DNA of 64,000 nt from Pseudogymnoascus verrucosus (taxonomy: Eukaryota), in NCBI GenBank assembly GCA_001662655.1, contig KV460210.1. One strand, 5' to 3'. Positions 1 through 64,000 of the stretch are shown here, piece after piece (positions within the stretch are counted from its first letter, which is position 1; each line of letters begins with the position of its first letter). Made by a program: the position numbers and the translations under genes. The notes below the pieces were generated by a model. The model made no database searches and was not told the origin of the DNA. It was given only the letters and a program-made list of their open reading frames with translations.

Positions 1-1341
1 ACTGCATACACTCTGCATACACACCTACAGTACCTGCATTGGCCTGTTTCTGCCACTCCTCGCTATAATTCCCATACTCGTCTCTATTGGCCCGTGCTGC
101 GTCTCAAGTCGCCCGTTCGGTCCATTCTGCCCTTTCTTCCTTCTTCCTTCGTCCTTCCGCCCACATCCGCCGCCCACACAGACCCAGTATACCCAGCCAG
201 CTAGACGCACACTACGGCGCTACTCTAGACTCTACACCCACTCTACACACCCACTCTACACACACCCTCTACACACACCCAGGCCAAGAGTTTGAACACG
301 CCCACCTAACACCCTACGCCCACCCACGCCCATGCCTGCACCCACACCCACACCACCTAAACCACGCCTAGCCATACTCACCACCACCACCACAATCCAC
401 ACCCACTCCCACCACCCACACACTTCTCTCCTTCCCCCCATCCCCCCGTCCGTCCCCCATCCCTCACACCCCCATCCTCAACCCTCACACCCCCCCTCCC
501 CTCCCCTCCCCTTCCCCCTTCTACCGCCCTTCCCTTTCCCCTTCCATCCAGCTGCTACCTAACCTAAACCCACCACCCACCGCCCACTGCCCACTGCCCA
601 CCACCCACCACCCACCACCCACCAACACCAACCTAACTACATCCACCCACTAAATCTACCCACACTCCACCAAACTTACTACCACCACCCACCAAAACCT
701 ACACGCCCACCTACCCACCTACCCTACTACCCTACCTACACTCCTCCTCCTACTCCTACTCCTCCTCCTTGACTCTCCCTCCTCCCATCATCGTCGTCTT
801 CACGTCGTCGCTGCTGCTGAACGAAAAATCTTCTTTTCCTCCTCGTTCTTCTATTTTCTTTTCATCGTTCAGCCATTACGGATACCTGTCACTCCTTTCA
901 GGTCCGATACTTTCATTCGGCTCAACAACCAGCTATTCCAATCTCGACTTTACAACTTCGAGACCACACTCATTTTCTGACCAACGACAAACGACAACAA
1001 CACACACAATCACACACCGGATCTTCATCCAACGCTAGTCCAACAACAACACGACAACCCCGCGCCTCGAGCACGATCCTACTTTCTATTTCCTGCCAGT
1101 TACAGCGAACCATTATATACCGAGTCGACACGCTCCTCTCATTCTCGACGTTCCTTACACACGATCCCGCCCGACCGGATCTCTCGATCGACACACACCG
1201 CCGCTCTCCGAACTTCGGCAAGTGCTCGACCACGACAACCACCACAACACGAACCCGCGAGTAAACCCGTGACCCTTTGTTTACCTGGCAGGCTGCATCC
1301 ACGACCCGGTCACCACCCGCTTCCCGGCGAGCTCAGACACC

Positions 1342-3206
1342 ATGTCGGAACATGGGGACAACGAGCCGAAAAAGATGGCCACGCCGTCCCCGTCTCCCTC
1401 CGCCTCCGCCTCAAACAGCAACTCTGCCTCGCGACGCCCGCCGCGGAAGAGCACTTTAACGCAGCAGCAGAAGAACCAGAAGAGACAGCGCGCGACACAG
1501 GACCAGCTGGCCACACTCGAGCAGGAGTTCCTCAAGAACCCGACGCCGACTGCGTCGGTGAGGGAACGGATCGCGGATGAAATCAACATGACGGAGCGCT
1601 CGGTGCAGATTTGGTTCCAGAACAGGTATGCTGAGAGCTAGACTCTTGACGCGACCGGTGTACTAATGAAGACGTGTAGACGTGCCAAGATCAAGTTGCT
1701 GGCCAAGAAGGGCATCGAGGGCGGTGAGGATATTGATAACATTCCGGAAGGCATGCGTCAGTACCTTGGCCTACAAACCATGGAGTCTGGCAGGCCTATG
1801 GGCGCAAACTTCATGGGGCGCGACGGACTTGTGTCTTATCGCGCAGGAGGCATGATGGGTGCTGACCAAGGCCCTCAGGGCAAAGTTCGTAAGTAAAACC
1901 CCTTCAATGTACGCGGTCCCCTTGCTAAGACCCTGAAGTCATCCACCATTTCCACTGTAGGTCCCTGCAAATTGGAACCTGGAAACGAATTGGCCAAACT
2001 ATGATGGACCTTATCATTTTCTACTCGCCCAAGAAGGAGTGCATGACGTACTATATCAACAACGACCAGGCTGGTTACAAGATCGAATACCCTTTCGCAT
2101 ACATCAAGAACATCTACCTGGAAAATGGCGATATCGACGGAGGAAGTCAAGGAGGACTAGTCGTGGAGCTTAACCGCCCCCCGCTGTTCTTCATGGATTG
2201 CTCTGGATCAGGAGGGTTTGTTGATGTTGGGGATTTCACAGAGGAGCACCAAGCTTCGCAAGTTTTAATACACAGGCTTGGAGGACACCCGAAGGTCTTG
2301 AGTGGACAACTAGCTAAGCTTGCCAACCTGGATTCTTTCATCAACCGCCACAACCCATTCGAGTCGCAGCACCAGTTGGCCGTTTCGGCGCCCAACTCTC
2401 CAATCGGACACCGCCCCGCATCCCAACCAAACTACAACGCGCAGGCACACGTCGGCATGTTCCAGGAGCAGTGGGGTATTGGCGTCCACCCCGGCGCGCG
2501 CGGACCAGGTCACAAACGCCAGAGGAGTAGATCCGTACCAACTGCGATCGATTTCTCCATGTTCAGCGCGCCCATGCCGTCCTTCCTCATCCAACACCCT
2601 GCCGAGCACCAGTCTCACCACAACCCCAACATCTTCGCGCCCATCCCGCAACAGCCAAACAACCTTACCCCGATGGGCTCGAACTTACGGATCGATACTT
2701 CGACGGGCTATGGCATGGATTTCAGACAATACCCCATGTCTGCCGCTACTACGACCCCGCCATCCGACTATGCAAGCCCGTCCTTCTACTCCCAAGGTCC
2801 CGAGACCGGTCCCCTCCCAGCATCCAGCTACAACACGCCCTACACCGTTCCATTCCTCTCCCCTATGGTCGACCCCTCCTCTATGGTGCCACCCTCTGTC
2901 TCGCCTCTCTCCTTCATGAGCCACGGCGACCCCGCCATCGTCGACCAATCACCCCCACTGTCCATGATGCACCGCTCCGGCTCCGCAGACGCCTACAACA
3001 TGAACCACGCCAGCCTCTCCGACGACGGTTCGGGTCTCAACGAGATGTACTCCAAACACTCCCTCACCCTTCCCATGCACCAGAACTCCCCGTCACCCGC
3101 CTACCTCGAGCAATCACAAGCGGATATGGAGATGAGCCAGCTCGTCGAGTTCGAACCCATGGACCCGGCCGGCCTATCCCCGGAACCGAACTCGGGTCAC
3201 AGATGA
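1342..3206 (+). CDS. Homeodomain transcription factor, Pho2/Bas2-like (3 exons; introns about 1626-1679 and 1889-1938)
   Basis: Homeobox [17 protein letters not shown]...[18 protein letters not shown] spans a GT-AG intron. Splicing joins the 1342, 1666 and 2001 ORFs in frame (…[23 protein letters not shown]…). Ser/Pro/Gln-rich C-terminus. Confidence 0.9.
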
Positions 3207-4014
3207 TGCCTTATGACACCCCACTGACGGCCTTGGGTTTCGCGGGTTGGTTACGATGCGGTGTTTTTTTCATACTTCTGGGGTCGGGATCGGAGTGCAT
3301 AAGATTGGAACGGGAGCGGATTTTCGTTGGCGTTTTGAAACGTTGGGTTTTGTGGGATTTAGGTCTTTAATGGGAGGGTTGTCGGAACGGGGACTTGGGG
3401 CTGTTGATACTCTTTTGCTTTTACGGCCGATGTTGTTGTTGTGTTTTTTTGCCGCGTTGTTGTGAGGGGTTGTTGTGTTCCCTCCACTCACGCACTTTTG
3501 TCGTTGTTGTTCTTGAATGAATCTCCTTGCTGTTGTTGTTTTGTGGTTACATTTTTTGCGCGTCGCGAGCTTTATACTGCGGTATTTCACGCGTCGTTGC
3601 TACTCTTTTACCTTTTACTTTAACACCCCCTTTTTTGTTCTGTCTGGCACAGCGTTTTTTATCTATCATATCATCATTTGTCCTTTTTTCTCAAAAACCC
3701 TACTCACCAACATCTTGTTTTGCGGTATGGGAATCTTCGAGCTTACGTTTTGTATTCTTGCTTGTTCTTTTGTTTTTTTTGTTCCCTTTGTTCAACACTA
3801 GTTTTTCTTGCGAGTTGCGTTGGTATGGCATTGTTTTGTTTTTTTCGAGCAGTACAGTGCGGTTGTGCAGTTGTGCAGTCTTCGAGCAATACGCGGAGAG
3901 AGTGCATTTATATATACCCTTTCTGTATGGAAGACCGCGGGGATGGGAGTGGGGGTGGTGGTGGTGGATGATTTTACTGAAGTTGGCGAAGTGGAGGAAG
4001 TGATCAACCACTTT

Positions 4015-4032
4015 GAGAGAGAGAGAGAGAGA
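4015..4032. repeat. (GA)n microsatellite
   Basis: Direct reading of a GA run. Confidence 0.9.
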
Positions 4033-4569
4033 GGAGAGCTGGGACCGCAAGGGTCGCGGTGGACGGACGGATGGTGATCGTAAAGACGCCGGATGTCTCG
4101 CCCGTCGCGGGCCCCCTGTGGTGCCTAGGGGAGATATTAACGTGGACGGGTGATCTTTTATCTTTGAAACCGACTTTTTTTTTTGTTCACCTTTTTTTTT
4201 TGGGCAAGGGAGGTCTTATGTATGTCCTTTTAGGTGGAGCAGTCCATCCACGGAGTGTGACTGGGGAAGGCTGGAGGCTGAGGAATGGGACGAGTGGAGG
4301 GATAGGGGGAAGGAAAGGACGACGGACGGACCGACGGACGGTGGGGTAGTGTTCGTAATTAACGTACTTGTATATCGGTCGGCTGAGCCGATGGATGGGA
4401 ATTCATACACATCTACACCCGATTTGTGCCTTAACTCTTGTGTGCTGTGAGATGATACCTTGCTTAGTGATATGTCTGCACGTACTATATATAAAGTTGA
4501 GGGAGTTAAACTCTTTCCCCCCTCCGCCTATACTGTCCACTACATCATATAAAACCTAGGCATTTCGCC

Positions 4570-5242
4570 CCTATAAGGAAGGAACGAAAAATAAAGAATA
4601 TGGCTACCCACGGTCGTTCCTTCCCTATATAGTCGATCGCCCCTTCCTCGCATAGTCGGTCGTTCCTTCCCTTAGTAAACGTAAAACCCAAGAGCAGGAA
4701 AGACCGTTCCTTCTCTCTGGAGTCGGTCGTTCCTTCCCTTATAACTATAAAGCCCAAGGTTAAGAAGGAACGGTCCTTCCACCTGACGCTGGTCGTTCCT
4801 TCCACCTGACGCTGGTCGTTCCTTCCTCTCTGGAGCCGGTCGCCCCTGCCTTTTAAATGAAAACCCCTCTAGGAAGGAAGGACCGGTCCTTCCATCTTGA
4901 GTCGATTGCTCTTTCCTTTGAAGTGGGTCGTTCTTTTCGTTCTTTCCCTTATAACTATAAAACACCTGGGAAGAAAGGAGCGCTCCTTCCTTCTAGAGCT
5001 GGTCGTTCTTTCCCTAAAAACTGTAAAAATCTAGGAGGGAAAGAGCGTTCCTTCGCTCTAGAGTCGATCGTTCCTTTCTTTCCTTTGGAGTCAATCGCTC
5101 CTTCCTTATAAATGTAAAGCCCCCCAAGAAGGAAAGAACGCTCCTTCCCTCTTGAGTCAATCGCTCTTTCCTTCTGGAGTCGGTCGTTCCTTCCCTATTT
5201 AAAGGGTCGTTCCTTCCTTCAAAAGTTTGTCGTTCCTTCCTA
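4570..5242. repeat. Degenerate satellite built from a ~22-bp unit (consensus ~AGTCGGTCGTTCCTTCCCTCTGG) interspersed with an A-rich ~30-bp linker
   Basis: GGTCGTTCCTTCC / GATCGCTCCTTCC variants recur many times. Linkers resemble ATAACTATAAAACCC..AAGAAGGAA. One exact tandem duplication (TCCTTCCACCTGACGCTGGTCGT) lies at about 4774-4826. Confidence 0.85.
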
Positions 5243-5359
5243 TATTAACAGATCGTGCCTCGCCGCCCATAACTTGCCTGCAACTCAGGAGCTATGGTGG
5301 ATACCACATAGAGGTGCGGCATCTTCCCATCAGCCATACATAAATGATATGAATCTTCA

Positions 5360-5574
5360 GTGTATGCAGCCAGTCTACGTATCTGATTAGCATGGAGGAC
5401 CGGACGCGGTTCACGGCTGCGCTGTCGGAGTTTATGATTCAGGCGACACAGAAAATGGAGCCGGGTGCGTTTGATGTTGTGGAGAGGTGTGAGGGGGCGA
5501 GGCATTGTGTGATGGTTGGTGAGTCGGAGTGGTCGGCGGGGGCGTTGAGGAGGGCGGCGGGAGAGGTGGTGTAG
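5360..5574 (+). pseudogene. Probable C-terminal relic of an alpha/beta-hydrolase
   Basis: The frame from 5374 reads STYLISMEDRT…FDVVERCEGARHCVMVGESEWSAGALRRAAGEVV*, resembling the acid/His-bearing C-terminus of fungal alpha/beta hydrolases. VYAA just upstream is out of frame and no N-terminal part is visible before the satellite. Family recognised from memory only. Confidence 0.45.
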
Positions 5575-5689
5575 GGTGTGGTGTGTGCGTGGTTGCTGTT
5601 GAGGAGGTGCACGGCGTGACAGTAGGTGGTATATAGCTCATATAACTCACATATAGTGTGTTCGAATTTTTGTAGAAGCCGAGTAAGTC

Positions 5690-6835
5690 CTACACATCAC
5701 TATAGAGGATGAGTTTCCCCTCACTCCCATCCCAAACTTCCATCCAGACCCAGGCCCTACCCGCCTCTCCCCAGAGCAATCCAAATGGGTCCGCATCCTT
5801 CTCAAATACCCCATCCGAAACGCCCTGCGCGACCTTCTCAGGCGTTGCAAGACGAAGGAAGTGCTCCTTCTGCGGTGCCTCAAGAACCAAGGCATTGCCT
5901 GTGATACCGTGACAGATATTGGGCTCTTTCGTCAGGAGACCCCTCTCCCACGTCACCTTCCTCCCAAGCGCAATGGCCTTATCAATCTTCTCATGCAGTG
6001 CCGGAAAATACTGTCTAATAGGCAAGAGCGAGATGAGGACGCCCGGCGCACCGTGGCAGAACTGCACAAGCCCTATCTCTTTCCCTTCAATAACTGGCCA
6101 GTTGCCCTCGTCTCCCTGTAGCTCCAGGATTTCTAGGAGATTGCTTTCCAGCTTAGGTGCGTAGGACGGGTCACTCAGTACGATCTGGGTCAGGATTCCA
6201 ATATCGCCGTGCACTGCCCCTATATATTTCCTATCGCTCCAGCTCCACGGCTGCTGGGGGAGGATCTCGTCGATTAGCAACGTTATAACCTCGTTCACGG
6301 CTGTGGCTAGATTAGGAAGCCACTTTCGAATTATGCGCAGAATATAGAGCGCCCCTGCGCGGCCCTTCATCCACTCGCAGTAAGTTGGATCTGTTTCCAG
6401 ACTGCGGAGAGCAGATATCACTTCCATTGCACGACTCTCATCTTGGTAGAGACACGCCTTGATAGCATTTGAAGTTAGAAACTCGTTAGTAATCCCACAG
6501 CTTTCCTCCAGCAGGGGAGGCACAGAGTCCTGTCCTAGCTCGATGTAGGCCTTGCACCAATCCACCGGTAGCTTGCCCTCAATCTCCAAATCGGGGTGTT
6601 TGGTGGAGAGGGTCCAGAAGAAGTAGGCTATGGCTGTGGGACCGACAAATAAGCCGCGGTGGACGTGGCCGCGGAAGAGCGATGCCCAGGGCAGCTTGGG
6701 TGGACAGTCTCGAATTATCCGGGATGCTGACTGGATGAGATATACCTTTGGGTCTCCCAATCGGAGCAGTGTCGTTGCATCATTCTCGAAGAACCGCTTG
6801 TTTTCTGAGAGTATTGCGGATGGATCAATAGCCAT
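5690..6835 (-). CDS. Lanthionine synthetase C-like (LanCL) protein, intronless, 381 aa
   Basis: LanC motifs GRAG, YIGAVHGDIG, QFCHGAPG and WERGLLTKEPNICHGITGN. The Cys/Cys/His zinc ligands and the catalytic-type His appear intact. Confidence 0.9.
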   Translation of the reverse strand: MAIDPSAILSENKRFFENDATTLLRLGDPKVYLIQSASRIIRDCPPKLPWASLFRGHVHRGLFVGPTAIAYFFWTLSTKHPDLEIEGKLPVDWCKAYIELGQDSVPPLLEESCGITNEFLTSNAIKACLYQDESRAMEVISALRSLETDPTYCEWMKGRAGALYILRIIRKWLPNLATAVNEVITLLIDEILPQQPWSWSDRKYIGAVHGDIGILTQIVLSDPSYAPKLESNLLEILELQGDEGNWPVIEGKEIGLVQFCHGAPGVLISLLPIRQYFPALHEKIDKAIALGRKVTWERGLLTKEPNICHGITGNALVLEAPQKEHFLRLATPEKVAQGVSDGVFEKDADPFGLLWGEAGRAWVWMEVWDGSEGKLILYSDV

Positions 6836-7500
6836 GGTGGTTTTAGTAGCAAAGTGTCAATGGGATAAGCTTTTTAGATTCACGGCACTAAGATGTATAT
6901 TGCTATGATGAACCTACAATATAGGGTCCAACGATGGTCATATGAGGGGTCGATCGTATGTTGGGATCATCTTAGCGTTGTGTTACGAAGATGTGAGTGT
7001 TATGTAAGCAGTAAGCAAGATGACTTCCCAGATATCCAAAGGCACTGTCGCATCGTTGATTAGAATATTTAGTCTTTCAAATGCGCTTTGCCAATAGGCA
7101 TAGCATGGTCATATTTTACATCCAGATAGATATACATTATGAAGACCCATATATTACACGTCCCCGAACCGGAGTTTGAAAACCCCTGCCCCATAATCTA
7201 TCCCCGTAACGCCCCATAGCACCCACACGTCGAACCGATGATCATCTATCCAAGATAGGACGCAATGTGTCCATGACGAGGCATCAGATGAACGCCAACT
7301 GGTTCAAGTTGTGTAGTTCTGCGGCAACGATCATGTGCTGCATGTGCGATATCTATATTGTACAATTCTTTGCTGCTGGTTGTGCTTTAGTGGCGGGAAG
7401 CAACTATATTTCGTGTAATCATTAATATGCCGTCGTTGGGAAGGTAGACGACGGCTTTCTCGAGGTAGCTCTAGAAGGGCGATTCTGTCCGGCCGGATAT

Positions 7501-7692
7501 TCGACGAGGAAGTTGCGCAGAACGCTCCTTCCAGTCTGATCGAATACTCGACGAGGAAGTTATGTAGAACGACCCTTCCATATCTGGCCGAGCACTTGAC
7601 GAGGAAGTTACGCAGCAACGCTCCTTCCCTGTCTGCCCGAGAACTCGGCGAGGAAGTTACGAAGAACGCTCCTTCCCTGTCCGATCAAGACT
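7501..7692. repeat. Minisatellite, four copies of a 47-49 bp unit (TCGACGAGGAAGTTRCGCAGAACGCTCCTTCC…)
   Basis: Unit starts at 7501, 7548, 7596 and 7645. Confidence 0.9.
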
Positions 7693-7752
7693 CAACCACG
7701 AGACCTCAGCAGGCAGGCTAAGCACTCTCGTAGCCCCTCACAACAACCGCAC

Positions 7753-9108
7753 TCATCCAAGCTGTCCCGAAACCTTCATATGCTCAAACTTCAACGCCTC
7801 GCTATCATGCAATTCGAATCCAAAATTCCACAACCCCCTCGCAGCTCCAATGCTGTACCTCTCACTGGGTTTATCCGGCTCACCGAACACCTGCTTCATC
7901 GTCTTCCTCCCAATATGCTGAATAACACTCGGCGTCAGCGCCCACCTCTCAAAATCCTCTTCGATCGCCCACGTCTCAACCGCCACATCCGCCGGACCGG
8001 GCGGCACGGACTCCAACCTCGCCACGAGCTTCGGCATGATGTCCTGCGAGAACACGAGGCCCTGCGCGCAGCAGCCGTAGTTGTTCATGAGGCTCACTCC
8101 TGGTGGTAGCGGTTGCATGCTGACGCGCCCAGCGAGGAAGTAGAGTATGATGCTGGCGGGGACGAAGCCGAGGCAGATCGTCGCGATGAAGGAGTTTGTG
8201 AGGTTCTTGCGCGCGGAGGGGGCGCGGTTGCGGATGATAAGGGCGAGGAGCGCGGGGATCGTCGCGAAGAAGATGCTCCATGCCAGGTATGTGGGCCACT
8301 CTTCCGAGTTCCATCCCAGGAACTTCTCGGTGTAGAAGAGGCGCAGGTAGACCCATGTCTTGTTCTCATCGTGCTTCTCCTTCACCTCCTCGAGGGCGCG
8401 GAGCGTGTGGTGGTACCACCCGTCTTGTGCCAGGACATCGTCTTCGACCATGGCGATCCAGGTTGCTCCAGTTTGGCGGCAGTGGTCGATCAGGTAGAGG
8501 AAGTCGAACATGAGTTTTTCGTTGAACTTGCGCTCCTTCTCCAGTTCCTTCAGGTGAGCCATCTGGGAATCAGAGACATTGTAGCTGAGCGGCGCGTCGA
8601 GCAGTCCAGACAGCCACGGCGCATTGAATAAGGGGTGGTCGGAGGGATTCGTGTGTGCGAACAAGACCGCGAAGTGAATGCTGTTCCGCTCCTCTGGTGT
8701 CAGATCCCGCACCAGCGATCCGACGGCTACCTGTACATATTGGTCTTCGGGCCTCTTCACACTCGACATGCCAATGCAGAGGGTGGGTTTATGGGCGGCA
8801 TCGGTGCCGCCAAGGGTGTTTCGTGGCGGGCTCGGCGAGGTCGCCTCGGCAATGAGGAACTCGTTCACCTGCGATTGGCGCACGACGCTGTAGAAAGGGC
8901 GGTATCCCTCTATGGGGTCGAAGAAGAAGGAGCCAGGGTCGCGGTAGAATGTCTGGTGGCAGTAGACGATGGCGGCGAGGAAGAGCAGCGACAGGGCAGT
9001 GAAGGCGTTGATGTGCCACCGCGTGAAGGGGGAGTGATGCCTCACCGTCAGCCCGCCATTGGCGACGCGTGAGTACCCGCCGGATAAGAGCCCGCGGCCC
9101 CAGAACAT
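7753..9108 (-). CDS. Membrane-bound GT-A-fold glycosyltransferase-like protein (PGAP4/TMEM246-like architecture)
   Basis: ATG at 9108 (MFWGRG). N-terminal TM segment followed by RDPGSFFFDP, an acidic MVEDDV motif, YLRLFYTEKFLGW, two internal TM helices, then GCCAQGLVF and QHIG. Confidence 0.7.
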   Translation of the reverse strand: MFWGRGLLSGGYSRVANGGLTVRHHSPFTRWHINAFTALSLLFLAAIVYCHQTFYRDPGSFFFDPIEGYRPFYSVVRQSQVNEFLIAEATSPSPPRNTLGGTDAAHKPTLCIGMSSVKRPEDQYVQVAVGSLVRDLTPEERNSIHFAVLFAHTNPSDHPLFNAPWLSGLLDAPLSYNVSDSQMAHLKELEKERKFNEKLMFDFLYLIDHCRQTGATWIAMVEDDVLAQDGWYHHTLRALEEVKEKHDENKTWVYLRLFYTEKFLGWNSEEWPTYLAWSIFFATIPALLALIIRNRAPSARKNLTNSFIATICLGFVPASIILYFLAGRVSMQPLPPGVSLMNNYGCCAQGLVFSQDIMPKLVARLESVPPGPADVAVETWAIEEDFERWALTPSVIQHIGRKTMKQVFGEPDKPSERYSIGAARGLWNFGFELHDSEALKFEHMKVSGQLG

Positions 9109-9862
9109 AGCTGCGAAAGAGTTGATGTCTGGTTCTGGGATCTGGATATAATATCTTAGGGGCAAGGCAAGATTACTGAGGCCAAGAATTTAAAGGTGTC
9201 GCGCGCGGCCCAGCGTATACGAGTAGGTAAGCAGCGACACTAATCAACTACCTACCACCACCCCTTGGGTTGGTGCAACAGCCTTGTCTTTCATTTGGAA
9301 CAGCGCCGAGCTACTTCCAAGGTAATTCCCCCAAAGAGGCAAATAAGAGTACTTGGCATGACTCTTTGGCACTCTTCCATTCGCTCACACCCCAGCATAG
9401 CTACGATTAAGTGGGCCTGGCTAATTATACACTGGTTATACATAATATAGCTCATTTTTGGCCGAATCTGGTAATTCTGTAAATTGAGAAGAGAGACATT
9501 TCTAATCTGTCACGTCTCGTCCCGACTTCAGTGTTCAAGATACCCATCATTTTTGTTGATCACCGACGGTCGGCCCCCGCAGTTTTCTGCTTTGTCAGGT
9601 GCAGATCCTGATTTGGGGGTTAAGGGGTCCATCACGGGACCACGCCGTTGACGGGCCAGGCACAGATTACACAGATGATGGTATCCAGAATGAACTCATT
9701 CGCATTCCAGCGTCCGTCCCTATATCTATAACTATATAAATTTCGCAATCATGGATATCATAAATCTCGACAAAACGCCCCTCCTCCATCCAGCCCACGC
9801 TAGTAATCAATCACTCATAGATCCTTTCATCCTCGTACATCCTGTCCCATCGAGGCCATTTT

Positions 9863-11569
9863 TCAGAAATACACACTGCGCTTCTTCTTGACCTTCTGCC
9901 TCCCTCCCTCCCCTTCAATTCCTATCCCAAGCAGTCTGCTCACACTCCCACTGCTACTCCCATGCGTCTGCGGATGGGACGTCCCCGAAGTGCTTCTTTT
10001 ATTCTTCGTCGGCGGCGGAGCGGGAGCATTTGGACCAGACCACCACTAATCTCATTAGTTCCCGTCACCACGTAGTTTCATAAGAAAACGAGATGCCCTT
10101 ACGTTATTCAAGGTCTGTGATGAAAACGGCCCCGTCTGCGCCGCATTAGCGCTCACTGGGCGCTGCACGGGCGAAGGCTGGGAGTGCGGCGCTGAGAAGT
10201 GCTGTGGGAGCTGCTGCATCGGTTGCGCTTGGTTATACAGATTCTGTCGATTCTGTTGCCCGCTGGTATAGCCCTGCGGCCGTGGAGGCATCGCAGGCCC
10301 CTGTATATATGAAACCGGGCGTGCTGGAAGCGGAGGTGCGAAGTGAACACTCGGCCTAGGACCGCCTTCGTCGCGCACGGGAGCAACGCCGTATTGCTTG
10401 CGCAAGCGCTCAGTCTCTTTTGCGACCTCTGCATCTCGGCGCGCCTGCTCTTTAGCTTCAACCTCGAGCATCTTCTTGATGCGCTTCTGCTCCTCGCGGT
10501 CGCGGCGGTCTCGCTCCTTCTGCTCGTCTCTGCTGCGGCGGTCGCGATCGCGCTCTTCAGACTCGACTTGTGCGCGTAGGCGGGCGGTTTCTTGGTCGAT
10601 TTGCCATTGATCCAGAGGGCTCATGGAGGGGTTGTTGGAGGGAGGTGCGGCTTGAGTGCGTTGCGGGGGTGGGGCGTTGGATATTGGTGGTGGGAGGGAG
10701 TATGCGCCGAGGGCGGGGATGGGTGCTGCGGTTTGCCTTGCGCCGCTCATCACGGGTCCGGGTGCGGGTCCGCTGAATTTGCGGACTGGGGCGGCGACGG
10801 CTGGGGCGGCGACAGTGCCGATGTTGAACATTTCCTTTGAGGCTTCGAAGAAGATATCTTTTATGACAGTTGCGCCCAGTAGAATCACAACCTCGAGACC
10901 CTTCGTATCTTCGACATCCACGCGGTGCATGTTCGGCTCGTACATCGTCATCTCCTTGCCCTTCCTGAACATTGCAATAGTGATATCCGGCTCCTTGCTC
11001 TTCTTCCCATTTGTCGACTTCCCCGCCATGAAACAAGTAATATCCCTCGACAACTTCCCATCCTTCTTCCACTTAAACGTCACCTTAGGCGTCGCAATCG
11101 ACGCCGCAGGATCATCCTGCTCCCTATCCAGCGACGACGCCGACGGCAACCTAAACGTCTGCTGCGGCATCTCAAACTCCCAATACGCCGACGAATTCCA
11201 CGACCCCGCGATCTGCTTCACAGCCACCTGCTGATCGGGGTTATACAACTGTATCGTGAAGCTATTAGGCACGATCGGCACCGGCGGCGGGGTGAGCCCG
11301 TTATTCGCGCGGATCTCGGCCTGCGAGAGCGTCGGCTGCGTCCATTCTGGCTGCACGAGGACTTCGGCGTACAGCACGTCCGGGTTGTGCGAGTCGTAGA
11401 GGGCGACGGCGTAGCAGTTTCGCGCTTCGGGGGTTTGCTTGGGGTCGGGGCGGCGGAGGGTGTATTCGGGACTGAGTTCCTGGCCGCCTTGGCCTAGGTA
11501 GATTGTGCTTCGGAGGGGGTCGTCGGGGTTGGGCTTCATGAAGAAGGCGGGGAGGTTTTCGTCGAGCAT
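9863..11569 (-). CDS. Conserved fungal protein of unknown function (N-terminal globular domain, coiled coil, Pro/Gln-rich tail)
   Basis: 504-codon ORF starting MLDENLPAFF. A probable intron at about 10046-10102 (GTAAGG…CTAAT…TAG) leads to a last exon ending KVKKKRSVYF* at 9863. Confidence 0.75.
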
Positions 11570-12339
11570 CTTGGATGTTATGCTGCCTTGCAGCTAGTGC
11601 CGTGGGGGAGCTGTGGATGGTGTGGTGAGCTTCAACGAAGACATGCAATGTATGCAGAGATGATGGCCCTAGGTTATAAGCTTATATGGCCTATGTAAGC
11701 CCTTGAGAAATGCGATTTTGACTTGGTTGAAGAGTGGGGGGCGAGTACGTTGCAATTACGACGCCTCCGCGAGGCTCAGGACAAGGTGTATTGCTTATCA
11801 GCCTCACGGGTTGAGGCTGAGCCTTTTGAGTCCCGCAATTTTGTACCTCGGATTTATTTTTAGCAACACATTTGGTACAAAATGAGAGGGGCAACTGACG
11901 ACGACACGTGAGGAACGTCAACAATGAGACAGAGACCACGAGGCACTGAGAAATGCAGCATGAATGTGGGGGAACGAAAAAATATAAACAGAATAATAGA
12001 TCCTAAAAAAAGCCGCCAAGGTTGAATCCACCCATTAACCAGTGGGTTGGCAGCCATCTACCGGCTTTATAAGTTGCAATTTTCTCATCCTCCAAGAAGC
12101 GGATTTCTTGATCGACAAGTGATGAGCAGTTGTTACATAATACATATTTAATAAACTTAACTACATATACTTATCAAAATCTAATTCACTCTCAAGATTT
12201 AACGCTGTGCATCCGCTATGAGTAGTCCCCAGGAGCTACCCCATAGACAGATACTATGCTATATTCCCCCTCCACATCCCACCCTTCAATACACCACGTG
12301 TGTTATTACACTACTAGCCATAGCCCCATCCTCCACCCC

Positions 12340-14540
12340 TCAAAGCCTCAACTTCCTCGTCAACAACGTGCTCGGAATCCTCGAACTCTCCTTAATCTCG
12401 ACCTCATCCCCCGGATGCGCCCTGAACACCACATCCGTCTCCGCACTCGGCATTCTCTGATGCTTCCCTCCCCCATACGCCTCAGGAACGGCCGGTACGT
12501 CCGGGACGCTGCTCCTCTCCTGGCTAGAGACACTAGAAGCGCCGCTATCTCCTTGGTTCTTCATCACTCGGTTCGTCTGCTGATTCACCCAGCTTGTTAC
12601 GGTGCGGAACCTGGGCTCTGAGTCACGCGAAGTGGTCGTCGTGGCAGTATTGACAGTGTCTCTGTTTCTGTGGGTGCCGAGCGTTCGGGGCGTAGGTACG
12701 TTGGCCCATGAGAACCGTGGGCCTAGGTCCAGCCCGAGCGTTTGGTTGTTAGGCTTGGGTAAAACTTGGGCGGACTTGTTGCTAAGGTATGTTGTTGTTG
12801 GTCCTGATTCGGGGATATCAATTACAGCATCTCCAAATCCAGATGAGAGACTGGAGACCTCTGACATCCGGGGGTTCTTTCCATTGGCTTGACGGTACGC
12901 TGGTGGAAGGACGGGCATTGGAGGGGGATCATCCCTAGATGGCATGGGCTGTTGGCTCACAGCGATAGGCGCCGCATTTTGTATCAACGAGTTGCGCGAG
13001 TACGGTTGGCCCAGGCTTGGGTCTTTTTCATACTCGGCGGCTCTTAACTGGATCATGGGGTTGAAAAATGCCGAGAAGCCTCGCGAGTGGGTTTGAGTTT
13101 CAGAGGGGGCAGCTGTGCCAAAAACGCCGCTAGCATGATAAAGGGACTTTGAGGCATTACTCTGAGACTTGCGTTTGCTTCCGCAACAGTTGAAGCAGCC
13201 GAAGGCATCGGTCTTGCGGAGACGAAGCAGGATGTATACTACAAAGCTGAGTAAAAGCACGCCGCCTATAACATATTAGCTGGTGTTATGAATTGGATTG
13301 CGTCATCCTTACCGACAGCACCAAAAGCGATCAGGCCATTTGAGGCTTCAGGAGTAAGTGGTGATGGTTTGTTGTTGGCAGCGGCTGAAGCTATCGTAGT
13401 TTGGCCACCAGTCTGAGAGACTGGGGTGACGTTGCTTGGCAAGTTCCGCACAGCAGTAGGATCCAAGACGGCTGATAACGTCGAGAGAGGGGTGCCAGAG
13501 ATTGTTGTGAAGGCGACCAACCGAGACTCGGTAGCGTCATCTTCATAATCTGAATCGAGATCATCGTCGGACTCTACGCCGGAGTCAATGCCATCGTCGG
13601 AGTCTGAATCGGAGCCAGGATCAGATGAGACAATAGAGTCAACAGCCTGACCCTGGGCCTTCTGCCCGGCAGCACCTGTGGCTTGGCTGTTACCGAGACT
13701 GACGCGGTCTGCACTCTGCAATTGTGCTGTAGGTGTTGGAAAGGCCATGGTAAATTCTGGGTTAAACCTTGTCAGTTGTCCTGCATTACTAGGTGTAGGA
13801 GTAGCAGCGGCTTCTGCTGAAAGTACTCCGGTAGTTCCTGCCACTGCCACTACTGGCGGAGCTGATGATGCTGGTGCGTCAGGCGATTTACTAGTATGTT
13901 CCGTTGGCGTTGTGGTAATGATAGCTGGCCTACTCGTTTCAACGGCGTCAGGCGATGGTTTGTTCGACGTAATAGCACCGGCCTCTGGTTCGCTCGCCGT
14001 GGTGGCGACAGGAGTCGACTTGCTTTCTACCTCGGCGGCATTGGTTTTCTCGGGAGCTGCAACGGCGGTAGAACTCTGGCCACCACCAAGGATTGGATCG
14101 AGGGCACTGTCAATCACAGAACTAACCCCAGCTATCGCATCGCCTAGTATCCCTCTCTCCGTCGCTGCGGGAGCATTGTCACTATTCGAACCGCTGATCG
14201 CTCCAGCAGCACTGCCAACCGCAGAACCAACTCCAGCTATCGCATCACCTAATATCCCTCTCTCCGTTGCTGCGGGAGCACTGCCACTGTCCGAGGCGCT
14301 GCTCACTTCACCAGTGCTGGCACTATCCAAATCGACCACAGCAGGTTCCTGTCGAGGCGATAGTCGTCGACCTCGCCTTAATTTCGAGTCTCTAGATGTG
14401 TTCGGAGCCCTCTCTGGCTGAAAATCCCGCAGTGCCCTTCGTTCTGCCCTTTGTTCCCTCACGCCCCGTTTGGTCGATGGCGGAGAAACCGGGGGTAGCG
14501 GTGTCGAGAAAACAGCACCGAAATGGTTGAATGGAGCCAT
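12340..14540 (-). CDS. Ser/Thr/Ala-rich single-pass membrane protein (2 exons; intron about 13266-13312)
   Basis: Two long ORFs (424 and 306 aa) are joined by a GTAAGG…CTAAT…TAG intron inside the hydrophobic segment GLIAFGAV|G…VLLLSFVVYILL, followed by basic RLRK. The tail has RFSW and PRFRTVTSWVNQQ motifs. Confidence 0.75.
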
Positions 14541-15381
14541 GGCTTATGCCTTCTACCGAGCTTGATAGACAATCGCTTCAAAGTCGTAACATAGAATATA
14601 CTGATTCGGAAAGAGAGGCAGGTCGAAGGTCGGACGTAGAGTATTCGTAAACAAACAAAAGAACCAATTGAGAATTGAAAAAATGTCGAATGAACCAGCC
14701 AAACTACAGAAAATGAAAAGAAATGAAAGTGTCGTATGTGCCAGCCATACTACGAAAGGATGAAGAACTTGAGATCATGAGGATATCAACAAGATATGGA
14801 TGGGCATCGGGTAGACACATGATTCCGCGATCTTGGCATGACAGGAAACCCCAGACTTCAGGAGCAAACTGCCGCACAAATGCAACGGGATCCTTCCCTT
14901 TGACGCTGAGATCAAGAAGCCATAGAACTGAGTGGAGATCAGGAGCTGTGATCAACCCCGAGAACGCCTCGTGTGCCCAAGCTTGCGACAGCGATATACA
15001 TGCGAACTCACCAGAAACACGGCGGGGAGGAAGTAACGCTTGAGAGAATCCACACAAGCTGATGCATTATCAAGCGGACCTTACTGGGATATTGGGCTAT
15101 GCCAATGCGCCTAGGAGGTATCTTGACTGCAATTGGAAGAGATCGCAATGCGGTTGTGTTGCGCGCTCGTCCTGAGGCGTTTCAGTTCCGTCTCAAGCGG
15201 ATGAATTGTCGTAGTTCGTGTTTTGAAGTCGGCAGGCGGGTCTTGGCGTTTTGCGGGCCGAGAACCGATGCCAGCTACCAGCCAACCTACCACTTGTGCA
15301 CATCCTGGCATTCCCATCCTATCCTGGCATAGACCAATAAGTTAGGGTAATATAGCCAGAGAGAGTCTATCAAAAGCCATC

Positions 15382-16279
15382 ATGCCGGTTGTTGTGAGTC
15401 CCATGAGAGAGGAGGATATCGATGGCGGTATAAGGACGATTCAAGAAGCGTTCGCAAATGACCCATATAATTTATGGATTTTTAACGATCGATCCAAGGT
15501 AAGTTGCGTTTGCCCTTGTTTCATGAGGAACACACGGTATAAAGAGTAAACCGGAGAAGTTTCAATTTTAATTACACGTCCCAAACAAAAATCCGAGTTC
15601 TATTCTAAGCATCTATTTGGCAAACGAGTTCGTTGTTGGCGCCGCTAACAACCAAACAGATTGATTTGAATCGCAACCGTGTATCTCTTCGCATCCGCTG
15701 TCTATGGGGTCTACGTAATGCCTTGTTCCATGTGGCCAAGGAGGAGGGCTCAGATAAAGTCCTTGGGATTGCTATGTGGATGCCGCCCAGGGCGACTAAC
15801 AAGCCATTGACGTGGGGCGAGTGGTTCTGGAATGGCTTCGAGGATTGGCGGCTCTGGGGAAACCAGGTGGCGATGAACCTGCAGTATGGGCGAGGAGGGT
15901 TGAACGTCAAGGTAAGAACGATGGCTCCACCATGTGAGAATGTAATTGACTCTGTTAGCGATACTATATCTGGAAAGCACGTCAAGCGGAAGCCCATAAG
16001 GAGGTTTGGACGGACCCGAAAGGCTACTATTTTCTGAACATCATCAGCGTTCTACCCGAAGCACAAGGAAAGGGTGTCGGAAGGGCCTTGTTCAACGAGG
16101 TCACCAAGAAGGCAGATGCGGAAGGTATCAAATGCTATTTGGAAAGTAGTCGGGACGAGCCGAATACCAAGATCTACGAGGCGATGGGGTTCAAGTTCGT
16201 CAGGGGTATGGACTGCGACGATGACGGGGAGGTTTGCAAGCTCTACTGCATGGTTCGGGAACCGAAGGTGATAGCATGA
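15382..16279 (+). CDS. GNAT-family N-acetyltransferase (3 exons; introns about 15499-15659 and 15912-15958)
   Basis: MPVVVSPMREEDIDGGIRTIQEAFANDPY…GIAMWMPP…YYFLNIISVLPEAQGKGVGRALF (acetyl-CoA motif A, QxxGxG)…CYLESS…NTKIYEAMGF. Confidence 0.88.
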
Positions 16280-17585
16280 GCCAGGCAGCTGAGACTGCCC
16301 AACGAGAATCCCGAGATGGTGTGGTTGCAAAGCCCGAAGCTTGCATCACTCGATGATGGCTGCTGATGCCTGAGATGGAGGACAAAGTAGCTTCAATACT
16401 GGTCAGCATTCAAGCATTTGAGAAAGCGTCTTGGCTATCGGAACCGTGTATTCCCATAGCCAAGACGCTTTCTCAAATGCTTGAAGAACCATCTATTCCT
16501 GGTGAAAGGTGGGATTGTGAGAATCTTAGGAATCTGAGTCACGCTGGTAGAGACATGATAGTACACCAAGCAAGGGAACAATAAGAAATGAATAATGAGA
16601 CGGTTCTAACACGTGTGACAGCTTGAGCTCTGAAGTCTCACTTGTGTCCCATTTCACATGGGAAGCACGAGGCTTGATTGATATAAACGCGTGAAACCGG
16701 CTTAGGCGTCAAGAATTCTCCGATATCATCCGCATTCTGCGTGCCTCGGTCTCGGTGCCGTGACAGCCATGTCAAATGTCCACAAGGCTGAACTAAAAGA
16801 TCCCTGTGGGGCGGGACGAGAGGGGGTCGGCGACAGGAATATGGTTGTTGCCCCTATTTATCATTGTATGCTCCTATTGCGAGAGCTCTGTTTGTGACCT
16901 CAGAATGAAGCTGAAGAGGAATTCGAACACGGCCGCACGTGGGTACTGTACCGTATACCGCAAGATAGACAAAGCCAATGCCCCCACATGGCTCTCGGAC
17001 TAGAGTAAAGGAGAGAGAATCGTAGCTGCCGCTCCTCCGAAATCGCCGTCGCGTCATGTACAGTGTACTGTACATCAATCCTGACACTAGTTTTGCTAGT
17101 TTGCTAGCTCCCACATCTATAATAGGGCCGGCGAAACCTCTGTGAATACGGTATGAATAATTGAAAAGGGACCAAGCCTTGGTCTCCCATTATTATAAGT
17201 CATATAAGTCACGAAATGCCTCTTGAGGAGCTGAAGATGGTAAGTGACAAGCAGATAAACTCGACAAAAATATTGGCATTATATATTTCCCCCCTTGCAA
17301 CCGGCCGCAAAAAAGAAAAAAATCTTATTATCAGTTGTGACTCGCAAAAAAGTGAGATATCTTATCAGTTGAAAATCGCAAAAGATCCCTGCACCTAAAT
17401 TTAAAAACCGCGCTATGTCATCACCTTTGCTCATCCATTCACAAAGCGGCCGCCTCGCATAAGGTTCCAGGCGCAAAAACAAAAATTGCTGAGAATTCCC
17501 CATAGGCCCCCCCTCCCTCTCCGACTCCGCCCTTTCTCTCTGACTCTCACCTTTCCTCTGGCACGCATTGCCAACTCTCGAAGCA

Positions 17586-19434
17586 ATGGCTTCATCAATC
17601 AGAGCTTCAACGATGCTTCAGTCGCCCTCAATTGGGCTCCAGAGCGTTGCTCGTCGCTCATTCGCCACTCTGCCACGTGCGAGACCAAGCACCAGCTTCG
17701 TCAATGCGAGCAGACTGCAGCAGTCGTCGCGCAGAGGCTATGCGGACATCAAGCCTGTTGAGCCGGTGAAGCCTCGCCGCAAGTTCAGAACCCTCAGGTG
17801 GATGTGGAGAGCGACCTACCTCTCTCTCATCGGAGGTGTAGCTTACATGGGATACGGCATCTACGAACTGCGTCATCCTATGGAGCAGCCAATTCCCGAT
17901 CCAAACAAGCAGAACCTCGTTATCCTAGGTAAGACCTGAAGCCCTCCGTACCCACGATAGCTTCCATCGATCGAGAATCTAATCAATTGCTGCAGGTACC
18001 GGATGGGGCGCGGTGTCGCTGCTCAAGAAGCTCAACACTGAGAACTACAACGTCATTGTAGTCTCTCCTCGCAACTACTTCCTCTTCACACCCCTTCTGC
18101 CATCATGCACGACCGGCACCATCGAGCACAGGTCCATCATGGAGCCGATCCGTTCCATTCTGAGACACAAGAAGGCCGCCGTTACTTTCTACGAAGCTGA
18201 GGCCTCGCACATCGACCCAGTCCGCAAGACCGTCAGCATCGCCGATAACTCTGAGATCAAGGGCACCTCTGCTAAGACCGAGGTCTCCTACGACAAGCTC
18301 GTCATCGCCGTTGGCGCCGAGAATGCCACCTTCGGCATCCAGGGTGTCACTGAGCACTCCTGCTTCCTAAAGGAGGTCGGTGATGCCCAGCGCATCCGCA
18401 CCAAGATCATGGATTGCATCGAGACCGCTACATTCAAGGACCAATCGCCCGAAGAAATCAAGCGTCTCCTCCACATGGTCGTCGTCGGCGGTGGCCCAAC
18501 CGGTGTCGAATTCGCCGGCGAGCTCCAAGACTTCTTCGACCAAGACATCCGCAAATGGGTCCCCGAGATCAGCGACAAGTTCAAGGTCACTCTTATCGAG
18601 GCCCTCCCCAACGTTCTCCCTTCCTTCTCCAAGCAGCTGATCGAGTACACGGAATCGACCTTCAAGGAGGAGAAAATCACCATCATGACCAAGACCGCCG
18701 TCAAGAAAGTCACCGAGAACACCGTCGAAGCCGAAGAGACCGGCCCCGACGGCAAGAAGACCACCACCATCCTCCCCTACGGCCTCCTCGTCTGGGCCAC
18801 CGGTAACGCCGTCCGCCCCATCGTCCGCGACCTCATGTCCCAGATCCCCGCGCAGAAGGACTCCCGCCGCGGCCTCGCCGTCAACGAGTACCTCGCCGTC
18901 CAGGGAACCTCCGACATCTGGGCCACCGGCGACTGCGCCGTCGCGGGTTACGCCCCCACTGCGCAGGTTGCCGCGCAGGAGGGCGCTTTCCTCGCGCGTC
19001 TGTTCAATACCATGGCTAAGACTGAGCACCTCGAGAATCGCATTGATGAGCTCTCCACCTCGTTGAATGTTACTCGCACCGATGCGCCGGTTGTTGCTAC
19101 CGAGCTCGAGGACCTCCAGAAGAGTCTCCGTCGTATCAAGGATATCAAGCCGTTCCACTACTCGCACCAGGGATCGTTGGCGTATATTGGAAGTGATCGC
19201 GCGGTCGCGGATGTGACGTGGTTTAATGGAAACTTTGCCTCGGGTGGAAGCCTCACGTATCTCTTCTGGCGCAGCGCGTATCTGAGTATGTGCTTTAGCA
19301 GTGAGTAACCCCCCTCCCCTTACATATCTCGCAGACAGAAATCTAACATCCATCCTCTAGCACGTAACCGCGTCCTCGTCGTCGTAGACTGGCTCAAATC
19401 GAAGGCCTTCGGCCGCGACGTGTCTCGCGAGTAA
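17586..19434 (+). CDS. NDE1: Mitochondrial external alternative (type II) NADH:ubiquinone oxidoreductase (introns about 17929-17995 and 19301-19360)
   Basis: Arg/Ser-rich presequence, VILG|TGWG FAD-binding motif, FLFTPLLPS, VVGGGPTGVEFAGE, GDCA, APTAQVA and C-terminal FGRDVSRE. The NDE1 versus NDE2 paralog assignment is uncertain. Confidence 0.93.
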
Positions 19435-21143
19435 ATCAAACAAATCCGCCGCATGTAAAACAATTTAACAGGCTGGATCCGGGACCGGTGGGTATAGACT
19501 GGGGATGGTGAACGGGCGACAATTTTTCTTTTCCTAATTACGACTCTTGGGATAGACGGGGTTTTTGTTTTTGTTTTGGACTTGCGGTTTTGAGTAATCT
19601 TGTACGATGGTGGGAGGAGGAAGGGGGGGTTGTGTGCGGGGGAATAGAGCCCGAAGCTACGCTTTCGGACCCAGTGGTGTGAAGAAGGGCGGGGACCGGG
19701 GTGGTGAGGGAAGGGGGATTCGGGGTATGTGATGAGGGTGCACATACGGAGCACGCGTGATAGAGAGAGGGGGTGAAGGGCAGACGCAGTGGTTATATAG
19801 TTGGACTATCTAGAACAGCGCGGCAGCAATGTATACCTCTGAACCAAACACACATACATGAAGCAATCATCACACAATCTGACCATCTCATGGTTTCAGA
19901 GACAGAGAGGGAAGCCAAAAAGGGTTTGACAATCACACAATCTGACCATCCCATGCATTCACAAACACGACGAGACACCCCAAACCAGTGTTGAGTAGCA
20001 AAAATAATCCAAGTGCAAAGATCCTCAGATTCGCATCTTCTTATCTATTTTCGCCCTGCACCAAACACACCATTCTTCCTCCCCCCTTTCCCCATCGTTA
20101 TTCCCCCCCGTCGGGTTGAGGTCCCCCCCCATCCTCTCTCCCTCTGCCATTCTGGTAAAAAGCCCACACACGCACGCAAAAGCAAACCCCTCCAGGTCTC
20201 GTTCCTTATTTACATGCCTAAAAGCAGAGAAAGAAACAAAGCCTACGCCTTCGGTCTCCAGCATATCCCCGTTCCAGTCGTACCAAATATATGTACCCAA
20301 AACCCCCCCTCCATCGCCCACGCTCCAGACCAGTCCAGTCTCCCAGACACAGCACACAAGTAGAAAATTAAACCTCCTCAAAAGAACCACCAGTCCTAAT
20401 AATTATGTCTTTTTAATAGAGAAAAAAAACCGCACGGAGAACAATTTGGGTAGAAAAGGAACAGAAAAGGCAAATGTGCAGGTCGCAAAACCCCGTTATA
20501 GCTCAGATAGCAAAGGAGGAAGGGGGCTGGGAAACGGCCAAACATGTACAAATCCCCTCGGCCCAAGTGAAGAAAGGCAAATAGAGCACGCCGTCGCAAA
20601 ACAAACACGCTTGATGCTGAAATGACTCAGAAGGAACTCAAGAAGAAGAAGAAGAAGACGGTGCGAATTTCAACTTTTATAGTATGAAAAAGCCCAAAAG
20701 CACAAACAGAAAATGAGGTGAGGGCGAAAAGCAAAACAAGGGACACAAAAAAGTAGGGGCCGCCGTTTGAATGAGTAGGGCGAGACGAAAGAGTAATTAA
20801 GGCGACCCCAGTAAAGTTAATTAAGGGTGTGAGGAATAATGCGTGTTCGCTGATGCTCGATTTCCGTAGAAGAAGAGCGTGTTGTTTTTGCCGTGACATT
20901 CGTTAATGTTGCGCTGCAGGACGTTTTATGCGTCATTCGGAAAGAAAGGAAGTGGGTGTCGAGGGGTGTGTGGGAGTGAGCGAGTGTCCCTCTCGGTGTT
21001 GTGTTGTGGGTTTGGCTCATGTGAGCTATCGACATTGAGGACGATGGGAGAAAACGAGCGATTGACTCCGACCCAACCACCAAAGCCACGCAGCCGTGGT
21101 GGTAGACGAAGCTTGCCCTGTCTTCGTCAAACGTATAACCCCC

Positions 21144-24100
21144 TCAAGGAGGCGACCCCGGCGGAATCCCATCATGCGTACTCCTCCTCACCAAAAACGC
21201 CTCCCCCCTAAACGGCCCCCTAATCCGTTCCGTCGCCGCCGCCGCCCCCCCAAGCAGGGGTCTCCCCTCCTCCACATCAGCCTCAGTCTCCGCCTCCGCC
21301 CCCTCATGCGCCGTATCATTATCCGACGTCTCCTCGCTGCCTAGACCATCACAGCTCCCCGGTCTCGCGAGGGCCTGTTCACGCAGCACCGCAGCGCGAT
21401 CGCTCAGTAGACGCGCTTCCTCTGCTGCACGCTCGGCGCGGATCTGTTTGCGCCACATGTTGTAGTAGCGGCCCTTTTTGGCGAGGAGTTGGTCGTGGGT
21501 GCCGCGCTCGTAGACGGAACCTTCGTGGAGGACGAGGATTTGGTCTGCGCTTGTGATGGTGGAGAGGCGGTGACTATATCAAATATCAAATTAGTAAGGG
21601 TGCTCATGTGGACAATAATGGGGAGGGATTATGGTGGTGCTTACGCTATGACAAGCATTGTGCGACCGACGGATAGGCGCTTGAGTGCTTCCTGGATGTG
21701 TTGTTCGGTCTCTGAATCCAGCGCTGCTGTTGCCTCGTCGAGCATGATGATGCGGGGGTTCTTGAGGATGGTGCGGGCGATGGCGACGCGCTGCTTTTCG
21801 CCGCCGCTGAGACGGAGGCCGCGCTCGCCGACTTTGGTGTCGTAGGCGTCGGGGAAGGAGAGGATCTTGTCGTGGATACTGGCTGCTCGGCAGGCATTGA
21901 AGATGTCCTCGTCGGTGGCGTTTTGGTTCGCGTAGCGCAGGTTGTACATGATTGTCTCGTTGAAGAGGACTGTATCTTGCGGCACGACTCCGATGTGGCT
22001 TCGTAGAGACTTGATGGTCAGGTTTTGGACGTCGTGGTTGTCGAGTAGAATTCTACCGGCCTGTTCGTTGTAAAAGCGGAACAGAAGGCGGAAAATTGTC
22101 GATTTCCCACCACCAGACTCACCGACCAGTGCAGTTGTCGTACCCGGCGGACAATCAAAGGTAAGGTCCTGCAATGCGGGTTTCCGCTGGTCGTAAGAGA
22201 ATTTGACGCCCTCAAAGGTAATCCGTCCCTCGCACTTGTTCAGATCGCGTGCACCAGGGTGGTCCGTAACAGTCGGCTGCTCTTTGAAGAGCTCCAAAAG
22301 GCGCTCTCCATTGATCATGGCGCTCTGCACATTCTTGTAAAACGTGCCGAAGAAGTTCAACGGCTGCTGCAGCTGGGCCATGTAGGTGATAAGCGAGACG
22401 AACTCTCCGACGCGACGAAGTCCTGAAGTGACTTGGTACGCAGCGATGAGGGACACAACCAGTAATCCGAGCATGAAGATCATGTTCTGGACGATATTCA
22501 TGACGCTCAAAGAGAGAGTAACCTGATATTCCTCGTTCTGGAAGTTTTGGACAGCCTTTCTGTACCTGTTCGACTCGTACTCCTCAGCACCAAAGTATTT
22601 CACCGTCTCATATGACTGGATCGAATCGTTCTTAACTGCATCCTCCTCTCTGTCCGCATTGATCATCCGTCTCCGCTGCTCCGCACGCAGCTGCGCGAGG
22701 CGAACAGTCGCGTAGAGGTACCAGAAGGTGACGACGCTGAGAGTGAGAGAGTAGTAAATATCGAATTTGATCGAAAAGTAGATGATGGCAAGTACCAAGT
22801 CGATGAGCATCGGCAGAACCTGGAAAGTGATCTGCTCCAGGAACGTGTTAATCGCAGCACCCTTGCTGAGCGCCGATAGGACCTCTCCAGTGCGCTTCCC
22901 CAGGTGAAAGTCCAAGCTTAGTCCATGGACGTGCTCAAACGAGGAAGTAGACAGCGCTTGGTAAGAGTACTGGGAGACTGGAATCCAGAGCACAGCTCTC
23001 CCGGCCGCAAGGAGTCCAGACGTCCCCTGGAAAACCTTGTACACGATGAGCAGAGAAATGGCCAACCACGGCATTGACGGGCCTGTAGGTCCGCCCTTCA
23101 GCATCTGGAGAATACCCTCCTCTTCCGGCTCATCTTCGGACAGCAAGTCTGTCACATTGCCCATCTGTATTGGGACCAGGACATTGACCAGGCGCTGTAG
23201 CAGCACCAGGACAAAACAGACAACCACTGTGATCTGGAGCCTCAATGACTTGTTCGGCCACAGATATGGGAAGAATAGCGAGTATCCACGCAGGTATTCC
23301 CACCAGCTCCTCGAGGGCGCAGTCGTGGGTCTGTAAAATGCCGCCGAATCGGTAGGACCTGCCGGGCCCTGACCATGTCCATTCATAGCAGCGTCACCGT
23401 TTACAGCAGCGTGCCCATTCATGGTAGTAGCACCATACGCCGACTCCCCGGGCGAATGCCCTCCGTTCTCGTGTTCCGTGTTTCCATTCTCTACGTGAAC
23501 ATCACCGCTGACGGTGTGTCCATTGAGCAAGGGCGTTCGCTCGTCCCGCGCCGCAGCGCGCTCGCGAGAGGTCCTTCTTTTACTGGGCGAGGATGACTGC
23601 TGATACGAGAAGAACGCGTAGAAAGCCACGCAGAGCACCAGGAAGAGGACCCTAGCCGCATCACAGAGGACCTCGACAATCTCCCATTGATTTGGAACCT
23701 CTAATATAGGCGTATCTGGGTTCAAAGAATTTATTTCGCGGTGCGGCGACGTGATATACACCATTGTAGCCCCAATGAGCACAAGCTCCCCGACCAACGC
23801 AACACTCCATGTTATCAAATGAACGACACTCGGAGACGGATGTGTATCGACCAGCGAAATGAGAAAGAGCGAGTAGAGAAACGCCGCGCCGATCACGTAT
23901 GCCTGCGAACCCCCCAAATTAGCCCGAGTTCACCACACGGCAGAGTTAAGGAGAGGAGAGAGGAGAGAGGTCGTGTGAACATACCGCAGGCGCCTCACCA
24001 CACCACCAGCCCTCCTTGCGCTCTGAGACGGCGTGCACCACGATATTAACAATATTCCCGACAAAGGTGCCAATCAGGCCCACGGACAGCCAGCAGAAGA

Positions 24101-24392
24101 GCAGGCTGCGGGTCTTGCCAAACCCATCGTTCGTCGGCACCGGGGGGCTATTGCTGGGCGGTCTCGAGGTTGGCGGTAGGGGCTTGCCTCCTGGGCCCGT
24201 GAGGGTAGATCGAGAAGTGACAGACTGGTTGCTGGGCGAGGAAATGATGCTGTGCGCAACGAATGCAGTCAGGAAGACCACCAGCAGCACCAATGGGTAT
24301 GCGTATTGGACGTAGTGAAGGATCCAATAGGCGGTGCCAGGTGAAGAGGGGGAGCTCGCCATGGCGGGAATTGGCTCTGAAGAAGAATCCAT
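21144..24392 (-). CDS. HMT1: ABC half-transporter, HMT1/ABCB6 heavy-metal-tolerance type (introns about 23903-23983 and 21574-21643)
   Basis: N-terminal extra TM domain, [14 protein letters not shown], Walker [10 protein letters not shown], signature [13 protein letters not shown], Walker [12 protein letters not shown], and IA|HRLSTI across the last intron. The start may be ATG 24392 or 24362. Confidence 0.92.
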
Positions 24393-25134
24393 GGCGGGTA
24401 TATTTTTGTTGGGTTTCCTCCCGAGATCGAACTCCCTCCGCTTGCGATCCGAATTATGATTATTACCGGTTCTGGTATTCACTCATGCCTGCCTGCGGGT
24501 GCGGGCGGTTGGACTGGAGTTATATGGGAATTGTTTTCCAGGTAGTAGGGTAGGTAGGGTAGGTAGGGTATACCGTGTGGACGGGTGGCGAAGCTGTCGT
24601 ATGTATGTATGTATGTACGGAGTATGTACGGAGTAGTATGTACGTGGGGTTGCCACTACGGCGGCAAAATTGGTCTTAGTCGAGCGGCCCAGATCGCACA
24701 ACTCGAGTCAGGTGCTTCGGTATCTGACAGTTTTGAGGAGGGACTATGATCAAAAATAGAAGTTGGTGCGTAGAAAATTCGGGGGAAAGTGCGAAAGACC
24801 GTAATTATCTGGTCGTGCAGAAAAAGGGCAGCGACAGGTATTGTATGTATGATAACGAGTTTCCCGAAGTTCGGATTAGTTGTGATTGGTATTTGGGGGG
24901 GAGGGGGGAGATGGATGGGGAATTTGACGTGGGAAGAGAGACCCCAAAAAAATCCCCGGGGATGGCGTAACTCTTCGTGGGGTTTATTTATTTAGTATAG
25001 GCCAGTATGGACCAGTATGAGCCCAGTAATGGATCAATAATAGAGTAGTAGGTAAGTCCTGAATGCGGAGCAGTTTTTGTTGTGTTTTTGATAGGGTCTG
25101 TCTGATACGCAAGAAGGTCTCTTATTCCACCGCC

Positions 25135-25156
25135 AGAGAGAGAGAGAGAGAGAGAG
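25135..25156. repeat. (AG)n microsatellite
   Basis: Direct reading. Confidence 0.9.
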
Positions 25157-25920
25157 GGGGGGAGGGTGGAGAAGAGTGATGCAATGGCTGGCTGGCACCG
25201 GCAATGGAATGGGTTATTGACTGTTTCTTTTTAATTGACCTGTTGAAAAAGAATGCGGTTATTGTGGTGGTGGTATAGTGGTATAGTAGTTGGTCTTGAT
25301 GGCTTGGATAGCTTGGGATGGGCTTGGACAGTTTTGTGAACTCCCATGCTAACCAAATTAACTAACTACTGGCTGCATATGCGGCATCGCATTTTTTGAT
25401 GCAGCTACTCACGCACCACAGTACCACCCACTTCTAACTAAGCATTCTCCGGGGGGGCGGTCTAGAGCAGCAAAAATTGGACTGGAGGCTGTCTGGGAGT
25501 CCTATTCGCTGCTAACATTTCTTAGCTGGTGTAGGTGGTTTAGCTGGTGTAGCTGGCGAGACACTTTGATGTTTACTGTTGATGCATTCGCCGCTGCATT
25601 CTGGTACTCTACGGCTGGTGCTGGCTTGCATGCTGGCTTGCATGTAAAGTACATACAAATACGTACGAACGGTGTAGTGCAGTGCAGTATACAACAGTTG
25701 GGTAACTGTGTCTGGATCTCTATCTGTATCCCCGGCCGGGAGGATTAATCTAATATCCGTCGTCGCCTCGTCTTGTCGCATTGATGGGCACAGTCGCACC
25801 TATTATACTGTTACTCTACTACTACCCTACCAACAAATTATTATCCCGAGCAACCTCCTGTCAGCTGTAGACGTCGTCTGAGCCTTCATTATTCCCATTA
25901 TTCCCATTAATCCCATCAAG

Positions 25921-25994
25921 TATACACATACATCATACATACATAATATACACATACACACATACACACATACACACACACACACATACACACA
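25921..25994. repeat. Imperfect (CA)n/(CATA)n microsatellite
   Basis: Direct reading of TACACACATAC/CACA runs. Confidence 0.85.
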
Positions 25995-28900
25995 TCCTTA
26001 CCTAACCAACTACAACCACACACCATCAACTCCCCTCCATACGAGCTCCTCTACGAGTAAGGTAAGTAAGTCCCTCCATCCCCTTCCATCCGGCCTAGTC
26101 CAGCCCATCCCAACATCTCAAAGAGGCAAGCATCCCCCTCCTATATTGACAGACCAAAAAAAGCCGTAATCATAGTGTGAGCCCAGTGTGAGCCCAGTAT
26201 GAGCCATTCGTCCCTACCATTCGTCCCTGCCATCCACGATCGCCAACCCCAAGAACAGGCAAGACAGACCGTCCCATCACCCCATCCCCCTCACCCTCAC
26301 TCACAGGTCACCCGGTCACCCCCCGCCGTGTTTCCAAGCCGCTTGGTGTGAGATGCGCTGGGCACAAGACAAGATGTCGGTAACCAACGCCCGGATTCTA
26401 CCCTCCCCTATGAATGACCAGCCAAGCTGTTTTTACCACCAGCCACTTACTAGTCCCGTTACTCACTCACTCCTCCCTTGAGATCGACGCCTCTCGACGC
26501 TCTAGGAGGAGGAGGGGGGGGAGGGTGCAAGCTAAATCCGCCCGGGTCGTCCCTTCCAAGGCCCCGCGGTACCATTCGATTCAGCTTCAAGGGATGGATG
26601 GGTGGGCTGGTTCAGTTGGTCAGGGTATATGTGGGAGTGGGCGGGCGGGCAGCCTGTGTAGAGACCACTCACTCACTACCGAACCCATCTTATTCGAGCC
26701 AACGTGATGGATGGGGATCTTCCTTTCCCAATCCTTTTCGATTATTCAACTAATCTAGCCTCCGCGGAGTACATACTACAGTATGTACCCCAGCTCAGTC
26801 GGGTATGTCAATATAGATGGTCTGAAAATGATTAAGACTGCCGTATCGCACTATCCTACTCTGCCATAGTAGTCTACAGCAGTAGTGGACGGTAAGTGCG
26901 TACGCGTGGAGTGCTTCTAATGCTCTAGTACCGTACCGTACCGTGCTGTGCTGCTCTGATGTGTGATGATGATGCTCCTTCCCTCACGCCTTCGTCGCAT
27001 ATCTCCAGTCGCGCACAATCGAGGCTCCCTCCCACGCACCATCGCGCATCCTGTCCGTACGCCGTACGCAGATGTACAGTGCAGGTTAATGAACGCCTCT
27101 GACACCATCACCCAAACTTCCCGCATCGCATCACCTCGGCCTGATGCACAGTCTGCAGTCCGTCTAGCTGCAGTCTCACATTCGAAGCACCGCACGCGGC
27201 CCAAACTCCTCCCACATGCTCAGTTTTTCTCAAACACTCACCGTCTTTTCTCTCGATCGGTGTAGGTAGGGGCCGCGGAACAATATACCGCCCGCCCCCC
27301 CTGCTACTCCGACTCCCGCTCCGGCGTGCATATGGGAGGATGAGATAACTCCGCAGTAGTGAGGAACCTAACTTAGGTCATGTCTACCATCTTACCACCC
27401 TGTTGGGGAGGATGTATTACCAAAGGTACAGGAGAGTGCGTGTGTGCGTGTGCGTCCATACAAGTAACATGCCTGTCAGCTTGCAGCTACTTACTTACCT
27501 TACTTTGCTATTACCAGAGAGCCAACGGGGTTAGTGAGAGTATCAGCCTGCATTGTCCGGGGCTAGACTGGCTCAGGTTCCGGCCGTTTACAAGGGTTTC
27601 ATCTCCGCTTCATCCCCGGACCTATGCCATGCCATCTCACAGAACCTCGAAGCTTTGTCAAACCACGGAAGAGGATATATTGACCATCCCAACGGACGTC
27701 GTCTGATGATCAAACTCCTCTCGGAATTGTAACTCGAAAGTCGACGGTAAGCTGCTCATGCCATCAGCCTTTCCCCCTTCCCCGAGCACCAATTCCTCAG
27801 CAGCGGCTTCCAATGTTTGCCTTTCCGCCAATGGATGCCGCTGCTGTAGTGTGCCCTTGACTCTCTCCCTCTTACCTTCCCGTGGCCGCTCTCGCACCAC
27901 GTATCTCATATTTCCGCGAGAGCGTGTCCACAGTTGATCACACCGGTAAGTTACAGCAGCTGAGCAAATACCGGCTGCACGTCCTTCCCTTCCGCCTGAG
28001 CCACAAAGAATACGTGTTCGATTGACAGACGATGACCGTGGCCAGGAACATGGATTTCGGGCCGTACCGTTGGCAACTGGGCGCTTGAGACGAAAGCAGC
28101 AGCTCGGTTCCCCCCCCAGCCCCAGGGAAGGTCCACGGTCGTCTACCAGACTTTTCGATCACTCACCGCCACCAACCTCCCCCCCTCTCCGGCTTTTTGT
28201 GGTAGGCCAAGGGATGCAGGACAAATAGGCGGGAGCGGGTAGGAGGGAGAGACGTGTTCGATTCCCGAGGTGATAGGATGGGCGGGGTTTGTATTTGGAA
28301 AAGTGACAGAGTGTTCATTTTCTCGTTGTCCGGCGTTGTCTCGCCCGAGCTTCGACCGACGTCGTGCGTGCGAGCGCCGATGATGAATAATCTGGGGATG
28401 CCGTTCAGGGCCGCTGAGATGGAGGGCTGCTGGGACGACTGCTCGGTGACGACACTGGGTCTGTCTCTATATATATAGCTATGTGCGACCGGTTTATGGG
28501 ACCTGTAGAAGCGTACGGCCACGTGGGGGGAGAGCTGCAACAGTCCCAGAAGAGTGGAAGGTGCATTGATGGGCGCAAAAAGATTCGTTCTGGTGATGGA
28601 AGCTTATCATTATGGAAGGGTTATCCCAAGGCTCGTGGGGGCTCAGCCTTGTGTGTCACGTGATGTCGATTTGGGGGTATATTGCAATCGGAGGTCAACC
28701 TTCTGTGTAAGGTCTATTGATCATTCTTGAACTAAGATCGGGGCTCGTATACTTTGTAGTAGTAGATGCTACCTTCTGTTATGCAGTACTTTGAAAATTC
28801 TCTTTGAGGTTTTATTTTAAACTCATATGGTTGGCGAATATGAATCGATTATATTTCCGGTAATGAAATAATAAAATAATTATTTCCCTCCCACATTATC

Positions 28901-29489
28901 GAATCAATTACCATTCTTCAATATCCAATCCTTCAATATCTAAACCATCACATGGATATTCATATCCATCTCAACATAACCTCAGTCCTTACTACGGCTC
29001 CTCGCTCCTCGCACCTTCCCCCCATCTCCCACACCTCCGCGGATCTTCCCGCCCCCATCAATCGCCACTGCCAACCAACTCACCCAACGCCGCAGCCTAA
29101 CGGCAAGGCTGAAGAACTTCCCAAATTTAACCCATCTCTCAACCTACCCACTCAGTCCCCCCCAATTCCAAAGCGACAATGCTGCGACGATAACACCCAT
29201 AAATACTGGCAAACCGCTGTTTTACGTTGATATTATAATTGCAGTTTGCATAGCGAGGAGATATTGAGTTTGGTATGTAAGTCACCCGGCCGCTGTAACT
29301 GTGGGTGAATTGGAAGAGTGAGATACTGACGCCTTCGCAGCTACTTCCCCTCACCAAGCCGAATATACAATTGCCCAGCCAGCCTCCTCAGAATCCGAAT
29401 ACCCCCCAAAAAGACACTGGAGTTCGGAGATTTTGCTATACACGAAGAGTCGAAAGCGGGGGCTTGTAATAGCTCGTTTTTTATACACG

Positions 29490-30092
29490 ATGTCACAACC
29501 GTCACCAACAGGCGTGGTGATCCCAAAGACGCCCGCTGCTGCTGACGCTGCAAACTCAGAGTTGAGGTCGGAGATTAACGCTCAGCTTATTAAGGATGGG
29601 CATATTGAACGGTACGTCTCGCTCCCCCTTCCCCCCCCCCCCCCCCCAACCGACCCCCAATGACATAACCCCCCCCGCGCACCCTCCCCAACTACCACCC
29701 ACCCACTAACACCCAACAGCATCCACAACCACCTAAAACACATCCTCTCCTCCGACGCCTCCGACTGGCCCACCCGCATCCAACAACACGCTCTCGCGCT
29801 GCTCCGCTCCCCAGACTCAGAATGCGACACCTTCCCAAGGCTGATGGAGCGGGTGATGGCGGATATTAGGGAGGATACTAATGCGGCGCGACGGGAGGCG
29901 GGGGCGAGGAAGAGGGCCGAGGAGAGGGGGGAGGTTTATACTGGGAGAGGGGAAGGGGGGGATATGAGGGATACGAGGGATAGGAGGGGGGAGAGGGAGA
30001 CAGGGGGGTTGGAGATTCCGGGGGTGGTGATGCAGGAGGGGGTGAGGATTACGAGGGAGTGTTTGGAGATGGTTGTTGAGGTTAGGCCTTGA
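29490..30092 (+). CDS. Small helical protein, possibly Sus1/ENY2-like (intron about 29612-29719)
   Basis: The spliced product reads LRSEINAQLIKDGHIE|RIHNHLKHILSSDASDWPTRIQQHALALLRS…, similar in pattern to the ENY2 helical repeat. The intron has GTACGT, CTAAC and CAG signals. Confidence 0.6.
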
Positions 30093-30255
30093 TTTTGGGA
30101 GGGTTGACGAGGGAGGATTAATTGGGGAGATGGGGACAGGAAGGATAATTGAAGATGGGAGAAAGAGGTTAAAAGAGAGCTGATGGAGAGGGGAAGGAGG
30201 CATGGGGGCCGGATAGAAGTATGCATTTGGGAAATCGGCGTTTTTGGATATCGAT

Positions 30256-30283
30256 TACTACTACTACTACTACTACTACTACT
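30256..30283. repeat. (TAC)n microsatellite
   Basis: About nine tandem TAC units read directly. Confidence 0.9.
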
Positions 30284-31087
30284 GATGGGAGGGGCGTTTC
30301 GGATACGCAGCATTATCATCACTTTCCTGGCGGAACGCATAGGTTTCGCTGGATGTTAAATAAATAAATACACAGGACGGGTGCAAAACATATATTTTTT
30401 CGGGAAGGGCGTGTGAGTGTTATGAATGTGATTGTGGGGAGGTCGGAAGGGAATTTTTGGGAGATGATTGGACTTGATTGTGGTGTTATGGAGAGGAAGG
30501 GGGAAATTTATATTTGATTGTAGCTGATGATGATACCGGCTTTTTGAAGTGAATCTGCCTGGACTTGGTAATTTAGAGGGAGCAAGCTGGAGTTTTTGGT
30601 TCTCTATTGAGGGCCTTCGAATCTTCGTAGCTCTTTAACCTTTTTTATATCCCTTGGGAAGTCTGTATGTAAACCATAGCTCGCACAGTATAGAAAAAAT
30701 AGTCTGCAGTTCCCTACATCCTTCATATAGATGTCGAAGTTGAGCACGTATATACTGTGACGCTGAGGATGATTCTTGAACTTATGGAATCGTACTTTGT
30801 TTTCGAGAGGAATTGGCTGATGAAGTGAGGATGGACAAGAAGAGTCTATGATATACCATACCATGCCATGCTGGATACCTTATATGGGACTCTTGATGTA
30901 TTAGTTGCAATTTACAATCTCGACCTGTAGCTCCCCTTCACACATCACAGCCTCAAAGAGACAGAACAAATAACAAACCACCCATAGATTTTCTATACTA
31001 CAACAAATCCGCTCTCTCCCCCCCCCACCAATCTATCTATCAAATCTCACATCCCCCATTCCGTACAGTCAAGTCGCAAACACACAT

Positions 31088-32053
31088 TTATCTGTACTCC
31101 GGCTTCACGAAATCGGCAAACGTCTTCGGCTCCTCGAGCAGCGGGTGCGCGTAGCCGTGGTCGTGTCCATCATCGTGGTGGTGGTGGTCGTGGTGTCCGT
31201 CGTCCTGGGGTCCGACGTACTCCATCTTGTAGACGGAGCCGCACTCGGGGCAACGCTCGACGGGGCGCTCGCGGGACATCTGTTGGGGGGGATGTAGTGT
31301 TAGTTGAAGTTACGGATATGGTGGGAAGAGGTGGAGATGGGACGTACGGTGAGCCAGATGGTGACGTGGGAGTCGGCAGGGGAGCCGGTGCAGCCAGCGT
31401 ACTGCTCCTCGCCGAAGGACTTGACCATGATGGGGTCGGCGATGGTTCCTATTTATAATTAGCATTCCCATTCCCCTTTCCGCATCTCGAGTATGTCTCC
31501 AAGATTGTATGCGCGGGCCGGAATTCCTCTCTTACCGGTACGGCTGGAATCCAGAGGCCTCATGTCGAAGATATCAATCCCCTCCATTTTCCCCAAAATC
31601 TCAACACGCTCGAGACCAGTCGCCTGCTCGAGATCGGTGGAGATGGTACCGGGCTGGGCACCCTGGGGGAGGAGATCATCGTGATCCTTGATCTCTGCAT
31701 CTCTATTAGCACCTATCCGTCACCCAAAAAGATTGTTGGCGTTTTAGCGGGCCGTAGGACATACCAGAGAAAGGCTTCGCCTTCGCAGCGACGCTGTACT
31801 TGTTGGCCTCCTCTACACACACGAATTAGCTTTCAATCCCTCAATCCCCATCTCCACGAGCGGCGATGAATGCGATTGACCCCTCTATCCCCCTTCCTCC
31901 CTCTTCCCTCCTAAACCGCATTCGCCCGACACCACCTCGGGAAAGCCTTCCTCGGAGAAACTTACGGCGAACAATTGCGCTGGAGAAGCTGCGCCTGATG
32001 GCTGGGTTGACGGCCGCGCGGCGGGCCGCGATCACGGTGCGTTGGAGGAACAT
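31088..32053 (-). CDS. COX4: Cytochrome c oxidase subunit IV (COX5B family), multi-exon
   Basis: Presequence MFLQRTVIAARRAA, then PPGAQPGTISTDLEQATGLERVEILGKMEGIDIFDMRPL, GCTGSPADSH and ERCPECGSVYKM zinc ligands. Confidence 0.93.
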
Positions 32054-32669
32054 TGTTGGGCTGGCAATTGAGGTGTTGGAGGAGGTGCTGGAGAGCTGGT
32101 TGGGCTTGGTGGTAGTGGTGTTATTTGATGACCGTGAAGCCGAGCGGAGCTAGTGGGATAGGCACGTGACTTTGGTATGAATTTTTGGGTCAGCGCCGAG
32201 GAAATGGCTAACGAGAGATTGGATCCCCGTTCCTGGGTAGGCGATGACGACAAAACTTTTATGGCTGAACTCGGATTTATTCAGTTGGTTGTATTTACGT
32301 AGGAAATGGTATGGTCACATATGTCACGATTTAGAATTTCAGTATTTAGATAGAGCATGCTATTAAACAATCTATGGCGATACGACCAAGTAGCAAGAGA
32401 AAGCAACGACTCCCATCCGTCTTATCTAACCCTCCCTTCACTCCCAACGCTGTCCTGTAACTCATCGAATATTCATATCCCAAACCATATCGCTGCTAGA
32501 TGTGTAGGTCGGCCGACCCGGAAACTCGAGTCGACCTTGCTAACCTCTAGAGATACTTGCTGCAGAGGAGCGAAACTCCTGGAGAAGCAAGCCCGATCAT
32601 GCCCTGTGACACCCACCAGACTGAGATGCAAATAAGAGAAAAATAGAAACGTATAGAGTACATGGTTAA

Positions 32670-35419
<2,750 letters not shown>

Positions 35420-36748
35420 GGTGATGATGTGAGCTCAGATCTGGCGATAGACAAGTGGTATGAGTAGGATGTCCTCGCGGAGCTGTGAATGTATTGCTCT
35501 AGTGAAGCAAGTAAGATATTGGGTCTGTGACTGCACGGAACAGTTGTGATGATATGTCACAGACAATAGAAAGTGTGATGGTTGAAGTGAGGAAGATGGG
35601 GTTTGGAGTTGTGAAGTGTCCAAGTATGATGATGTTGATCAAGGTACAGAAGCAGCCCAAGCTTCGGTGATAGGTACCGTAGCCTACTAGCCTCGCTTAA
35701 GTGAACTGACTCTTGTTGCTTGTCGCCGCTATCCTCCGGATTCGACAGAGTTCCAGGGCGATTATGAGAGCTGGCCAGTGCGGATTGTTAGCGGTGAAAT
35801 GTGGCCCAAGGTTGGCGAAACCAGGCAACGAGAGGGTGCGTGGCTACTTTTTGAAAATGGGCGCAGAACCTGATGATTGTTCACTTTATTTTATTTCTTC
35901 TGAATCACGCTTTGTACTTTATGGCCTTTTTCTGCTTTGAAATAGGGCTCTGTGTCACTTGATATGCAGATAGACTTTTTTAATCGCTAATATTTCCACT
36001 ACAGTACTTTTTAAGACGTTTCTAGAAGCTCACCCGTCCAAAGTCGCCTTCTTGCTTCTGAGGTGATTCCAACCTAGATTCACCAGACCAAAATCACGTG
36101 ATAACAAGACACGTGACATGATTTTATAAAACACTTTTTGAGAACAACCAAATGGTTGTCTGAAAACAACAACAACAATACTCCATGCAACCAGAAAATG
36201 CTCGAAACTAGGCTTAGACAACGGGGGAATAAATACAGAAACGGATGTTATAGTATGACAGGTAATAGAGGACGCCTAGAAGATCCTCTACGGCGGAAAA
36301 GATAGCGACTGAGAGAAACAAGCTTCCAATCCAGACTATGTGCCTTGAGAAACGGATAACGACTGAAAGAAACAGGCTTCAAACAATTCCTATGACTTGA
36401 GCAACAGAGGAAGAAAAACGCTACATCTTCACCAGAAAAGATAACGAGTGTGAGAGACGAGCTTCGAACAATCCTGACTCGTGTGCCTTAGGTAATGGAG
36501 GATGCCAAAGGCTTCATCACCACCGTAAAGGAGAACATGTGTGAGAGACCCTGCCACGTCTGCCTCATCTCTATCAATGGCCGCGTGCATCCTTTGACAA
36601 AAAAATAACGAATGTAAGAGACGAGCTTCAACAACCATGCTTCATGCGCTTCACCTATGTCGATGCCGGCGTGAATCTCAGGAGAAACGGTTGTGATACT
36701 ACCAACTTATGTTGGGTGATATTTGGCCGCATCGACCAAGCCGAAATG

Positions 36749-37559
36749 CTACCACGTACTCGACCTGCTCAACGCCGCTTCGCAGGTATCCATCTCTGCA
36801 TCCGCCTGGCTCCTGGACACTTCTGGCCATGAATTCAACCTCATTCTCCAGTCGATGATGCGTAACGTTGGGGATGCAGGCACACGCGAGTAACGCTCTG
36901 CAGCCAATGCCATGGCCGATACTGGATATGGGTTGCGACCTCTATTGTAGAGGAGTCCCCCCGAAAGCATCAAAGACAGGAACTCACGGCTCTGGCCGAA
37001 TGAACGGGGTGATCCTGGAGTCGGGATGGTCGAGTAAGGCATACCAGACGACGATATGGTCGAAGATGGCATGTCAGAAGACGGTATGGTTGAAGACGGC
37101 ATGCCAGAAGACGGTACGGTAGAACAAGGCAAGCCAGAAGACGGTATGGTCGAACAAGGCAAGCCAGAAGACAGTATAGTAGAACAAGGCAAGCCGGGAG
37201 TCGGCAGAGTCGGTCGAAGCGAGCTAGGGATTGGTGTAGTCCAGCTTCTAACCGGAGAGCGAGGGACGAAAGAGGAAGTTGTTGGGTGCCCCGGAGGACT
37301 GGCGGCAGACGCCATATGGTTGCCAACGCCGTTGAGCCGTGGCTCGTATGGGTTATATGTGCATCTTCGTTTCGGGCTTCGCTCTGGGCTAGAGTTTTGG
37401 TCTTCGGAGCTGCAGGCAGAACCCTGCATCGAGCGAGTTTCACTGGGTTGGTTAGCAAGTGGCCAGTCTGATCTGCCTCCCGTGATATGAAGCTCACCTC
37501 AGGCCTGGGGTGAGGGGTCTTGGTCGTCCCATTGACTCGTCGCTGTCGTACCCCGACAT
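36749..37559 (-). CDS. Hypothetical Ser/Pro-rich protein with 10-aa tandem repeats; 3' end uncertain
   Basis: The ATG 37559 exon (MSGYDSDESMGRPRPLTPGL) splices via GTGAGC…GCTAAC…CAG in frame into the 226-aa ORF. Further 3' exons are possible. No family recognised. Confidence 0.45.
37017..37213. repeat. 30-bp coding minisatellite, about 6-7 copies (encodes PSSG[L/M]P[C/S/Y]ST[I/V] on the minus strand)
   Basis: GAAGACGGTATGGTCGAACAAGGCAAGCCA variants recur at a 30-bp period. Confidence 0.9.
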
Positions 37560-39723
37560 ATTTGAAGTCGAAACCGGTGGCGGATAGAATGGATGAACAG
37601 GCTCAGGTCCCGTGCCGGTATTTGGAGTCGATGGCGGGACTTATGCTGCAAGGCTAGACTTGAAGCTTCAACGATGTGGCGATTTGCTTCGGGGTTTATT
37701 TGGTGAGTGGTTAGCAGCTAGAAATGGTTGGATAGCAACTGAGGGGGCAAAATTAAAAGAAATGGGGGGATGCAGGTGGTATTTATTTAATCAAAGCTCC
37801 GAATCACCCCAAAGCTGCCTGCACCAGCAGCATATCAGATCTGGTCTCTGAAAGGCTGGCAAGGCTGCGCCGCGTCCGGCGGCTGGTATTGGAAATCCTT
37901 CGGCATGAAACCTTGAAACGACGCCCACGTAATTAAAGCGACTGAATGGTTCGACCGGACGGCCAAACCAGGTCTGCATCCCATTTGTTGGGCGTGACCA
38001 TTGCAAAATTTGCATCCCCAAGGTGGTGTTGACTGAAATGATGACGCTGAGGTGGGGGAACCTGAGGTGTGGGGAGGCTGTGCGGGTAGCAAGGCTAGGC
38101 CCGACGACAACTTTCCCTATCCCCAATAACAATATCCATGGAAAAGGAGATGAAAAATGACGATTCTAGGCCTCCGACAGTGCACTAGCAGCGAGCTGAA
38201 GCCTGATCCTTCTCAATGTTGAAGTTTAAACCTTCCATCCTTCATCCGGCGTCAAACGCGATTGGCTGTGGTTGTTGTTGTTGGGGATGCTGGTGCGCCC
38301 AGTGCCCAGCCTCAGCACCAGCCACAGTAAGCCCCCGTCTTGCTCCTGCCATATCACGATAATCGAACTATTGATCCAGTACGTACAGTATAATGGCGTC
38401 TTGAAAGAGGCCAAGTTCCAAGAAATACTCTTATCCCCCTCGGTCCTACTGGAAACTCCGTGGGGCCGGCTAATTGCTGAATCTGCTGCTTTTGAGGATG
38501 TCGAGATGACCTCTCATTTACCCGGACCGTTTTGATGCTCACGAGAACCTGAATTCTCGTGCTGAAGAAACGCAAAAGACCTGCCCTCCAATCATTCCAG
38601 CAGCCTTACCTTCGGTCAAGCTTGATGACCGTTCCTTGTTCCTGCATTTACAGTTTCCTCCAGTCTCGTGCTCCCGGTATGTGTCAGCGAATTGCTCCCC
38701 GCATGAGAATCTCAACGGCAAAGAAAGCGTATGGCAGGCAACAGCCGGGCCAGAGATTACGGCACGGGAATCAAGCATTTGCCGTGGAATTAAATCCCTC
38801 TGGTAATGCTGGGAAACCCATGAAGCAGCACAGCCTTATCGCTGGATGAGTTCTGCAGGAGGCCCGAAAAAGAGTGCTTACGACATGGTCACTTTGATAG
38901 GCCTGGTAGTGCATTGCAAGTCTCGCGGTGGCGGGACGGGACGTTAGTGTCAGCGACCTCGAGCCAACAAGGACGACACCGACGATGCCATGTAAGCAAT
39001 GCCCAAGGAGCAGCTCCAGACCCGCCCATCCGTCAGCCGCGCAGCTCGCGCAAGTCGCGCGTAACTCATATCTCGGTGGCAAACTTTGGGGAGACACAGG
39101 GATGCCAAGCGCTAAGCCCATGTCAAAGGATCCTTCAACACGGCCACGGAGTAAGAGGATGGTGGCAAACCCGATCGGTGCTGATGAAAATGGAATGCGA
39201 ATATGCTTTCCGCCATGTTAATGCGCCTGGGCTCTTCCTGTCATCCACTTTCCGAATACGGTTCGGACTTAAGCTCATGGGGTGAATCCTGTGATGTCCG
39301 TGTATTTCGTATACCCTCATGCATTGTGGCGTTTTGGACACCCCACTTCTGCTGTTATGGGATTCGAGGTATGGACTACAGGCCAAAGCGTCAGCCTGAA
39401 GCATTCCTGCAGTGGTGGCCTTGGGACAGAGATCAAGCTCTTATTTAGCCTGAATCGTCGTGGTATGGCTGGTAGGTGGCGACAAATGGCACAGCAGACT
39501 CGCTGAGGTCGGAATCACTCCACACCAGATGGCACCGGACATTGCTTCACTGGTCTATTCCATTGACAGCCGGAGATTGCAAATTTGAATTCCGTGAACT
39601 GATTTTCTAAATTCATAAAATGGTATTCGAACGCTAATATATCATTATTAAGCTACTCCTTTAGTGCTCCATATCACCGCCGCCGGATGCGTTGGATAGG
39701 CATCCCCAGGTATAAGTCCCCCA

Positions 39724-40686
39724 CTACGTGACCAGTGTCGCTGCTGCCGGGTGCGTTTTATAAGATTTACTAATCAGAAGCCCCCCCTCCGTGCTATCCT
39801 TGAAGAAGCAATTATGCCCTATGGCTAGGTTCAACACCGAGTCCCAAACGACACCCACGCATGGAGCCCCGAGTTCTATCAGGTTGATACAGCCCTGGAC
39901 GCAGCCGTCGAGGCTGGTAGCGTTTATTCCCCCAGTGTCCTTGCCGGGGGCGAAGTTGGTTTCGCAGTAGAGGTCGAAGTTGAAGGCAGTCCCGGTGTTG
40001 GAGCTTTTGATGGCGCGGGAGGTGCCGTTTATGGCGGGGCAATCTAGAGGCAAAGCGGTGGTTGGGACGGGGCCAGTGGAAGAGGTAGTCGTTGAATGAG
40101 GTTGTGTTGTTGTTGTGTGGGAAGCTGACGAGGGTTTTGGTCAACGGGGATGCTTCGATAGCTGGCCTGGGAGAGCCAATGCCTGATGGGATAAATACCT
40201 GTCTTTGTGGGAGAAGTGCCACTGCTTGATGATCCGGAGACGGCAGGGTTGTCGACACTATGTGCGTGTTAAAACCGTTGATTTCTTGCCGGCGGGGGGC
40301 GATAGCAATATGGCTAGCTGGGAGGCTTTCGGAATTGGAGGCACTCACTTCTTGTTGCTTGTCGAATGTTTCGACCCAACAACTCCGCCAACGACCGCGG
40401 CCACAATGACAGCCACCAGTATGATGCCAGCAGCGATAGCGAACGTGCGCTTCCTCAACCCGCAGTATGTTGCGGTTCCTTTACGATGAGCCGGCTGGGC
40501 GCTCTCTAATCCACCACCAGGAGCAACCTCGATGCCTTGGTATGCCGGATCTCCTCCCTTTTCTAATTTTTCTACCCCACTGCTGTGCGCAACCTCTAGA
40601 CCTGGTTGCGGCGGCACCACCTGAAGCCCTTCGTGCGCGGGGACGACCTGCAGGCCTTCGCTTTCGGGGTATTCATTCCGGGCCAT
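39724..40686 (-). CDS. Single-pass membrane protein with Ser/Thr stalk and C-terminal Cys-containing (PAN/apple-like) domain; two introns
   Basis: Repeated EGLQVVP at the N-terminus and TM segment CGLRKRTFAIAAGIILVAVIVAAVVGGVVG. The C-terminus reads FDLYCETNF…LDGCVQGC…CVGVVW…NCFFK. GT-AG introns at about 40258-40348 and 40126-40199 restore one frame. Confidence 0.75.
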
Positions 40687-41310
40687 GGCGACTTCTCATA
40701 TACGGATTCCTGGCGTGTAATCGCACGGTCACGCTTTGGATAATGGCTGATGGATTCTCATATGGGGAGAGTGGCTGTAGGGCGACGTTTGAGAAATGAG
40801 GCGAAAAGAGAGAAGAGTTCCGATGGAGGAGATAGCCAAGGTAGAGATGTCTATCACTGACAGGAAAGCTCGACCAAGGCCAAATAGACCCCCACTTGGG
40901 TCTCCTGGGGTAGAAGCCGCTGGTGGTGGCGGCCCATCGAGCTATTCAGGGGGACGGCATGGTTTGAAATCCTTCATTACTGCCCTCGCGGTGCCGATAG
41001 GCACAGAGACACAAGTCTTGCATTCAGCTCATTTTTATACCCACAAAAGTTTACTCACTGAGGAAGTGAATCGCAATAACCCCTGCTAGATCTGACAAGA
41101 CCCTTGGAAGGTGGGTGTGGCGCATGCCTGTACGTGAGATTAAGCAATCATGGCATTGGTCCGTGGTTTTACTACTTCCCAAAATGTCTAGAATACCCCA
41201 CTAAGCGCCTGGAAGGATGATGATGATCAATTGCTCGCCATCACCACTGTGTTAAAGCTTCTATTATTATTCTCACCGAGACTTCATAATCCTACGAATC
41301 TGCTACTACG

Positions 41311-42650
41311 TTATTCTACCATATCCTCTGCCGACCTCAATCCAGCCCCATAATCGCCCGCGTTCGGCGTGCGCAAAATTGTGTGAACATGAAATTTCTC
41401 GGGCTCGGTATTTGATAAGAAGACGCCCGAGTGATGGTCGAACTCCATAATGATAACCGAGCTCTGGATGCGGTAATAGAATGCATCGTCGTTGCCCCAC
41501 CTGCCAATCCAGCAAAAATACGTCTCGTTGAGATGGTCGGCAACTTGCTCCAACCGGATTTTCCGTGCCGCATCAGGTAAATATAGCACAAAGTGATAGG
41601 CGATGTCGAGGATTAGCTGCTTCTGCTTGGCCGTGAAGGTAGCCGCAGATACTCCTTCGAGAGGCACAATGCGGTTGTCGCGGAACGCGCCGCAGACGTG
41701 GCGCTGGTCGTCTGGGTTCCAGCGATCTTTCGCCAAGTCGCCTGATTGGAGCATTGCGGGGTCCCGGAGGAGTTTGAAGATCTGTGCTTTCTCCTGGGAC
41801 GGGCCGGGGAGGCTCTGCATGAGCTCAAGGCCGAGGTTTCCCTCGTCATGAAGGATCTCTGTTCCTGCGAATGGGCCGGCATCTATTAGATTTGGCTCGG
41901 CGCCGGTGAAGGTTGGGGAGATGACGATTTGGCGGCCATGGAGGAAGACGTTCAGACAGAGGTGATGTCCGTATAGGGACCAGCCCCATGGCTTATCTTT
42001 GGACGGGGTGCCAAAGACGAGGAAGTTGTAGGAGAGTTCGTTCATGATCTTGGGAAGTTCGCATATTTGCCCAAGATACTGGTTAATGCGCATAGCTGCA
42101 AGAGCCTTTTCATACCCCTCTTTGGAAAAGGTCGCCTTGAGGACATCGAGGACAGAAGCCGCGGCTTTGGCATCTACCTCCTCGAGCCGGAGCCCAAGTG
42201 GTCGTAGGAGTATCTCTGGGTTTGACCATGCTCGCCATTCTTTGGCGTTTAGAGGAAATGAAACCTTCTCTTTCTGCTCTGGGTTGATCTGATCGAAGAC
42301 TTTGTCTACTGCTGTTACGATAGACTCAATTGGCACGCCTTCATCTTGTGGCTGGAACAAATTCGGGATGACATTTCCTGCCTTCTGGTCAATATCAGAC
42401 TCCCAAGTGGAGATTGGGAGGGAGGCAAACCATCCGTTGTCAGTCCCTTATATGGTTCTCGTAACAGCTCCTGCCATGTCTGGGTCAGATCGTAAAGCCA
42501 AGGTGGGTTGTGCGACTTCTGGAAGTTCTCCGCGTATTCGTAACAATCCTGAACCTTTGCGGTTTGAAAACGCAGAGTGTTAAGGTCTGGAATGTACTTT
42601 CGAAATCCCGCGGACTCCTTACCCTGTTCTATGCTGTCCTTTGAGCCCAT
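41311..42650 (-). CDS. DUF3500-family protein (one intron near 42377-42431)
   Basis: WRAWSNPE, PWGWSLYGHHLCLN, ISPTFTGAEP, YYRIQSSVIIMEFDHHSGVFL and FHVHTILRTPNAGDYG match my recollection of DUF3500 motifs. Multiple conserved His residues. Confidence 0.85.
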
Positions 42651-43445
42651 AGTAGTTGGGGATAGATTATTTTAAGAAATGAAGGCGTGCAAGAACGATC
42701 AGGCAGGCATTTAACAGGTATTAGACATCGACCAACTTAGCATAGGCGCTTCTGGTATTTTCCCACCCGTCTATATAACAATAACCTTACAATCTCCTTT
42801 GGAGTTATGGCCTATTATGAGATCTGGGCATGTGGTATAGCTGTCGGGCCCTGGCCAGCCGTATCCGACTAAGCCAAGGGAGTTGACGGCAAACGTGGGG
42901 TTTGAAGGTACCATCCCCACACCCACTTGCAAGATATCCCACAGGCCACATTAGTAAAAGTTAGACGCGGATACTTCCCCGCGCAATATATCCGGCCTCA
43001 AGATGTACAAAAACGGTCAAGTTGTGGGGATGACGACCTCGGCACGCATTGATCCTTCCCCGAGTACTGTATTCGTGGACATTGTGGCACTGGTGGATGA
43101 CGGGAAATCCATTACCCGCGACCCCTCCACACCTTCCGCTGCCCCTCAACCTCACTATCCCACAAGGTATGCCGCCGACTTACTGGAGCTCTCATTGATC
43201 TGCGGATGGGGAAAGGTGTCGGAACCGGAATGGGGATAAACGTGAATGCGATAGCGGTACTTTGAACTTTTTTACTTCTGCGTCCTCAAAGCTGTATTTA
43301 TTTTAACTAATGCCACACAAGCCTCGAATTAATTTACTCTCATCTGATATATCCTTGACCTTCAATTGTTGAAAGCATTGTCAAGTATCATAGTTCTCAG
43401 TTCTAAATACGACTCGTACATTAACCATAGTAGATCAGTGTCAAA

Positions 43446-44878
43446 ATGGCGGACGAAGTGAAGAAGTTGAAGATATGCATCATCGGCGCCGGTATGGAAC
43501 CTATTCTTTGCTGAACGGCTTTGCATGTGGGCATTGGCTGACCGATCTATCTTTACAGGCATGGGCGGGCTGGCTTGCGCCCTAGCATTGGCCAAGAAGG
43601 GATTCCAGGATATTGAAGTGTTTGAGACAGCCTCAAACCTCGGTTTTGTTGGCGCCGGTATCCAACTCGCTCCTAATATGGTGCGAATTCTCGATAGGCT
43701 TGGTGTCTGGGGGGAAGTGGAGAAAGAAGCTGTTATTCTCAAGGAAACAAGCATTAGGCGTGGGTGCCACGCATCCCCCCATGCAATGCCTTGAGCTGAC
43801 CTTAATAGAGGGCGCAACTGACACCGAGTTGGGACATGTGTCACTGGACCATGTCTACAAGACTTACGGCTATTACCACTCGGTCGGCCACAGAGCTTCC
43901 TTAGCAGGTGCTCTGTATAACGGCTGCAAGCGCGAAGAAAGCATCAAATTCCACTTTTCCACAGTCATGGGAGGGGTGACATCTTTCTCTCCAAAGCCAA
44001 CCTTCACAGCTATACCACGAGACGGAGAGCCTTACACAGTCGAGGCCGACATCCTCCTATCCTCCGACGGAGTCAAGAGCACAACCCGAGTCGAAATGCT
44101 CAAACAGATCGGAGCCACCGCAGAGATCATAGACACAAAGCAAGCCGCCTACCGCATCATGCTGACGCGCGACCAAATGAAACACGACCCCGAGCTCCTG
44201 GCCCTCATCGACGGCCAGCGCGCCACCCGCTGGGTCGGCGAAAAGAGGCACATCATCGCATACCCCGTCTCCGGGAACAACATCTACAACCTCTCCACCA
44301 CACAGCCTGATACCAACTTTGCTGCCGCCCCCTCCGAGACCTACACCACCAAGGGCTCGAAATCAGCTATGCTCGGCGTCTTCTCAGACTTCTGCCCGCT
44401 CATCCAGCGCATGCTGAATCTCGTCCCCGAAGGCGAGGTTTGCGAGTGGAAACTCCGCGTGCACTCCCCACTTCCGACCTGGGTCCATGGCTCCGTTGGC
44501 CTGGTAGGCGACGCGTGCCACCCGACGCTACCACATATGAACCAGGGTGCTGCGCAGGCGATCGAAGATGCGGGCGTACTGGGGGAGGTGCTGGCTCTGC
44601 TGCCAGATGGGAGTCCGAAGAGCATCAACAATGCGTTGAGAGTGTACGAGGGGGTGCGAAAGGAGCGGGCGGAAATGCTGGTTGAGCTTGCGGCGGCATC
44701 AGGGCGGGCAATGCATTTGGGAGAAGGGAAGGCGAAGGAGGAGCGTGATAGGGCGTTTAAGGAGGGGAAGGCGGTGCCGGATAAGTGGGCGGATGCGCAG
44801 GTGCAGAAGACGATTTATGGATTTGATTGTATGGAGGTAGCCAAAGAGGCGTTTAAGGAGGAGTTTGGGAAGATGTAA
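43446..44878 (+). CDS. FAD-dependent monooxygenase, salicylate-hydroxylase-like (class A); introns about 43492-43558 and 43760-43808
   Basis: ICIIGA|GMGGLA Rossmann motif, GAGIQLAPN, the DG motif SSDGVKS and the GD motif LVGDACHPTLPHMNQGAAQAIEDA. Confidence 0.92.
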
Positions 44879-45297
44879 GAGCGATCGTGTTTAGTTGCCA
44901 ATATACAAAGCATCAACGTCACGATTTTTGCAGCATAGTATAACTAATACTGTGAATGACTATTCCCATTGCATGATTTAGTCGATATTGGTATGGATTA
45001 GAGAGTAAGTTACATAACTTTATTAAACTTGCCACACAGTGCTATATAAAAAATAGGTCTGAGGCATCGACTACTAGCCTTACAAACTAATCATGGACCA
45101 AGTTATTGTCTTCCAAAATGCAGGGTATCCGAGCCAAGAAGAACATGAGAGTTGCTTCAAAATAATAGCAAACATCCTTAATCAAAGAAAAACTGTGCCT
45201 ACAGTCGGCTGAGATATTGCACATATAGAGGTAAAATAAGCAAGCGACCAAGCGACATGGTTCGCCGAGGCACAAGCACTAACTATACTCGCCACCA

Positions 45298-47122
45298 TTA
45301 AGCCTTTGAGGTCTCTATTCCCTGTGGCTCAATATCTTCCTCTTGTCTGATCTTCCTAAATGAAGGACCGCGCCAATGAACCACTGCTGTGGGAAATATG
45401 CTCACGCCCACAATAAGCGCCACGGCAACACCAGCGCTGGCAGCTACGCCGACGTTTTCGAACATAGCAGGGAACCTAAAGAGATGAAATTAGCTTGGCT
45501 CTCTGTTAAATCGAAGCATATAGTAAATTTATGAATATACGAGAAATGTGCTGGGGATAGAAAGGCTGCATACCAGAACGGCCCAATAAACCCCCACATC
45601 TGGCGCACAAATGTGATAAACACGCCAATGCTAGCTGACTCCTGTGGATGGCAGTCAACGGCATAGGTGATGAGCACGGTGGTAATGATCTGATTCCCGC
45701 CACCGGCAAATGCAATCCCGATGACAGGAGTGATATCCCACTGGAGTTCCGGCGCCTGCGCGGTGCGAACCAAGAAAACTATTATCCCGATGATACCGAG
45801 CATAAATCCCGGGTAGCTAAGCCACAATCTGAACTCCGGTGCTGGCGCGCGACCAATCTTCTTCGCGCGGCGGTTCATCCAGGTATCTGATAGAATGCCA
45901 CCGAGCTGTTCACCAATAACAGAACCAATGATGAGGCCCAGGAATTGAAGGCCGAGCTGTTGGTCGTTGAAGTGGAATTTCTCACCGAAGAGCTGGGGTA
46001 GCTCGACAGTGACGAGGACGCTGCAGAAGAGGAAGGTCATGGCGTAGGCGATGGCAGGGAGGAGGATGCAGAGCTTTCGGCTGAGGAAGAGGGGCTGGAT
46101 GAACTCGTAGGCGCTGATGGGGGAGGGATCGATGCGGCTGAACTGGAGGTATTCTTGCTTGAAGTCCGAGCCGTGATGCGTGACACCGTTGCGAATGTAG
46201 CGGGTTTCAGGGCCGAGAAAGAGGTAGAGGATGAATTGGACGCCGTTGATCTGTTGTCAGGGGTTAGAGAGAGGACTTGGAGTGTGAATGGGGGACTTGC
46301 AATTGCGAGGATCCAGTAGATCCATCTGTAGCCAACGCGCTCGGCGACGAAGCCGAATATGAAGGGTGAGAGAGGCACACCGATGGTGACCAGCAGAGTC
46401 CAGATTCCCATGTACCGGGCACGTTCCTTCTTAAAGAATGTCTCCGTGACAACGGCGCTGCCGATGGCTGCCGGAGGGCTGATGAAGAATGCAACGATGG
46501 CTCTGCATACGGACATCGAGTTATAGCCTGGGCTCTCTGCGCAGCCGATATTGCCTACCAAACTGCAGATGAGAGAGAGCAGGAAGACGGGGCGGCGTCC
46601 ATAACGATGCGAGATTGGCTTCCAGATAAGCGGGGCTACTCCTAGAATGGCGATCTGGAGAGACGTGAGGTATGTGATGTCCTGGAGCGGCCTGCCTAAA
46701 TCCTTTGCCATGGTTTGATAGGCAGGAATAATGGAAGCCGCAATGAAGGTCGACATGCAAGCGTGGAACGCAACGAGAATGAGATTGATAACTTTCTGCA
46801 AAGTGGCACTTGAGTTAGTCAAGCTAGAAGAATCCGTAGAAGTAAGGCAACATACCTTCGACGAGGTCCAGTTATAGGGGTCTGCATCTCCCATTCCTGG
46901 AACTGGGTCAAGCTCCAAGGTGCCATGGCGCTGCATCAGGTATTCTCGATGTTCTGGGGAAAGTGCATCAGTAGTTTTGGGATGCACATAGGCGCCGCTC
47001 TCTCCCGTAAGTTCTATGTCCTCGCTATGCTCTGCGCTGGGTTTCCCTGGGCCGTTGTTGCCATTACTGGGCAGTCCAGCAAGGGCTTGGCTGAGACCTT
47101 TTTCGTCTGTTGAGATCGCCAT
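45298..47122 (-). CDS. MFS transporter (DHA1-like), multi-exon
   Basis: DPYNW, motif A WKPISHRYGRRPVFL, ERARYMGIW, PETRY and PEFRLW, with multiple TM segments. The last exon ends IETSKA* at 45298. Confidence 0.9.
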
Positions 47123-48044
47123 GACTCGCAGTTCAAAAGAAGCTTAAAATACAAACAAAACACTGGCAATTGCCTCGATTGAGGTTCTCACGGGATCTCC
47201 GGGTAGCAAACTGTAGGAATTGTCCTAAGGGGTTATGACGCAAGCCGTGGGAAGCTACAGCCTTTTAGAAAGAATAAAAGGACTGTAGAACAGCATGAGA
47301 TATGTGTGATGGGTGAACTATCGCAGGTTCCAAGAGCTCCTTTTATGGCTCATCTACCGCGTTTTGTAGCATAGGACCGGAGCTAATATGATAACCATGT
47401 CGAAAGCCGGGGACCAGGACAGTTTACGGCCAAAAGGTGGAGTCCCCGCATGCTTCATCGCCGTTTCCCCACGTCAACCCCTCACAATCAATGGACCACA
47501 GCCATCTCCACAGTCTTCCCCACAATGCATCTCAATGTAATTCCACGTGGAAAAGTGGGAAAGTGGGAGGAAGTATGGACGCGGAATCTTCCATGTCCTC
47601 CGCGGAGAACTCTGTGTTCGACTCTGTATTGTTATCCGTTCCCCCGCAAATGGATTGGTGGGCCACAGCCGCCGTCATAAACGTCTGAATCCACAGTAGA
47701 AAGTTAGTTTATCTGGGGAAAGTTAGAGCTCCTGGTATCGAACGACACTTTTCGGCATCTATTTATCTGCGCCGAGACATGGCCGCGCGCCCAGCTCCAT
47801 CAAACCGGTAGATCCTCGGCGTGCCTGATTCGACCAATGTGGAGGCCTGTGCTGTGTCTGGGCAAGGCTTAATAAAACCAAGAAAGACCAAGTCCGAACG
47901 ACGCCACTTTCTGCTCCATTATGATGTTAATAAATCGCCCTTAGTTGCTGACTGATGCGGCGGCAGTAGGCGACGGGAACGTCTACCCTTATAGTACCGC
48001 GGAACCACCCACTTTTTCACACAAGGAAGGTAGCAAGAACAACG

Positions 48045-50465
48045 ATGGAATGTAGATATTGCCGAAAGACATTCTCCAAGGGAGAGCATTTGAGGGTAAG
48101 TTATAACTAGCGCTGCGCCTCGAATCAATTATTAATGGGTCACTTAGAGACATGAACGCTGCCGTAAGAAACCGCCCGTTGTTTCCTTGACAAATGGTCA
48201 CCAATGCTTAACAATTGGAACATTCCATACCCGATTGCCCACGGCTAACAGTTGGATGCAAAGATACTGGATCTCGCCCCTTCGTTTGCGCCGACTGCAA
48301 AAGACCCTTTGCGCGGCAGGATGCCTTGATTCGCCACGAGAGACTGCACACGCGCAAGGAAGGCGCAGAATATGCCTCCCCTGCCTCAAGCGCTGCCACT
48401 CAGGCGCCGGCGGTGCCGACATCTATGTCTCAAATCGTCAACACCGGTGTTAGGAGAACTGCGCCCAGTGCTGAGGTTGGAACGCCAGAGCAAACGTGGA
48501 TGGAGCAGCAGTCCATGAACTCGGATGTGCCAGATATGCTCCAGGCCCCCGACATCGGATCGGATCTGATATGGCCCGATTCGGAAACGTTATTTCAGAC
48601 AATCATGTCGATGGATTCGACGAACCAGTGGCAGATGCCTCTGGGTACGCTGCCATTCTTGCCTGGTGTTCAGCAGGCGGGTAGCGATATCTGTGACAGC
48701 CAGAGCAACAACTTCAAATCTCCGGACTCATTTGACGACCGCGGGCCGGCTATTAGTGCTATCCCATCCGGAGGAAGCCATCGTGCTGTGCACGATGTTA
48801 GTAAAATGGTCTCCAACTTAGTAAGCCCCTGAATACCTTGCGCACCATGTTTTATAGCTCACCATATGGTTAGTCTTCAAGTGTGACAGCGGCAATAGAA
48901 GCTACTTCTATCACTTCTGTTTTCCTAGACGAATGTCTGCATATGTTTTTCGTCCGTTTCATCCCCACATTCCCCGTCTTGCACCGCGCAACATTTGTAT
49001 TCCGAGAGAGTACGCAGCCATTACTACTCAATGCTATGGCAATTGGCTCCTTATATCTTGGCCCTAAAGATTCGATTGCGAAGGGCGAGGCCTTATGGCG
49101 GCTGGCACATATTGCTGTTGCTACCAACTGGGAAACATTAATTACACACCGTGGACCATATGACTCCTGTAAAGGGGTTCAGCTTGTTCTGACCGCATTA
49201 TTGGGGCAAGTGTATGGTGCATTATCAAAGGTATTTGACTCGACCCAGCGATATAAGACAGGATGCTCATACATCAACTTTAGAACAGGGACGTCCGAAC
49301 CACGAGCCAGGCATTCCATGCAATTGGCTTCTTTTGGGCCAGACACTGCGGAATGTTTGATAACCCCCCATACCCAACAACCAACCTACCACCGCTCAAT
49401 GCGCCAGAGGCGACGATAGACCAAGAATGGAGGATATGGACAGCCAGAGAGATCCAACAACGAGCGCTACTGGGCCATTACGTGCTCGATGGCCTCACAG
49501 CTCGCATGTCTGGAAGGCCAACTTCGGTTCGCCACGCCGCCAATTCCCTAAATATTCCCAGCGGCGAAGCAGCTTTCGAAGCGAGCACAGGCGTAGCCTG
49601 GCTGAACTGCATGCGCTCTGAAAACCCAAACCCACCAACATTCCGAAGCATATTCTCCTCGCTCTTCTCCCTCCAATCGCCGCCCCCCACAACCCTTACA
49701 TTCTCCGCCTTCTCCTTCCGCGTTATCCTGGAAGGTCTCCAATCCCTCGTCTCCGACTGCGCCGATGACCATGCCACCGTCGGCGTTCCCGCCAAACCTG
49801 AAGTTCGCAACGCCCTCCTTCAGGTCTACACCTGGATCACAGCAAGCACACACCTCCCCAGCGCTGACACCCTGGAGATCTTGCTCCAATGGCACACTAC
49901 CTGCCTCAACGCATGCATTGACTCCTCTCTCCTATGCCGACACATCTGCGCACGCTACTCCATTCCGCAGCACGTCTGGGGTGGTAGTCAAGCTGCCATC
50001 CCTGGCCTCGATCTCGTCAAGTGGGCGAACTCAGAAGATTCCCGTACGGCGCTTTTGCACGCCATCGCGATCCAAGAGATGGTTGAGCAGCTTCCGAGGG
50101 GACGGGCGCATGTAATTCACATCCCTAGCTGTCTGTTTTCAGCAGCGACGATATTTAGTGTTTTTGCGCTGGCGGGGATTGCGCAGGTGAACCTGCCGAG
50201 CGTGGTGGATTGGAAGTACCTTGTGTCACGAGCTGATGATGCATCGGTGGCGATGACAGCATTGGCGGAGGCGAGTGTGAGTTCGGAGACGAAGAGGTTT
50301 GTGATGGGGGAGCATCCGTCGATGTTTGGGGTGGGAGGGGCGACGAGGAATTTGATGTATGAGTTGAATTCGATGCAGAAGCTGTTTAGATGCTTGACAT
50401 CGCAATGGGGGATTTCGATTGATATGGAGGTTGTTATGGATCAGTGGATTGCGCTTTGTCATTGA
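48045..50465 (+). CDS. Transcription factor with two N-terminal C2H2 zinc fingers and a fungal-specific TF domain
   Basis: Exon 1 reads MECRYCRKTFSKGEHLR, then a 16-nt microexon (RHERC), then HTGSRPFVCADCKRPFARQDALIRHERLH. Later FFVRFIPTFPVLHRATF is typical of the fungal TF middle-homology region. Confidence 0.88.
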
Positions 50466-50665
50466 GTAGGTTCTGGAATAATCATGGCTGAACAAAGATA
50501 TCATTTATTATCATATGTGTATTCATAATGTGAAGTGTGTGTGAAGGAAGTGAAAGCCTCGCAGCCGCCTCGAAAGCCTCAAGCAACAAAGCTTCGTCAG
50601 GGGCTCGAACGTGCCACCTCCTTCCACCTCCTTCCTCAAAAACAAGCAAAAAAAATATAAAAACA

Positions 50666-50806
50666 TATCCAGACCCAGACTCGAACTGGGGTACTCCGTC
50701 GGTTCTCAACCTCAAACTCGGGGTGCTTGCCGAAGGCGAGTTTGGATGCTATCCAAAACCGGTTGATAATTGAGGGACGAACATCTTACCACTAGACCAT
50801 CCAGCC
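50666..50806 (-). tRNA. Atypical intron-containing tRNA or tRNA-like gene; anticodon most simply CTC (Glu), about 70-nt intron at 50701-50770
   Basis: A box TGGTCTAGTGG, D stem GTCT/AGAT, anticodon stem TTCGT/ACGGA, T arm CCCAG-TTCGAGT-CTGGG and downstream T5 and T8 terminators. The acceptor stem is weak and position 33 is C. Confidence 0.65.
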
Positions 50807-51147
50807 TTTTGAATTAAAGAGCATGCGTATAAAACGCTATATACACCGGACGTCTTGCATAGGGGTAGGATTAGTAAAGAGGGGGGGGGTGTATGTGTTT
50901 GGAGAGTAGCTACACATCACACACCTCGAGGTGTTGGAGCCCCGAGGGGCATGACCCGGTCATAGACCCAGACGAAAAGCACGCCAGCTTAAAGACTCTC
51001 GTCCGGATTTTACATCCTATAGCTTGGGATAGTCGCAGCGTAAACATATACAAAATATATATCTGTAATTTAAAGGCCATCTATCCGCCCAAATATCTAC
51101 AACCAACACCAACCCATATATACACAGCACCGCACCCGTTATACCCA

Positions 51148-51647
51148 TCACTCCGCAACAAGCCCTGGCCACTTCTCAATGATATACTCCACCACAGCAT
51201 CCGGTCCTTTCTCGACCTGTAATCCTTGTGGCAGCGCCATCGTCTTAATCCCTGGCTTCGTCTCTCGTGCAATTGCCTGGATCCTATCGCTCTCCTCGGG
51301 CGTCCACATCGATGCACAGAACTGTTGTAGTTAGCGCCTACTCACTCATTCTCAGCTGGGTTATTCCTAGCGGACTTACCAAAACGTCTGGCTGGTTCTT
51401 CTCAACCAAGTCTTTCACTTCATCGATAGCTGCCCATTCGTCAGCAGCTGCGTTTATCACCTAAAAGAAGGAGAGACTGCTGGTGAACAGTAAGGAAAAG
51501 CGTACTCTCAGCATTAGCAGCGTGGATAATCGTGTAATCCGCCTTCACATCCTCAACCACGCGCCCAATAAGTCTCTTCGCACGCTCGGGGGCCTTGTTG
51601 ACCGTGACCAGCTTGAAAGGACCAAGGGGCTTGTTCGTGTCTGCCAT
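51148..51647 (-). CDS. Small conserved fungal protein of unknown function (3 exons)
   Basis: MADTNKPLGPFKLVTVNKAPERAKRLIGRVVEDVKADYTIIHAANAE|…IDEVKDLVEKNQPDVL|FCASMWTPEE…KTMALPQGLQVEKGPDAVVEYIIEKWPGLVAE*, with GT-AG introns and branch points. Confidence 0.8.
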
Positions 51648-52379
51648 ATTTGCAGCTGATAATTTCGAGACTTGAAGCACAATAAAAAAAAGCTGTAGTA
51701 TATTCGTATGTTCGGTTTAATTCGCAGCGGTAATTATAGATTTCTCAAAGTATGTAAAACAACGAGGGGGAAATGGTTATATTGTATTACGCCATCCGTC
51801 TAGCTCATGCCGCGGCCCTGTCTACCTGCCTCTCTCTCAAGGAGGGGCTGCGGCATCGGAATCCCATCCCACACACGGCATATCTCCATGTAGAAGATAT
51901 CTCGGCTGCCTCGCTATACTGTTTGACACGAACTCGCCTCAATTCCTTCCGTCCGTCGTCATCCCCACGCGCCTTCGAAATGTAAGATCACTGCCACCGC
52001 GGCCTCTGAATCCCCTAGCTCTCCACAACAGCCACTGTGGGGACCCCTGTCGTACGGAGGTGGGGATGTGTTCGGGGGTCCAGGGGTCGGGTATCTCTTC
52101 TCCCGGTGGACCCCTCACTATTAGTCAGCCGATTTAGGGAGGGGGAAATCACGTGCTAGGCTCCGAATCGGGGCCTCTATTGAGAGCTGTTTGTGGATTG
52201 ATAGCTGTTGATTATAGAAGAAGGGCCAATTTTTTGATTATTTGAGGCTCAAGTGCATATTTAGTCTGGGCATTATTACAGTGAAAGATATAGCAACGCC
52301 AAGTTTCCGTTTTTTTGCGATAACAGCAAGCAAGCACCTTGAGACCTCTCCGTCCAGCTTACAAATATAACGCTTCAAG

Positions 52380-53601
52380 ATGGCAGCAGCTTCATTCAAT
52401 CGCAAGTACTCTAAACAAACCGGAAAGCGCTATCCCTGCATATTTCTAACACTCAGCACAGGTCTAGTACGCTTCATCCCCAAAGCAGACAGCTCAGCGA
52501 TCCTCCTCGGCCAGCCCGCCGACAGCGCCTTGGACGTCGGTGCAGCTCTGCGCGCTGGGAAGGAAGTCCTCGTTGATATCTTCAGCGGCAAGTCTGTGAT
52601 TAGCCCCGGGTCGAAGACGGGGAAGACAGAGTCGATAGGGAGGCTTTTGTCGCCGCTTGCGCAGGAGGAGGTTGGCACGATAAGATGTATTGGGCTTAAT
52701 GTGTGTGATCTTGCGAATTTGTCCTTCGGGGAGCTATGAGGAGTGTCAGCTGACAGGATTTATAGTACGCTCAGCATGCGAAGGAGGTCAAGATGGCGTT
52801 GCCGACTCTGCCTACCCTATTTCTGTATGCAATTCATCTCCGCCCTCAGCAAGAGCGTATGATCTAACTTTATTTCCCCTTCACCAGCAAGCCGGAAACT
52901 GCCCTAGCAGACCCCTGGCCAACGCCTTTCACGATCCCCAAATCCACGATTGGAGATGACACCACCGACTTCGAGTCTGAGCTCGCTATTGTTATCGGTC
53001 GTCCAGCGAAGGATGTTTCGGAGGCTGACGCGCTTGACTACGTCTTGGGCTACACGGCGGCGAACGACATCTCAGCTCGCAATGCCCAGTTCGCACAAAC
53101 GCAGTGGTGTTTCTCGAAGGGTTTTGATGGCGCGTGTCCGATTGGTACGTTCATAATGAAGGCCATGTTTAGATAGTCAGCTATGGATTGTTACTGACAA
53201 CGAACATAGGCCCCGTGTTGATCTCCAGCAAGGAGTACGACGTGAGCAAGCTTCGAGTCCGCGGCATCAAGAATGGACGAGTCTTGCAAGACTGTGGGAC
53301 CGAGTAAGTGATCCCCTATTCTTATTCCCAATCTTCTTACTGTCGGTCATTGATGGCATTTATGAACATGATCGATACTGACATCGTCAAAAGTGACCTG
53401 ATCTTCTCCGTCGCCAAGATCGTGAGCTTCCTCTCGCAGGGAACGACGTTGAAGCCTGGAACGGTCATCTTGACTGGCACTCCTGCGGGTGTGGGCCACG
53501 GTTTCTCGCCGAAGGAGTATCTCCGTGACGGCGACGAGTTCTCTGTTGAGATCTTGCCGGGTATCGGGACATTGACGACGGCGTTTGTCAATGAGAAATA
53601 G
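52380..53601 (+). CDS. Fumarylacetoacetate-hydrolase (FAH) superfamily protein, multi-exon
   Basis: [47 protein letters not shown] and [16 protein letters not shown] motifs. Confidence 0.92.
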
Positions 53602-55117
53602 AGTGACAGAGTTCAGCAATCGATAAGTATTACAGCTTGATTAGATCACTGGACAGATTTTAGGCGGTGATAGTATGATAATCTGTACATAGAATATATT
53701 ATCATGCCGATTCACGGCTATATTGCGTCTTGCATTGAGCCATTTTACTGCTCCTTTACGGTCTGTCTGGATGATGTCTCGAAGTCAAGCAGGTGCTGGA
53801 AAGGGGGGGCCTTCCGCTGCCTTCCACATCTTGAATCTAGACCAAACCTTGAAGGGGCCTTTGACTCACTCTACCTCAGTTGCATTGTTGGAGGGGCGGT
53901 CTGCCTTGCTGTACTCACGTGGATGGTTAGACACGAACTTTGCCTCACTCCTGTTGTTCGAGCCCCCCTGAACCAACGAACCGAAGGCATCTATCCGGAG
54001 GCGTGTGTGTGAATTGCTTTAATCATGTTTGGTAAGTGTTACTCGTTTCCTTCCGTTCAAAACGTGTCAGTTCCCAACAACAGCCTCGAGGTTCAGATCA
54101 CCGCCACTATCCCTGAGTTGGATACTCTGTCGTGCCAACAAAGGCATCAACACTCCACCACGGTGTGATGATACCTTTATCGGGCACGGAACAGCACAGC
54201 TGTCTTAGTTAGCGCGAGCACAGGGGTCTCGTACCTTACCCATCACAAACGCATTCCCTGAGCCGCGTTGGACTTTGCCGCGAATCTGGGTCTGTGTCGA
54301 AGCCCGTGTCTCGAGTTCTCCGCCAAACAATAGTAAGCAGGCGAGAGGAGGTGGCATTGCTCATTCCACATCCCGTCCGAGTGGATGCCTCGTCAGCAAC
54401 GCATGCGATGTGTGTGTGCCATTTGGGCGGGGAAAATACTTGATAGGAGTTTTATTGCTTGAGGCGTCGGCTGTAGGATTCCGAAGAATGCGCCTCTCAT
54501 ATCAGTTATCTATTTGGTTGATCGGTCAGCTAGCTGGGAGCATTGGCCACTGCTCATTATTCGCGGTGGGGAAATATGTGACTAGCTGAGAGCATCTGCA
54601 GATCGTGGTCTGGCTCTGTATCTCACGTGGGTAGGCCTCGGTGAGGGGTGAGTCCAACACACAACAGGGAGAGCAAAGGAAGGTGTGAGACTTGACTTCC
54701 CCTCGCATACTATGGTCATAGCCTACTGAGTGACAGGAGGAGAGACTTCTGTCTTGACATTATGAAGCAAGCATAGAGAGATTTGGACCCCAAACAAACA
54801 AGCTATGGATCTGCACGGTTGAGGTCGGCACATGAGTGATTTCCCACCTTGCCAGCACGGTAGACAAGGGCATAGACAAGGGAAGCTGTTCAAGGCAGTC
54901 AGCGTTACATCTTCCGGCTTCGCATCGCCGTCACCGGTTCGGGAATGTATGCAACTCGATGGGGATGCCCTTGCCGTGACCTGTCTCTCGCGCCTGGCCG
55001 ATCTAGCCACTGCGAAGCCGTTATGCGTCCCGACAACCTGGTATCCCGATATCAGTTAACCATGTTCTGTTAGTGGCGATCATGTCGATGTCTTTCTAGC
55101 GGCGATACGGCGAGGGA

Positions 55118-55199
55118 GAACAATAGTAAGGAGAGGAACAATACTAAGGGCGGGGCCAGCAGGGGGATAGGGGTCTAACAGGGGGAACAATACTAAGGG
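55118..55199 (+). promoter_or_regulatory. Three direct copies of GAACAATA(G/C)TAAGG, candidate HMG-box (MAT1-2-1) binding sites
   Basis: Copies start at 55118, 55136 and 55185, about 630-710 bp upstream of the pheromone-like ATG. AACAAT is the canonical sequence-specific HMG-box core. Confidence 0.55.
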
Positions 55200-55827
55200 G
55201 CTAAGCGACTTCCTCTCAACCACAACCACAACCACAGCAACTACAGCCCAACAACAAAAAAACCACTCCTGACGTCCAAAGCAAATGCACCAATGCGATC
55301 AATGATGCAGCCTGGCCCTTATTCGATAATCGAAGCGCCTCGATTGATTCTTCTGTTCCTTCTATTCCTTCTTTATCGAGGAACAGTCACATATTGCCTG
55401 TGACCTCGGACTTGTCGTTTATTGCAACGACTGTTCAGTTCCAGCCCGCTCACTCCGTTCATGATGCTTTCACGGTAAGTCCTCCTGACCTCTCTTCCCC
55501 CACCCTCACTTGCTCTCTCCATTCATTGCAGAACCGTCTGTCATATCTCCTTCTTTCAAGTCTTAAGCATGGGCCCCTTTCACCGTGCCGTCCCTTTCCA
55601 ATACTGTTCAAGCCTGAACGGTCGGAGGAATGCAGTCTCCATACCCCTCGCCGCTACCTGGCTATCTCGAAGTCGAGTATAAGTATCCCTCGACGATCCG
55701 CCCCTTCCTCCTCTATTTTTCTTCACCATTACAAACACATCAGCTTTCCACAGACAATCAAATCAAACCAAACACTTGCCTCTCTCCAAATACATCTTTA
55801 TCATCCTCCCCCAACAAATCAATCAAC

Positions 55828-55986
55828 ATGGGTCCCTCCGCCATCTCCCGTCAGCGTCAAGGCAAGAAGGCCAATGAGTCCTACGGTGCCGGCTGCGTTG
55901 TTCAGAAGGCTAATGAGTCTTACGGTGCTGGCTGCGTCGTTCAGAAGGCCAACGAGTCCTACGGCGCGGGATGCATGGTTATGTAA
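55828..55986 (+). CDS. Lipopeptide (a-class / hybrid-type) mating pheromone precursor with three CaaX-terminated repeats, 52 aa
   Basis: MGPSAISRQRQGKK-ANESYGAGCVVQK-ANESYGAGCVVQK-ANESYGAGCMVM*. Terminal CaaX, good start context (CAACATGG), synonymous differences between the 39-bp repeats, and adjacent to cyanase. Confidence 0.88.
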   Translation: MGPSAISRQRQGKKANESYGAGCVVQKANESYGAGCVVQKANESYGAGCMVM

Positions 55987-56653
55987 ATAACCTACCTACC
56001 CTCACCAACCCCGCCATCATCTCGTCACTCTCAGTTCCATCCGAGCAAGCAGCTGCAGCAAATACTCGACCGAAACCAGCAGCTTGTCTCTACAATTTGC
56101 GAGCATGGCGCCTCTCTCAAACTACGCAGGATGCCAGGGCCTCGATCTCGATTTCTCTCTATCCACCGACGGGCTCTGATGGCGGGTGTGCCTGGCCGGC
56201 AATCAGTTTTGTACCAATCGTGTGCGATAAGTTTGGATATTATCCATGACAGACCTACTTTCACTACACTCTTTTGAGCCCATCATCAACGGCATCGACA
56301 GGCACATCAACGACGCGCTCCGCAGCTCCCACGCCCGTCAGAGGGTTTGGAGGGCCGTTTGTTTCTCAATCAATCTGTCTGTTGGTTATGGGACGGGGAT
56401 TTCTTTTTGGATATTTTTGGAATTAGTTCACAAAAAACAAATGGGGGCTTAATGCTAGGAGTCAGGAACTCGCCCTTGAGTGGATTAGTTGCGGGGATTG
56501 GGTGGTTCTCTGCCTTTTATAATATAGCAATCAATATGCTGGTCTCTGTCATTTGAAAAGTCTTCATTTATTACTGCTACTGTACCCGTGAGAAAAAATA
56601 GGATACATGTGAAAGCGTAGTCTTCTCATTAACAGCATAACCCTCCTCCCAAT

Positions 56654-57284
56654 TTAAAACCTGGAGAACGGCAACCTATAACAAAATAAATTAGTAAACC
56701 CATCCTCTCGTCCCAAAAAACACATGAACACCAGGGCAAAACTTACCACTTCCCCTTCAACGTAATAATCGCCCACGCATTCCCACTCTCATCAACCTCC
56801 TTATCAACCTTCGTCTCAAACGCAATAGCACTCATAATCCCATCCCCAAACTTCTCATTCAGCACCGCCTTATACGCATACCCATAATTCTGCACAATCT
56901 CATACAACCTATAAATCAGCGGTTCCACGGGCGGCATCGGCCCCGCGCGTCCCCTATCCGGAAAGCCCAGCAACTGGCTCTCCAACGTCGGCAACGGGAT
57001 CCCGAGGAGGTTGGAAAGCTTCTCGACGTCCTCTTGCGAGGCGGCGGCTTGGCCGTAGAAGAGCGCTGCGACGGCGACTTCGCTGCGGCCGAGCTGCTTG
57101 GCGATGGCTTCGAAGGAGAGGGATTGGCCTGCTTTGGCGTCGAAGAGCATTTTGGAGGAGGGGGGGAGGCGGGACTCGAAGGATTTCTGGGGGGGAGGAG
57201 GGTGTTAGGGATTTCGGGGTCTGTTATGTGTGGTGTGGGTTGGGGTCTTACGTCGAGGACGGAGATGCGGCGTTCTTGGGCCAT
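56654..57284 (-). CDS. CYN1: Cyanate hydratase (cyanase), 3 exons
   Basis: [55 protein letters not shown] and ITLKGKW|LPFSRF*. Confidence 0.95.
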
Positions 57285-57899
57285 CGTTGCGGTTTGTATG
57301 TTCTCGAGTGAACTGAAAAATAGATTTGTATTTGGGTTTTGGATAGTATAAATCTTTTAAACTGACTGAACGAGGAAAGAATCAAGAAGTTATGGTTCTT
57401 GTAGAGTAGAGAAGTGGTGGTGATACAGTCGACCCAGGGTGTCATCAATCAATAATCACCTTACCCCGCCATCAAGCTGCGGGCGGAACCCCTCTGCACT
57501 GACACCCACGTCATAATGTGAGCAGATCCCCGCAGCTGGACCCCCAATCACCATTCAGCGAAACACACCGGGCGGAAGGCAGTTTTAGTCATAATCACAC
57601 GACCTCCACGGATTTTATTTATTGACTTGTTTGGTGAGGTAACGGCACAGGATTGTGTGCAGCGTATTGCGTACTGTCTGGACTGATTGGGGTGTGTGGG
57701 AATGTTGTGTGGGAATCAGTTTGTAGAATAGATGTAGACTGATAACAACTACGCATACATGTCACTTAAATAAGAACACATTTTTGTATACTCAATCCAT
57801 TGACTCGCATCCCATCTCATCATCAAGATTCTGGTTGCACGTCGAGGCATATCGTAGGCATGACAGCATCCCATCATCTCCCGCAGGCCATCAAAAAAA

Positions 57900-58100
57900 C
57901 CCGTGGGCAGGCAGGAGCTTTAAAGCTACCCAGCCTCTCTCCATCCAATATCCCCATCTATCATCACCTTGTACGCACCATCTCTTCCATCCCGCGGGCC
58001 GGAGCTTTAAAGCTACCATGCCCATGCCTGATCTGATATATCCATCTCAAAAAACTCTCTCCCCACGCGCAAATGCGGGAACAGCAGCTTTTAAGCCAAC
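57900..58100. repeat. Three spaced copies of a GGG-N-AGCTTTAAAGCT palindromic element
   Basis: AGCTTTAAAGCT at 57916 and 58003, with variant AGCTTTTAAGCC at 58086. Confidence 0.7.
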
Positions 58101-58424
58101 TATGCCCCGACTTACATACGAAAAACTTCGTAAAAACGTGAACGCCTGATGTTGATGTGCCGGTGGTTTGGTGGGGTTTGCTGACAAAGGAAATTACATG
58201 ACGGTGAATCTTTTTCGCTTATCGTGGGTCGCATCGCAAAAACTGTGCGAGGGGGTGAGGGGAAGTCCTCTCATCGAGGGCTTGGTGCTGTGTCGTGTGG
58301 GGAGTCGAATTTGTTATGTGCTGTGACTAAAGGGGTTTAGGAGATGCCGGTAAAATTAAGAGGAGTATGTTGGTGGTAAAGTAACCCAAGGCGCGAAGAT
58401 ATATTCGTGGATATGTAGCTGCAT

Positions 58425-60404
58425 TTACATATCCATGGAGTCTCCACCGTTGGCGAAGTTGAAACCACCAGATTGTCCCTGGGTGCCGAAGCCGAAGGTG
58501 CCGTTAGCGCCCTGTGCCTGTTGGGCAGCCTCATCATCGACGGCGTTGTCATCCTCGTCGGAGAAGTACTTCTCGATCATGTTGTATGCCTTCATGTAAA
58601 TCTCCTCGTTGGCGTTGGTCTGGCAGTCGTGGATCTTCTCCATGCCGTTGCACTCCTCAATGAAGAGAGCATATCTGTTGATGCTCTCTGGGCCCTCACC
58701 AGAGGACTCCTTGTCCATCTCTCCAACCTTGAGGATGTTCTCTAGGCCATCAAGGGCAACCTGGATGATCTTGTTGTCTGGGCAGGCCAGAAGGTCACAC
58801 AGTGGCTTAATGCAGCCCTGGGCGACAAGGTAGCGGATCTGCTCAGGCTTCTGGAGACCACCCGAGGTGGCGTTGGAAATGGCCCAGCATGCCTCCTTGC
58901 GAGTCTTAAGATCTCCGTTCGACAGGAGGTGGATGAGAGGTGGGATAATGTTGGCATCGATAACAGCCTGGATCTGGGTGGAGTTGCCAGCAGTCACGTT
59001 GGAGATGGTCCAGCAAGCCTCCTTGCGAATACCATCCTTGCTGGAGCTCAACAGCGACAGTAAGGCTGGAAGAGCACCGCAGTTGACAATGACCTGGGTC
59101 TGGACGTCATCGCCGGTAACAATGTTACCCACGGAGCGGAGAGCAGGAGTCTGGACGGAAGTGGATGCGTGCATCAGGAGCTCTACAAGGCGGCGTGGGA
59201 TACCGGCCTCGATAACTGCTTGAATCTTGTCGTTGGCTCCATCAGACAGGTATGAAACTGCCCAGCAGGCATCGATTAAGACCTCGTCATCGAGGGAGTA
59301 AACAAGCTTCGCCAAGACGGGGAGGGCGGGCAAAATCTACGACGGTTAGTATGATTTCACGGTTCTAAGAAGACTTTGTAAGTGACTTACAGTGTTCCAA
59401 TCTGGCTGGGGAGTCTTGCCACGGCAGAAGTTGCTCAAAGTCCAGGTGGCGTTGCGGAGCATGCTAAGCTTGCGGCTATCGCCAAGAAGAGACAAAAGAG
59501 GCTTGAGAGCGCCACAGCTCAAAACGTAATCACGGCACGAAGGGCTGTCACCAGCAATATTTCCCAACGCCCAAACGGCCTGCTCACGGACATCTGGCTC
59601 GTGGCTGGCAAGCAACTCAACGAATATCGGGACGGCACCAGCCTCAATGACGACTTGTGTCTGTTGTGCTGATCCAGAAGCAATGTTGGTCAAAGCCCAG
59701 GCAGCTTCGAACTGGACCAAGGTGTGAGGCGAACGAAGGAACTCGACAAAACGGCTAACGACACCGGTCTTGATAACTTCCTCGATAGGTGGGTTTCTCT
59801 CCTTTGAAAGGAGCTTTCTAAACTTAGTCGTAGCCTGGATTTGCTTATCGATTTGGTCGGACAGGACACCCTGTACCATTTGTGGGAGGTCCTCATTTAG
59901 CTATAATGACAAAGTATGTTAGCATATGTTTCCATAGTTCATCGTTGCTATAACATATATCGTCAAAGCTCTCGTACACCACATGGCCATGACCAAGCGT
60001 CGTGCACAGACAAGCGAAGTAAATCCCCACAGCGGGGCAAAATGCGAAAAGTAAACAAAACAGCAGAATAACTGCATTTTGCTTGCAATACTCGGCGGTC
60101 TTGTCGTCACAAATGACGGGATAACCATGGGGATATGAAGTAGAGGGAGAGATATGCGTTCACGTACCTGAGACTCCGTGGGAGCAGTATCATCGTCACT
60201 ATCAGGAGCAGCCCCTAACGATGCGCCCGGCCTGGATCCATCGGCGCTGGCAAGGCCTCTGCGCTTTGCAAGGTTCTCCTCACGCTTAGCTTTGCGAATC
60301 TCAACTTGCTGTTCCTCACGACGACGACGGAGCTCCTCAGGCTTGAAGGTACCCTTCGCCTTGAACTGCGTACGACGATGCTCTGGGATGTAGCGTTCAG
60401 ACAT
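58425..60404 (-). CDS. SRP1: Importin alpha (karyopherin alpha), 3 exons
   Basis: IBB domain [26 protein letters not shown] and ARM repeats ([42 protein letters not shown]). Confidence 0.96.
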
Positions 60405-60950
60405 AGCTGTAGTGTACTTGTGTGAGCCTTGTTCTAGACGTTGTCTGTAATGGCTCCACTCGGACGTTCGAAAGTCGTGGAGGTTCTGAAGTGTAGCGGG
60501 GTTGAAGGTGAAGTTGGAAGGTTGTGGTGTGGAGGAAGATGATTAGGTATTTCAGAATCAGAGACAAGAAGTTGCAGTTGGACGAACAAACAGGCGCCAA
60601 TACGGATGCGGTAACTGTCGTGCGGTTGAGCTCCCTAACACGTGAGTTGGTATCTTTCAATGGAAAATCGGATTATGTAAGCAGAACTCAATTAGGCCCG
60701 AGGCTTGGCAGTCGCGTCTCCCACCATTACAGCCGCGTCTCACTGTAATTTATATAAATTGCGACGTCAAGCTGCCCTTCATTTATGAAATTCAGCCGCC
60801 AGATTTGACTCGTATCACAGAGAGCAGGCAGCTCACAACCTCGAAATGCACAATATAACATACCAGGTCTAGTAATTCATTACTGCCGCGATCTGTCTGC
60901 GATACCGACCTCTTTCCCACGACTTCTCCTGCCACATTGGAGCCGCAGAG

Positions 60951-63385
60951 ATGACGGACACCATGGCAACTGAGCTATCTCCAACGATGGCTCTTCCAAA
61001 GGATTTCAAATCCATCCGGGAAATCTCTGATATGGACGCTATTTTTGTAGCAAAACAAAAGCCATTTGTCAACGTTGTTGGCTTGATCAGAGACTACCAG
61101 CCTCCGAGGCAGACTGGAGGCTCAGGTAGACAATCCTCCCTCTTTGCTGTACTGTAAATGAGCCTGAGACTTATAGATATGTAGATTGGAAAATGACCCT
61201 TACAATTGTCGACCAGTCTATCGAGGAATCATATGAGGTGGACATTATGAAGCTTAACGTTTTCTTACCTCGCCCAGACATGCCGGTCATTGCTGGTGTG
61301 GCACAGCCTGTCCTGATTAGGAGCTGTAGAGTAGGTCAACCCTTTTATTGAAATAACTGTAGCTTATTCAGTAGGTCCAAATACATTCAGGCGCTATCTC
61401 TTTGATTACGAACTTTCGTACCGAAATCCACGTATTTCCAGTGCAAACTCCAACAGACACGGCTCTTCCTCCGCCGACATCAAAACGTGGCAAGGTCAAC
61501 ATAGAAGAGGTCAGATACGTTGCTTGGCTACAAACTCATATTCAAAGAGGTGCATTCCCAGATTCCAGAGAATTCCAGGAAAGGGTAGTCCAAGCAACAA
61601 ATCTCAAGGTAAAATCTTGCGAGCTCAAGGATGCTCGGCCAGGGATGTTTGGTGACATCGTTGGGGAGGTTATCCACATGTTTGACGTTTCCGATCGAAC
61701 CACTGTGTATGTTACCGACTACACAAGCAATAAGAACTTCTACAACCACGTCATGCCAGGTGTTCACCCGATTTTTGAAGGGCGGGATGGAGATGATTTC
61801 GGGTATTCTAACTCAAAGATGATCCATAAGTCAAAGACGAATGAATGGAAGGGACCATACGGTAAAATGTCCATCCAACTTACAGCGTTTGATGAGCACA
61901 GCGAGCGATTCAGAGACTATGTAAAAGTCGGAAACTGGGTGAAACTGTTGAACGTTCATTTTGAGTTCCCCAAAACTGGTGGTCACCTGGAGGCGAAGCT
62001 TCGTACTGATCGACGTGCCCACCCAGGCAAGCTCCAAGTGGAAGTTCTTGCCCCTCCTGAGAATAAGGAAGATATGGATTATATGTGGAAAAACGCACTA
62101 CGCCGCAAAAGAGACTACCAAGAGACAGTCAAGAAGCAAAAGCGCGAGTTCGAACAAGAAATTGAAGAAGTCACCGGAAAGCGCAAGCGTGATGACGATG
62201 ATGAGCCCGTGAAGATGAACGGAAAGCTTCGGCGGAAGGAGAAGAGAAAGGCAATGCAAGAAAAACTTCAACATAAGTCTAAGATTGAGGCTGGCCAAGG
62301 AAAGCCCATCGCCGACACACCTGCAGAGGATAAAGCCGCATTGAATACTGCCGGTATGTTGTTAAGGGCGGATAAAATCGATTTTGCTGACTTTATAAGT
62401 GAGATGCCACAAGCAGACATCACCGGCCATTCCTCTGGCGCTTATACTCAACAACCGTCGCCGTGTACCCGCTAGCACAGCCGGTGGGAATGAAACATAT
62501 GCACCTTTTGTCAATGCCAACTATCGCGCCAACCTTCGCGTCACCGACTTCTTCCCTCACAAACTCGAAGATTTCTCAGTTGGTAGAAAGCCAAACGAAT
62601 TCGACTGTCTCTCTGACTTCGACCCTACGTCGGATGAAGAGGATGATATTAATACTGTCGGTAAAGACATTAGTGACTTTGTACTCCGTGATAACGACCA
62701 TCTACAGTGGAGTTGGCGATTCGCATTGCAAGTCGAAGATGCAAGTCCATCCGAAAGCCCAACAAAAGAGCGTGTTTGGGTTTTAATCGATAATGAGTCA
62801 GGTCAGTTTCTATTGACTGAAAATGCTGCGAATCTCCGCACGACGCCCGATGTTCTTGCTGCTGTGCGCGAGAGGCTCTTTGTGCTATGGGGCGACCTAG
62901 AGGAAAGGAAGGCCGCCTACCTGAACAGCGCCGAAGGAAAGATCCTTCTCCCGCGGTCACTGGAGTCATCCAGCTTGTCAAGAGATGTTTCGCCTCCTCC
63001 TAAGATCCCCCAAAAGCTTATATCTCGACCTGGAGAACAGCCACCAGATAGTGACGAAGAAATGCCTGATGACGAATCACCCCCCCAAAAAGCACCCGCC
63101 GAGCGAGATCCAAACTCATTGGAAAGTATTAGAAAGGCTACCCCTAAACAAGCAGCTACACGTCTTGCTGCGAAGCTGAGGGAAATTGGAGACCAGGCCC
63201 AAAATAAGCCATTTCCGGGATGCATTCGAGAGTATGGCATCAAAGTTAAGGTTGAAGAGCCGGCTTCGGATGAAGAAAATGAGGATGACGAAGATGACGA
63301 GGATCAAAGCCAGCGAACAGAAAAGCCTGTGGTAGCGACAAAGTGGGAAAGAAAGTTTGGGCTACATGGGACTATAATTGTATGA
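60951..63385 (+). CDS. POT1: POT1-like telomere single-stranded DNA-binding protein (OB folds), multi-exon
   Basis: First OB fold VNVVGLIRDYQPPRQTGGS|DWKMTLTIVDQS, second OB fold FGDIVGEV…VYVTDYTSN…GPYGKMSIQLTAFDEH, and C-terminal YRANLRVTDFFPHKLEDF, WRFALQVED, RLFVLWGDLEE and CIREYG. The start ATG (60951, 60963 or 60987) is uncertain. Confidence 0.82.
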
Positions 63386-64000
63386 ATTGTGCCTGGAAAT
63401 TCAACCCCATGATTTTGGATGATAAGGATCAGAATGGCAATTTGATACAGCATTAACGCCACATAATGTAAGGTTACAATTAATGGGAGACCTCCTTAGG
63501 GCAACCCCTACGCCCACAGCACTGCCGAATGGGTATCCCGCCTCATTTGGTACAAGGTAGACTGGACTGGGGGTCAAGAAAAGCAACTGGACCGCCGACC
63601 TCTAGTTCAACATCGGACTCAAACGGGGAGAAACAGCAGGACGTTGAGCAGCCTGAGAAACAACACAAGATCCAACTTGATGTACCTTAGTGCATACAAA
63701 TGGAAAGAGTCACCTCTGACCTTGGTCAATGATTTGGTAGACATTCTGGCATCTGGTGCAACGGCAGCCTTGGAACGGCGGCCTGCATCTGCATAAACTA
63801 CGATGGAGGGCTGAGCACCTCTAGGTTGGCGTATAGATATTATTGTATAGTATTATCCTAGATGAATCAAATCCCAATGCCATCATATATCATAATTTCA
63901 TCGAACTAACCTGCTAACTCTCTTCCTGCATAAAATCCACGATCGCCTTAATCCCCGCAGGACCCAGCCCACGCCAAGGATAACACACATAAACCCTATC

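Follow-up and report, generated by a model that had tools for sequence, protein, structure and literature searches.

A candidate multi-copy a-class pheromone precursor with internal CaaX-type boxes, encoded beside cyanase in a Pseudogymnoascus

The short open reading frame (ORF) described here most likely encodes an a-class (a-factor-like) lipopeptide mating pheromone precursor, as judged from its sequence, and it holds three copies of one peptide, each followed by a CaaX-type box. It is located in a stretch of DNA of 64,000 nucleotides, the whole of which was analysed and is referred to as the window. Our preferred reading, an a-class precursor gene of a Pseudogymnoascus with multi-copy maturation included, is given a probability of roughly 0.6; the part of it that says that all three copies mature is less secure than the identification of the precursor itself, and is put somewhat above even. 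Going by its position, the gene most likely corresponds to the mfa-1/ppg2 genes that Sordariomycetes carry next to cyanase. The a-class reading had been proposed in a preliminary description made from the DNA alone, and it gained support from the short length, the lack of a signal peptide, the CaaX end, the cyanase neighbour and the pheromone-like conservation in relatives. The precursor gene and the sequence immediately around it comprise the following features:

55678..55683, + strand: TATAAG, a likely TATA box with a putative promoter role, 150 bp upstream of the ATG
55828..55986, + strand: 52-aa precursor ORF, stop codon included, with the translation MGPSAISRQRQGKKANESYGAGCVVQKANESYGAGCVVQKANESYGAGCMVM followed by the stop
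55828..55866, + strand: basic leader MGPSAISRQRQGK, without a signal peptide (alignment and hydropathy)
55867..55905, + strand: unit 1, K-ANESYGAGC-VVQ; its CaaX-like box is internal and has X = Q (codon-register comparison)
55906..55944, + strand: unit 2, K-ANESYGAGC-VVQ, with four synonymous third-position changes relative to unit 1
55945..55983, + strand: unit 3, K-ANESYGAGC-MVM, with a true C-terminal CaaX box, then TAA
56022..56228, + strand: conserved non-coding 3' region, likely the 3' UTR (tblastn frames)

Translation and repeat finding recovered the ORF and its three 39-bp units as they had been described. Tandem Repeats Finder reported a 39-bp repeat of 2.6 copies with 88% matches at 55865–55964, which in codon register gives three 13-aa units after the leader, starting at 55867, 55906 and 55945. 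The leader is basic, as claimed previously, but it is 13 aa in length rather than 14, the latter being reached only when the lysine of unit 1 is counted. All six variable columns of the 30-nt cores (K-ANESYGAG-C) are third codon positions and all six are synonymous, which agrees with the earlier claim that the cores differ in this way only, and amino-acid replacements between units are confined to the aaX boxes (VVQ and VVQ versus MVM). In each of the other five frames, the repeat either runs into stops or gives a peptide that does not repeat. On the evidence of these codon positions, the three identical cores are kept so by purifying selection, and each of the three copies appears to be under selection. 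Given the synonymous divergence between the DNA copies, recent gene conversion alone does not explain why the peptides are identical.

With fewer than 100 aa and a hydrophilic, basic N-terminus, the precursor has the size and the lack of a signal peptide that are typical of the a-class, and CMVM directly before TAA supplies the C-terminal CaaX box of that class. Kyte-Doolittle means over nine residues range from -0.4 to -2.9 across the first 14 positions of the sliding frame, with an overall maximum of 1.04, and the absence of a hydrophobic N-terminus upholds the earlier statement that no signal peptide is encoded. Q or M at the X position of the box marks a farnesyltransferase substrate. An asparagine is found seven residues before each Cys of the ORF and is followed by Glu; the Axl1-type pattern is Asn-X at 5–20 residues before Cys, with X aromatic or uncharged. 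As Glu comes next, and as the Asn of K-A-N-E is absent from three relatives (P0006, P0007 and P0014), the resemblance to Asn-X is not a conserved feature. A Pfam scan of the 52-aa ORF returned no family, and the sole match of a Protein Atlas search was a bacterial cluster (0.77), which is uninformative.

A HMMER search of 1.84 billion cluster representatives (E ≤ 0.001) returned 11 matches, of which six are true relatives (P0002–P0007) and five are unrelated repeat proteins, the latter being dropped because they possess neither the leader nor the terminal box; a word-indexed search found one relative of the precursor. The cluster members with names are all (7/7) entered as 'hypothetical protein' of Pseudogymnoascus strains, and in the protein collection searched relatives of the precursor were met only in this genus. 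Want of conservation in relatives had been named beforehand as a possible refutation, and the outcome was favourable to the gene, with leader, GAGC and boxes kept across Pseudogymnoascus strains. In alignment A1, 24 columns are invariant across nine sequences; leader residues M1, G2, P3, S4, I6, S7, R8, Q9 and R10 are the same in 9/9, and so are the stretches that read G-A-G-C-V-x-Q-K (unit 1) and G-A-G-C-V-V-Q-K (unit 2). The core before GAGC varies by strain (ANESY, ANEIY, DLTSF or (S)DSGH), so that the residues up to Cys read ESYGAGC, EIYGAGC, TSFGAGC or SGHGAGC, and within any one precursor all copies carry an identical core. The relatives have three or four copies, a terminal box of CMVM or CVVM, and a spacer of K or KK. 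A strain-variable core framed by constant processing signals, as seen in this alignment, is the pattern expected of a fast-changing recognition peptide. At the level of DNA, two runs of relatives with around 97% identity cover the ORF, both of them DNA contigs, and the in-ORF differences listed for them (55857, 55875 and 55890) are all synonymous third positions; this comparison is partial evidence, with three in-ORF differences among those listed and 113 further differences.

Longer computed ORFs enclose the precursor ORF, as had been noted: the one opened by the ATG at 55630 has 118 aa and the other, counted from stop to stop, has 261 aa, and there is no ATG in the interval 55630–55828. The TATAAG at 55678 falls within the computed 118-aa ORF, and the contig of a more distant relative still aligns at 55665–55689, which holds TATAAG, as well as at 55921–56032 and 56125–56193. 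The region at 56022–56228 is kept as nucleotides and not as a reading frame, and is therefore likely 3' UTR. Among the GenBank models of relatives, P0003, P0004, P0005 and P0013 splice from the last unit into downstream sequence, so that the CaaX end is lost, and P0006, P0007 and P0014 start far upstream. On the window, the downstream 'exons' of the four spliced models occupy frames 0 then 1, 0 then 1, 2, and 1, with exon junctions that differ in each of the four, and tblastn places the upstream part of P0006 in a frame other than that of the corresponding parts of P0007 and P0014. As far as these comparisons reach, conservation at the protein level is limited to the 52-aa part, and the GenBank models in the seven strains have wrong ends, which hide the nature of the gene. 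The expectation that gene callers would miss the gene held in part: the exact 52-aa sequence is absent from a collection of 15 billion proteins, and the ends of the models are wrong, but the seven named GenBank relatives were annotated, as hypothetical proteins.

The position of the gene beside cyanase is that of the a-factor genes of Sordariomycetes, with an orientation that differs from that at the metagenome loci discussed below. The neighbouring genes are as follows:

~52380-53601: FAA-hydrolase-family gene, upstream of the precursor gene
56743..57150, - strand: main exon of cyanase (cyanate hydratase/lyase; PF02560, E 1e-29)
beyond cyanase: importin-alpha-like gene (Arm repeats)

Cyanase and the precursor gene are convergent, with 757 bp from stop to stop. 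The cyanase of the window is 95% (V494_03460) and 90% identical to Pseudogymnoascus cyanases, and the next matches are those of other Leotiomycetes at 81–84%. In strain VKM F-4513, the precursor model V494_03459 and the cyanase V494_03460 carry consecutive tags on one 27,853-bp contig; the adjacency therefore recurs in a related genome, which was one of the checks proposed at the outset. Neurospora, Magnaporthe, Chaetomium, Podospora, Fusarium, Colletotrichum and Verticillium carry their a-type precursor genes downstream of cyanate lyase, with variable gene order and orientation at this locus, and in Sordariomycetes the landmark serves to find a-factor genes. Two results on regulatory motifs count against the main reading, in that neither Ste12-type TGAAACA (four in the window versus 8.7 expected) nor HMG-type WCAAAG (73 in the window versus 69 expected) was found in 54144–58183. 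The sequencing runs listed as containing the stretch included none of RNA, which likewise gives the main reading no support from transcripts.

A metagenome scan with the precursor alignment gave 61 pattern matches, none of which was confirmed. The corresponding scan with cyanase gave 80 loci, of which L001–L047 are fungal-like, with at least 54% identity, and L048–L080 are around 50% identical and were entered only into the multi-box scan. Where fungal-like loci had at least 1 kb past cyanase, an a-factor-like ORF was present in 7/27 and nothing recognisable in 20/27. Five of these are single-copy ORFs of the form MPS...CVVM (L001, L002, L006, L010 and L043), which begin 848–1455 bp beyond the stop of cyanase and are on its strand, and the multi-box ORFs are located at two loci, L009 and L013. 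All seven are co-oriented with cyanase versus the convergent arrangement in the window, which counts against the main reading. The units of L013 are MPSQPGYFC-TVM-K, MPSQPGYFC-TVQ-K and MPSQPGYFC-TVM-RSA before the stop, and those of L009 are M-SQPYFFC-AVM-R..., K-SQPYFFC-SVQ and K-SQPYFFC-SVQ, followed by KSK and the stop. Differences between the cores of the copies are synonymous throughout (6/6 in L009; 4/4 core columns in L013). In both ORFs K or R follows every box, the last one included (tails KSK and RSA); with the last box masked in this way, the boxes must be unmasked by proteolysis if the genes are functional.

In a FastTree built on cyanase pieces from 43 loci, together with 30 named references and the window (with L044–L047 left out and only the topology used), the five single-copy loci are placed among Sordariomycete references, the window is placed with Pseudogymnoascus inside a Leotiomycete grade, and L009, L013 and L017 form a third group. 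The cyanase of L013 is 94% identical to that of Endocarpon pusillum, followed by Aspergillus, Pyrenula and Penicillium, and by this measure L013 is Eurotiomycete-like; L009, which clusters with it, is probably so. The single Leotiomycete-like locus, L018, shows no such ORF in 3 kb of downstream sequence, which counts against the main reading, and 14/16 of the third-group loci with enough sequence are also without one. Linkage to cyanase is, therefore, not universal. No paper with the core motif, the L009 motif or the L013 motif was found in a search of main texts.

A multi-copy boxed architecture is already known. The precedents that the preliminary description had named, HPP1 of Trichoderma reesei and the h-type precursors of Fusarium, were confirmed in the literature, although the host of the present gene is a Leotiomycete and h-type HPP1 is a feature of Hypocreales (Sordariomycetes). 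Schmoll et al. (2010; PMC3068285) defined h-type precursors in Trichoderma and Fusarium as having three copies of a consensus motif, one of which stands right at the C-terminal end as a CaaX box, and proposed processing similar to that of rhodotorucine A, stating that the enzymes are unknown. Like HPP1 of T. reesei and Fusarium, the present precursor is around 50 aa in length, has no signal peptide and carries three boxed copies, with the last box at the extreme C-terminus and basic residues after the internal boxes (PMC3068285); like that of Fusarium HPP1, its locus is at cyanate lyase. The three copies of the h-type definition are present, with three units in the window and three to four in relatives. 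The (L/I)GC(T/S)VM consensus and the KR sites of T. reesei HPP1 are not, the motif here being GAGC-VVQ/MVM with no KR, and Kex2 sites do not occur in all h-type members (Schmoll et al., PMC3068285). In these h-type precursors AK or KK follows C-x-V-M as the spacer, as Fig. S3 of PMC3068285 shows for Fusarium, and the cores of the copies differ; the present gene has identical cores, Q as the internal X and one K between units, and it is also convergent with cyanase, unlike the h-type.

The precursors from which Rhodosporidium toruloides makes rhodotorucine A (Akada et al., 1989), in the form in which they are redrawn in Fig. S3 of PMC3068285, share with the present gene a short leader, identical tandem peptides and a layout of Cys, three-residue box and single Lys. 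The earlier observation that the spacer is a single Lys and not a Kex2 site stands, as the spacer is K and there is no KR, and this matches the redrawn rhodotorucine A layout. The last copy ends in a true CaaX box in both, box and spacer being C-VVQ-K here versus C-TV(A/S)-K in the redrawn precursor, and the mature product of rhodotorucine A is described there as farnesylated. Rhodotorucine A, on the other hand, is from a basidiomycete yeast, has four copies in the precursor as redrawn, and in that form shows no sequence similarity to the present gene. Maturation of several copies is accepted for rhodotorucine A, whereas here it is a candidate process, to which the synonymous-only variation and the masked last boxes of L009 and L013 lend indirect support.

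Repeated units, each with its own CaaX or CpaX box and without a signal peptide, are also described for Verticillium (Ppg2), Huntiella and other Ceratocystidaceae, in units of 12 aa, for which Lys or Asn processing sites and a Ste6-type export are proposed. These are all Sordariomycetes, the sequences described for them are unrelated to the present core, and the Huntiella genes are found at other loci and in several copies. The canonical a-factor gene (N. crassa mfa-1 type) is cyanase-linked, as is the case here, and has an M-P-S start and a C-V-V-M end; unlike the present gene, it has one copy, is co-oriented with cyanase and carries an aromatic residue directly before Cys.

Biogenesis of a-factor, as outlined in the literature, comprises CaaX farnesylation, removal of aaX and carboxyl methylation, then two N-terminal cuts, by Ste24 first and Axl1/Ste23 second, and ABC export. 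For the present gene, the precursor would be made in the cytosol, where an endoprotease would cleave at the N-terminal side of the spacer Lys, or else behind it with trimming, leaving fragments that end in CVVQ or CMVM and have their boxes exposed. The Cys of each fragment would be farnesylated, an Rce1- or Ste24-type protease would then take off the aaX tripeptide, and a Ste14-type enzyme would convert the Cys to its methyl ester; the resulting short lipopeptides (K/AN-trimmed ESYGAGC-farnesyl-OMe) would be exported by an ABC transporter of the Ste6 type and address the partner through its Ste3-type receptor. From general background we infer that an M16A protease of the Axl1/Ste23 kind is the preferred candidate for the unmasking cut. 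Going by the predicted processing signals, the mature peptide is probably ESYGAGC, or one to three residues longer, with farnesyl and methyl ester, and a cut at the spacer Lys probably sets the copies free. The bond between X and K/R is taken as the recognised site because V-Q-K is invariant and because K or R follows each of the boxes of L009 and L013. Internal boxes are, however, not prenylatable unless cut, which counts against maturation of several copies. A sequential C-to-N 'ratchet' starting from the terminal box is possible in Pseudogymnoascus, but it cannot explain L009 and L013 because the last boxes are masked there. In T. reesei HPP1, mutation of the dibasic sites did not abolish fertility, which means that in that species function does not depend on freeing the internal copies.

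A Ste3-type receptor, a Ste2-type receptor and Ste6 have been reported from Pseudogymnoascus, and Palmer et al. (2014) studied ppg1, pre1 and pre2 of P. destructans, with an a-type precursor not included. No paper describing the present gene was found in a literature search that had figures and some supplements outside its scope. According to Wilson et al. (2023; PMC10569646), filamentous ascomycetes outside Sordariomycetes had until then yielded no a-factor gene, and cyanase synteny gave nothing usable in Leotiomycetes. The putative Leotiomycete a-factor put forward there consists of homologues of BCIN_13g03330, for which the supplement lists P. destructans, P. pannorum and P. verrucosus; these are near-invariant class-wide and not mating-type-expressed, and the authors count this against a mating role (PMC10569646). 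The BCIN_13g03330 homologues resemble the present gene in being small, in their CaaX end and in their occurrence in Pseudogymnoascus species, and differ from it in being of unrelated sequence, single-copy, Cys-rich and not found via cyanase synteny (PMC10569646). A published candidate for the same genus is an observation that counts against the present gene as the a-factor.

Several alternatives to multi-copy maturation of an a-class precursor can be weighed. The gene may be an a-class precursor of which only the last unit (CMVM) matures, with the internal units as duplication relics in a discarded extension, which we regard as unlikely. The last box alone forms a true C-terminal CaaX, the fertility of T. 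reesei survives the loss of both dibasic sites of HPP1, and the literature calls the extra processing of such precursors unknown, all of which would fit. Relics of this kind would, however, not be expected to differ from the last core at synonymous sites alone, nor to share the strain-specific core with the terminal copy in every relative, and C-V-x-Q-K of unit 1 and C-V-V-Q-K of unit 2 are invariant in 9/9, whereas a discarded leader is not so held; at L009 and L013, moreover, unmasking is needed in any case if the genes work, since the K/R tail masks the last box. Less likely again is a prenylated peptide with a non-mating role, such as a density or developmental signal, with the true a-factor being BCIN_13g03330-like or another gene. 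The candidate published for P. destructans, P. pannorum and P. verrucosus and the absence of Ste12- and HMG-type motifs from 54144–58183 are in its favour, and non-mating functions of a-pheromones have been discussed for Fusarium, but that candidate is doubted by its own authors on the grounds given above, and the present ORF shares with Sordariomycete a-factor genes the position at cyanase, a start of M-(G)-P-S and an end of C-V-V-M or C-M-V-M, and it shows a rapid change of core between strains that is typical of pheromones.

It is very improbable that the gene really makes what the longer annotated models show, an ordinary hypothetical protein of 81–110 aa when spliced or 116–180 aa when started upstream. 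Seven such models are present in GenBank and the window has the 118-aa ORF from 55630, but the downstream 'exons' lie in different frames with strain-specific junctions, the frame of the upstream extension of P0006 is unlike that of P0007 and P0014, TATAAG is located inside this extension and protein conservation is confined to the 52-aa part. Least probable of all is that a 39-bp tandem repeat without coding function is spanned by an open frame through chance. The window has many short tandem repeats, and ORFs with a single CaaX box before the stop are at chance level (three in the window versus 2.4 ± 1.4 in 50 shuffles), whereas an ORF with three boxes occurs once in the window and in 0/50 shuffles; the restriction of variation to third positions, the conservation of leader and boxes as protein while the cores differ, and the recurring adjacency to cyanase also argue against chance.

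Under the preferred reading of a multi-copy a-class precursor, a wider proposition can be made, which we hold only tentatively and consider somewhat less probable than its converse: that a cyanase-linked a-factor locus is ancestral to filamentous ascomycetes, and that the 'missing' a-factors outside Sordariomycetes are multi-box precursors, the boxes of which are unmasked by a cytosolic protease cutting on the N-side of Lys or Arg. If this is true, multi-box precursors would be present in Leotiomycetes (Pseudogymnoascus) and in Eurotiomycete-like fungi (L013 and probably L009), and the class-wide conserved Leotiomycete candidate would not be the pheromone. What is new here is the fungal class, the conflict with the published Leotiomycete candidate and the mis-modelled GenBank relatives, and the cyanase landmark would reach beyond Sordariomycetes. 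The fungus of bat white-nose disease belongs to Pseudogymnoascus, and the literature leaves its sexual cycle unresolved; the gene offers a concrete peptide to synthesise. The masked last boxes of L009 and L013 may also provide a clean system for the 35-year-old question of which protease frees the internal boxes of rhodotorucine-type precursors.

A fungal RiPP precursor, with a Kex2-processed repeat, was considered as well and rejected because the ORF lacks both a signal peptide and a KR site; none of the tailoring-enzyme families was found among the 26 ORFs scanned in the window. The ABC transporter encoded at 21641–23929 was likewise rejected as a Ste6-type exporter, its best solved relatives being ABCB6-type half transporters (E 9e-142), with an a-factor exporter entry ranked far lower (E 3e-97).

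Two fungal metagenome contigs, L009 and L013, which were fetched with the cyanase as query, each carry a cyanase-linked precursor with several CaaX-like prenylation boxes:

L009, 2999-3142, plus strand: cyanase-linked multi-box precursor
L013, 4638-4763, plus strand: cyanase-linked multi-box precursor

In both precursors a K or R stands directly after each box, and only synonymous changes distinguish the copies from one another. The last box is followed by a short tail, KSK* in L009 and RSA* in L013, so that it is not C-terminal in either. The L013 contig is Eurotiomycete-like, judging from its cyanase, which shares 94% identity with the Endocarpon pusillum enzyme. The two precursors may be the first a-factor-type genes known beyond the Sordariomycetes and Leotiomycetes.

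In the window itself, the cyanase side of the locus is flanked by two genes:

58425-60404, minus strand: importin-alpha-like Arm-repeat gene, split by introns
61375-62475, plus strand: protein with a POT1-type telomere-protection ssDNA-binding domain (PF16686)

The 26 window ORFs scanned included neither EBP2 nor MYND, the genes on either side of which Sordariomycete a-factor loci are bordered. The stretch 3' of the precursor stop (window 56022-56228) is conserved at the nucleotide level among Pseudogymnoascus strains, with no single reading frame kept across them, and annotation pipelines have modelled it as a false second exon (four GenBank records).

The window also encodes an ABC transporter and a LanC-like protein:

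21641-23929, possibly with 23946-24482, minus strand: ABC half transporter with a single membrane domain and a single ATPase domain
5690-6856, minus strand: LanC-like protein (PF05147, E 3e-21)

The former (21641-23929) is not a Ste6-type a-factor exporter: among solved structures it comes closest to ABCB6-type proteins (E 9e-142). The LanC-like gene lies ~50 kb from the precursor, with no apparent link between the two.

One match from the precursor search of 1.84 billion protein cluster representatives, P0008, is a 320-aa protein in which a 13-aa unit with the pattern KYG(Y/S)PCG(V/A)QD(A/P)(N/L)(L/V) is repeated in tandem about ten times. It was rejected as an unrelated protein, matched to the query solely on its repeat make-up.

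The strongly negative GC skew of the window's first 2 kb (-0.41) is due to a C-rich stretch at 229-739, which holds several short tandem arrays with units such as ACCCACC (eight copies).
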